This document shows positions 1-64,000 of a stretch of 64,000 bases of DNA, piece after piece. The number at the start of each line of letters is the position of its first letter. Position 1 is the stretch's first letter. The position numbers and the translations under genes are program-made. Source of the stretch: Torpedo marmorata (taxonomy: Eukaryota); contig OZ360228.1 of the NCBI GenBank assembly GCA_977017645.1, positions 50,902,001 through 50,966,000 of the forward strand, in the 5' to 3' direction. The notes below the pieces were generated by a model. The model searched no databases, was not told where the DNA came from, and saw nothing but the letters and a program-made list of their open reading frames with translations.

Positions 1-39
1 CCTTGGCCCGTAATCACTCCAAATGGAGGAGTACAAGAT

Positions 40-250
40 GTAGAATTCGGAATAGGCCATTTGGCCTCTTGTTCTGCCTCTGCCTTACAATCAGATCACA
101 ACTGATTCTTTACCTCAGAGCCCCTGACCTGCACAAGCGTATTTTAATATCTTAAAATCTATTGATCTGTGCCTTGAATATGCTTCACAACTAAGCCTCT
201 GCAGCCCCCTTGGGTAGTGAATTTGAAAGGTTTGATACTCTCTTACGGAA
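40..250 (-). mobile_element. Degraded CR1-type LINE 3' end
   Basis: ggaataggccatttggcctc...gccttgaatatgc...gggtagtgaatttgaaaggtt resembles the reverse complement of CR1 3' ends elsewhere in the window (63110-63595). Confidence 0.45.
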
Positions 251-317
251 GACTGAAGACCTTTTTTCATATTTCTGTCTAGAAGAGGAGAACATTAAAG
301 AAATGTAAAAAAAAAAT

Positions 318-410
318 TAAAACAGAAAGTGCTGGAAGTTAGACCTCATCTGTGGGTAGAGAAACAAAGAGTCAAAGTTTCAGATTGAAGACCCTTCGTG
401 AGAACTGGGA
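318..410 (-). mobile_element. Degraded Penelope-like element 3' terminus
   Basis: aaaacagaaagtgctggaa...gtttcagattgaagacccttcgtgagaac has the layout of the other PLE termini, with a decayed hammerhead core. Confidence 0.5.
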
Positions 411-1223
411 GTGGGACAAAAGAAGCTCATTCATCTGCAAGGAGGATGGGGGTGGTCTGAATAGGTGACCCCCTCAGTTTGAAAGTGCGACTCCTGATTC
501 TGGACATCCAACCAGAGAAGACATCGAGTCCCAATCTATTGCATTAAGCCTCCTTAGAATTTGTTAGTGGGACTTTGTAGAGAGCATTGATCCATGCATC
601 AGGAGCCCAGTGTGAATGTCCCAAACTAGCCATCCACCTGTTCTGTTGAGCACCTCGTGTCCCAACTATGGCAGAGTCTGTGGGTCTCGTGTTGGCCTCA
701 TCAGCCATCTCAGAATCCACAGAACTGGAGTGAAAGCTAATTGCCGTTATTTTTGAGAGGATTTTTTGTAGCTCAGGTGTCTGCATCCCAAACCTTCTCA
801 GAGGCAAGGATTCTATCCTCAGCCCCATGGAACCTGATTTAGTTTGCTCGATGCTGCTTGGGAAATGCAAGAAAAAAAGAGAGGCAGAAGGTAAAGCTGA
901 AAAAGTTAGGTGCCTTTTACCCCAAACTCATGGTCAAGCATACCTTCAGCCAATTGCAGCCACTCTCTTCCCCAACACTCCAGACCTCCCAACAGCATCT
1001 CTCACAATCTCCCTCACCTGATCTTTGCACCCTGCCCCAAGCTAGGCTGCCCGCCCGTCAATTCCGTTCTTGGCCTTCCCTTCTTTCAATTGATTCTCCC
1101 TTCCTCTCTGGTTCCTCCACAGTAAGTCCAGGTTTCTGGCCATTTTCTGAAAGATTCTCTATTCCCACCTTCCACCTCAATGAATCTCCAGCAATATCTC
1201 TCCTGCTTACTTGTTTCCCACTA

Positions 1224-1802
1224 GTCCCTTTTATAGTGCAAAGAAAGTGACTGTAAAGACAGAACATTTCTGTCTTTAAGTCGCCTCACTTACCTTCATA
1301 AAAAGTCCGATGGTGGATTGCCAAGGCATACTCCGAAACGCCTAGGAGGTAGACACAGAGGTGGAGAGAATCACTCCACCTCCTCCATAAAACGAATGCC
1401 GTTGGAAGCGGCTGCAAAGGGGAGGGTTGATGACATCGCGATGACGTCATCGAGTTGATCTATATGGCAATGGCCTTCTTCGTTACCTATAATCCCCCAC
1501 GCAGCTGGAACTGCTCTACGTTTCCCTGGCGCTGGCACTGACAGAGCGGTTCCAGCTGCGTGGGGGATTATGGGTAACGAAGACGGCCATTGCTCGGCGC
1601 GTATGTTTGACTTCACGGCAACGGGCGGCGCTACTGCACCACTCGCCCCGCCTCCCTCAGATCGGGAAGCCGGCTCCCGACGCAACTCAGCATAAAGACA
1701 ACGCTGGAAACGTCATATAGGTCGTCACTATAAAAAGTAAGTTCACCTTTTTATTTTTTTTATTGAGCCTACTTTATTGCGGGGTTGCACCATAAAAAGG
1801 GC
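1224..1802. mobile_element. Putative non-autonomous DNA transposon (MITE), CpG-rich and internally symmetric
   Basis: Imperfect ~18-bp terminal inverted repeats (gtcccttttatagtgcaa / ttgcaccataaaaagggc), a central 51-bp inverted repeat and CpG enrichment relative to the flanks. Superfamily (Harbinger- or piggyBac-like) is uncertain. Confidence 0.55.
1467..1593. repeat. 51-bp inverted repeat with 25-nt spacer; each arm carries a Staf/ZNF143 motif
   Basis: Arms 1467-1517 and 1543-1593 differ at 3 positions. The right arm (minus strand) reads TTACCCATAATCCCCCACG, matching the Staf consensus YYWCCCRNMATSCMYYRCR. A CRE (TGACGTCA) lies at 1442-1449. Confidence 0.85.
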
Positions 1803-3166
1803 TAATGTCAGGTACAATATTTGTCCTTCACAGCCTGATTGTGTCTTTCTTCACCTCCCAGCAAATAACACCCTCTGCCTGCCATCTATCCTGCATCTCC
1901 CCCCCCCACCCCTCCAAATTGCTAGGTATGCCCTTAAGTGTTCCTGACCATGGGTTTCCTGTGGCTGCATTTTATGCCCAGCAATTGATTGGCCTGTCTA
2001 TTCACTGACCTACTAACCTGGAGAAAGAAGAACTGAACCAGAATGAAGATCTGCCGTTAAATTCATCAGCATTTATGCAGAAGCAGCATTTTCACCCTCC
2101 CCTGCACTACCCAGAAATATTGGGATTGCTATCTCTTTAGTACACACATTCAAACTTTTATGCAGCTTAGTTTCACAGTGATTTAAGTAAGCTCTTGCTT
2201 TATTGCACAGCAAAGCCAGGTCCTGAATGTATCGACACACAGATGTGCATCACTGTTGAATTTAATTTCTTCTTGGGCGTTAATTTCACCACTAATTGTC
2301 TTGCATACAGTCATTAATCATTTTTATTTTCCACTGATTGCCCTTAGTGATCAAAAAGGTGGCAACTTCTTGTTACCTTATGTTATGCTGTGACACTGCT
2401 ACATAGAAACTGTCTGGGAATAAAGATTGTGTTGAATTTTTTCTGGCATCATGTGAAGTAGACACACTCTAGAATCATCATGCATTTGATTGGATTAATG
2501 ACACTATTCTTCATTCATTTTGCCACTGGACTGGATCGTCATAACTGCACGAGGGGCAGCTATACATTAAGATGCATATCCCTCTGAGCTGCCTCTAATC
2601 AGCAGTACTAGGTCAGGCTAATAGGGTAATGGAGAGACTCGTTGGCCTCCAGATATTTTCCTTGTTAATGCAGGGCTGTGTAAGTGTTCAGACCTTGTGT
2701 GAATGTTTGTTCTCATTGGAGAACTTTTGAAAGGGGGGAACAAGAAACACACAGGATTTGTTTACCAACCTTTCAGCTGTAAGGTTCTGAGTTTAATCCT
2801 GTTTCAATGCACATTCAAGGCTGAATCACAACTCTTCAAAAGGGCAAAATGCTTTCCAGTTTAAATGATGAGTGCAATACGCTGCAGACCATTTAAAAGT
2901 CTCATCGGTACTCAAAAACTTCTTAAACTTAAATCGAGAGAGATTGTGAAAGGAAGGGTGAATATTGGATCCTCGTTTCTTATCTGTCACTTTGATGTGA
3001 AGACATTATTAGTAAATGAAGGTATATTGATTGTGGCTCAGGGGTCAGGATTAACCAGAATGGTCACTGCTCTGTTGAAGCAGTGGGTATTCTGCCTTGC
3101 AGCTATGGCCTTTTTGGAGGTCAGGTGCCCTGTGCCCGTTTGCACAGAGGAATTAGACAGAACATG

Positions 3167-3330
3167 NNNNNNNNNNNNNNNNNNNNNNNNNNNNNNNNNN
3201 NNNNNNNNNNNNNNNNNNNNNNNNNNNNNNNNNNNNNNNNNNNNNNNNNNNNNNNNNNNNNNNNNNNNNNNNNNNNNNNNNNNNNNNNNNNNNNNNNNNN
3301 NNNNNNNNNNNNNNNNNNNNNNNNNNNNNN
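3167..3330. other. Run of N (gap or masking)
   Basis: Uninterrupted N. Other runs are at 10589-10733, 21134-21289 and 21310-21568. Confidence 0.99.
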
Positions 3331-6300
3331 GAACCTTGCCATGTGCTTATTATTCTCATCATTATCAAAATTACTTCACAGCTGTTCTTTGCTACATCAC
3401 CTCAGCTGGAGATTTAGTAACCTGTAAAATGTTTTTAATTTGGAATGGAGTAAGTATTGCTGAGGAAGTTGCTTGGAGGTTTCCCTCCCTGTCCTGAAGG
3501 GCATGGCTGCCTTTTAGTACAGGAACACCGAGCAGACCACCGTTTCCACACACAAGTCAACACTTACTTTGCTTGGCTCACGCTCAGCCTTGACATTTCC
3601 ATGTTTATTGACAAACGATTTTGTTTCCCTGCGACTAGAGTGATGTGAGAATTTTCCCATCTGGCTGTGCTAATTCAAACAAGTGTACAACTCAACTCCA
3701 AGCCACTGTAGAATTCAGAGCAAGTTCACTGTATTGTCTTCCCATTTTTAATGCATTGTTTTAAAGTGTTTTAAGGTTTACCTCTTTGTAGAGGCCAAAC
3801 TGTTCCAGTACTACAGTAATCCTTTCCTTAAGCAGTATTGTCTTTCACATCAAAAAGACTAATTGAATTATCTCATTAATTTAATTTGTTAAGCAAATGT
3901 ATTTCACCAACGCAGGATGTGCTCTTACAGGGAGGGTCCTCAGACTTTCCTTCTGAATGGGTCATTGCTGCATTCTAACATTCATGCATTCATTAGCTTT
4001 GTCAAAAGAAAGGAACATTGGTTGTTTTTTTTCAAACAACCAAGCAGCATGGAGCAACTTTTCCATCAGCCGCAGGGGTCTTTCTACATATGTTCTCAAC
4101 TCAGAGCCATTGTCACCTCCTCTGAACAACTCTAAGGGACAAAAACAACAAAGGCCAGCCACAACAATTCCAAGCAGTGAGTTTAATGCAGCATAGAGGG
4201 GGAAAAAAAGTGGTTTGTGTTTATTTTTATAATCTGTTTTTGCTGCTGCACTGTTTTTCACTGTTACCTCATATAATGGCAGCAAATGATAATGAAATAT
4301 AATGTGCAGATACACATTTTTCTGAATTCTAACTTTGTAACTAGTTTTGCTCCATTTTGTGAATGGAACAAGCCATGGCTCACATGCCATTTGCAGGGCA
4401 CTTGGAGATACTCGTATTTTACATTTATATCCTCTCCCAGCAATGCCGTGCAAATGAAATCAGAATGAAACATAATTGAAGCTGGTGCATTCTTTTATCA
4501 ATTTTGCCCAGCATGGTTGCTGTCGACTTAATCGTCAAACTCAAACTGCTTTGGCCCAGTTTAAGCTATATTCAAAGCCAAGCAGTAGAGATATCTTGCC
4601 AAGACTGATTATTATTGGCTGGAAGGGAGAGATCCTTAAATCAGATACATTGAGAAGCCTTCAGGCAATTCAATTAGCTCTTAGCTCTCTTTGCCTTTGC
4701 ACTCAAGTACACTCCTGCATGATTTGCAAAGAACATATTTGATCACAGAATGGAAACAGGAAGTGCTCAGGCACAAAGGCCTTCTCCTATAAACACTCAT
4801 CAATTTTCAGAGGTCTCCTTATCTTTGTTACAGCACACATTGAGGTGCCTTTTATTTCAAGCTTTCGGACTTTCTTAGAAAGTAGTTATTTGATTGGAAT
4901 AAAATTGTTCCCTTTTCAGGATTTAAAGAAAAATTTCCTCAAATGAAATGTCTCGATGAAATTCTTGAAATCAATCTTTTGTGCAAAGCTACGAGTTTAA
5001 ATTCAGATTGTTTCATATTCAAATCCAGCCAGAATAAAATTGAAGAAACAGAAGTTGGAAGATCACCAAGATGGAAAATATAATTCAGAAAGAGAAAAGC
5101 AATTGATAGTTTGTGAACATAAATTATAACCAATTTTAGTCATTGGCACAGTTCTATTTCTGTTGCCATGGCAGTACTCTGGTGATGAAAATTATCATTA
5201 AGTTTGATGCAACACACATGGCCTTTGAGCTGTTGGGCTAACAGTTAACCATGTTACACATGGCTACGGGCAGTCTTATCCAAGGGGAGGATGTTTGCTT
5301 GACACAAAGACGAGTCCGCCTATTATAGCTGGGACACAGTCTTTAGCACACCCTTGTTGATAGGCTGCTCTTTTGCAGCAGTGGTTCAGCAAGACCTCTT
5401 TTTTATGTCCTGCCATGTTGCACTAGAATGGACAGCACTTCGACTGGCAAACCTACTGCAGCCTTTGCAGCTGGAACACATCTGCTTATTGTTTGCATCA
5501 ATAATGACCAAAGTTAGGTTCCTGTACTGTTATCGGGCTTTACCATGAAGGAAATAAAGTAAATAAAAGTAACATTGTCAACCAGGTGTTGCACTCTGCC
5601 AAGATTGTAAAAAGCAGCTGTATCTTGAGTTCTTATTCATGCCTGCTTTTTTTAAAATAGGCAAATGTAAGTTTTGAATCAGTAATCTCAATTTAACCCA
5701 TTGATGTTCATTAGATAGTTTGTTTTCTATTGGGAGGGGGAGGGGGTGGTGGTCCCCGAGATTCAAAAAGATTTGAAGCTGCTAGCCTCATTTGTCATGT
5801 ACTTGTTTGCTGAAGGGACTCTATGTCAGCACTTTGGTCACCCATAGCAACCTAGGGACAGTTCACTTGTCACAGACCATGTCTATAGAAAACTAAATGT
5901 TCCAGAGCTCATCAGTCACAGAGCTATCAGATAATTATGGCCAAGGCCACCAAAGCCTCTGCTTTTATCAAACAAGGTTTTCTGCAGCCTTTTCAGTACA
6001 ATGGAAAGGACAGAAGTCAACACTGTCTGCCATCTGTTGCCTTTGTCCTGTTCTCTCACATGAAGTAATGAAACTAGGAGATAGAGCTTATTAACCCTTC
6101 CATGATTGCAATAATGAAGCATTTAAAAAAAAACAAGATGCGACATAAAACAGAACTCTGCAGTGATTTACAAATCTTTTGGTTTGAATCTGGCTATTTG
6201 AACTGCTCCAGGGTAGACCAGCTACATATTTTATAGAGCCAGCAGGCAGAAGGCATTTAAATCCTCTCAGCTCCAAGTTGCAGGAAATCATTTCTTGGCA

Positions 6301-8859
6301 ATTGTAAAGACTTACATGATGGTGGAAGACTGTTTCCAGAAAACTGTTATGTCAGAACAATCATTTATTTTGCACAGCAGTGCTTGGACATCTAGTTTAT
6401 CTAAAATGTTGGTGAGTACAAACAGTATTTCCCATCCCCCAGTCCACACAGCCCCCATTACTATTCCCCAGAGCCTTTCTTTCAAACAATTGGGTTAACT
6501 TAGCCTGAAAAAACTAACAAAACTCTGAGGTTAAGTTGTCAAAAAGTATTAATATTAACTATTTTTTCTAATGCCTTTAAATATCAGAACTAATTTTAGT
6601 TTGCCACTGGGCTGATATTATTTTCCTGAAGCTCTTCCCAAGATGCTCAGTTACATGCTAATGACACAAATCGTGAGCACCCTTTGCCTCTCTAATTGGT
6701 GTGAAATATCTTTGGCCAGAGAGAGAAAAAAATTGGTCCTTATCTTGCATTTTCTCAACACTTCTTAGTTTAATCCAAGTGTTCAGCTGGTTGCCACAAT
6801 GAAAGTATAAATATGCATTCTTGGAGAAAAGGCTGGCTTATTGGAGGTTTAGTGACAAATTTGAAGTGGCTAAAGCTTTACTGTGCTTTCTAATATATGA
6901 TTCATTTGTACAGTGACTGGTAGAGGAGATTGGCAGAACCTTGAATTATAATACTGCTGGAATTATTACCATGTCTTGAGCACTTCTTTCTCATCTATAG
7001 CAAGATGGTTTTTTTTCATGCTTTACAGATCACTTTCTTTATAAAGTGCTACCCTAAGTAAATCCTAAATCTAGCTTAGCCACACTTCAAAGAGCATAAA
7101 TATTTTTGAACTAGCAGAAGTCAAACACAGTGCTTATTGATGACTTTATCTATGAAATACAAAGCAGAGATGGAAAAAGAACTGCTGAGCAATTGGTATT
7201 TCTTTAGAGGGGTTTTTGAAACTAAAACTTGCAGTTCCCTTTTCTACAGTGGAGTACTTAAGAAGTGAGAAGAGTAATCTGTTCTTTTTATGTCAGTAGA
7301 ATATGTTCCTCAAAGAGACTGGTGAACAGCTAAAAATATAGAGATCAGATTTATTAAACTCTTAAGTTTTCCACGTAAAATTTTCTAACCATTATTTCGA
7401 TCATCAGTAGTTTCTGTAGGTTTCAACTTAAAGGCAGCTAACATTTTAAGAGAAACAATTCAGAGAAGCTTTCTAAATTAGAACTTATGAATATACAATT
7501 TGTCATTTTACAAGAATAAATGTTTACATAGCATCATATGTGCTCTTTAATTAAGCCATCTTCAACTTCCTGCCGGAGTTTACCACTTAATATTCTGACA
7601 ATGCAAGATCAAAATGTAACAGATTAAGAAAAAAAACTCACCAAACTTCAGATAAATAGCCAGAAAATTACCTTACCACAATGACATTCCCATTTTTTTT
7701 GGGTATTGAAAACCTAGATTGGTTTGACTATACTCATTTCTCATTTGTGTGTTTCCTGTTGATTATTTGGAATATAATGAGCAACTATTGCAGTGTGGTC
7801 CAGAGTTGGCAAAGTGTGCTGGGAATGGTCGTTTAGCTCAGATGTGGTTTTATGTGGTGTTTTGTGTCAGTCATCCACACGATCTGGGTACTTCAGCAGT
7901 GCCAGCCTTAGCAGAACAGGATTACGTACGCTTTTGCAGCCCTGCTGGAGGGCGTTGTTGATGGGCTGCTGCTTTCAATGTAGCTGCCATTAATCATTGG
8001 TTGCCATGTTGTGACGCAGTTTCTAAAAATGTACCATTGAGATGCTGTAATGCGCTGGAGGCCTACAAACAGCACAGGTCTTTGATATTCGTCTCACACC
8101 AGGATAAAGAAAATCCAGAGCAAAAGTGCAAATAGACAAAGAAGGATTCCGTGGGGTTGGAGGTGGGAGGGGAGTCGAATGAAGGGGAGGAAAGTAGTAA
8201 AATCAAAAACAGACACAGTGACTTTTAATGTTTGGTTTACCAGTACTGCTATAAATCTTCACTGATTAACTTGAAAATTAAACACTGCCCTGTTTCATTG
8301 AGAGATTTTTTGATTTGGATGCACTCTACATCAGTTGTGGTATGTCATGCAAAGCTATTTAAGTAAAAGTGTCCCTAAACTTAGACCAGTTTTTTCCAAT
8401 GGCAATATAATTTTGGATGTCTAAGCATGTAGCAGGGTGCAACTGCTAAACCACTCCTTTTGTACATTACATACTTGTGAGCTGCTTTGCTTCACCAAAA
8501 AAAACAAATCAAGACAGCCACAGTGGTGGCTAGCTTATGAATATTCATTGACATCATTGCTCCTCCTTTCTTAAGGGCTCTTGAGATTTCCTGATGTCAA
8601 AGCAAGCTTGCACAGGCTGCTTTGACACCGTTCACAGCCACCTCAGCAACCCTTTGCCAGCAAAAAGAAAAAAAAGCCTGTAATTATCCACACTTTTCTG
8701 AAACCCACCCCCCCCCCCTTAATGTTCATTATTTAAACCAGCAGCAATTACAAGTTCAAAGGGGTTTAGGAGGCTAGCAACCTGCATAATCACTGCCAAA
8801 TTAAGCAGGACTCATTCGTCACAGAACAGTTCACTCTGAGCAGTGAATCATGCATGCAG

Positions 8860-8877
8860 TGACAGGCACTGATTTAC
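8860..8877 (+). promoter_or_regulatory. Candidate MEIS + PBX-HOX composite binding site
   Basis: TGACAG (8860-8865) lies 4 bp from TGATTTAC (8870-8877) in repeat-poor MEIS intron sequence; motif match only. Confidence 0.35.
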
Positions 8878-9016
8878 ATGAAGACAGAAAGCCATGGCCT
8901 GCCGAGGTAGGGTTGAGCAATTCTCCATCCTCCAGTGCCCTAGTGTGTACTATATTCAGATTATTTAGGGGGTGGGAAGGGTGGAAAAGGCAAATATTAC
9001 TCATGCGCAGGTAGAC

Positions 9017-9263
9017 ACGTGTGTAAAACCGTGTGTTTTTGTATGTGTGCATGTGCGCTTGTGATTATGAGCACATGCATCTATGTGAGCATGTGTTTGT
9101 GCATGTGGCTATGTTTTTTGTGCATGTGAGCTTATTTTCTGTGTGTGTGTGCATATATATTTGTGTGTGTGTCTGTGTGAGAGAGAGTGTGTGTATGTAT
9201 GTATATATATGTGTGTGTGTGTGTGTGAGAGTGTGTGTGCGCGCGCGCAAGAGAAAAAGAGAG
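9017..9263. repeat. Compound degenerate (TG)n/(TA)n/(CG)n/(GA)n microsatellite
   Basis: Visible dinucleotide runs, including gtgtgtgtgcgcgcgcgc. Confidence 0.9.
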
Positions 9264-10244
9264 AATGCCCTTCATTTTCTTAGCATCTGAAATGCTGCAC
9301 AGTGTCAACAGAATTGCTTTACAGGTGGTGATTGAGAATTCCAGGAGAGAATCTCTATGATATCCTATTACAGCACCAAGTGACCAAGGTCACACAAAGG
9401 AACATGACACAGTGAAAAGCATAAAAGGCAGCTCTGGCTTTTATCAGACTTAGGTGCTTCTTTTCTTCAGCCTAAATCTGATAACTTACATAAAACAGCA
9501 TTTTATCTGTGATGCGTGGTGGAAATCTTTCTGCAAGACTTCATGTGAATCTCCTGTTTTCTTTAACAGTCACAACTGCATGGTTTTGTGGGAAAATATA
9601 GCACGTTTTGGTGTAGAAATAATACTTCAACTTATTTTTTTTTTAAAGAGAAAGACCTTTTCTCTCTCCTCCTCACCCTTTATATCAGCAGGGAGGATAA
9701 AATGCAGCAAACAGATCCTGTCAGTTTCTCGCCTTGGTTGATTTACCTGGAGGCACCCTTGAGCGATGCGGGAAGGGATCTAAGGCCATGCCCAAGCAGT
9801 TTTACCTCCCTTTTGTTAACTGCTGGGCAAGACTTGGAAAATTTCGCCCAGGTTCAAATGTCAGCCAGGACCCAATCAAAGTCAACTCAACACTACAGAT
9901 TTACTGCTCTGGAGCAGCTTTGCCCCATTCCTGGCCTACCTGAAGATTGTCTTTGATGCACACCAGTCCATTTAGCTCAGCTTTAGTTTTGGCACAAAGA
10001 AACCTTACTGACTGCTAAATTTAAAAGCATTGTCTTGCACAAAAAAAAAGTTTCCTTTGGCCATGCACAATAATTTCTGGAGACGTATATCAGATGAGGA
10101 TCAGATTTGGATTGTATTTTATTATTAAAGGATGCATTGGAAAATATCTTTAGCATTCAGATTTTAAACCGGAACATAAACAGCGCTGATGGGATGTGCA
10201 AATTTCAATACCAAGTGTGTTTATGTTAATTAGGGAGAAGATTA

Positions 10245-10823
10245 CAGGTGCTCCTCAACTTACGATGGTTCGCCGTACTTCAAATTTTGAATTTCGATCT
10301 GTTCCCGCGCTTGCGTTATGCAGTACGATACTCTCTCTCGGTGCTGGGCGATGGCATCGAGCTGCAGCATCCACTCAACCACACTCGCAGTCTCTGTAGC
10401 ATTCACGCGAACGAGTGTAAACAACCGATACTGTGTTGAAAGCGTTTTTTTATTTTGTGTTTTCGCATCCCATCCTGTCTACTAAACGCCCATGGGTGTC
10501 TCCTGCTTTGTTTTAGATAAATTTTCCCTGCTGTAGGCTATAATAAATGGTTTGAGCACATTTAAGGTAGGCTAGCCCAGGCCTAAGCNNNNNNNNNNNN
10601 NNNNNNNNNNNNNNNNNNNNNNNNNNNNNNNNNNNNNNNNNNNNNNNNNNNNNNNNNNNNNNNNNNNNNNNNNNNNNNNNNNNNNNNNNNNNNNNNNNNN
10701 NNNNNNNNNNNNNNNNNNNNNNNNNNNNNNNNNTCGGTAGGTGCGGTATTTTTCGACTTACGATTTTTCCACTTAAATTGGGTTTATCGGAATGTAACCC
10801 CATCATAAGTCAAGGAGCATCTG
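10245..10823. mobile_element. Tigger/pogo-type non-autonomous DNA transposon (MER47/Tigger5-like ends)
   Basis: TA|caggtgctcctcaacttacgatgg ... ccatcataagtcaaggagcatctg|TA gives TIRs with a TA target duplication; internal N run. Confidence 0.88.
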
Positions 10824-11911
10824 TATATGTAAATTTCTTCTAGACATGACTGAGTAACAGCCAGGTTAGATGTAGCTTGAGCAAGATGTAAGAATGCTGA
10901 AAATCCTGTCTTGTAGCCTCACAACTACACAGTACAGTAATCCTTCACTATTATGAGTACAATAAATGCTGTTCAACACAGCAGACAGATAGTAAAGGAA
11001 ACAGGGGTAACAGTTGGAGACAAGTGAGCTTCCTTTACTCTCTAATATCAAAAAAGAGGATTATTCTCCCCAGGACCTGTTACAACTGGTGCCAAGTTTG
11101 AAGGAATTAGTTAAGCTAGTGCCCGCTGGTCAAAGCTGTAGTTGATAGCTTGATTTCTTCATTAATTATTCTGATGGCAAGTAAAAACCAACAGCTGTCT
11201 TCCACTTTTAGTCGACTGCAATACAGCATATGCCTTCTGAGCTATTTTGACTGCTTTAGTTAGTGCTTCCCCCTCCATTCTTCTGATATGATTCTGAAAG
11301 TTGTTGAAAAGAATGAAGACACTTGTCAACAAGAAAGAACTTAAGGTTTATCAAATCTGTTTCAGACCTATTATATATCCAGCTCAAAGGCTAATGACCT
11401 GCTGGTGTGTGCACAATTTAGTCAGCATTACTGGAGTTGGTCATGATCACAATGGTTGAACATTACTATTGTCATGCTAATAGTAAAGAGACATAAAAGA
11501 TCAGTAGCATTAGCCGGGACATGGTAGGACAGTTGCTCTTTTATAATCTTTTGTAATAAAATATAATTTGATGGAAACCAATGCGTCGGAGCTCTTGCAC
11601 ATTACCAATTTTTTTTATTGCTGTAAGCTGAGCTAGCTGATGAACAGCCTCCAGGGAGGAGTCAGGATCACTTTAGACTTCCTGTCAGGCCAGACTGGGA
11701 AAACCACTAATGAAAGAAAAGAAGCAAATGCTGTTATTTCAGGTCAGCAGTAATTCAAATATATCTTATGTGTGCATGTTCAAAGTTATTTTGTTTATTA
11801 TCCCCTGTAATGGCGTTTATGCAGTTGGAATGACAGTTTATGAGCTGCTTCTTTAATACTGAAGTGCACTTAAGATATAAGTTTTTTAAAACAAACTTAT
11901 ATTTGTTTTAG

Positions 11912-12122
11912 TGGTAAAACACGAAAGTTTGCAGACACCGTGATTGAAGTAAAAACACAATGCTGGAGAAACTCAGCAGGTAAAACAGTGTACTTTATGT
12001 ATCAAAGATAAATATCTTGAGCCTTTCATCTTGTTAGTTAATGTTGGTTATGTATCTTTATCTTTGCTACATAAAGTTCACTGTTTGACCTGCTGAGTTT
12101 TTCTAGCATTGTGTTTTTACTT
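11912..12122. mobile_element. Palindromic insertion of two inverted PLE 3' termini, hammerhead region deleted
   Basis: aagtaaaaacacaatgctggagaaactcagcagg... and its reverse complement ...cctgctgagtttttctagcattgtgtttttactt, flanked by direct repeat atttgttttag (11901-11911 / 12125-12135). Confidence 0.85.
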
Positions 12123-14049
12123 ACATTTGTTTTAGCTGGCTAACCCTTACTCAAATCACCATTTACGTTTATAGACCCACAGAGATTGCAGTAAGTTTGG
12201 TTCATCCAGATCGAAACTAAATGCAGCTTCCCAAGGGCTGATCAACAAATTGCTCAAAATCTGGAGCTGTCAAGCAGCTTGTCCAGAATTTGTGCTGACT
12301 TTTCATACCCAGCTAAAGTCAGGGTTAGATATAGAAAGGGTCCTCTGCTTTATAACTATACGGCTATGATGAATGGTTGGATCATTTTAGGCTTTTAAAT
12401 TTGATATTCCCAATAGAAACTTAATCTTCTGAAATTTGATCCATCCGTATCTAAGAACTTTGGCTTATGTGCTTCCTCTTCATGAGTCTCCCAAGAATCA
12501 GATGTACAATGCCCAAGCATGCAAATTTTCTTCATAATTTTAATTTTGTATTATTTTTTATTATATATATTATATAATATATATATAATTATATAAAATA
12601 ATTAATAACTTAATTCTAACTCCCATGCTTTCACTGATGTTAAATAGTTCCTGCTTAGCACAAGAACAAGCATTGCATTTCCGTCAAACAAAATTATATC
12701 AGACATAACATCTACATTTTTGAGGAAATAAACCAACAATGATCAGGTCCACCTTCTTCAGTGCTTTCTCTAAAGCTGCTGATAAAATGCAGCCATAATA
12801 ATAGCATGCAGTGACATCATACAAAATATACTATTATAATGGTACCCCGAATGACACCATGCTGGTTTGCAATTCCAAATTTATGTCATGATTATAGGAA
12901 TTCAAGATTGAATGTTACATATCCTACTGATTACTGGGATTATTGCTTGTCATTACTTTGGTGCTTTTTTCTGACTTCTGCTTTACTGTTGGCAAACTTT
13001 GGGATTCATGGCTGGAGATAAGTGTCACAAGTTTGAAGCTTTTCATCCAGGATAATCTGACAAGGATTTAAAACTGTTTCGGCAATAATTTGGATGTGGA
13101 ATTCCTGAAGCCTGTGGTGAGCTTTACACGGCCTAAGGTTCCTCATCACAATCACCACTCAGTTCATCTCTTAATTGTGCCTCTTGCACAAACATCTCTA
13201 CACTCACGGCCTCTGTCTATCACCATCTCTCTGATCCAGGTTTGTCTTGCATGCTGCTTTTTATATGGTGCCTCCATTCTCATTGACCAGCTCCTCTCTT
13301 CTGGTTCTGGCTCCTCATCAACCAGTGAACATAGAACCAGTTGGCAGCACCCTTGCCAACAGCTGGGGAAACATCATTCTCACCATATTGCCATCTTTGA
13401 AAGCGCAGGGTATTTATACATTCCAGCATTTTGACTTTGTTGCAATGGCTATGGTTATGGAATAAAGATTTCCAAGAACAAATTTGTACATTTTTGAGCA
13501 CATGCCAGATATCATTGAGTTTGCATAATAGTTAAAGATTGAAATAGTGTATATTGGCCAAGTTTTGCTGAATTTAATTTCAGTGCTGATTTCCCCCTCC
13601 TTTCCCCCACTATTCAAAGATGATCACTTGCTACAGTTTGTTGCCAAGTTCAACGCGTTGATCTCTGTTTGCCAACACTTACGCCAGAAGTACTGGCGTG
13701 AGCTTTTTGTAATTTTTCAGCCAAGTTTTTGAATATCAATGCAGTTACCACACTCACCATCGTGCACAGATTTAAGTTAGACTCCCTTAATCCCAGAAGT
13801 TCAAATTTACAACTTGGAAACAGATCATTCATCTCAAATTCCCCCTATGCTGCACACACTATAGCATCATTTTCATAGTCACTACCACCAGCATTTACAT
13901 AGCACCTTTCTTTTTGAATAATCACCAAGATACATCACATACATCTCTTTAGTTTCTCTCTGCACCTCTCTCCCACCCCATTTCTCATCCCATAATTTAA
14001 TAATTTTCATGTCAAACATATCTTCAATCTGTAGGATGGACATCTTCAC

Positions 14050-16522
14050 AAAATGGAGACACAAAAGGCTGCAGATGCTGGCATCAACTGTTACATTTCT
14101 CATCACATCAGGAGATTTCCCCTCCACAGCCTCCAATGTAATAATGCCCCAACCCCACACTGCCTGACTCTATCTTTTCGCTAAGATCCACAAATTGTTT
14201 CTGCCTGCCCTTGCACAACTTGTCAATTTTATCATTTTGGCCTGGTATGGGGGCACCAATACCTCTGAGCGGAAAGCCCTGTAAAAGGTAATGGACACAG
14301 CTCAGTACATCACAGGCAAAGCTGTACTCACCATCGAGAAAATCTACATGGAACGCTGTCGTCTGACAGCAGCAGCAATCATCAAGGATCCACACCACCC
14401 AGGACATGCTCTGTTCTCACTGCTGCCATCAGGAAAGAGGTATAGATGCCAGAAGACAGTTGCTATCACTCCACCATCTGACTCCTAAACAACAAACTCA
14501 ATCAGAGACTAATTTAAGGACTCTTACTTCGCACATTATTTATTATTGAATATTTATTTTCTGTATTACACAGTTTGTTTGCACTTCCTCCTTGTTTACA
14601 TTTCTCTCTTTTGCTTATGTATCTTTTTTTGAGTACAGTTTTATTTTGCACTACAGATAAGTATAAACTTTGCCTGGCCTGCTGGAAAAAGAATCTCAGG
14701 GTTGTACGTGATGTCACGTATGTACTCTGATAATAAATCTGAACTTTGAACTTTGGCCACCAACTTCCTAACCTCAAGTTCTCCTAGACTGTTTCTGACA
14801 CTTCACTTCCTTTCTGGATCATTGTGTCTTATTCACTGATGTATATCTCCTATAAATCCATGGAATCCACATCTAACTCAATGACATTTCCTCTCTCTCT
14901 CTCTTTCTCTCAAGGACCCTACTGTACCTTTTTCTCAGTTTCTCACTCTCCAATGCATCTGTTCTCAAGACGAGGCTTTTCAGTGTAGGATTTCTGAAAT
15001 ATCTTTCTTCTTCAGGAACTGTTGTAGTTGATAGGGCCCTCACACACATTTCCTCCATTTCCAGATGACTACTTTCAAAACGTTCCCCTCCCCACTCCCA
15101 AAAAAACACAGATGAGTAATTGCAGCATATTCTGTTTTGTTGTAAATTTCCAACATCTGCAGATTTTATTTAATTTTTCACTTCTTAAATTCACTACCAC
15201 CAAGAATGCCTAATCTGAAGAAGTTCTACTCTGCTCTCTTGCTTTGTTCACCCTCTGTAGTGTTTATTGCCCTTCCCATCTTTAATAAGGTCTTGCCCAA
15301 AACTAGAGATGCATCCTGTAAGTATTTCCAATGTTCTGTTTTTGTTTTATTTTACCAGCATCTGCATGTTTTATTGATTTTTCACACAAAAGATGTAAAG
15401 TTGCCCTGGTCCTCTCCTTTCAACCCCCATCAACCCGCACATCATCGCTCACCATTTCTGCCAGTTCCAACATGATCCTACCACTAGCCATATCTTCCCC
15501 TCTATCTCCCCTCTCTCTGTGACTTCCTGGTCTGTTCATCCCTTCCAAGCACCCTTCTATTGGCCTGGCACTTCCCCCAGCAAACGTAGGAGGTGCAACA
15601 TTTATACCTACACCTCCTTCCTCACCACCATCCAGGGATTTAAACAGCCCTTCCATGTGAGGCAGAGACTCGGGTGCACCACCTCATAGCTGGGCTCTTG
15701 CATTCATTGTGCACAATGTGGCCTTCCCCACATTAGTGAGACCAAGTGTAGTTTAGGTCACCATTTTGCAGAGCACCTGCACTCTGTCAAAAGAGGCCAT
15801 CCTGAGCTTTTGGCTGCAGGTTATTTCAACTCCCCTTTACCTTCCCACACTGATATGTCTGTCCTCAGCCTTCTCCACTGCCAATGGTGAGGCCAAATGA
15901 AAATCAGAAGAACAACATCTCATATTCCATGTGGGTAGTCTGCACCCCAATGGAATTAAAACTGAATTTTCCACACCCTTGTATTCCTTTCCCACTCCCA
16001 CCTATCCACTCAGGTTCACTCTCCCTTTGTTCACCTTTTCCATCCCTCTCCTCATTGCTATCAATACATTCCTCTCCCCCACCTGGTTTCAACTGCCCAT
16101 CACCCACATACCTATCTACTAGATTTCTTCTCCACTGTAGTCCATTAAAGTGCTGGAGAAACACAGCAGGTCACGCAACATCAGTAGGAAGTAAAAGACA
16201 GTTGACTTTTCTCCATTCGTTCACTTTTCCTATCCACTCCCCCACTTGCTGGCTCCATCTGTCTATCATCCCTCCCTTGCCTGGTTCCACCTATCACCCA
16301 CCCACCCTCCCTCATCGCCCATCCAGCTCCATCTGGCCATCATCCCCCCACTCTCCCCCTTGAAAATCTGGATCCACCTATCACCTACCAGTTTCATCCC
16401 TCCCTTTCACCTCTTTATACTGGTTGTCTTCACTCTGCACAGATACAGGGTCTCGACTGGATACATTCGCCATCCCTTCACTTCTACAGATGCTGCCTTA
16501 CCTGCTGAATTCTTCCAGCAGT
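14050..16522 (+). mobile_element. Old fragmented Penelope-like element(s): RT, GIY-YIG and 3' terminus remnants
   Basis: Decayed homology to the young PLE copies (LITSGDFPSTASN...KIHK near 14100; LPFL and GETK...LGHHFAEHL-like blocks; C-rich 3' region and cctgctgaattcttccagca end); many stops and indels. Confidence 0.75.
14243..14751 (+). mobile_element. Rex1/Babar-type LINE 3' fragment inserted in the old PLE
   Basis: Peptide AAAIIKDPHHPGHALFSLLPSGKRYR, aataaa plus (tgaact)n tail, and direct repeat tttggcc at 14236-14242 and 14752-14758. Confidence 0.85.
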
Positions 16523-16790
16523 AAACACGAAAATCTGTAGACACTGTGGATGAAGTAAAAAACACAAATGCTGGAGAACTCAGCAGGTCAAACAGTGTCT
16601 TTTATGTAGCAAAGGTAGAAATACATAACCGACATTTCGGGCTTGAGCCCTTCATCAAAGTATGAGAAAATGCCGGCATTTTCTCATACTTTGATGAAGG
16701 GCTCAAGCCCGAAACGTCGGTTATGTATTTCTACCTTTGCTACATAAAAACACTGTTTGACCTGCTGAGTTCTCCAGCATTTGTGTTTTT
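16523..16790. mobile_element. Young palindromic PLE-terminus insertion (near-perfect ~115-bp arms, no loop) with 16-bp TSD
   Basis: Symmetry centre tgcc|ggca at 16674/16675; arms nearly identical to the 3' end of PLE 29537-31065; TSD GAATTCTTCCAGCAGT at 16507-16522 and 16791-16806. Confidence 0.93.
16685..16725 (+). ncRNA. Minimal type I hammerhead ribozyme motif (PLE-associated, C3U variant)
   Basis: CAUACU-UUGAUGA-A-GGGC(UCAA)GCCC-GAAA-CG-UC-GGUUAUG shows the core boxes, 4-bp stem II, palindromic ACGU stem III and GUC triplet; mirror copy on the minus strand at 16624-16664. Confidence 0.75.
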
Positions 16791-19700
16791 GAATTCTTCC
16801 AGCAGTTTGTTATTTGCTTCTTCACAAAGTGTTATCTTGTCACCATATGAAAGGGATGCCTTGTCATAGGCAAACATCAGACCCGTGGATTTTCATTATG
16901 TTGAAGTTCCAACTATGTCCAAACCAAGATCATGAGCAATCCAGACCATTAAGGCTGGGCTGTAATCCATTTGGTACTTGTAAAGGAATTTATGATCTTA
17001 TTTCAATAAGTAAAAGTTGCAAACAGTATTATTGGGAGTATTCTATTGATAGGACTAAGACATTTTTTTACTGAAGCTGGCTTGGTGGTGATGTTTTGAT
17101 CCTTTTAGTTGACAGTCCGTTGTTCTGTTGTAGTACTGGGTTCTTTCTTTGATGAGCTGTATGCAAAGATTTCCAATGGAATGCCTTGTAACCACTGACA
17201 TGAGATTATTCATGTGGAAACCACTCATCTATTTGTGGTTTCTGCACGCTTTTCTATGAAATTAAGATAAGTGGGTTCCTTGTGTGCATGACTTGTAAAC
17301 AAAAATAATTAACCTTCTTTCTAGGAAAGAGTTTGATCTACAGTCAATACATAAACAAATCAAGTTCAATTTCTGGAGTATATTAACCATCTCCAGATAA
17401 AGTTTGCTTCCAGATAAAGTTTGCTGTGTGAGTATTTATCCTGTTTTACAGTCCATGGACATGCTGAAATCACAGCTCCTGAACTCTCAGCCAGGATACT
17501 TATGTTTGCTGTGTTCTGCTGGCATGTAATAACTCGATCTGCTTCGAGCGGACAAAATATATTAAAAGTATGGAAGAGTGAAGTTTGTGCCCCAGGGAGA
17601 AGGAGAGATAATGCATTGAAATTGTTCAGAGGTAGTTAGATGCCTAATGGTCTAATATGTGAGCTATGTGAGGTCCACTGTCTGACTCTCATAAATTCTG
17701 GCTACACAACACCAGTAATTTAAGGGACAAGATGGAGCTGTCATCTCTAGTCATCAGTTCTCGGGATCTATTATGCTGATTCCTTCTTTTAAGTGTTTTT
17801 TTATCAGTTTTGTTTAAATTGAGGAGCAGTAGGTGGTTTAAGATGGTCTATTTTTTCCCTCTCTGTAGATAATCTTTCCATTGCACCTTTTTTTATTCCA
17901 ATTGGTGGAGAGAAAGGCACTTAACATGAGTTTTGTTGGAAGCCACAAAGTGTCCCTGTTCAATTGCATGCGCAGAGTGCATTTTAAACATGGTTGTAAG
18001 GGACGGTTACGCTTATACACCCTCTATTTGTTCTGTTGTTGCCCTAGTGAATTTGCTACTTAGACTGAATTAGCAGTTTCTGTAAAATTGGCAGAGTTCC
18101 ACCATATATTTAGTATTGGTATGGTGTGAAAGATCGTACCACATGAACATCAAACGTGCAGCGTAACTGGGACACAAGGTAATTGGTTGTAATCAATTAT
18201 GCACAGTGCATTTTAATCTTCATCTGAGTTTGGGACCAAGTATGCTGGCAAAGAATTTTGTCATGCAGAGTAAAATGTATTTCAAGTATGATTATTTGTT
18301 AAGATTGTAAGTGGAAACTTTTAGCATTCAGTGAGTAAATTACATTCTAATAATTTTTCACATGAAGCACTTGTTTTACAAATCCTTACTACAAAGTTTT
18401 GATTACTTTGTGGAATAAAGAACCCAAGATGTTAGGCCAATTTCCTTTGCTTGTGTAATGTAGAATTTGCTCGAATTATCTAGATTTGTCTCTGCCAAGA
18501 CTATCTGGTTTACAATGTGTGCACAAGCCATTAAATTGGTGTTGATGTTTATTCAGAGGACTTGCTGATTGTAGATACTATACATTTCCATGAATCTATT
18601 TGTAGAATATCACGTATATTCAGTAAAAAAATACAATTTGTGAGGGGTGGAAGGGCAACAAGTGGGTGTTTGAATCTCCTCATGTTAAACATATATTAGC
18701 ACATCGGGAAATGACAAAAACTTAACATCACTGATTGATTTCAGTATAATGCCTTCAACATATCAGCTCAAAATCTGGCAGACCACAGGCTCAACTTGGA
18801 AAGCAAATTGATGAAAAAACATTGCTCTAGTCCTGCACCAACTCAGTGAACATAAATTAATGGTGTACCAAACCAGCATCTGGCTAGAAGCCAGAGGAAA
18901 ACAGCAGCGAAGCCAGCTATTGTTGAGGGGGCAGCAACTGTTTTCTGTGGGGGAACCCTGTTCATTGTAACATTATACAGCTACTGGCTTATGATCCTGG
19001 CCTTTGAAGTGAAAGAAATGATAACTGTTTTACTCATCTAGACACACCATCATGATGGCCTTTCACTGGAGCTTCCATAATTGTTTTTGTGCAACTTGTT
19101 AGCTCTGGTGAAGCAGCAAGCAAGTAAAGCTATTTGCTGCAGTTTGAATGCCTGTGCTTTGCTCTCTCTCCATGTTTAGTAGTACACGTCTGTGAGCCCA
19201 AGTGAGTCATGCAGCATTCCTGCCTATTTTGGCTGTTGTCAGGAAGTAGTAACACTGAGATCCCCATCCAGTGCAGCTTAAATTGACTGCACAATTAATC
19301 TTGTGTGAAAAATTTCCAATGTGGATCCAGTAGAAATTATTTGGTATAAAATAGCAAGCTAGCAAGAAAACTAAGGGGAGGAGTTTAGAATTTGTAACAG
19401 AATTAGTATCTGGTTAAAATACATACCGTACCTTGTGTCGCTACCATTTCACACCTCTGTGAAAGCTTCATCAGTGCAGAGTGGTTTCAGGACAGCCAAA
19501 CCTATGACCTGTGTCCTTAATTCACCACAGTCTGGTTCCACAGTGATGAAGTGATCCATCATCATTGTTACTATATTCTAGCATGTATTCCACTGGGAAA
19601 CCTCAATTGCTACAGGATGGCTATGCCAGAAATGACTGAATTAGATATTTCAAATGGCAATATACATAACGTAACTGCATTACCTGAAGATGCCTTCCTT

Positions 19701-20489
19701 CTCCTATAATAGTTAGTCCTGGTTTTATACTGACACTTTCTTGTCATCTGTACTAGCTTCAATGCAGAAAGAGCTAATATTGATAGATTGGATGGAAAAG
19801 GGAAATGCATGTTTTAACAACCCATAATAACCAGTATATTTGTGGCTGCAGTCTTTAGCCACTAGAGGTTTACTAAGAAATGGTTCCAAAACATGTAGTT
19901 CACCCATTCAAAATTATCATATAAGCCTTTTGGTTTCACTCCCTACTCTTACCGCAAAACATCTTTGTTGTTTTTATGAACCATCAATTATCTTCATTAC
20001 TGAGTGTAAAGTAAAGGACAATCACATTGTTTAGATGAATTCTGGTGTTAGGAAGCATATTTATCACTGTGGCATAGTGCAGCACCTGACAGCCAAGGAT
20101 TGATGACCAAGAGCAGTCCAAGAGGCTAAGGCAGCCTTATACAATGCAAATTACCAACTGTGAATTTAGATTCATCCTATTCATTTCATTCGCCTCTGCT
20201 GAAAACTATTAGTGGTTTAGTAGTAGCAAGGGGTCATTACTAATATGGACAAGGTAAGATGAGGAAAGCCTCCTGCAATTACACAGCTTTCAAAAGGGCT
20301 GGAGGCTGATCCAAAAAAGTGTCAACACCCAGCAATCAAAATAATTTATTTCATTTAAAAAATCCATATTAGATGAGAATTACTTTCTTTCCTTGCAGAG
20401 ATTTTTTTTTAATGAAACACTGTCCTTCTGTAGTCAGAGTGAATTTAATCATTGCCAGCTTTTGTTTTGTGCTTCCAAGCTTCTCATGA

Positions 20490-20591
<102 letters not shown>

Positions 20592-23104
20592 TGAGTGACT
20601 TACCCCTGCTTTTTATTCCCTCCTCTGAAGGGGTGTTTTGCTGGAACTTCACCCCCTTTTTGGGAGTGGCAAGACTATTTAGCACACAAACAATGTGGTA
20701 AGCTGGGTGGAAGGTTCTGCATTGTCCAATTTCAAAATTGTATTTAGAATAGTATATAGATTTTCCTTTTTTTATCATATTTTTTAAAAAAAAGTATACA
20801 TTTTTTCCCATTTTACATGTGTGATACGATGGATTACTGCCACAGCAGTATTACTAGTTGTCCCTTTGTAGATGGCTTAACACATAAGTTTGAATGGTAG
20901 TAGGGGAGATGTGGGGAGGTTGGATTAAATGAAATGATCACAGTACCAAAGAAATGATACAGGAATTACTTATCAAAATACTGGGCCAGGCTTTATCTGC
21001 AGCTTAATTTTGTTCAGTACATTCTCGGGTGATGTTCAGATTAATTGAACTGACAGTTTCCTTTCAAAATTCAGGGAAGGTATTTGCACGGATTTCAGGT
21101 CTTATACAAACTTAATTACATGGAACCCCATTTNNNNNNNNNNNNNNNNNNNNNNNNNNNNNNNNNNNNNNNNNNNNNNNNNNNNNNNNNNNNNNNNNNN
21201 NNNNNNNNNNNNNNNNNNNNNNNNNNNNNNNNNNNNNNNNNNNNNNNNNNNNNNNNNNNNNNNNNNNNNNNNNNNNNNNNNNNNNNNNNTTTATCGGACT
21301 CCGAGCCTGNNNNNNNNNNNNNNNNNNNNNNNNNNNNNNNNNNNNNNNNNNNNNNNNNNNNNNNNNNNNNNNNNNNNNNNNNNNNNNNNNNNNNNNNNNN
21401 NNNNNNNNNNNNNNNNNNNNNNNNNNNNNNNNNNNNNNNNNNNNNNNNNNNNNNNNNNNNNNNNNNNNNNNNNNNNNNNNNNNNNNNNNNNNNNNNNNNN
21501 NNNNNNNNNNNNNNNNNNNNNNNNNNNNNNNNNNNNNNNNNNNNNNNNNNNNNNNNNNNNNNNNNNNNCTAGCACTATGTAAAAGGCAATGTGCCTAGCT
21601 ACAGAGCAGAAAATTGAGTTGCTTACATTCTGTCAGGCTGACTTATGCAGAAATAAACCTATTGTATTTCAGATAAAAAAATACTGAATTGTTTCTTATC
21701 AAAATTACACATTTTCATGAAATTCAATAATTGTATCTGAATTTGAAATGGTGTCATGAAACCAACGAGTTTGGTATCATTTAAAACTATTGCTGAAATA
21801 GAGTATTTTAATTTTGCCAGTTCATATTATGCTAGATCTGGTATATTTTGTATTAAATTAATAATTTAATATTTCCTAAAGATCTGACAATGTTTAGATG
21901 TCAGCCACTCAAACATCAGAAGCTTCACAGCTATCAACCGACATTGTTATTTTTGAAACAAGAATTAGATGTACAGTATAGATTACCAGGCTGAAAGTTA
22001 AAGGTGATGCAAGGGTCTACATCTGTAAACACTGGACATGTGGTATCAAGTGCTAGATCAAGTTCCCATTAGACATCATAAAATATGTCCACTTCTTTTA
22101 AAAATGGAAAGAGGCTACTAAATAGCTAAAAAAATATCCAAATTAAGTTCTTGTTTCCCAAGCTGAAGAGTGTTTTGCAGAAGTGCTCCGATCAATTTGA
22201 ACAGCTTTCTTATATGGTATCAGGCAATGAATGGTCAATGTCCATGGACTGATGCAGTCGTTTTTAGTTTCAAGCAGCCTGATGAAAGGGGATGCTGAAT
22301 CATTCCTTTGTCTCAGCAGCACAATCAAGGCTTGGAGGGGTCAGAACGAAGCTCTGTTTTGGTATAGCAAGTGGCGCATCATTCGCAGACAGCTGAAGTC
22401 ATGTTTGCATTCACTTAATTTTCAGTTGTTAGTAGCAATAAAAAAAGGAATATCGCGGAAATATTCAGGATAAAGTGGTTAGAAATGTTGCAAAGGCATC
22501 TGAGCAATAATAAAGAGCAAGATAAAATACTACTTTATGAATAATGGACTGCATTTTTACCTTTTCTTTTGTTTCAGTTCTAAATTTAGAAAGATTTACT
22601 TAATTCTCTGGGGTGTGCTCAGTTAGGTGATTTTTAGTACGATATGGGTTTTAAATCACATGATACCTGAAGACTGAGGTTTTCCTCTGTAGTGTCAAAT
22701 TACTGTTTCTTTTTAAGTTTATCTGATTGTTGTGAAAACATCTTTGGATTCAGTTGTGACTCATGGGAAAATATTGTGGTGGCTTTTGGCAAGAATCAGT
22801 GTTTAATGCCATATGGTGTGACATTTATCTTATCCTTTTTGATGAATAATGACAGACACAAAATTTTGCATTAAAATACAGATACAGTTTATCTTTGTGG
22901 GTTATGCATTGTCTTCTATGGAGTGTAAGCAGCATATCATGCAACTGAAAATTTTAAAAAGCTTGCAATTTTATTTGTCTCTGTTATTGCTAACATAATT
23001 GATAATTCTCTAAATGAGTTGTGCATGATGTGGAGATAGAATATTTTATTTATTGATTATATATTTGCATATCCTTAATTTCCCATTGGTAAGTGTGCTC
23101 ACAG

Positions 23105-23370
23105 AGAGCTGTTGGGAAGGGAGTTACAGAATTTTGACCCAAGCAATGTAGGTCAAGATGGTAAGTGACTTGAGCAATTTAGAGGCAGTAGATTTTTCAT
23201 GTGCCTGTTGCCCTTTTCCTTCTAGATGGTAGATGTTGTTGATTTGGTTGGTGCTGTTAAAAAAGGCACAGTGAGTTGCTTCAGTGCATCTTATAGATGT
23301 TGTGCATTCATCCCTCGTGCACCAATGATAGAGGAAATGAATGTTGGATAGTGTGCCAATCAAGTGAACG
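23105..23370 (-). mobile_element. Old LINE remnant (CR1/L2-like)
   Basis: gagctgttgggaagggagttacagaattttgaccc...gcccttttccttctagatggtag resembles common elasmobranch LINE remnants; no ORF. Confidence 0.35.
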
Positions 23371-24647
23371 TAACTGCAGTATTTATCAGCCTCGTACTCA
23401 CACATGCTGATGGTTGATAATTTAACTTATGAGTTTACCTTTCACCTCTATATGATTTTAATTAATATTTAATTTACTTTAAATTTGTCATAAGTGAAGA
23501 AACTGAAGATATTTACAATAAAACATTACTTTAAAATTTAATATATTTAATAGTTTTTTGCTATCTTCATTGGCAATTTGAAATCACTTTAGTTCATTAT
23601 AAACATAAAAAAGTCCCATCTTATCTTCACAACATATTATAATAGAGGGTAGAAATTAATAGCCAAATTTTTCTAGATCCTTTTTATTCTGCCCTAACAG
23701 TAGAATCTTCCCACTTCTTCAGTAGAATTACATTATCAATTATATAAAAATGAACAATGATTGTTATTACCCAATCATTGCTAAAATATGGCTACCACTT
23801 CAATATTAATAGATGGTTACTGAAAGGATATATCAAATAATTAGCATTGAAAGACGGTAATAAGTAGCTTATTAAAATCCATGTGAAGGATTTCTGACCT
23901 TAGTGCTCTGAAGAATACATATCACATGACAGCGAAGTCATCTTGCAATATAAGCACCCTCCTTGTGCTCCCTGTTGGATCACCTGCCTATGACATTTAA
24001 TAAGCTATATGTATGATTTATTGTGTGCCCTTTTGACAAGATCTGAAAACTGAAATGTTATAGTCCTTGCTGGCATCCAGTACTGCTTTCATTATACACT
24101 CATCTAATGGAAGTGTTACATTTAGTCAAATGGATTATACGTAGAGCTGCGCAGATCTTGCACATCCCCTGTAGTCATTGTTCAGAGCATAATAAAATTA
24201 TGCTATCAATTTGCTATGAGAGGAACACTAGAGTTCAGTGACTTATACCCCAGTGTGTTTATACAGAAATCTGCTACATCTCCAACTTCTGATGATGCAA
24301 ACAGCACATGGATTTCATTTACTAACTTTTGAAGAGCAACTACAGAACTAGCCAAGTCGGAAGCCAATATAGAGTGAGGCATGCCGCAAAAGGTTATAAA
24401 CAACTGCCCTAATTCTACACTAGTGTCTTGTGTGACCTGAAGGCACTTGGGAAAATTGAAACATTGTGCCGGTGATATGATTGGCCTCATTTTAATAATG
24501 CCAATTGACAGCTAAATAGGGGTTTGTATTGTTGTTGGGTTGCTGTGCTGAGGTGAAGGGTTATCCTTGACTTTTTATGAGGATGTTGTAGCAACAAGTA
24601 ACTATTACTTTTCTTTTAAATAACACTCTTGATATGATACTGATAAT

Positions 24648-25043
24648 AATGATGAGTTTATTGTCATATACATTGTACAGTGTACACATGCACTGAAATT
24701 CTTACTTGCTGCAGCTGAAAAGGTACTTGTTAAAAAGAACAACTACTAAAACAACTAAATAAACAACTACAATAGTATACTTAATTGAATTAAAAAGATA
24801 ATATATCACAAAAATAGATAGATAATAAATATTCACAGTTATCCTTGTGCAAAAAGGTAACTCGGCAATAGTGCAGACTGTCCTTTTATGGTGTTGGAGC
24901 AGTCTCTGATTAGTGTAACAAGGGGAGGTTCGAGAGCCTGACAGCGCTTAGAAAGAAACTGTTCTTGAACCTAGAGCTGCTCGTCTTCTGGCCTCTGTAC
25001 CTTCTGCCTGAAGGTAGCAGTGAAAAGATGTTGTGACCAGAGT
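24648..25043 (-). mobile_element. Rex1/Babar-type LINE 3' fragment
   Basis: tttattgtcat tail and ctgtaccttctgcctgaaggtagcagtgaaaag (FSLLPSGRRYR on minus); imperfect flanking repeat tgatatgat. Confidence 0.75.
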
Positions 25044-25790
25044 GATATGATGCTAATCATTGCTTTGAGAATAGCAATTGTAGTGTTGATCTAGAATAAA
25101 AAAGGTTTCTGTTCCAATCTTCTCTGGAATTGACATGATTAAAGTAGTTTTTTTTCAGAACTTGTAGCATCTGATCTTAGACAGGTCAGATGACTACTAT
25201 GTTCTATTGCATCTCTCAAGCATTGCTATTTTTTAAAATCTTTGCTGCATCCTGCCAACTATTGCTGATGTGTGCTGAAATTTGATCTATACCAAGCTTC
25301 CTCATGAAAGTACTTGCTCTCCATTCGTGAAACTCAGACCTTTTCTGTATTTGAATATGTTAGTGAAAAGTGGCTGGCAATTTAACCGAAAGACTAATGA
25401 TAAGTGACCAGATAATTTATTGGTTGAGGGATACATTTGGCCAGTTTACTAGAGGAACTCTATTCCCTGTTTTGGAAAATCTTTAACTCTGAAATTTTGT
25501 AAATTCCACCTGTGATCTTTATATGATCAAATCCATATCCTTGCATCTGAGCCTAAGATCAACAGCTCGTAAGGAAATAGCCAATCATTTTCATTGTGAT
25601 GGTTTATCCATCAATGAGTTATTACTGCCATTGCTAGCCAGAAATCTGAGACCAGATAAAACACACAACTTCATCTTTCACCCTCTTTTTTCCAAACCCC
25701 AGGCTCTTAAGTTAACTGCTTGAATGAAGGGAAGTCGTAGATGAGCCAAACATTCTATCCAAAGTAGTGCACCACATAGTCTGTTGTCTT

Positions 25791-26375
25791 CAGAATCAGA
25801 ATTTATTGTCATGAACATGTCATGAAATTCATTGTTTTGTGGCAGGATTACAGGTGCAAATATTGCAATACATTTCAAAATAAATAAATGAGTGCAAAAG
25901 AAGAGAAAGTGAGGTAGTATCTGTGATTCATTGTCCATTCAGAAATCTGATGGCAGAGGGGAAGAAGCTGACCTTGTGCCACTGGATGTTCATCTTCAGG
26001 CTCCTGTACCTCCTTCCCGATGGTAGCAGTGTGAAGAAGGCATGACCTGGGTGGTGGGGGTCCTTGAGGATAGAGGATGCTTTCTTAAGACACCACCTCT
26101 TGTAAATGTCCTCGATGGAGTGGAGATTGATGCCTGTGATGGCACTGGCTGAGTTCACAACTGTCTGTAGTTTTTTCTTGTCCTGTGCTTTGGCACCTCC
26201 ATACCAGACAGTGATGCAACCGGTCAGAATGTTCTCCACAGTACACTTGTAGAAATCTGTAAGAATCTTTGGTGACATACCAAATCTCCTCAAACTCCTC
26301 ATGAAGTATAGCCGCTGGTGAGCCTTCTTCGTGATTGCATCAACATGGAGGCTCCAGGACAGATCTTTGGATGTT
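25791..26375 (-). mobile_element. Rex1/Babar-type LINE 3' fragment
   Basis: ORF 25928-26452 contains KKAHQRLYFMRSLRRF...SILKDPHHPGHAFFTLLPSGRRYRSLK...SFFPSAIRFLN; (ttctga)n tail. Confidence 0.9.
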
Positions 26376-26779
26376 ACGTGCGCACAATTGGCCGTTAATC
26401 TACCCATCTCGCTCACTCCAACAATGTGAAGCCATACACCGTTCAAACGCAAACTGATGAAATGTGTGACAAAAGATCATTAACCTGAAACTTAACTCTG
26501 TTTCTCTCTTTACCAATGTTTTCTGCCTTTACGTGTCACCTTTTCCAACATTAGAGCATCTGAAAAAATAGTTCAGCACTCTTTATTGTTATTGTGAAGG
26601 AAACATGATAGTAAATAGCATTCAGCAAGCTCCCACAAACTGCAGTGTGCATATCACCAGAAAGTCTGTTTCTCGTAATGTCAGTTTAGGGATGAGCATT
26701 ACGCAGGACACCAGGGAGCTTTCCCCCTTGCTACTCTTTTTGAATTAGAGCTAAGGCAAGTTTACAGTTCAATGGCCAT

Positions 26780-27010
26780 CAAAGGGAAAGCACTGCAGCA
26801 GTTGGAGTTGTATGCCAGGCAAAGGAAAATGGTCGTGGTTGTCGGAGGTCAATCATCCCAGCACGATGGTATCACCACAGGAGTTCCTCAAGGCCGTGTC
26901 CCAGGCCTAACCATCCTTCAGCTGCTTCATCAATGATCTTCCTTCCAATGAAAGATTGGAAAAGGGGATGTTCACAATGCTCAATTCCATTTGTGAGACC
27001 ACGGCAATTG
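26780..27010 (+). mobile_element. Degraded CR1-type RT fragment
   Basis: gtggttgtcggaggtcaatcatc...ggagttcctcaagg...cttcagctgcttcatcaatgatcttcc gives the GVPQG...FSCFINDLP RT motifs. Confidence 0.65.
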
Positions 27011-29536
27011 AAGCAACACATGACTGCATGAGGTTGACAAAATTCGGCATTCAGGCAGCTCCTTGGAAACATCACAGCCTGCCTCCACTATCCTCTCTGC
27101 TCCTCCAGTGCCTATTTGCACCTTGGATCCTGTTCTCCCGATTTCACCATTGGTTGTCTCCAACCATTGCACTCACACTGTTTGGAACTCCCTTTCCACA
27201 TTGCTCTTTTAAATCATCTCCCTGCATGGTTTAAAATAAAATTATCAATCTCTTTTCCACAACCATGTACATTACCCCCACCCTCTCTCTCCACACTGAC
27301 CATTTGCTTCTTGCCACATACCTGGTGAGTATCACTCCATCACAAGGCTCTCCTGAGACATTCCTACTACAGATTGAGGAGAACTGTTCCAAACCAAGCC
27401 ACTGCTTTCAGAAAGCCAAAAGGCTTTTTTAGGGAAACCAAAAAAAGCTCAAATTACTCATAGAGTTCCTTACATTATAGCAATAAAAATGTTGGCTGCT
27501 TATAATTAGAATTACCCACCTGTTAAATAGCTGTTTGGTTATTTCATTCTTGTCCATCAACAGTAAATCAGGGGGAGGTTGTGGCCTCCAGAAATGGTAA
27601 CCAAGAAGTTTTTAAAATGGGCACTCATTATGAAAAACAGGTGGCAGCAAAGCAGATTTGTAGGTATGCGTACATCTTGTATTAATAAAATCTTCAAATA
27701 ACCCAAGCGAGAAGGCAAACTGATATTTAAAGGAGCAGTGTCATCTTGTGGAATAAGGGGAGGTGATATGATGCTGGGGGCAGTTCAAGAGCAGCCTCTA
27801 CCATTCCCAAACAATGGTGCTTATTTAACATTCTCTCAAGGGCTTCAGCCATAATGCATTTACATTAACTTTCTCCTTTAAAGAAAATTGTCAAGACATC
27901 TTTTCTGCAAATGACACAGTACATTTCTATTTATCGGAGGCATATTAAGTGCAACCACAACCCTTCCTGCCAAGCAGTAGCATTGTTAATGTGATGACAT
28001 CAATGTCACAATCAATGTTCTGTAAACAAAAATTGATGAAGTCTCTTCTGACATGGGCCCTTTAATACTTGCGAGCAAGATATTATGATATCATAAAAAT
28101 AGTGAGGCTGGAATCATTATACATTTGCTTAGAGGCAGGTCAAAATTATCTGCTAATATTGCAATAAATCTAAACAGATTTGTATATTAAGGCTGCTTTT
28201 TCCCCTTTGTTTAAGGGCCCATGTTTTATGAATATCTATAATACTAGTCATGTGATGTAGCACACTTGAAGTCAAGGTAGCACAGTTTACGCGCATAAAT
28301 CAACTTTAATTTTAAGGTGGGTGGCAGCAAGGAAACAGTATTGAATATAGACAGAGAAAAATAGACCAAAACAGAGTGAAGGATGCCGTGTACACAAATA
28401 AGCAGCTTAATGCATCTTGGCACACAGTGTAAGCCTTGTAGGAGCTTCAAGAGCCTCGGGCAATCTGTGAGTTGAATAGCAATTTTATTACTTTGTCATT
28501 AAACCAATTTCACAGCAGTATTGTTTGTTAATGAGCAGCAGCAAACGAGTGAAGATGTCACACAGTGGAATAGCAGTGAGATTTGTGATCAAGGACTGCA
28601 TCACTCAGATGAAAAGGCCATCGAAGGCTATAAAAAGGAACAATTGGGGGTGGGGGGGGGGGTTGAGAGTGGTTGAGGAGGGGGTTGGGGCAAGCAGCCA
28701 GTCTGATATTTCAGAGCAAACCACTGCAGGAATAATGTCAAAATAAAACTCGCTAAAGCAGATAAGAAGAATGAAGTGGCAGGTTGTGCTTTTAAACAGC
28801 TAAGTGAGGGGAAAGAGCATCTATTTTTACTTACAGACATTCTGCATTACATTTTGTAAAATAAAACGTTCCTTTTGATGATATCTGCATTATCAAAAGT
28901 CTTGCCGTTCTGTGGACTTGAGTTTGCGAACTATCTTATTGAATATCCAAATGGAACACTACTTCCACTAACTGTTGTCCTTTTATATGCGGAATACAGA
29001 GTCTTCACAGTAACACCTGCCCATTCTGTGAGATTTATAGTTTAATCCATCCAATTAGCTTCAGTGCAAACAGGGTTTAACTTGGTCTCAACACAAAATG
29101 CATTCTATAATTTCAAGGTGCCTGCCCACTCTCAAGAGTCAAGCCCCTAGCATTTAGACTCACATCAGCTTCAGTATAACTGGATATTGAGTTGAAGCAT
29201 TGTCTCTAGCATGCACAAGCTCATTATAATATGGGACAATACTAAATGCTTTCAACTCCAGTTTTGACACAAATCTCAAACAGACTTCCACGAAGAAGTA
29301 CTTGTAACCTTAAAGTGAGATTTGTATTAGTAATAATTTATTATCTGTGAAAGTCTCCTTTCAAAAGAAATTCCCGCAAGATGAGGACCCGTGGTAAAAA
29401 TGGGCATATGGACCGTCGAGGCTTTCAAAATGTGGGAAGGACAAACATGATATAGAAAAAAATGATGGAGGCTTTGAGAATGTTTGGACTGAGGTTTAAA
29501 GTACAAAATTAGGAAATGCTGTTTAATTCAAAGGGA

Positions 29537-31065
29537 AGTAAAACACGAAAATCTGTAGACACCGTGGTTGAAGTAAAAAACACAAATGCTGGAGAACTCA
29601 GCAGGTCAAAGTGTCTTTTATGTAGCAAAGGTAGAAATACATAACCGACGTTTCGGGCTTGAGCCCTTCATCAAAGTATGAGAAAATGTCAGCAGGCGTC
29701 CGAACAAAGGAGTGAGGGGGGAAGGGGGATGGCAAAGGCAGGAGATGATAGGTGGAGAAAGGAGGGAGGGGACAGCAGCAAAGAGGGGGAGGAGGGATGG
29801 CTGGGTAGCTGGAGAAAAACAGGAAGGACAGGTGAGGGGGGAGGGGAAGGGAACAACAAGCAGGTTAGTGGAAAGCAGAAAAGTAATTGTTAATGCCATC
29901 TGGCTGGAGAGTGCCGAGACGGAATATGAGATGTTGTTCCTCCAATTTGCGGGTAGTCTGGGTGGGATAGTACATGAGGCCATGGACAGACATGTGAGTG
30001 TGGGAGTGTGACCCAGAATTGAAATGGTTGGCTACTGGGAGGTCGCTGTTGTTGCGGACGGAGAGGAGGTGCTCAGCAAAGCGGTCTCCCAATCTACGAC
30101 CGGTCTCTCCAATGTATAGAAAGCCACAAAGGGAGCACCGGATGCAGTAAATAAGTCCTCTGGATGTACAAGTGAAGTGTAGTTTCACTTGGAAGGCCTG
30201 TTTGGGGCCCTGGACCGTGGTGAGGGGGGAGGTGTGGGCGCAGGTGTTGCACCTCCTGCGGGCACAGGGGAAGGTTCTGGGGGTGCAATGGGTGGGGAGG
30301 GATGAGTGCACGAGTGAATCGCGGAGGGAGCAGTCCCTACGAAAGGCCGAGAGGGGAGGAGAAGGAAAAATGTGTCTGGTGGTGGGATCCTGTAGTAAGT
30401 GACGGAAATTCCGGCGGATAATGTGTTGGATGCGGAGGCTGGTGGGGTGGTAGGTGAGGATGAGGGGGATTCTATGTTTGTTGTGTCTGGGGGCAGAGGG
30501 GGCCAGGGCAGATGAGCGGGAAATAGAGGAGATGCGGGTGAGGGCTGAGTTGATGGTGGTGGAGGGGAAGCCACGTTTGTGGAAAAAGGCAGACATTTCA
30601 GAAGATCTGGAGTGGAACACCTCATCTTGGGAACAGATGCGGCGGAGGCGGAGAAATTGAGAGAAGGGGATGGAGTCCTTGCAGGGGACAGGGTGTGAGG
30701 ATGTGTAGTCCAGATAGTTGTGGGAATTGGAGGGTTTGTAGTAAATGTCGGTGGAAAGCTTGTCTCCCGAGATGGAGACAGAGAGATCCAGGAAGGGGAG
30801 AGTGTTATCGGAGATGGACCAGGTGAGTTTGAGATCATGGTGAAAGTTGGATGCGAAGTGGATGAAGTTGACAAGCTCATCGCGGGTGCATGAGGTAGCC
30901 CCGATGTAGTCGTCGATATACCGGAGGAAGAGATGAGGGTCTTGCCTGTGTAGGCTTGCAGCATGGATTGCTCCACAAAGCCCACAAACAGGCAGGCGTA
31001 GCTGGGACCCATGCGGGTACCCATGGCTACTCCTTTGATTTGGAGGAAGTGGGATGAGTTGAAGA
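29537..31065 (-). mobile_element. 5'-truncated Penelope-like retroelement (RT C-terminal half, GIY-YIG endonuclease, hammerhead terminus), frameshifted
   Basis: QIKGVAMGTRMGPSYACLF; LIYCIRCSLCGFLYIGETGRRLGDRFAEH; 12-bp TSD aattcaaaggga at 29525-29536 and 31066-31077. Confidence 0.95.
29640..29680 (-). ncRNA. Minimal hammerhead ribozyme motif in PLE terminus
   Basis: Reverse complement reads catactttgatgaagggctcaagcccgaaacgtcggttatg, identical to 16685-16725. Confidence 0.72.
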
Positions 31066-31434
31066 AATTCAAAGGGACATGGAAATCTGGAATCTGGAAT
31101 TCTTACTCATTAAAAGGGGCAGTATGAACCAATTAAAGCTCTGAAAACTGAGATTCATAGAACTTTGGAAAGGAAGGATCTTGAGCAAAATGAAGCTAGA
31201 TCAGATAAATGGGATTGAAGTGAAGAGCAGCAGGATCTAGTTGAAAGGCAGTGCGAGAGTGAGAAGGGTCTGAATGGGCCTTCTGTTGCTGCTGTTCCTT
31301 CTCCAATACAACAAAATTGAGAGAAAGCTTCACTGATGGTATTGTGAGTTCTTCCTGTTGAAAAGGCCTGACTTTTCCAAGTTTGATCTGCCCATGGTAC
31401 AATATAGTTAAATTCTCTTCTGACCCAGTGCTCG

Positions 31435-32680
31435 TCAGAATCAGAATCAGAATTTATTGTCATGAACAAGTCATGAAATTCGGTGTTTTACAGCAGCATC
31501 ATAGTGCAATTAACATTCATATTAACCATCTAACGACATTACTATAAAAAATTATAAACAATAGTGCACGAAAAGTAAGGCAGTGTCTTTGGTTCATTGA
31601 TTATTCAGGAATCTGATGGCAGCAGGGAAGAAGCTGTCCTTGTGCCGTTGAGTGCTCGTCTTTCGGCTCCTGTACCTTTTTCCCGATGGAAGCAGAGTGA
31701 AGAGGGCATGGCCTGGGTGGTGGGGGTCTTTGAGGATAGAGGCTGCTTTTTTAAGACACCGCCTCATGTAGATGTCCTCGATGGAGTGAAGTTTGGTGCC
31801 TGTGATGTCACAGGCCGAGTTAACAACTCTCTGGAGTTTACTCTTGTCCTGGGAGTTGGCGCCTCCATACCAGGCAGTGATGCAACCAGCCAGAATGCTC
31901 TCCACGGTACACCTGTAGAAGTTTACGAGAGTCTTTGGTGGCATACCAAATCTCCGCAGACACCTCACAAAGTATAGCCACTGACGAGAACCAGGACAGA
32001 TCCTCGGAGATGTTGACACCCAGGAATTTGAAGTTCTTGACCCTCTCCACGACTGAGCCCTCGATGAGGACTGGGTCGTGTTCCCCTGACTTCCTCCTGA
32101 AGTCCACAATCATCTCCTTGGTTTTGCTGACGTTGAGCTCAAGGTTGTTGCCATTACACCATTCAACGAGCTGATCTATCTCCCTCCTGTACGCTTCCTC
32201 ATTGCCGTTTATGATTCTGCCGACAACTGTGGTGTCATCGGCAAACTTGTAGATGGCATTGGAATTGTGCCTGGCCACACAATCATGGGTGTATAACGAG
32301 TAGAGCAGTGGACTAAGCACGCATCTTTGGGGTGCGCCTATGTTGATAATCAGTGAGGAGGAGACGTTGTTTCCAATTCGTACTGACTGTGGTCTTCCGA
32401 TGAGAAAGTCAAGGATCCAGTTGCAGAGTGGGGTACAGAGGCCTAGAGTTTGTAGCTTCTTGACCAGCACTGAGCGAATAATGGTATTGAAGGCCGAGCT
32501 GTAATCGATGAAGAGCAGCCGTATGTATGAATTGCTGTTTTTGAGGTGATCCAGAGCTGAGTGGAGAGCCAGCGATATTGCATCTGCTGTGGAGCGATTG
32601 TGGCGATAGGCGAATTGCAGTGGGTCCAGATCTTTGCTTAGGTATGTGTTAATTCTGGCCATGACCAGCCTCTCAAAGCA
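31435..32680 (-). mobile_element. 5'-truncated Rex1/Babar-type LINE with RT domain; ~30-nt internal deletion near 31990
   Basis: [57 protein letters not shown]; same C-terminus and (ttctga)n tail as the 25791 and 53959 copies. Confidence 0.95.
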
Positions 32681-33376
32681 TCACAGACCTGGGAGTTTAG
32701 CAACTTTTTTATGCCTGGCAGGGCAGAAACCACTGGCTGACCTGTTCTAGTTGGCAGCTTTTCAAGTTTATCTTGCTGCTGCAGTACAATTGGATGGAAT
32801 TGCCAGACTCACCTATTCATTTTTAGATTCCTTCAATTTTGCTTGTGTGCTCTATATTTTCACCGTTCTTATGATAGAGATAATGCAAAATGCCATGTTT
32901 TCAAAGGAAACTAATTAGCACTGCTGATGTCAGAAAGAAAGGAGAGCAAATGGTCTAAAAGGGATTTGAAATGTTTGCAGTTGTTTACCAAACAGAATAC
33001 CTGCTGTCTTCACAAGTGAGAGCGCATTTCAGAGAGGCTATCTCTGAAACACTAAAAGCAGTAACACTAAAAGCAGCGCTAGTCAGGCTTGTGGCATACA
33101 GTCAGACATTTAAGGCAAAACACTTTGGGAGGAGGTGAAGATAAATTGAATTAAAGAGGATTCTACAGAAGGGTTGATGTTATCAAACGTGATTGGACCC
33201 TGCGATAAGACTGTAGTTTGTAAATGTGTTAATTAAACTTTTAATGGTTGAGTGCTGCTCTCTGATTTCTAATCGTCAGGAAGGAAATCTATGTTCATGG
33301 CTGCTTACGAGTGATTTTACTTTTGGTTAAGATTGTCAAGTTACTGAAATAATTATATTTGCTTCACTGAAAATTA

Positions 33377-34657
33377 CTGTATTTGATGGCATAAAAGACC
33401 CACGGACATTTCAGCAGGGAATATTAAGAATTTTGTTAGTGTATTTACGGGTAAGCATTTAATATTATTGAAATATGTAGCTACAGTATATCTGAAAAAA
33501 ACTTGGACAAAACATGCAACTAGGACAACAGGAAAAATCTTTTTAATCATAATACCGCTGTAATTTACAAGAGAAAACAAAGGTAGCTATAGTAGAAAGC
33601 ACTTTATAAAAATAAACTGCCGCTGTCGGTCCCCACGCTGGTCCCGCTGCCCTGCTCTCTCCCGGCGGCCCGCTGTCGATCCCTGCGCTGGTCCCACTGC
33701 CCCGCTCTCTCCCGGTGGGGGGGGGAGCAGGGCGGTGGGAGCAGGGCGGTGGGATCAGTGTGGGGACTGGTGGCGGGCTGTTGGGAGGGAGCGGGGCGGT
33801 GGGATCGGTGTGGGGGCTGGTGGCGGGCTGTCGGGGGGGAGCGGGGCGGTGGGATCGGTGTGGGGGCTGGTGGCTGGCTGTCGGGGGGAGCGGGGCGGTG
33901 GGATCGGTGTGGTGGCAGGCTGTCAGGGGGAGCGGGACGGTGGGATCAGTGTGGGGACTGGTGGCGGGCTGTCGGGAGGGAGCGGTGTGGTGGGATCGAT
34001 GTGGGGGCTGGTGGCGGGCCGTGAGGGGGGAGCAGGGCAGTGGGATCGGTGTGGTGGCTGGTGGCGGGCTGTCGGGAGGGAGCGGGGTGGTGGGATCGGT
34101 GTGGGGGCTGGTGCAGGGCCGTCGGGGGAGAGCAGGGCAGTGGGATCGGTCTGGTGGCGGGCTGTCGGGAGGGAGCTGGGTGGTGGGATCGGTGTGGGGG
34201 CTGGTGGCGGGCTGTCGGGGGGGAGCAGGGCAGTGGGATCGGTGTGGTGGCGGGCTGTCGGGGGGGAGTGGGGCGGTGGGATCAGTGTGGGGACTGGTGG
34301 CGGGCTGTCGGGGGGGAGCGGGGCGGTGGGATCAGCGTGGGGACCGACAGCGGGCCACCGGGAGAGAGCAGGGCAGCGGGCCCAGTGCGGGGACTGACAG
34401 CGGGCCACCGGGAGAGTCTCCCGACAGCCCGCCACCTGCCCCCACACTGATCCCACCGCCCCGCTGCCCCCCGACAGCCCGCCACGAGCCCCCAATGATA
34501 GATGGCGGTGATGCTAGTGAGCCACGCAGTGACGATGATCACTGTCGCCATTACTCACCATTATCACCCTAATTTCAACTTCGCATATAAGACCCGGGGG
34601 ATATTTTTGAGCCATTTTTTGAGAAAAAAAGTGGGTCTTATATGCCATCAAATATGG
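33377..34657. mobile_element. Tc1/mariner (Tc2/pogo-like) non-autonomous element with an internal G-rich ~49-bp minisatellite
   Basis: TA|ctgtatttgatggcataaaagacccac ... gtgggtcttatatgccatcaaatatgg|TA gives TIRs plus TA TSD. Confidence 0.88.
33720..34335 (+). repeat. G-rich ~49-bp minisatellite (gggatcagtgtggggactggtggcgggctgtcggggggagcggggcggt)n
   Basis: About a dozen imperfect tandem units are visible. Confidence 0.92.
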
Positions 34658-34664
34658 TATTTTG

Positions 34665-34804
34665 GATTAATATGTATGTATACATGTGATTTGTGTGTAG
34701 GGTGTACTATATATCTGTGTGTGTGCACTATGGTCCAGAGATAGGCTGTTTCGTCGGGTTGCATAAGTATATATACAATCAGATGACAATAAACTTGAAC
34801 TTGA
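34665..34804 (+). mobile_element. Short Rex1/RTE-type 3' tail fragment
   Basis: Ends in gatgacaataaacttgaacttga, the same tail architecture as the Rex1 copies. Confidence 0.55.
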
Positions 34805-35808
34805 TGACCAAGTTTACTTTCTTTTGCCTGCAGTATTAGTATTGGACTGCATTGAAATGCCCTCATATAGAATATGAAGGGTGTGTCTAATCTATTAATT
34901 GAACAAATAGGCCATCACGGCCTTGCTGATTTGATGTTAATTGACCAGACCGCAAACTTGTTAAAATTTGGACATCACAGAGGGACTGAAGCAATTCACT
35001 TAGTCATCCTGCTTTTCTCAACCGGCTGTCAAACCTCAAGATACAACTTTAACCCGCAAACTTCCTGCCACCTCTTTACCTAACGACACAAAAGAAGACA
35101 AGGACTAAAATAAGAAATGTGCTGAATCAACAAACACAACTTGAGATTATACAGAGTATAACTGTTAACCGTGGGGGAATTGTGCATGTTGAAACGTGTT
35201 TCAGATGGTAGCTCAGAAGAACAAAGAATTTTGGAAGAACTGTGACAGCAGTTTGGGTCCCACATATAATATTTTGAAAGGGACAGACATCAACGTATAC
35301 AGTACTTTACCTCGGTGTTAATTATTTGGGTTCTGTCACAGAGTTGTACAATATAGAAAAGGGCACTTTGGTCCTCCATATTCATGCTGATCCTTTTGCT
35401 CATCTAAACTATATTAATCCCATTTACCAGCAGTCGGGCTGAATCCTTTCATGCCTTGCTCTTCCTATGCCATATTCTCTGTATATGATGAATTAATCAA
35501 TCAAAAATACAGAGACTAGATTATGCTTGTTTTTGAGAAATAATTGTTCATTTTAGTAAAGAATAATATAGGCGCTGAATTCATTAACAACATTCCAATC
35601 TCTAGAAAAGGGAAGAAATTATGAAATGAAATGATGAACAATATTGACTTTTAAACTTTGCTAAACGGGTCCCTATTTAAATTGAATTTGTTTAAGATAT
35701 GACTATCAGTTATTTAAAAATTGTTCCTGAGTGTAAGTGACGGATTAGAGGATGTGAATTTTTTGCTGAGAGTGAACCAGCTATTTCAAAAATAGTGGTT
35801 ACTGCATA

Positions 35809-36755
35809 CCCTGCTGTCTCCCAGCGGCCCGCTGTCCCGCTCTCTCCTGGCGGCCCGCTGTTGGTCCCCACGCTGGTCCCGCTGCACTGCTCTCTCCCGG
35901 CGGACCGTTGTCCCGCTCTCTCCCGGAAGCCCACAGTCGGTCCCCGCGCTGGTCCCACTGTCCCGCTCTCTCCCGAGGGGGAGCGGGATGGTGGGATCAG
36001 TGTGGGGAATGGTGGCAGGCTGTCGGGGGGAGTGAGGCGGTGGGATCAGTGTGGGGACTGGTGGCGGGCTGTCGGGGAGAGCGGGGCGGTGGGAGCAGTG
36101 TGGGGACTGGTGGCGGGCTGTCGGGGGGGAGCGGGGCGGTGGGATCAGTGTGGGGACTGGTGGCGGGCTGTCGGGGAGAGCGGGGCGGTGGGAGCAGTGT
36201 GGGGACTGGTGGCGGGCTGTCGGGGGGGGAGCGGGGCGGTGGGATCAGTGTGGGGACTGGTGGCGGGCTCTCGGGGGGAGTGGGGCGGTGGGATCAGTGT
36301 GGGAACGTGGCGGGCTGTCGGGGGGAGCGGGACGGTGGGATCAGTGTGGGGACTGGTGGCGGACTGTCGGGGGAAGCGGGGCGGTGGGATCAGTGTGGGG
36401 GCTGGTGGGGCTGTCGGGGGGGAGCGGGGCGGTGGGATCAGTGTGGGGACTGGTGGCGGGCTGTCGGGGGGGAGTGGGGCGGCAGGACCAGTGCGGGGAT
36501 CGACAGCGGGCCGCCGGGAGAGTCTCCTGACAGCCCGCCCCCACACTGATCCCACCGCCCCGCTCCCCCCCCAACACCCGCCATCAGCCCTCAACGATAG
36601 ATGGCGGTGATGCTAGTGAGCCACGCAGTGACGATGATCACTGTCGGCGTTACTCACCATTATCACTCTAATTTCAACTTTGCATATAAGACCCGGGAGA
36701 TATTTTTGAGCCATTTTTTGGGAAAAAAGTTGGTCTTATATGCCATCAAATGCGG
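35809..36755. mobile_element. Second copy of the Tc2-like minisatellite-bearing element, left end missing
   Basis: 36595-36755 is nearly identical to 34495-34657, including the right TIR and TA; same 49-bp array at ~35985-36480; no left TIR. Confidence 0.88.
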
Positions 36756-39700
36756 TAATCTGTTCAGGACAGTTGTTATGGTTTAAACTGGCACCTTTTG
36801 TAAATTGACAGTTTAGAAAAAAAATTCTCCAGATATTAATGCTGATCAGACAGATAGTTATGAGGCAGTCACCACGGGGACTAGGACTAATAGTCACCTG
36901 TCTCAAGTGGTTAGGTCTAAACATCAGTTTCTGATCCCTTGTGTGTGAAAACTTGGTCTCTATTGGTCAAACCATAATCAGTCTGCATAGGGTAATGAAA
37001 TAGCTTAATATTCACATACATATGTGGCAGTTGTTCAAAATATATTCTGATTTTGCTGCAATCCTAAAGATTAACTGCATTTTAGAATTTGCTTTATAAA
37101 GTACGATCAGTCCTCTCGTTATACCCAAATCTCTTTTCTTAAAAACAAAAAAAATGACATTGTTAAGTATTTAGAAAATCTGGAACTTGAGCACTTCAAG
37201 GTTATCCATTCATTATCTTTTATCTTTTGCTTGGATATGAAAGTTTTTTTCAAAGTAGGTCGACTCCTTCTGTCTCTCTGAAAATGCTGAAAGAGAAGTC
37301 ACTTGTTTGATAGCAAGTAGAAAAATCCAGTGGGGAAGATTGACAAGTTTAAAATAGCACCCCCTTTAGGTTAGTTCAGATATCATCATTTAAACTTGCC
37401 TAAACGTGCACAAAATATTCATGCTTTTTTCCAGAAAGCTAATGTATTGACATAGTTTAATGACGTTGATATTAAGTGTGCACATTAATTATGTTGATAT
37501 TTGGCAGTGTTATGAAACCCATAGTATGTGACTTCAGAAGTGCAGAAGAAGCTGATTTTAAAAATGCACATCGTTCATAAAGATGCTGGAAACCAATGAT
37601 GGCTCATTACATTATATTTATCCGTTCTGAGGCTCCAACATTTACGCACATCACCTCAGACTCACAACATGGAATTTTTTAAAAATTGATAAACGTAGGC
37701 TTTAGTGACAGAAGTTGGAGATTACAAGTCAGAAATTACCAATTTTGTGAAATTAGGATTAACGTAATTCAACCAAGAATATGGTGATTTTCTGTTCACA
37801 AGTGCCACGATTGGGCACGTAAAATGTACTGTCTACAGATATTTTTAAGTGGAACTTTGTCTGTTCCTATAATTCCATTATAAATTAAAACAAAGAGCGG
37901 AAGGAGAGTGGCTTTTGCACAAACATACTTGAGGTTTAACATGAGTGTAAAGCGGAGAAACCACTATGCACTATTAATGTCTTATGACTCAGAAAACACG
38001 ATTCGGTGGCCTCAGGGATGAACCTGACACACCACTCTACAACCAGTATCTTCTTTCATTTGTGTTTCCTTGACAGTTAGGCTTTGTGGGTTTTGCCTTG
38101 GGATCTGGGAGAAGTCTGGCTGGTCTGTTGTTTTAATCTAGTGCTCTACCAATAGGTGCAGATTTAGCTCTGTTCCAAATCCCTTGCTGAGTGTTTGCAT
38201 TCCATTCTGTGGATGCATCCTGGAATACATATTCTGTTGTTCATATAAAAACGTGATGTCTAATTCCAGTGAAACCTGTGGTATCACTTTTTTAATTTAG
38301 TTGCTAAAGATCATTACTTGCAGATATGTCCGATGTAAAGAGTTCAGAAGCTAAGGCAAAATGAAATTGGTATTCTGTAACATGTAGGAGTAGGGGCTGT
38401 TGAATGTACGAATGATGTTGGACAATATTGATTAAATAATTATCACTTTAGCCTTGTATAGAATTGCCCTGCTGTTGTTGCACTGCAAATAATTTTAAAC
38501 TCTGCTAATACACAATGCAGGCTGCTCACTGTCTACTGTAATGACAGACCAACAACTCTCTGTGGAGTCAATCAGTCCTGTAATTGAGATATTTTCCACT
38601 CTGTCCCTGATTCACTTCTCTTATTCTAAATGACACTTGCAAGAGTAGTTGGAGGTCAGGCACTTCAGTTTATTGACCTGAACTAGTGGTTTCAAAGATT
38701 TGTAAGGCAGGCCAAGCAGCTGACTATAACATGGTAACAAAGATACGGTTTATTTCTTTGTAATATGAAAAACCATGTTCAAAACAATACGCTATTTTCT
38801 GGTTGCTCCTATTATGCACAATGCTTTTTAAACTATAATTATATCCAGATTGTACTGTATTTAATATAAAAATTGAGGCTCATCCCTCTACATGTTGAGT
38901 TCAGGATTTATTAAATCCATTAATGTAATCTCTAATCCAATAAAGTAATCTAACATGGCTGCATAAAAGTGGGGTATTGATTATGTTTAGAGTTTATCAT
39001 CATGGATGATTAATAGCAAAGCATCTTAACCACATTAAGTTTATCTACAAAGAGAAATATTCACTGGGCAATCGAAAAATCTTCTCACAGAAACAACTGC
39101 CCTGCACTCTGTAAATTACAAGCCAACCTGATGCTACACCTAGAGTGCAAGCTATATGCCGGTGACATAGATGGAGGGTGGAGAGCTTATTTTGCTTTAG
39201 CAATATACACGTCAAGGTAGCATTTTTGGGTCTGGGTTAATGGAGTTAATCCCAGTGAAGAATCGTCATTCTAATTTGCTCAATGGATCCTGAGAAATTT
39301 TTTGTTTTGTGACTGACAGACAGCCAAATATAAAGTTACCTCTCTGATCCCAATTCTTTAGGTCTTATAGTCTTAATAAATAAAAAAAAAGGAAAAATGC
39401 TCTTGACTGTGGATAAGGCTTTAGAGGGCAGCAGAAATATGAATTACACTTCAGGCAAGATTTGCCATAGGGGAGGATGGAGCATTCTTTCTTAGTATGG
39501 AAATGGATAAAATGTATGCAGTTTGGACGAGATGGTTGCCACAATAAGGCTCCTTTCATACAGGTGTGTTTATGCCCCAGGCATGTTGGCCACAGTCCAT
39601 TCAATGTACAGAAGTTAAATTGAACAATAACAACTGAATCTCGAAAGGTGAGCATCAGAAGAAATGCCTGAGAGCTGTCTCGGAGCCAATGAAAGCCTGT

Positions 39701-40629
39701 TGCAGTTGTCAGAGCTTGTTGATGTTGCAATGAACAATGCAGTTTTCCACCAGATTTCATGGTTCTGCCTTAGGAAAGAAAGTAAAATAGAACAGAAGAA
39801 CAAAGTCCTAGTACATAAATCAGCAGCTGCTCTTTGCCAGATCAAAAGAATGACATTCTTGCTCCTGCTCTGCTTGTCCACTTCAGGTGGTTGATAGACA
39901 GTTAACAGCTGGCCCACTGCTGCTGATAACTGGACTATATTATCTTTTGGAAGATTAATAAAAAAATTATTATGACTTTAATCGAATAACAAAAGGGAAA
40001 TTGGAAGCATTAAGTTATGTGATCCTTTTTAACTGCACAGCCAAGTTTAGGAAGAGCTCATTTTCTCCTCTCAAAACTTGTTCTGCTGAAATGTGATTCT
40101 TGTCTTATTGAGCCATTGTGTAACCATTGTCACATTGAGTTTACTTCTGGTATGAACAAAGATGTTCAATTGCTAAGGTTCAAATTATTTCATGGTTATT
40201 GTCAACTTACTCCCATGCTTTCACAATCAAGGCATTATTTAATTTGTTGTATTCCCTGCAACCGTAATTACTCTGTCTCGCCATTCCTAGACTCTGGCAA
40301 GATTTTTAAAATATATACCTGCCTACGCAAAAGGTTACATGTAAATGCTAATAAGCTATAGATGCAAAATCTACTCTGCAACCATTTTTATTAAATATAT
40401 TCCATTTCAACTCTGGGGTAAGGTTTGCTAGATCGAATGGCATGTTTCATTAAGTGATGTATTTGAAGATTTGAAAAAATTGTTTATTTTGAAAACAAAT
40501 AATTAACATCAAAACCCTTGATAACAGTGTAATTAACTTTACTGTAATACTGTTGCATATGATTTTTTCATTAGTTCAAGTAGTTTATAAAGGATAAAAT
40601 GTTTATTTAAACAAACCTACGGTAGTTAT

Positions 40630-41530
40630 TGTTGTGTTTGGAAAGTATCAGGTTCGGTGGGTTCACAGAGAAACAAGTCTAGACACAAATGTTACAATCA
40701 AAGGTAACTTTATTGAACACACGGGAGACAAACAGGGAAAGATGTCAAACGATACTTAATTACTCTACTACTAAACAACTACCAATAGCCTGAATACGAC
40801 TGGGATTGTCTGATCTCAGAAGCTAAGCAGGCACAGGACTGGTCAGTACTTGGAGGGGAGACCACCAAGGAACACCAAGTGCTGTACGTTTATGTGAGGG
40901 GCGCTTGACAAAGTAGCGACCCTTTGTCTGCCTTACGGTAGACAAAAATTAAAGAATTTCATGTATGTTACATTCTAAATGTAGTATTACGTGACAATAA
41001 CAGAACCTTTACTGTATAGACATTCACATCGGACCCAAGTTGGACTCCGATACCACTGGCCCCCTATCTTCTACACGCTTCCGCACATGTACACACTTCA
41101 CAGACAGTGACTTTCAAACACACTCCTGATTCCCTGTACCAATGGGAATCTGTAAGCACTGATCTATCGCAGTACTACGGCTCAACTTAAGTGTAGTGCA
41201 CACCTTACCCATGACTCCTCCAGCAATGTCCACAGTAGTGACCTGGTGTGGAGCGATGTCCAGGACTTGGATCAAGAGGCATAGAGGAAGAAATGTGGCA
41301 TGCATCGATCTTTATATTGTTCTGAGCTGGGTGTCTATCCAATGATGACACTGAGTCATTTAAATGAGCCAACGGCAAGGTGTGCACTAATGGGTGGGCA
41401 GAGTCCAACCTTGATTGGCAGGTGATGCTATCTCCGAATAAGTTTCAGACAGGGAGGTCACGTGACCCTCCGTAATCCACAATGTTCCAGACAGGGAGGC
41501 CATGTGTTCCTCCACAATCCACATATAACA
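40630..41530 (-). repeat. 3' LTR (contains the SINE insertion and a ~42-bp U3 duplication)
   Basis: Direct repeat of 46317-46922; minus-strand AATAAA near 40710 and TATAAA near 41312. Confidence 0.92.
40782..41014 (+). mobile_element. 5S rRNA-derived SINE (SINE3-type) inserted in the 3' LTR
   Basis: tagcctgaatacg...tctgatctcagaagctaagcagg...ggtcagtacttggaggggagacc...gtgctgta matches 5S rRNA including boxes A and C. A ~120-bp non-5S tail ends gtgacaataacagaacctt. The segment is absent from the other LTR. Confidence 0.88.
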
Positions 41531-41540
41531 TTCCACCCCT
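41531..41540 (-). other. Polypurine tract of the LTR element
   Basis: Minus-strand AGGGGTGGAA immediately precedes the 3' LTR. Confidence 0.75.
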
Positions 41541-42769
41541 CAGAAGTCACATCACTCGCCAATCACTACAAACACAATTCTGGTTTCTAGACAGTAAAAT
41601 CTAAGTAACATGTTATAACTGTAAAAATGTGTTTAAAATGATGCAATTCAAGTGGATCGATATATACACAAGTGCCTTCCGTATGATGGACAAGGCATAT
41701 TATCAAACTCAATGACAACGCCTCACCAGTTTCCCCCCACCCCCACCCCCACAACCAAATAGGGTCGTTGTGCTCCCAATGGAGCAGGGTACTGTGGGAA
41801 CTGCTCTCCAGTGTGAGAGGGGAGGGAAGAGAGAGAACATTGTCTATTCACTGACTCACATGCCTGGTTTTTCTGGCTCAGCTGGCATATGTATGCACCT
41901 TTACCACCAGCGTCTGCAAGCAGGCAGTGAAAGGTCATCCATAAGGTGCCAAAGCCCTCTTGATGCGCCTTGGCTTCACATTTGGGTGCTCCCTCGGCAC
42001 AGAGCCCAGATGCCCGTCGCTGTGCTATCCCGTGGTGAGGCAGGGGACAGGCCGGTGGGCGTGCATCCAGGCTGTACCCATATTCTCGTGGGAGCGCCCC
42101 GTTTTTCTGGGCTGTCGTCTCACACCAGTATACCATTTCTGCTCGCGTTCCCTTTAAACGGGTGCCACGTGTGCCTGTGTTGGTTCTCTGTAACGATAGC
42201 CAGGAAGAGTCAGGACTGAAAGTTGGCCAAATTAGTAGCTTTTAAATAAAAGCTCCTGAAGCACCCACCCCATGAGGAATTAGTTTCTATTATTGGGGCG
42301 GACTGGAGGGACGCTGTCATCACCGAGTGGTCACAAAATACAGTATATACAATATTTCCTGCTAGTGGAAGATCTGCAACATTGTAATTAAAAGCTGAAA
42401 CTACAATTTCCTGAGAGTGTGCTGAAAAACATTAGTGAAAAGTAAATACCACAGCTCAGGGTTCAATTAAAAATGTCCATTACAAAGGCTGTAATTGAAA
42501 GGTGCATGACAAAGGTTGTGGGCATTGTTAAACTGGAATTTCCTGTGATAGTGTGTCCACGGCAACAGCTCTTGCCGTCTTCTGAAAGTTTTCAGTACAG
42601 TTCATGACAACAGCTTCTTGCTGCTTAAATGAGCTGGTGCTGATGACGGGAATCAGTGATGGGATCGCAGCAGTCTGTTTTGATGAGTGTTTCATAGCCA
42701 CTCATATCGGGTAGTCTTCTCCTGTTGGGGGGGGGGGAGCGGGGTGTTTGGGAGAGCTCACAAGATAGA

Positions 42770-43848
42770 TTAGTCGGGGGCCACCTCAGGTGGGGGAGGA
42801 CCAGAGGGGAGGCTGGACCATGTCGGAGTGGGTGATGCACGGGAAGCTCCACCTCCACGGGGCTTCCCCCCCGCAATGCTCTCTCCAGAGAGCATGCATG
42901 TCTCTGTGACGTCGCCGAACTTCACCTCAGACCTGCAAACTTGAGCGGTGCTCCCCGCTCTGTGTGCTCTGATCCCTCCAGGAGGGTAATGGCTTCCCGG
43001 ACGTTTTTCCCGGTTGCCAGACCCATGAGGGGCAAGACCACTCCTCTAAGGTCGGGGCGTGCGATGGTGACTAAATCGCCCGCCAAGGCACCAGTCACCT
43101 TTGTGCTCCCTGGGAAGTGGTGCTCGCGGGCGCCCCGTAGATACCCACGATCAGTGCCCACTCCCTACAAACACTCGTCCCAATGCCAGCGGTGTGCCAC
43201 TGTGGCCGGCCGTGTAAGCCCCATTCTAGGAGGGCAGGGAACCTGTCCCGGACCACAGTCACCACCCATTCCCATAGGGTGGTGCCGCCATCGACCCCTT
43301 CTGGCAGCGCCCACACGGCGTTGCCAATCGTCTGTTGTTCAGACAGACTGCCCAGGGCACCTGCTACCCGATGAGAGAGGCGGACATTGGGGGCCCCCTC
43401 ATCCCGCAACAGTAGCAGTGACATGCCTAGGTGTTCGCCTGGCCACTGGTGGTATCGGTCCCCTAACCCGGTTAGCTCCTTGGCGGAGTAGTCCCGGGTC
43501 TCCATTATCTCACAGTGCTCACTCGAGGTCCCCCCATATTAGGTTACCTCCCCATTTTGGAGGGTCAGAGGGGTGCCCTCGTGGCAGGCCTGGGACCACT
43601 TGGTCACTGGTCGAACTTGCAAAGGCTCAGGCACACAGGGCGGAGACGTGTGTCATAGGACTCAGTTTCCTCATGGTCATCACCATCCATCCAAACATAC
43701 CCATTTCCCAACCACATGTTGATCTCCTTCCCCCGCTGGACAATGGCTCAAACTTTTCCTGGGTCAAGCTGCCAGCCAGACCAGCGAGCTGCTTGCAGCT
43801 GCTGCGTTTCAATCAGCTTGGAAGCTGCCTCCATGACTTTCATTTCTG
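42770..43848 (-). pseudogene. Disrupted ERV-L/Fv1-like gag, central and C-terminal part
   Basis: Translations KV*AIVQRGKEINMWLGNGYVWMD and RDYSAKELTGLGDRYHQWPGEH...LRDEGAPNVRL...TLWEWVVTVVRDRFP parallel the ERV-L Gag motifs KVRALIGKEWD..W.GDVWED and YTPKEL..F...Y.QK.GE..WEWILRVWDNG; stops and frameshifts present. Confidence 0.75.
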
Positions 43849-45853
43849 GTAAAAAACACAAATGCTGGAGAAACTCAGCAGGTCAAACAGTGTCTTTTAT
43901 GTAGCAAAGGTAGAAATACATAACCGACGTTTCGAGCTTGAGCCCTTCATCAAAGTATGAGAAAATGCCAGCAGGCGTCCAAACAAAAGAGTGAGGGGGG
44001 GAAGGGGGGGGGTGGCAAAGGCAGGAGATGATAGGTGGAAAAAGGAGGGAGGGGACAGCAGCAAAGAGGGGGAGGAGGGATGGCTGGGTGGGTGGAAAAA
44101 AACAGGAAGGACAGGGGGGAGGGGAAGGAAAAGACAAGCAGGTTTAGTGGAAAGCAGAAAAGTCAATGTTAATGCCATCTGGCTGGAGAGTGCCCAGACG
44201 GAAAATGAGATGTTGTTTCTCCAATTTGCGGGTAGTCTGGGTGGGATAGTACATAAGGCCATGGACAGACATGTGAGTGTGGGAGTGTGATTCGGGATTG
44301 AAATGGCTGGCAACTGGGAGGTCGCTGTTGTTGCGGACGGAGAGGAGGTGCTCAGCAAAGCGATCTCCCAATCTACGACCGGTCTCTCCGATGTAGAGAA
44401 AGCCACAAACGGAGCACCGGATGCAGTAAATAAGTTCTCTGGATATTCAAGTGAAGTGTAGTTTCACTTGAAAGTCCTGTTTGCGGCCCCGTACTGTGGT
44501 GTGGGGGGAGGTGTGGGCGCAGGTGTTGCACCTCCTGCAGGCACAGGGGAAGGTGCTGGGGGTGCGATGGGTGGGGAGTGATGAGTGCACGAGGGAATCG
44601 CGGAGAGAGCGGTCCCTGCGGAAGGCCGAGAGTGGAGGAGAAGGAAAAATGTGTCTGGTGGTGGGATCCTGTAGTAAGTGCCGGAAATTCCGGCGGATAA
44701 TGTGTTGAATGCGGAGGCTGGTGGGGTGGTAGGTGAGGATGAGGGGGATTCTATGTTTGTTGCGTCTGTGGGCAGAGGGGCCCAGGGCAGATGAGTGGGA
44801 AATGGAGGAGATGCGGGTGAGGGCTGAGTTGATGGTGGCGGAGGGAAAGCCAAATTTGTAGAAGAAGGAAGACATTTCAGAAGATCTGGACTGGAAGACC
44901 TCATCTTGGGAACAGATGCGGCGGAGACAGAGAAATTGAGAGAAGGGGATGGAATCCTTGCAGGAGACAGGGTGTGAGGAAGTGTAGTCCAGATAGTTGT
45001 GGGAGTTGGAGGGTTTGTAGTAAATGTTGGTGGAAAGCTTGTCTCCTGAGATGGAGACAGAGAGATCCAGGAAGGGGAGAGTGTTATCGGAGATGGACCA
45101 GGTGAGTTTGAGATCAGGGTGGAAGTTGGATGCAAAGTGGATGAAGTTGACAAGCTCATCGCGGGTGCATGAGGCAGCCCCAATGTAGTCGTCGATAAAA
45201 TGGAGGAAGAGATGAGGGGTCTTGCCTGTGTAGGCTTGCAGCATGGATTGCTCCACAAAGCCCACAAACAGGCAGGCGTAGCTGGGACCCATGTGAGTAC
45301 CCATGGCTACTCCTTTGATTTGGAGGAAGTGGGATGAGTTAAAGGAGAAGTTATTGAGAGTGAGCACAAGTTCTGCCAGGCGGAGGAGGGTGGTGGTAGA
45401 GGGTGACTGGTCGGGTCTTTGGTCCAGAAAGAAGCGAAGTGTTTTCAGACCTTCTGTGTGGGGGATAGAGATATAAAGGGATTGGACATCTATGGTGAAG
45501 ATGATGCGGTCCGGTTCAGGGAATCTGGAGTCATTGAGGAGATGGAGTGCATCTGAGGTGTCGCGGATGTAGGTGGGGAGGGATTGGACCAGGGGAGAAA
45601 AGATGGAGTCATGGTAAGATGAAACTAGTTCGGTGGAGCAGGCAGAAACAATGGGTCTGCCTGGATGGTTGGGTTTGTGTATCTTGGGTAGAAGGTAGAA
45701 ACAGGCAGTGCGGGGGTGGGAGAGAATGAGGTTGCTGGCCGTCGAGGGGAGGTGACCAAATGTGATGAGGTCGGAGATGGTGTTGGAAACAGTGGCTTGA
45801 TGTGCAGTGGTGGGATCCTGTGGGAGGGGTCGGTAGGAGGAGGTGTCTGAGAG
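43849..45853 (-). mobile_element. 5'-truncated Penelope-like element inserted into the gag gene
   Basis: Close sequence match to the 29537 and 50765 copies; RT motifs and GIY-YIG region; hammerhead motif at 43919-43959; no clear TSD. Confidence 0.95.
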
Positions 45854-46258
45854 TTGGGTTGGTCGCTCGCACTTGGTCTGTTGGCCTAATTCTCCTGCAA
45901 TTTCATGTTGGTGTCTCAGGAGAGACACCATAAGCCAAAGGGCCCCTCCATGACTCCCCTCGTTCTCTGGAAATCCCGATTTCTCCAGGAGGGACGCCAC
46001 GTGGTGCCCTATCTTTTCACCGCGGGTGTCCAGCCTGTCGATCCAGCCGGCCGGCATGGCGTGGCTTGCTAGCCACGCCGCCAAATGGCTGAACCACTGA
46101 CGGTCATTGGTCCACCCGGGGATTTTATATTCCGACCCCGGGGTTCCTTTACTAGCTGTGGTTTGCCTCCTGCTGCCACCATTGGTGAGCAGGTACACCA
46201 TAACGAATGCACCCGACAGGACACCCACGCACACACTCATTAGCACAATCTCCCACAT
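44447..46258 (-). CDS. Chimeric ORF, 603 aa: ~135 aa Gag N-terminus with a hydrophobic segment fused in frame to a PLE reverse transcriptase, ending before GIY-YIG; expression unknown
   Basis: accATG at 46258 downstream of the PBS; MWEIVLMSVCVGVLSGAFVMVYLL...KCERPTQ|LSDTSSY...TIDVQSLY...GVAMG...FIDD...LPFLD...KLHFT*. Confidence 0.5.
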   Translation of the reverse strand: MWEIVLMSVCVGVLSGAFVMVYLLTNGGSRRQTTASKGTPGSEYKIPGWTNDRQWFSHLAAWLASHAMPAGWIDRLDTRGEKIGHHVASLLEKSGFPENEGSHGGALWLMVSLLRHQHEIAGELGQQTKCERPTQLSDTSSYRPLPQDPTTAHQATVSNTISDLITFGHLPSTASNLILSHPRTACFYLLPKIHKPNHPGRPIVSACSTELVSSYHDSIFSPLVQSLPTYIRDTSDALHLLNDSRFPEPDRIIFTIDVQSLYISIPHTEGLKTLRFFLDQRPDQSPSTTTLLRLAELVLTLNNFSFNSSHFLQIKGVAMGTHMGPSYACLFVGFVEQSMLQAYTGKTPHLFLHFIDDYIGAASCTRDELVNFIHFASNFHPDLKLTWSISDNTLPFLDLSVSISGDKLSTNIYYKPSNSHNYLDYTSSHPVSCKDSIPFSQFLCLRRICSQDEVFQSRSSEMSSFFYKFGFPSATINSALTRISSISHSSALGPSAHRRNKHRIPLILTYHPTSLRIQHIIRRNFRHLLQDPTTRHIFPSPPLSAFRRDRSLRDSLVHSSLPTHRTPSTFPCACRRCNTCAHTSPHTTVRGRKQDFQVKLHFT

Positions 46259-46294
46259 GGTTAGTACTCCACGTGTGTCCAGCCGAAACTCTTT

Positions 46295-46314
46295 GAACCC
46301 TGCTCGCAGCGCCA
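46295..46314 (-). other. Primer-binding site complementary to the tRNA-Ser 3' end
   Basis: Plus strand gaaccctgctcgcagcgCCA resembles the vertebrate tRNA-Ser(UGA/CGA) 3' end plus CCA; 2 nt from the 5' LTR. Confidence 0.82.
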
Positions 46315-46316
46315 AT

Positions 46317-46922
46317 TGTTGTATTTGGAAAGTATCAGGTTCGGTGGGTTCACAGAAACATGAGTCTGGACACAAGTGTTACAATCAAAGGTCACTTTAT
46401 TGAACACACAGGAGACAAACAGGGGAAGATATCAAATGATACTTAATTACTCTACTACTAAACAACTATATAGACATTCACATCAGACCCAGGTTGGACT
46501 CCGATACCAATGGCCGCCTATCTTATACATGCTCCTGCACGTGTACACACTTCATAGACAGGAACTTTCAAACACCCTCCCAATTTCCTGTACCAACAGG
46601 GGTGCGGCTCTCTGCTCAACTTAAGTGTTGTGCACACCTTACCCGCGACTCCTCCAGCGATGTCCACATTAGCGACCTGGCATGGAGCGATGTCCAGGAC
46701 TTGGACCAGGAGGCAGAGAGGAAGAAATGTGGCATGCATCGATCTTTATATTGTTCTGAGCTGGGTGTCTGGCCAATGATGACACTGAGTCATTTAAATG
46801 AGCCAACGGTAAGGTGTGCACTAATGGGTGGCCGGAGTCCAACCTTAATTGGCAGGTGATGCAACCCCCGAATACATTTCAGACAGGGAGGTCACGTGAC
46901 CCTCCACAATCCACATATAACA
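46317..46922 (-). repeat. 5' LTR (606 bp)
   Basis: TGTT...AACA ends; minus-strand TATAAA near 46747 and AATAAA near 46398; E-box palindrome GGTCACGTGACC in U3. Confidence 0.92.
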
Positions 46923-47782
46923 GTCAGCTCAATAGAACTGCAATTATGTACCAATTAAAAGGCAACTAATTTGAAGAAATACGAGTATTGATAAATTTGA
47001 AGAGATATAAATATAAACACATTTAATTAAAAGACGAATGAAATAACAGTCTTTCAAAATTATTTTCTTTACAGAAAGCAAATTGCTTAATTTATGATTA
47101 ATACTTTAGAGAGGTTGAAAATTACTTTATGAATGAAAGTGACTTACATATGAAGATGACATGAATATGCAGATATGCTGCGTTGTTAAAATTGAACTTG
47201 CCTATTCACAAACTTTCACTCAAATTTAATGTTTTTTCAACATTTAATCAATGAAAAACTATATACAGATAAACATATCAACTTATTACAGGTGCAAGGC
47301 TGAAAATTCCATGAGAGGATCACTGCATGAAAAATGCCCTGGGGTAAAAAAAAATCAGTTCTCATCTTCATCTTATCTCAATTCCCTGTGACAGGGTTGT
47401 TTAACTAATAACAATGGAAACAAAAGTGTATCATGGTGAACGACCTGCTCTGTATGGGAATCCATGTGGCTGAAGATTAAGGTCCACAGGAAGATATCAA
47501 AACAATCTTTCATAATCAATGATGTTATATTCTGGAGTGTTGCAAACTTCACAGATTCCAAAACAAAATCAAGACCAGCCATCAGCAGGTCTCGACAGGT
47601 GTAGATCTGATGGGACTATCAGAGGCAAATAGGGTGGTATTTCCAACGTCGGCAGCAGCCAACATCATTCAGCTGCTCGCATAAAGCCTCAGGGATGTTG
47701 TTAACAGGAGCTAACAGAAGGTGCATAAGCTTGCCATGACCCAGCATAAGAATTGCTCTGTGTTATTAAAAGTGATCCTTGA

Positions 47783-49240
47783 GTTCACTGAGGTATCTCG
47801 AGGTGAAGGGTGATCAGGGGGTTCACTGAGGTACCTCGAGGTGAAGGGTGATCAGTGGGTTCACTGAGGTATCTCGAGGTGAAGGGTGATCAGGGGGTTC
47901 ACTGAGGTATCTCGAGGTGAAGGGTGATCAGTGGGTTCACTGAGGTACCTCGAGGTGAAGGGTGATCAGGGGGTTCACTGAGGTACCTCGAGGTGAAGGG
48001 TGATCAGGGGGTTCACTGAGGTATCTCGAGGTGAAGGGTGATCAGGGGGTTCACTGAGGTATCTCGAGGTGAAGGGTGATCAGTGGGTTCACTGAGGTAC
48101 CTCGAGGTGAAGGGTGATCAGGGGGTTCACTGAGGTACCTCGAGGTGAAGGGTGATCAGTGGGTTCACTGAGGTATCTCAAGGTGAAGGGTGATCAGGGG
48201 GTTCACTGAGGTATCTCGAGGTGAAGGGTGATCAGGGGGTTCACTGAGGTATCTCGAGGTGAAGGGTGATCAGGGGGTTCACTGAGGTATCTCGAGGTGA
48301 AGGGTGATCAGTGGGTTCACTGAGGTACCTCGAGGTGAAGGGTGATCAGGGGGTTCACTGAGGTATCTCGAGGTGAAGGGTGATCAGGGGGTTCACTGAG
48401 GTATCTCGAGGTGAAGGGTGATCAGTGGGTTCACTGAGGTACCTCGAGGTGAAGGGTGATCAGTGGTTTCACTGAGGTATCTCGAGGTGAAGGGTGATCA
48501 GTGGGTTCACTGAGGTACCTCGAGGTGACGGGTGATCAGTGGTTTCACTGAGGTATCTCGAGGTGAAGGGTGATCAGTGGGTTCACTGAGGTACCTCGAG
48601 GTGAAGGGTGATCAGGGGGTTCACTGAGGTATCTCGAGGTGAAGGGTGATCAGTGGGTTCACTGAGTTATCTCGAGGTGAAGGGTGATCAGGGGGTTCAC
48701 TGAGGTATCTCGAGGTGAAGGGTGATCAGGGGGTTCACTGAGGTATCTCGAGGTGAAGGGTGATCAGTGGTTTCACTGAGGTACCTCGAGGTGAAGGGTG
48801 ATCAGGGGGTTCACTGAGGTACCTCGAGGTGAAGGGTGATCAGTGGGTTCACTGAGGTACCTCGAGGTGAAGGGTGATCAGTGGTTTCACTGAGGTATCT
48901 CGAGGTGAAGGGTGATCAGTGGGTTCACTGAGGTACCTCGAGGTGAAGGGTGATCAGGGGGTTCACTGAGGTATCTCGAGGTGAAGGATGATCAGGGGGT
49001 TCACTGAGGTACCTCGAGGTGAAGGGTGATCAGGGGGTTCACTGAGGTACCTCGAGGTGAAGGGTGATCAGGGGGTTCACTGAGGTACCTCGAGGTGAAG
49101 GGTGATCACTGAGGTACCTTGAAGTAAAGGTGGTCTGTGGGTTCATTGAGGTACCTTGAGTTGAAGGTAATCAGTGGGTTCACTGAGGTATCTCGAGGTG
49201 AAGGGTGATCAGTGGGTTCACTGAGGTAACCTGAGGTAAA
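47783..49240. repeat. 38-bp minisatellite (gttcactgaggtaYctcgaggtgaagggtgatcagKgg)n, ~35 near-identical units plus a degenerate tail
   Basis: Units start at 47783, 47821 and so on; variation is almost confined to two or three positions. Confidence 0.98.
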
Positions 49241-50519
49241 GGGCATGGGTTCAGCCTTATTCTTTACCCCAAGCGGCCATTCCTAATATGATCTTATTTA
49301 AATCAAGGGTTACATTATTGAACCTAATCACTTAATTGGGTGACATTTTCATCTTTATGGTTCACTCTAAAGCAGAACCCTTGGCTAACTTTCTACCTCC
49401 TTAACCCAAGGGTGTTAAGTCTAGTTTCAGCGGCTGCAGCTGTCGTTGCAGCTGAGGCTTGAAGGCAGGGCCTTGCTGATGAAGTACATTGCCATGACAT
49501 CAGGAGAATGCAGAATTGACAGCTGCTGAGACCAGTCATTGTGCACCAATAATTTAAACGCACCCCTGCCATGTTGGCCCACAATGAGTCTGATGATGTG
49601 GTTCTGTTTACTACATCCAGAAAGTCTGGCCTTAACAGCAGTCCAAGCCAACTGATACAAAGCCAAATCCCTGTATGCTCCCTGTACCATCTGAAGAGAT
49701 CCGCACTGACTGACACTTATCAGTGTTTGAAAAGAAGATTGATAGGCTTGAGAGGATTGTGAGGAGTGTTTTTGAAAGATATATTATCAGTGTCTGACAC
49801 TATGGTGCAAAGGATTCTGTATCGTGGAATGAGTGCTTGATGGCAACTTCACCTGAACATCCGTCATGTCACGGCATAGGAGAAGAAGATGGCTAAACAC
49901 CCGAGAGGCAAGAGGTGGAGAGGTTGAAGGATTCCGGCCAGGAAAGCCTGTCTTCTGAGAATATCCCTGGAGCTCAGTGCATGTGAGCTCCTTACTGAAT
50001 AACAATGTTGCAAGGGTTGGGGTTCTCTAAGGAATTGGACACTGAAATCTGATACCCAGACCAAGCAGAACTGCAGCCACAAAGCATTGTGGCACTCTGT
50101 CAGTGTCACATCAGTCTTCTGTTTTTGCAACTCTATCTCAGTGCATGTAGCCGCAGCAGGCAACAACATGTCTCCCAACTCACAACACCACTTTCAAAGG
50201 GAGGCTGCTGAAGGAGAGAAGAAATTATGTCCTTCCCCGAATGATCATCTTCAATTGACCTTGAGAAGGATGTACGCAGCAACAATGTAGACCTGCTGTT
50301 GTGTAAGTGGTGAAGGCACCACCAGGATCCTGCTGAATTGTAGGATTTGATTCGGTGACAGAAAGATAAACTTCCAAGCCAGGCATGGCGTGTGACTTGG
50401 ATACCGTTGATACATTTCCTGCAAGCTCCTAAATTCTTCTAGTTGTTAGAGGTTGCAGATATTCTAACTGATGTCAAAGGACATTTGGCAAGTACTGCAG
50501 GTGGCCATGGGAGATACCC

Positions 50520-50760
50520 AATATTGTATCATCCCAACTCAAGATTGGTATTGTTTGTCCATTCACATCATCCCTATTCAATATTGGTGTGGTCTGTACA
50601 CTATAAAACACTTTCAATATTCTCATCCAATATTAGTTTTTATAAGTACATTTTCATCATTTCTACCAATTATTAGTGTTATTTGTACACTGGTATCATT
50701 CTTATCCAATAGTAGTATTGTTTGCACACTCATTATCTCTCCCCAATATGTGTTTATACA
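50520..50760. repeat. Highly diverged tandem repeat of roughly 35-45 bp, resuming at ~54590-55020
   Basis: Recurring catcatt...ccaatatt.gt.tt.tttgtacact-like units on both sides of the PLE+Rex1 block. Confidence 0.5.
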
Positions 50761-50764
50761 ATCT

Positions 50765-53700
50765 AAAAAACACAAAATGCTGGAGAAAATCAGCAGGTCA
50801 AACAGTGTCCTTTATGTAGAAAAGGTAGAAATACATAACCAACGTTTCGGGCTTGAGCCCTTCATCAAGGTATGAGAGAATGCCGGCGGGTGTCTGAACA
50901 AAAGGGTAGGGGGGGGAGGGGGAGGGGTGGCAAAGGCAGGAGATGATAGGTGGATGAGGGGAGGGAGGGGACAGCAGCAATGAGGGGGAGGAGGGATGGC
51001 TGGGTGGGTAAGGGGGAAGGGAGGGGAGAACTGGAAAGACAGGAAAGGGGAGGGGAAAGAAAAGGCAAACATGTTTGGCAGAAAGCAGAGAAATCAATGT
51101 TAATGCCATTTGGCGGGAGAGTGCCCAGACAGAAGATACGGTGTTGTTCCTCCAATCTGCAGGTGGTCAGGGCGGGATAGTGCAAAAGGCCATGGACAGA
51201 CATGTGAGTCAAGGAGTGTGACTCAGAATTGAAATGGTTGGTTACTGGGAGGTCGCTGTTGTTGCGGACGGAGAGGAGGTGCTCAGCGAAGCGGTCTCCC
51301 AATCTGCTACCAGTCTCTCCGATGTAGAGAAAGCCACAAAGGGAGCACCGGATGCAGTAAATAAGTCCTGTGGATGTACAAGTGAAGTGTTGCTTCACTT
51401 GAAAGGCCTGTTTGGGGCCCCGGACCATGGTGAGGGAGGAGGTGTGGGCGCAGGTGTTGCACCTCCTGCGGGCACAGGGGAAGGTGCCGGGGGGGGGGGG
51501 CGATAGGTGGGGATGGACGAGCGCACGGAGAGAGTGGTCCCTCTCCGTGAATGGTCCCTGCAGAAAGCGGAGAGGGGAGGAGAACGAAAAATGTGTCTGG
51601 TGGTGGGATCCTGTAGTAAATGCCAGAAATTCCGGCGGATAATGTGTTGGATGCAGAGGCTGGTGGGGTGGTAGGTGAGGATGAGGGGGATTCTATGTTT
51701 GTTGCATCTGGGGGCAGAGGGGGCCAGTGCAGATGAGTGAGAAATGGAGGAGATGCGGGTGAGGGCTGAGTTGATGGTGGTGGAGGGGAAGCCACGTTTG
51801 TGGAAGAAGGCAGATATTTCGGAAGATCTGGATGGAAGACCTCATCTTGGGAACAGATGCAGCGGAGACGGAGAAATTGAGAAAAAGGGATGGAATCCTT
51901 GCAGGGGACAGGGTGTGAGGAAGTGTAGTCCAGGTAGTTGTGGGAGTTGGAGGGTTTGTAGTATATGTTGGTGGAAAGCTTGTCTCCCGAGATGGAGGCA
52001 GAGAGATCCAGGAAGGGGAGAGTGTTATCAAAGATGGACCAGGTGAGTTTGAGATCAGGGTGGAAGTTGGACGCGAAGTGGATGAAGTTGACAAGCTCAT
52101 TGCGGGTGCATGAGGCAGCCCCAATGTAGTCGTCGATATACCAGAGGAAGAAATGTGGGGTCTTGCCTGTGTAGGCTCCACAAAGCCCACAAACAGGCAG
52201 GCATAGCTGGGACCCATGCGGGTACCCATAGCTACTCCTTTAATTTGGAGGAAGTGAGATGAGTTAAAGGAGAAGTTATTTAGAGTGAGGACAAGTTCTG
52301 CCAGGCGGAGGAGGGTGGTGGTAGAGGGTGACTGGTCGGGTCTTTGGTCCAGGAAGAAGCGAAGTGCTTTCAGACCTTCTGTGTGGGGGATGGAGGTATA
52401 AAGGAATTGGACATCCATCGTGAAGATGAGGCGGTCCGGTTCGGGGAATCTGGAGTCATTGAGGAGATGGAGGGCATGTGAGGTGTCGTGGATGTAGGTG
52501 GGGAGGGATTGGACCAGGGGAGAAAAGATAGAGTCAAGGTAAGATTAAACTACTTCGGTGGGGCAAGAGCAGGCAGAAATAAGGGGTCTACCCAGATGGT
52601 TGGGTTTGTGTATCTTGGGTAGAAGGTAGAAACGGGCAGTACAGGGGTGGGAGAGAATGAGGTTAGCGGCCGTGGAGGGGAAGTGACCAGAGGTGATGAG
52701 GTTAAAGATGGTGTTGGAGACAGTGGCTTGATGTGTAGTGGTGGGGTCGATAGAAGGAGGTGTCTGAGAGCTGTCGACTGGCCTCGGCAAGGTAGAGGTC
52801 AGTGCGCCAGACCACAACAGCACCACCCTTGTCTGCGGGTTTGATGGTGAGGTTGGGATTGTTGCGGAGAGAGTGGAGGGCAGAGCGTTCTTAGGAGATG
52901 AGAATGGAATACGAGAGGGGGGTGGTAAAGTTGAGACGGTTGATGTCTCGGCGACAGTTGGAAATAAAAAGGTCCAGAGCGGGCAGCTGGCCAGGATGAG
53001 GTGTCCAGGAGGAGGAAGAGGGCTTGAAGCGGGAGATGGGGTTTTGGATGGGGGGGTGGAGAGTCACGGTCATGGAGGTGAGCCCGGAGGCGACGGAAGA
53101 AGAGTTTGGCATCGCGGCGTGCTCGGAACTCGTTGAGGTGTTGTCGGAGGGGGGCGAAGGTGAGGCCTCTACTGAGGACCGAGCGCTCCGTCTCAGAGAG
53201 GGGAAGGTCAAAGGGGATAGTAAAAACCAAGCAGGGGTCAGAGTGGGAATCGGTGTTGTGGAGGGTGTTGGGGGAGGGGGAGGAGAAGGGTTGGGGAGAT
53301 CCGAGGGTGGAGATGGAAGGTGGGGGAGGTTGGAGGGAGGAGGAGGAGGGTTGGGGGGTTTGGTGGGGGGAGCGGGGTTGGGGAGGTCAGAGGGGGGAGG
53401 TCAGAGGGGGGAGGTCAGAGGGGGGAGGTGGGGGGTGGGGGAGGTCAGAGGAGGGGTGGGGGAGGTTGGGGGGGAGGAAGGGGAGGGTGGGGGAGGTCAG
53501 AGGGGGGAGAGGAGTGTAGGGGGGTAGCCAGAGAGAGGAGGGAGGTGAGGTCTGAGGGTTTAGGGGTTGGGGAGAAGAGGGGGGCAGAGAGGGGGAGATG
53601 GGGGTGGAGTAGGGAGAGGTGTAGGAGGATAGGGAAGGAGTAGTGAGGGGGATAAGTAAGTGGGATCCAGTAGCGAGATCAGGACTCCAGTGGCAGTCTG

Positions 53701-53958
53701 TGTCGGGATCCACGTGGTGTGAGTCAGCATGGGAGGCTCCAGCGTCTTCTCCTGCAGGTAGCAGTCTGTGTCGGGAGTTGGCAGTCAAGGCGTCAGGAGC
53801 TCCGGTGAGTGGGGGATCGGGGCACGGGTTGGAGTGGGCGGCCGTGGCGTTGGGAGTCACGTCAGGTGGGCGGCTGTGTCGTCGGGTGCTACTTCAGGTG
53901 GGTGGCCGAGGCCAGGTCTCAGGTCGGCGGCCGTGGCGTTAGGAGCTCCGTCGGGACA
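50765..53958 (-). mobile_element. Longest Penelope-like element copy (N-terminal domain, RT, GIY-YIG, hammerhead terminus), frameshifted
   Basis: LSETERSVLSRGLTFAP, FYLLPKIHKP, MDVQFLYTSIP, GVAMG, LIYCIRC...YIGET; hammerhead motif at 50834-50874; purine-skewed tract at 53270-53650. Confidence 0.95.
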
Positions 53959-54585
53959 CAGAATCAGAATAAGAATCAGAATTTATTGCCATGAACAAGT
54001 CATGAAATTCGGTGTTTTGCGGAAGCATCATAGTGCAAACATTCATATTATAACCATCTTACGACATTACTATAAATATATATATATATAAATAATAGTG
54101 CACGAAAAATAAGGCAGTGTCTTTGGTTCATTGATTATTTAGGAATCTGATGGCAGCGGGGAAGAAGCTGTCCTTGTGCCGTTGAGTGCTCGTCTTTAGG
54201 CTCCTGTACCTTTTTCCCGATGGTAGCAGAGTGAAGAGGGCATGGCCTGGGTGGTGGGGGTCTTTGAGGATAGAGGCTGCTTTTTTAAGACACCGCCTCA
54301 TGTAGATGTCCTCGATGGAGTGAAGTTTGGTGCCTGTGATGTCACAGGCCGAGTTAACAACCCTCTGGAGTTAATTCTTGTCCTGAGAGTTGGCGCCTCC
54401 ATACCAGGCAGTGATGCAACCAGCCAGAATGCTCTCCACGGTACACCTGTAGAAGTTTACGAGAGTCTTCGGTGACATACTGAATCTCCTCAGACACCTC
54501 ACAAAATATAGCCGCTGGCGAGCCTTCTTTGTGATTGCATCAACATGGAGGCTCCAGGACAGATCCTTGGAGATGTTGACACCCA
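53959..54585 (-). mobile_element. Rex1/Babar-type LINE 3' fragment whose tail abuts the PLE 5' end
   Basis: Near-identical to 31435-32020; [16 protein letters not shown]; (ttctga)n tail at 53959-53982. Confidence 0.93.
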
Positions 54586-55499
54586 TTAGTACATTAGTAC
54601 TAATTAGTAGAATATCATTAGTACATACTGTAAATTACATGTGTAATTTGTAAAATCACGTTGTTCCAACTCAGTGTGGGTATTATTTGTGGATATATAA
54701 TTTATACCGTCATGTCATTCTAACTCAACATGGGAGTCATTTGTGCATCTCAATCAGTCTTGCTTTTGTTAGTGGCATTTGCATACTCACTTGCATCTGA
54801 AGAAGTATTGGTATTCGTTCGCAACTCACATCATTGCTATCCATTATTAGTACTGCTGTAAACTAATGTATTTCCCTCCAATATTTACATTACTTTTACA
54901 ATCACATCATTGATTTGTGCACTGTCAGCATGCGTACTTAATATTGGTGCCATTAGTGTACTGTACTAGTGTTATTTGTATTTGTGTCATTCCTGCCAAT
55001 ATTATCATAGTTTGTACAGTATACATTTGAAGCTATTCCCTTGCTTCGGTGACAGGAAAATGTGCATTCTCCCATGGAGATTTCTGGAATACAGACAAAA
55101 TTGGACCAAATTTCCACAGCCTTAATCCAAGGGTGTCAAGGCTAATTTTAGCACCCACAGTTGTAGCTCCATCTGAGGATTGAAGAAGGCATGTTACTGA
55201 TGAAGTACCCTGATGCTAATCAACAATTGAACCATAGGAAGACTATGTTCTTTTCTTATTATTTTCTTATATTATTATGTCACACATATATAGTGGACAT
55301 AGTTGGATATTGGTGGTACTTTGGACACACTTCAGTTTTACCCGACGTTGGCTTTACCTTATTGTACATCCTACTAAATATTGATTTTTAATATATTTTA
55401 TCATATTATTTATTATTTTATAATATTAGTTAATAACCTAATATTGTGGTGATTTAAACACTCCATTTCCCCACCCAAGAATATTACTTGATAGATTAA

Positions 55500-55748
55500 A
55501 TATTCAAGGGGAACTTCTTCACTCAGAGGATGGTGAGAGTGTAGAACAAGCTGCCAGCTGAAGTGGTGAATGTGGGCTCGATTTCGACATTTAAGAAAAC
55601 TTTGGATGGGTACGTGGATGGGAGGGGCATGAGAGACTATGGTCCAGGTACAGGTCAGTGTGACTAAGAAGAGAAATAGTTCAGCACAGACTAGATGGGC
55701 CAAAGGGCCTGTTTCTGTACTGTAGTGTATTCTGGTTATATGGTTCTA
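55500..55748 (+). mobile_element. CR1 LINE 3' end
   Basis: ggggaacttcttcactcagagg (NFFTQR)...gggccaaagggcctgtttctgtactgta plus a short repeat tail. Confidence 0.8.
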
Positions 55749-55859
55749 AAGAGAAGGCATTGGAAAGGCTGCAATCTGGCTCAGATGCGATTCTGGAGCA
55801 ACACACAATGTGCTGGAGGAACTCAAGGGGTCAAGCACCCATAGAAAGCAATAGACAAG

Positions 55860-57260
55860 TGGAATTCTCCTGGCTTGTTAAAGGAAATAAGAAAGGCAAT
55901 GGCAGAGGCTCTAGCATTACTCCTGCAAACAATTAATGCCTGAAGGCTGGTGCATTGCAAATGTTACAGCCTTCTATCCTCAAGGGCCAGGGGATAACCT
56001 CAGTATCTATAACTGGGCATCTTAACCTTTGTTGAGGGGAAGGTTCTGAAAACAAATTAACAGCTACTTGGACAGGTGTGGATTGATTAGTGAAAACCAC
56101 ATAGATTTATTAAATGCAAATCATGTCTTCATATCTTGATGGAATTTTTTTGATGAAGTAACAGAGTGGATTTATGAGGGAAATGCAGTTGATGTGGCAA
56201 TTATTGACTTCTATCAGGCTTTCAATAAGGCCCCACATTAATAGGCTTCTAATCAAGATTGAAGGCCATGGCTTAAGAGGGACTTTGGTAACATGAATGG
56301 GCAATTGGCCAGGTAACAGGCAACAAAGAGCAGGAATGAAAAGTTGTTTTACAGTCTGGTGGGAAATCTATTGAAGAGTTAATTGAAGGATTGCGATAGG
56401 ACCACTAATTTCTTAATGTATTAATGATGTAGGTGTACAGGACACAATTTCCACATCATACAAGTTTGGAATCACAGTAAGCTGGGAGGAGGATAGCTGC
56501 AGATGGGCAGGAGAGAACTATGGGTCGGTGGAATGAGCAGATAATTGGCAGGTGAAATCTGATGCAAAGAAACGTGAGAAGTTATTCATAGAATGAGAAA
56601 AGGGGAGGTCATATTTTGGAAAGGGGTATAATAGTAATCAGGAGGTATCTCTACATAGTTCATTGAAAGTGGCAGCACAGGTGGAGGAAGTGGTTGGAGA
56701 AGTGCACAAGATCCTGGGTTTACCAAGTAGAGGCAGATAGTGTAAGACCAAACGTCAGGATAAGACTTCATTGAACATTGGTTCATACACATCCTGACCA
56801 TTGTGTCCATTTCTTAGTTGCACAGTTTAGGGAAGATGTAAAAGTTCTGGGGAAAAAAGAAAGGCAGAATGATTCCGGGAATGAAGGAGGTCAGTTATGC
56901 AGATGGACTGGAGAAGTGAGATGAGCTTCTATGGTGTAGACAACATCTAATTGAGGAATTTAAAATCATAAAGAGAGAACGTGTCCCCATTGGCAAAGGG
57001 GTCAAGACCTGGGATCAGATTGAAGGTGATCGATCGTCAAAAGAATGAAAGGTGAGCTGAGTTAGAAGATTTTTACAGAGCAGGTATGAATGCAAAGCTA
57101 AGGTCACATTCAAAACCAAACTGGATGGGTCTTTGAACGGAAATAATTTGAATGGATATCTGGAGATAATGGGAGAGAGGGTAGCCTGGATTGCTCTTGC
57201 CTGAATCTGGTATCAATCCAAAAGCCCAAATGACCTCCTTTACGTTTTCTGGGATGTGTG
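55860..57260 (+). mobile_element. Old degraded CR1 ORF2 and 3' end
   Basis: Remnants of W.IANVT, AVDV...DF.QAFNK.PH, W...W and INDV motifs; 3' end cccaaatgacctcctt. Confidence 0.7.
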
Positions 57261-57294
57261 ACTGTAAAGGAAAGATGTTAGGGCTCGCTCTCGT

Positions 57295-57312
57295 GTCTCT
57301 CTCTCTCCCCCC

Positions 57313-57352
<40 letters not shown>
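57295..57352. repeat. (CT)n microsatellite
   Basis: Interrupted ctct run. Confidence 0.92.
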
Positions 57353-57353
<1 letters not shown>

Positions 57354-57613
57354 GGTTGAGGTCACATTGACTCTGAACATGCTCATTGTGGGCTCTTTCC
57401 AAGTGACTGCAACATATCTCAGCAATATTTCACTGCTGACCACCACATCAACGACATTCCCAAAACCATCAGTGACTACATACAGTGCCGTTAAGCTGAT
57501 CCTTCATCATCATAGTTGTTGAATCATAGAACACACAGCTCAGAATTAGGCCCTTCGGCCCAACTCATTCATGCTGACCACAATGGCTATCTAATCCCAT
57601 TTGCCCATTTGTC

Positions 57614-57941
57614 ACAGCAAGAGATTTCCAGAAGGACAGAGAAAATGCTTCAAGGGTATTCTTGAAAACAGTGAAATGTCCCTTCCCTGCGATCATTCAG
57701 AACAGAAAAGTTCTATCTGGGAAGAAAGTGAGCACCTTGTATCTATGATGGAAGCAAACCCAAAGCCAAGCAACAGAAGGGCTCAGCATCCCTAAATAGC
57801 CACAAACTTACTTCGTCTGGCTCCAGCTGCCCACCCTTGGCAGATTCTTCAGATCCTGCACAGGACTCCTCCAGAATTCCCGCAGCTGGAGTGGACGTGA
57901 GTAATTCTCAACCCTGAGGAAAAGCCAAAGAAAAAGAGAAG
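57614..57941 (+). mobile_element. Degraded RTE-type LINE 3' end
   Basis: KRFPEGQRKCFKGILE resembles the RTE C-terminal G..KR.KD.LK motif; A/G-rich tail. Confidence 0.55.
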
Positions 57942-58159
57942 GCTTCGTATCTATGGTGTTCGTATATTCAATTGCACGATTCCATCGAACAATAGGATTA
58001 TCTTTACACTGACATTGTTCCTACCATCGTAGTACACAAACGTATGAGGGCACACATAGGGTAGATTGGTGAAACTTTTCCACATGCAGAGGTGCCTATC
58101 TATGACTGGTGGTGGGGAGGGGTGGGGGGTAGGCATAGGTTTAGGGTAAGGGGTAGGAG

Positions 58160-58378
58160 GTTTTATTCATCGAGAGGTAGGTTGGTATCTGGATTACACT
58201 GCTTGAGGAAGTGGTGAGGGTAGAGACTTTCACAACATTTGAGAAGAATCTTGACAAGCACAAGAATTGCCAAGGCAAAGAAGCCATGGATTAAGAGCTG
58301 GGTGTGGGATTAGAGTAGATGGGTGCTTGATGGTCAGCATGAACATTGTGTTGTTTCTGTGCTGCCTGAGTCTCTGAT
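58160..58378 (+). mobile_element. CR1 LINE 3' end remnant
   Basis: ttcatcgagagg...atctggattacactgcttgaggaagtggtg...gtttctgtgctg. Confidence 0.6.
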
Positions 58379-61096
58379 TTTATGAGTATTTTTCAAAAAT
58401 AAACAAAAAAAGTAATTTACAGCTCTGAAATAAAAAAAGTAATCTTTAAACAATCACCAATGTCTTCTCAACAAACTGTATTTTAGTGGAGCTGTATAAT
58501 ATCCTCATGGTAGGAATATTGAATCTGGTGATTTCCTTTCATTCTATTTTAATTTACTCTTTATGTTTAGGGTATTCCTATAGTGTGACTTTAGAGAGTG
58601 GATTATTTAAGATTGTTATAAAGGCAGCGTTAATTCTGCAGCGCAATTTATTGGGTTCTGATAAAATTTTAGTGCTGCAAATTAATTCAGTTTTTCAGGC
58701 ATTTAGTTGATTTTTTAAATGTAATCATGTGTTAACTACAAAGACCCACAATGAGTTAAAGAATTTGCTGACATGCACAAAGTTATCCATCCATCCCAAG
58801 AGAGGGAAGACAAGAACATTGCTTATACCCAGATTTGCACAAAACAGGAAAAGGTGCACCAGAATGAATCAAGAACAAGTTGGGACCTGATCAAAGCTTG
58901 CAAGTCATCTCGATTTTTTGCTTGATATATATCATGAGGAATAGATAAAAAAAAATTTGCATTTATACAGCACCTTGTCTTGTCTCTCGGGATACACGAT
59001 GGATTACTATGGGATGCCTTCATTGCTACTGCATTGACAAATATAGAAATTGCTGGTAGTATTTGGGTTGATAGATTCTCATTCTGCTCTTAAGAACTCG
59101 TTTCTCACACTTGCTTTACATCTGACATCCTTGCCGACAGTATACTCGTGGAGTTGGAGTGAACTTCACAAAAAACTTTTATTAAGAAAGTGAAAGCTCA
59201 AGATAGCTGATGGTCTTTGACTCTAATTCTCTGTGCCTGTGATGTGAAGCGCTACCTTAGGGACTCAATAAATATATCCCCCGTCTCAAGATAAACTTAG
59301 ATAATGTCACCTTCAACACCGTGGTAGCCCTCAAGCTATATTTGCCAAGAGAAATGCATAAGGATACAGTCATAATGTGGAGAACAGTTTCCACCATTCC
59401 TGGGGTCAACCTTTAGAATCAAGAATGAGTATAATAAAGTTCATGTTATGCTGCCCCATGGACCTGCTGAAGGCAAGTCTGAAATTGTTCCTTGTGTTTT
59501 ATTCTTGGCTTGGCATATTGATAATTACCCTTCAGTACTCAATAGGCTGAACTATGCAGTTGGTCCTTTAACAGTACTCAATAGTGTGAACTATGCAGTT
59601 AGCCCTTTCAGGAAAGGCCACAGAACAGACTGAGTCATGGGCACTTTGCAGTTATGATTTGTGTGGTGGTGGAGGAAACCCTTGCATAAGGTATTTGTCT
59701 CTGGAGATGTTGCGAGCATTGCGTTAAGCTTTGTCTAAGGGTTTGGGGCCACAGAAAATTTTAAAATAAGCAACACCACCAAAATTAAATCGCTTTTAGC
59801 AGCCTTTCATGAGGCACTATTTAGCTTTGACAAAATACATCTAAATTTTGAAACTGCTTTGGCTTAGAAGCAACTCCTGGGATTCCTGCTCTGTGGGTGG
59901 ACGTTCATTTTTGTGAATTGGCATCAAGTGTTCAAGCAAATTAGGTTGCAGTTTGTTTAAATGTACATCTAGCATTCTGTGAAAACATGATATTGGTGTT
60001 GACCTATTATTAGTGTCAAAACTGAATGTTTTCCAGCAACTAACAGGAGCACATATCCTAACTTTGGACCAAGAAATATGATACACCCTTAATTCTGAGC
60101 AGTCCATCAAAAAGTTGCAGCAAATGAATCGGAGTACTCAGCAAGGCGCCTGTTTGGTGCAAGAACACTGCCTAACTACTGCAGAAAGGGAGATCAAAAC
60201 AACAAAGCTGTGCCTTGTCAGTCTTCCAGCAGAGAATATTGCAGCATGCATCCTATTCTGTAACATAACCACCAACCTTGTTTCCTGAGGAGAAAATTGT
60301 TATGGTCTGAGTTATTTCATTCTGATTGGTTTTTTGCATTTTTCTTAGACCCCTGCCCAGCGCCTGTAAAGGGGCAATAAACAGTTAAACTGCAATAGGC
60401 CCAATGAATGTTTTATTGGAAAGCATAACACTGCAAACTTCACGATGCAAAAAAACCAAGGTGCAGTGTGCAATGAAATAGGTATAACTGAAATGTTCTC
60501 AGGAATGACACCCTTGATTATGCTCATCAGTACTAGATTGGGATTGGACTGATGGCGCTCCCATTATCTTCTGCTCCATGGGTTCCCCCAATCCTTATTC
60601 CCCATCTTCTAGCCCAGTACCACAACCTCCTGATATTCTGATTGCTGATTCCCTAAAATTCATAACTGCCAAATCTCTAGTCCTCAAACTCTCCAATATC
60701 TCCCATGGACAGCTTAACCCTTTAAATTGTTGAGACTCTCTAAGTCAGTTCCCTTCAAGGTCAGGTTCTTTACCACCCACCTACTAGTCAGATCCCTCCA
60801 AGGCCACATTCTTTACCATCCACCTAGTAATCAGGTGCTGGTCTCTGGCTGGCTGAACTCCCACTCACCCTGCACCAATATCCTGACTGGGCTTGAATAT
60901 GCAGCAACCAGCTTCCCTCCATAAGTGGCCCAGTTGGTCCTCTGCTCCTTAGATTCTGCATTCATTCCAAACCCCTCCCCTGTGGGTTCCATCCCACACC
61001 AACGCCCACAATGATTTGGACCCAGGCTCCCACTGGTTTGCAATGCTGGGTCCAGGACTGAGATGGACCTTGGTGCAGTATGCAACAAGCATGCAG

Positions 61097-61430
61097 CAAT
61101 ACACAAAGGTGCTGAGAAACTCAGCAGGTCATTCCGCATCAGTGGAAAACAATAGGCAGTTGACATTTCAGGCCTGAGCCCTTCTTCAGGAATGCCAAAT
61201 ATTGGGCAAACACCCCCCGAATAAGAAAGTGGGGAGGGTGAGGGGAAGGGGGGGGGGAGGAACACAGACTTACAGGTGATAAGTGAATGCTGGTGGGAGG
61301 GGGGAAAAAAGGAAGGAGGCTGAGATGATAAGGGGAGGAGAGGGCTGAGAAAGGTACAATAGGAGATCGGAGAGAGGAAGGAAGGGGTGGGTGATGGGCA
61401 GGGGAAGGAGAGGGAAAAGAGAGGAGTCAG
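61097..61430 (-). mobile_element. PLE 3' terminus of a related subfamily
   Basis: acacaaaggtgctgagaaactcagcaggtca followed by the hammerhead region and a G/A-rich tract. Confidence 0.8.
61155..61196 (-). ncRNA. Minimal hammerhead motif with canonical CUGANGA core
   Basis: Reverse complement reads ggcattc-CTGAAGA-agggctcaggcct-GAAA-tg-tc-aactgcc. Confidence 0.65.
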
Positions 61431-61657
61431 AGCAGAGAGCATGTCATTTACAGAGCACAACCACCTCTGAGCCAGCGCTAGAGACAGATGACACCTCAGC
61501 AAACCAGAGGAAGGAATTCTTCATCGTCATATTTCAATCTCTGCTGGAAAACAGGAAAACTACACCTGTAAATGAAGCTTCATTCTACACAACACACAGA
61601 ATTACAGTGATGAGCTTGAAATTTGGACTTACTCTCAAGCTCAATAATATTCAACCG

Positions 61658-62200
61658 TTTTTTATTTATTTATTAAATTTTTAAAAAAAAATATTTTATT
61701 TAAAATTTTTAAATCACAAAATACATAAAATAAAATATAAAATTATCAAGTTATTTGTGATACATTTTCACCCCCCTCCCTCCCTCCCCTCCCCAACCCT
61801 CCCAAACCCACTAATCTAATAAAAATAAAAATATAAAATAAAAATATTTTAAAAAAAGAAAGAAAAAGATAGAGTAAGGAGAATGCCAATCTATAAACTA
61901 ATTCTATTATGGAGGTCAAGTATGCCAGTAGATCCGATATCCAGAGATCTTCAAATCCTTAAACCAACAGCTTTCATATATGGGCTCCAAATTTTTAAGA
62001 AGAAATGATATTTATTACGTAAATTATAAGTAATTTTTTCAAGTGGTATACACGAACGAAGTTCTGCATGCCATCTTTCTAATTCTAAATCTAAAACAGA
62101 TTTCCAAGTAATAGCAATGCATTTCTTTGAAACAGCTAAAGCAATTCGCAAAAATTCTATTTGATACATATTTAATTTCATCTTAATACTAAATTTTCTA
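61658..62200 (-). mobile_element. L1-clade LINE 3' end (ORF2 C-terminus, G-rich 3' UTR, A-rich tail)
   Basis: ALAVSKKCIAITWKS...W...IPLEKITY...FLKIWSPY is typical of fish L1 ORF2 ends. Confidence 0.8.
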
Positions 62201-62447
62201 ATAAATATTCAACAGTTTTGTGTCATTATCTCAAAGAGCATTGGTAAGTTTTAAAATCATGGTTGGTCACAGCCTTCCCCCAGATCCTACCCATTTGAGG
62301 TCTTGGGTATAAATTCACAGTGGATGCTCTGGATTAAAGGAGCTGTACTATCTATGGGGTTTGAGTTACAAAAAATCCCTATTTGTTTGCTGCAGATCTT
62401 ACCGAATCAGGTCTTTGCTTAAGATGGTTGGAAAAACCCTTAAAGAG

Positions 62448-62950
62448 GATAATGATGAGAGTTTATTGTCATATACTTAAGTACAGTGTATAGAGGCACT
62501 AAAATTCTTACTTTCTGCAGCCAAACAGATATATAAGGTACAAACATATACATAAGGTTCACGAACAATACAGTAGTTTAATGTAAACTACCACAATATA
62601 CCAAAACAGAAAAAGAGATAAATATAAAAGCATAGATAAATAAATGTTCACAGTAATTAGTGGAAGTAAAAAAGTGATGTCTCAATAGTGCAGACAGATC
62701 TTTTGGTAGTCCTGGAGTAGTTTATGGTTAGGGTAGTAAGAGGAGATTCAAGAGCCTGATAGTTGTTGGAAATAAACCGTTCTTGAGCGTAGAGGTGCAG
62801 GACTTCAGACTGAATAGAGCAGCGAGAAGAGATTGTGACATCCTTTATGATGTTGGCTGCCCTCTTGAGGCAACATCTCGAGTAAGTGTCTGCAGTGGAC
62901 GGGAGGCCGGTGGTGCCCATGATGGACTTGGAAAAGCTAGCCAAGTCCAT
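62448..62950 (-). mobile_element. Rex1/Babar-type 3' fragment (same older subfamily as 24648-25043)
   Basis: gagtttattgtcatatac tail; YSRCCLKRAANIIKD. Confidence 0.75.
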
Positions 62951-63109
62951 CACGGAAGGTAACGTTTTCTTCAGTTTACCACATCATCTCAAGATGAGGC
63001 TAAAGGGAATAGATTATTTGATTATTTTTGTTACGGTTTATTAAGTAGGAATATAAATTCTATAGGCAAACGGCAGATCATTTTCTGAATTTGTTAACAT
63101 AAAAATGAC

Positions 63110-63595
63110 AAGGAATAAATCTGGAGTGCCCCCTTCAGCACCCGGTGCCTCAAACACCATTTTCTGCCCCACATCCATATCTCTTGATTCTATTAATATC
63201 CAGAAATTAGTTGATCTCAGCTTGAATGCAATCAATGACTGATCCTCCATAGCACTCTTGTGTAAACAATTCCCAAGATTCACTGCCTTCTGAGTAAAGA
63301 AATTTAATCTCATTTCAGTCCTTAATGGCCTGTTGATTAGTTTGAGACGATAATCCCTGGTTGTGGAATCATACGTACATTTTAACAAAGTCACATCTCA
63401 TTCTTCGAAACTTTAAAGAATAGAAGTCCATCCAACTGACTCTTATGACAGACCTGCCATTCCAGGAAGCAGGCTAGTAATTCTTTGCTGCATACCCTCT
63501 GTAGCAGGAACAAAACTTTATCGAATACTTCAGGTGTGCTCTCTCCAAGACCTTATATAATTGGGGTAAGACACCCTTCCTCTTGTACTCAAATG
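63110..63595 (-). mobile_element. Degraded CR1 3' region
   Basis: ORF 63041-63394 contains RPLRTEMRLNFFTQKAVNLGNCL, the CR1 ORF2 C-terminus. Confidence 0.75.
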
Positions 63596-63727
63596 TAATA
63601 TGACACTTTGGCATGCTGTTTCTTTTTCTCTCAAGCAAAAAAAAAAGAAGTTGAATCAGTCCTTTCGGTTTCTTTACATGACCTGTACTACCTCGTCAAA
63701 ATGACAGAAGGTAATCGCATCAGGGTG

Positions 63728-64000
63728 CAATACACAAAAGTTCTGGAGAAACTCAGCAGGTCACGCAGCACCTATAGGAAGCAAAGGCTGACCAATGTTT
63801 CAGGCCTGAGCCCTTTGTGACAGTATGAGCAAAAAGCAGGCAGGTGCCTGAATAAAAAGGTGGGGGGAGAGGAGAGGAGGGAGGAAGTGGTAGGGGGTGG
63901 AGCACATGCCAACAGACAAGAGGTCATAGGTGGATATGGGTGGGAGGGCAGAAGAGAAAAAAGTCTGATAAGTGATAGGGGGAGGGGGTAGCTCTCTGAA
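63728..64000 (-). mobile_element. PLE 3' terminus running off the window end
   Basis: acacaaaagttctggagaaactcagcaggtca...gtttcaggcctgagccc (decayed hammerhead) and a G-rich tract. Confidence 0.8.

Follow-up and report, generated by a model that had tools for sequence, protein, structure and literature searches.

How an element that carries gag but neither pol nor env came to be inserted in the genome of the cartilaginous fish Torpedo marmorata, and whether it stands for a family or for one damaged copy, is the question raised by a locus on the minus strand of the window (the whole 64,000-nucleotide stretch that was analysed) at 40630-46922. A preliminary description, made from the sequence alone, had read it as a class III long terminal repeat (LTR) element with a tRNA-Ser primer binding site (PBS), a polypurine tract, a gag interrupted by a Penelope-like element, and no pol or env; this structure was borne out, its coordinates being exact, and the Gag motifs that were quoted are present in the window sequence. 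Throughout, N denotes gag-only copies (N1, N2), A1 and A2 denote gag-pro-pol helper families, and L denotes a locus. The features are as follows.

46317..46922, minus strand: 5′ LTR, TGT...ACA, of the LTR1 type held in common with helper A1
46297..46314, minus strand: primer binding site, tRNA-Ser(CGA/TGA)
45878..46258, minus strand: gag 5′ part, 127 codons from ATG, hydrophobic N-terminus
43848..45877, minus strand: 5′-truncated Penelope-like element (RT + GIY-YIG) inside gag
42777..43847, minus strand: gag 3′ part, class III capsid region, family-specific lineage
42690..42776, minus strand: family-specific stretch at the junction, site of the missing pro-pol
41542..42686, minus strand: non-coding 3′ tail, A1 type, homologous to the helper post-integrase region
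41531..41541, minus strand: polypurine tract
40630..41530, minus strand: 3′ LTR, including a later 233-bp insertion at 40782-41014
40625..40629, no strand: left copy of a degenerate 5-bp target site duplication (TSD), 3/5 matches with 46923-46927

Both LTRs have TGT...ACA termini and are identical at 546/600 aligned columns (91%; K2P 0.097), and the PBS (20 nt if followed to 46295) is the complement of the 3′ terminus, with CCA added, of a tRNA-Ser(CGA) gene in the same genome, in agreement with the primer assignment proposed earlier. The first ~210 nt of the gag 5′ part are of helper-A1 type, while the 3′ part is disrupted by stops and frameshifts; the Penelope-like insertion, with RVT_1 and GIY-YIG matches, replaced ~95 bp of gag and is private to this copy, the internal sequence of uninterrupted sister copies measuring ~2.85 kb. 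A Pfam scan at E<=1, covering the 5′ part of gag and four frames from the gag side and the tail, gave no match to protease, reverse transcriptase (RT), integrase (IN) or env, and the tail was rejected as a remnant env, having neither an ORF nor codon-position bias. The insertion is dead, and nothing about it points to a function for the host.

Loss of pol proved to be a property of the family and not a private deletion: among best-40 matches, which are not a random sample, RT or IN was present in 0/55 fetched stretches bearing N gag, and a single gag-to-3′-tail junction, a direct join, is common to 50/52 N copies that reach the end of gag. One locus flagged as N gag with pol, L044, was rejected, its match being 109 bp within an A1 copy. 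Best-40 sampling could have overlooked an autonomous, pol-bearing family with N gag, of which the gag-only form would be an ordinary deletion derivative, given that, of thousands of first-look candidates, the analysis covered ~130 internal-bearing loci and that the genome holds at least three class III pol lineages beyond A1 and A2; this is nevertheless very unlikely, as pol was found in 0/34 N copies chosen without a tail query (95% upper bound 8.4%), long-stretch N gag in 0/73 helper-type or pol-bearing loci, and the two helper-type sets of ends described below would be left unexplained. Gag-only copies outnumber helper-type copies by 12 to 2 in one LTR-anchored sample. The predicted 5-bp TSD holds for the family (exact at 5 bp in 6/15 elements, with <=1 mismatch in 9/15, and exact at 4 or 6 bp in 0/15), although the window copy matches at just 3/5 positions. 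Contigs from a sequencing run guessed to be RNA span the junction region; they cannot show expression.

An autonomous class III partner had been predicted, and two were found: A1 and A2 are env-less gag-pro-pol class III families of the same genome with the same primer site as N, a 16-18/18 nt match to Ser occurring in 71/75 copies of the four groups. Among best-40 matches, 39 of 43 helper-type loci have RT or IN within the stretch, and helper locus L011 matches RVP, RVT_1, RT_RNaseH_2 and rve. The ~1.15 kb between helper IN and LTR shows no long ORF, codon bias or env, and inspection of three copies found no dUTPase after IN, the IN stop being followed by tail without codon bias; between gag and pro, all reading phases occur among nine copies. 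N Gag is ~50% identical to the Gags of these local helpers, and the window element did not arise from a helper by simple deletion, its gag coming from a separate lineage.

The class III assignment is upheld by Gag relatives, RT and IN alike. The relatives of N Gag are Fv1-like or ERV-L-like proteins of rays, a snake and birds (12 at E<=1e-3, including a Narcine protein named Friend virus susceptibility 1-like), to most of which it is 25-31% identical, and the natural Gag frames read contain no CCHC zinc finger. Against PDB chains, helper RT scores 94-113 bits with full-length MLV-type and foamy enzymes and 63-66 with Ty3; its nearest database relatives are elements of a ray, frog, teleost, lizard and bird (37-61%), in a tree without labelled ERV-L or ERV-S. 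Relatives of the transposable elements also point, indirectly, to an elasmobranch host. Natural helper frames encode an IN zinc finger HX4HX28CX2C, as in ERV-L and XtERV-S, and the RT motif YIDD, with a first D-D spacing of 57 compared with 58 in Table 2 of PMC8278194; TGT...ACA termini and a 5-bp TSD, class III features in that source, also occur in the family. Neither N Gag nor its relatives could be assigned to a Pfam family, the weak matches being unrelated, and atlas feature matches, mostly to Retrotrans_gag (0.86-0.90), serve as leads only; both observations could be taken to favour a Gypsy or BEL element, but the retroviral RT, the Fv1-like Gag relatives and the junction in 50/52 copies leave that reading, together with a private deletion, practically no probability. 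A single-sequence structure model of Gag reached pLDDT 36, and a model of a ray homologue gave weak capsid matches (best E 0.29 in PDB, 0.07 in BFVD). Within class III, strict-sense ERV-L elements use a tRNA-Leu primer; the present family has neither that primer, its PBS being Ser, nor a dUTPase after integrase. With HERV-S and XtERV-S it has the tRNA-Ser primer in common without their env, and like MaLRs it combines a gag-related interior and high copy number with an absence of pol and env.

How the family relates to its helpers is seen in its mosaic structure. The gag-only copies form a single gag clade, ~33% diverged from both helpers, and bear either the A1 or the A2 LTR, leader and tail. 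Mean p-distances in the LTR are 0.102 for A1-N1 and 0.096 for A2-N2 against 0.19-0.20 for cross pairs, and in the tail 0.11 and 0.13 for matched helper pairs against 0.19-0.21, whereas in the gag core they are 0.133 for N1-N2, 0.195 for A1-A2 and 0.33-0.35 between A and N. Approximately unbiased (AU) tests reject monophyly of gag-only copies in the LTR tree (p 1e-6) and monophyly of the LTR1 type in the gag tree (p 1e-96). Diagnostic columns favour the helper over the 300 nt that follow the PBS (12 helper-matched, 0 lineage-matched), the lineage at 400-1499 (206 lineage-matched, 3 helper-matched) and the helper again in the tail (98 and 0), with 5′ crossovers at ~272-282 in N1 and ~421-442 in N2. 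Median LTR-LTR K2P is 0.089 in A1 and 0.093 in N1, 0.073 in both A2 and N2; N1 and N2 differ in LTR age (p 9e-5) and neither differs from its own helper (p>0.3), the comparison of A1 with A2 alone being non-significant (p 0.18; n=8 and 6). Absolute dates are unusable, at 17-21 My for a rate of 2.2e-9 against 166-211 My for 2.2e-10 (rate assumed in PMC4422223).

Since N gag is a lineage of its own while LTR, leader and tail match one helper or the other, trans-mobilisation and capture of ends are likely, and it is concluded with good confidence that N is a class III family of high copy number without pol or env, likely mobilised in trans by A1 and A2, whose ends were likely acquired by recombination at least twice. 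All examined copies being old and broken, mobilisation itself is not observable, and ~ten N copies with intermediate LTR or tail types make the two-group picture a simplified one. Such intermediates, the 3/5 TSD of the window copy and the presence of two or more TSD mismatches in 6/15 elements would also suit gene conversion or ectopic recombination among chromosomal copies after insertion, in place of template switching during replication; this origin of the mosaic is improbable, however, given that its boundaries are common at subfamily level (in majority columns), that column counts favour the same crossover positions within each subfamily, that LTR, leader and tail change type together, that N LTR ages match those of the respective helper, and that many N copies retain exact TSDs.

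The best reading is thus a MaLR-like parasite module recombined onto successive helpers. Parasite and helper RNA would be packaged together, and template switching by RT would set a ~1.3-kb gag module between helper-type ends; we propose that such recombinants were favoured because their promoter, packaging and integrase-end signals were those of the current helper. The shortened N Gag may be translated and aid packaging of its own RNA in cis, within particles predicted to be intracellular from the lack of env and the hydrophobic Gag N-terminus. This N-terminus had been thought atypical, but it also occurs in A1, A2 and bird relatives and so is not peculiar to the window element.

Whether gag is retained for a function is less clear-cut. 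Between N and A, gag dN/dS is 0.18-0.22, three fixed deletions in N gag (15, 15 and 66 nt) are all in frame (chance ~0.005), and no stop or frameshift is common to most N copies. Near codon 228 a frame offset of one base looked fixed, but it was traced to a C-run prone to slippage in helper copies and dismissed as artefactual, and a stop in 12/47 N copies is a minority variant, likely at a CpG site. Selection on gag within the pol-less family is weak, so that the low dN/dS between N and A may date from an autonomous ancestor; the non-CpG differences in gag between N1 and N2 stand at 2 synonymous to 5 non-synonymous. Gag may accordingly be a passive relic, N being an ETn-like non-coding parasite whose gag derives from a third, now extinct class III lineage and persisted solely as RNA for packaging or spacing, helper swapping having occurred all the same. 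It is a quite possible account, if short of a probable one: the non-synonymous to synonymous ratio of common variants within N gag lies far above that of helper gag (1.44 against 0.44, p 0.003), a C-terminal motif that helper Gags and other class III Gags alike conserve is deleted from N Gag, and no pol-bearing source of N gag occurs among 43 + 30 loci, with 22 of the 30 further pol-bearing loci placed in the gag tree and 0 in the N clade. It sits less well with the in-frame fixed deletions and absence of any fixed disabling change, with a common stop ~52 codons past the capsid anchor (at 51-52 in 10/20 N copies), and with the depletion of amino-acid changes in common variants relative to singletons (1.44 against 2.97, p 0.037). 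Tentatively, N may represent a separate invention of the MaLR strategy within vertebrates, in which an orphan class III gag, its pol-bearing parent gone, was repeatedly recombined into an active helper's ends, its shortened Gag, from which the conserved C-terminal domain is missing, acting in cis, winning packaging and allowing it to outnumber the helpers several-fold.

Comparable partnerships are known. The eutherian ERVL-MaLRs (MLT1, MST, THE1, MT, ORR1) are abundant, pol-less partners of env-less ERV-L (PMC11359688, PMC6466679), and as described there resemble N in class III membership, gag homology and want of pol and env; N differs in its Ser primer and in the survival of helper copies with near-identical LTRs, which makes its crossovers mappable. 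An origin separate from eutherian ERV-L/MaLR is suggested by the elasmobranch host and by Gag, in a comparison with the local helpers (~50% identity) and with other database relatives (25-31% for most); in the gag tree N Gag nests among the genome's own class III lineages, and membership in the eutherian group is not indicated. XtERV-S of African frogs, as portrayed in PMC8278194, is an ERV-L-related class III gag-pol element with a tRNA-Ser PBS and a 5-bp TSD, resembling the present families in its TGT...ACA LTRs, ~530-aa Gag without zinc finger, IN HX4HX28CX2C and YIDD; its env, the dUTPase that follows its IN and the polybasic N-terminus of its Gag set it apart from A1 and A2, which have no env, no room for a dUTPase and a hydrophobic Gag N-terminus. 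Its 19 internally deleted copies with LTR substitution are, in that account, few and retain only the 5′ end of gag. In wheat, non-autonomous partners encoding their own diverged GAG (RLG_Quinta/RLG_Cereba, RLG_Sabrina/WHAM/Wilma) have a PBS and parts of the LTR in common with the autonomous family and a long co-evolution (PMC11302176, PMC9744471); these are plant Gypsy elements and not vertebrate retroviruses, and relative to those accounts N stands out in that its entire LTR, leader and tail are exchangeable for those of either helper. Mouse IAP 1-delta-1 and ETn/MusD include defective elements that outnumber env-less helpers, with a cis effect of its own Gag-derived protein reported for IAP 1-delta-1; they are class II and, as presented in PMC6466679, direct helper derivatives without a foreign gag lineage.

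Earlier work has documented class III elements in cartilaginous fish, and gag-only partners both in mammals (MaLR) and in plants (Quinta, Sabrina). Clade III (clade Huo) loci are abundant in Chondrichthyes (2843 RT loci in 6 genomes; PMC11089739 Table 2), where the SnRV-like CmiERV lineage I has also been described (PMC4422223); the surveys, as these sources present them, are RT- or Pol-based, and pol-less families are invisible to them. The published literature searched, Repbase and Dfam lying outside it, yielded no report of a gag-only, helper-swapping combination in elasmobranchs. Given the 12:2 ratio in the LTR-anchored sample and the blindness of RT-based surveys, the class III load of cartilaginous fish has probably been underestimated. 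The gag-only, enzyme-borrowing strategy has so far been described mainly from mammals and plants, and in mammals, where MaLRs rank with the most abundant of ERV derivatives, helper tracking and gag retention are hard to study; the N family offers a convergent case, in which one genome records in readable form two helpers, two parasite subfamilies and the crossovers that link them.

The element, read here as part of a 6.2-Gb genome of which the window is a single 64,000-nt stretch, has exact boundaries and is laid out as follows:

40630-46922, minus strand, whole element, LTR to LTR
46317-46922, minus strand, 5' LTR (TGT...ACA)
43848-45877, minus strand, Penelope-like insert in gag (RVT_1 and GIY-YIG)
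40630-41530, minus strand, 3' LTR (TGT...ACA), holding a later 233-bp insert

The two LTRs are identical at 546 of 600 columns of a pairwise alignment, a purine tract adjoins the 3' LTR, and the primer site begins two bases internal to the 5' LTR. Five tRNA-like loci were found by pattern search, two of them called tRNA-Ser by ARAGORN, and the CGA tRNA-Ser gene matches the primer site exactly at its 3' end, so that the tRNA-Ser priming proposed in the preliminary description holds against the host's own tRNA. The anticipated 5-bp target-site duplication proved to be the family length (exact in 6/15 elements with both ends read, at most one mismatch in 9/15, and none with an exact 4- or 6-bp duplication), although the window copy matches at only three of five positions. 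The 233-bp insert (40782-41014), possibly a DNA-transposon fragment, is a very high-copy repeat with contig depth far above that of the ERV, and is present too in genomic loci L002 and L009.

Relative to three sister copies, ~95 bp of gag has been replaced by the Penelope-like insert, whose reverse transcriptase (RT) has its nearest named relatives in Chiloscyllium, Hypanus, Mobula and Rhincodon proteins (61-75%). Behind the 5' LTR, one open 603-codon frame (44447-46258, minus strand) joins 127 Gag codons to the Penelope RT, probably by chance. Further copies of the same family, 88-93% identical to the insert, lie at 29573-31064 and 50764-52773, with nearest named proteins from rays and sharks. 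Elsewhere in the window are a minisatellite of 38 bp (35 matches) with G-rich ~49-bp arrays (47770 to past 49000, 33500-34600, 35700-36600), and part of a LINE-type RT frame, recognised by eye (31838-32680).

First-look genome candidates, which are not copy numbers, amounted to 5163 for the LTR, 3921 for the 3' part of gag, 4067 for the tail (the non-coding 3' stretch) and 1062 for helper RT; the best 20-22 of 40 matches per internal query were fetched, and 38 for the second LTR type (LTR2). Within this best-match sample, RT or integrase (IN) was found in the fetched stretch of 0/55 copies carrying the same gag lineage, termed N (window copy counted), and of the 52 extending to the end of gag, 50 run straight into the tail, a junction also bridged by contigs from a run under the label organism C, which may or may not be the same species. 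Among N-gag copies picked other than via the tail query, pol was found in 0/34 (upper bound 8.4%). The 38 loci anchored on LTR2 comprise 22 solo LTRs, 12 gag-only copies, 2 helper-type elements and 2 fragments. The lack of pol is thus a property of a family rather than a private deletion, as had been suggested.

The autonomous class III partner that had been predicted was found as two gag-pro-pol families, A1 and A2 (43 loci, RT/IN in the stretch for 39), exemplified by L011, where an LTR pair 8 kb apart encloses gag, protease, RT, RNase H and integrase. No env was found in either, the ~1.15 kb 3' of IN lacking an ORF and codon bias, and no dUTPase was visible in three helper copies. Helper RT scores highest against MLV-type and foamy RT, far lower against Ty3, and in an unlabelled tree groups with elements of ray, frog, teleost and lizard origin, next to those from birds. 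For ERV Gag and RT the nearest named relative is a protein of Hemitrygon, which, with the Penelope RT relatives, makes an elasmobranch host likely. The helpers carry YIDD and an IN HX4HX28CX2C motif, the pattern of ERV-L and XtERV-S, not of foamy virus or MLV, in Table 2 of PMC8278194 (markers cross-checked against PMC1224870). Twelve database relatives of N Gag come, where hosts are named, from rays, a snake and birds, one being named Fv1-like. On these sequence grounds, RT affinity, the YIDD/IN markers and the Gag relatives together establish the element and its helpers as class III, whereas within class III the features at hand (Ser primer, no env, no dUTPase) do not single out subgroup L or S. 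Database proteins P0138/P0130 of the electric ray Narcine bancroftii resemble class III Gag, with an ORF reaching 540 aa and an Fv1-like annotation; they come either from a young ERV or from a gag that was co-opted.

Gag-only copies carry two end types, A1-like in subfamily N1 and A2-like in N2. Mean LTR distances are at within-group level for A1-N1 (0.102) and A2-N2 (0.096) versus 0.19-0.20 for cross pairs, and tail distances follow the same pairing; for the gag core, by contrast, N1-N2 stand at 0.133, A1-A2 at 0.195 and A-N at 0.33-0.35. The LTR and gag trees (40/69 LTRs and 40/85 gag stretches) contradict each other at 100% SH-aLRT, and AU tests, run after removal of two intermediate rows per set, reject a single gag-only clade in the LTR tree (p 1e-6) and a single LTR1-type clade in the gag tree (p 1e-96). 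Diagnostic columns, counted in copies free of large insertions (55 and 46), match the helper rather than the lineage by 12 versus 0 in the PBS-side leader and the start of gag and by 98 versus 0 in the tail, and match the lineage by 206 versus 3 in the gag core. Counted from the PBS, the helper pattern ends at ~272-282 nt in N1 and at ~421-442 nt in N2, with 28 N1-private sites between; two separate crossovers are therefore indicated. In LTR-LTR divergence each parasite pairs with its helper (N1 0.093, A1 0.089; N2 and A2 both 0.073), the N1-N2 difference giving p 9e-5 and A1-A2 alone p 0.18. Gag-only copies with LTR and tail intermediate between LTR1 and LTR2 (L013, L019, L021-L024, L027, L031, L116) may mark further helper swaps.

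In the gag tree, N forms its own deep branch, and the 30 additional pol loci recovered by protein search with a frog RT, among them no fewer than three more class III lineages, all lack N gag (best 73%), which on present sequences argues that its source is unsampled or extinct. These lineages (L144-L173) have RT 64-75% identical to A1/A2, and in some of them the terminal branches are short and pol stays open over long stretches.

Comparison of N gag with helper gag gives a dN/dS of 0.18-0.22, with dS ~0.9 (controls: A1-A2 gag 0.13, RT 0.09), and the deletions near the N Gag C-terminus (15, 15 and 66 nt) are all in frame; they remove a motif that the helpers and class III Gags elsewhere retain. 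A stop ~52 codons beyond the capsid anchor is shared by N copies (10/20 with stop), and no disabling change common to most was found. Shared variants within N have an N/S of 1.44, versus 2.97 for neutral singletons (p 0.037) and 0.44 for helper gag (p 0.003); non-CpG N1-N2 differences are 2 synonymous and 5 non-synonymous. Such patterns indicate that N Gag was under selection at some stage, and that selection after pol loss was weak or relaxed; the chances that it acted in cis are about even. Its hydrophobic N-terminus (Kyte-Doolittle ≥1.6, counted in copies with an open start: A1 7/10, A2 8/9, N1 7/9, N2 11/13), described earlier as atypical, is indeed absent from the ray and some other relatives tested, but is present in both helpers and in pigeon relatives. 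It is predicted to be a membrane anchor for intracellular budding, by analogy with the MERV-L particles located in the ER (PMC11359688).

Chondrichthyes are rich in class III RT loci (PMC11089739, PMC6001957, PMC4422223, PMC4977317 and 10.1101/2021.11.23.469661), and A1/A2 may already figure in supplements of PMC6001957 or PMC11089739. No report of a gag-only class III family or of helper swapping in cartilaginous fish was found in a search with few subscription papers and without Repbase or Dfam. Described elsewhere are gag-only partners sharing LTR parts in wheat (PMC11302176; PMC9744471), deleted XtERV-S copies with LTR substitution (PMC8278194) and, in mammals, the pol-less, env-less class III analogue MaLR (PMC11359688, PMC6466679).

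Parasite and helper have primer site, ends and tail in common, and the enzymes are encoded by the helper. Following established retroviral biology, their RNAs would be co-packaged, helper Pol would complement the gag-only element in trans, and RT template switching would build the mosaic; the older A1/N1 wave likely came first, the gag module later moving onto A2 ends. Non-autonomous mobilisation with helper swapping is thus the very probable history of this family, which works as MaLR does, yet is not a MaLR.
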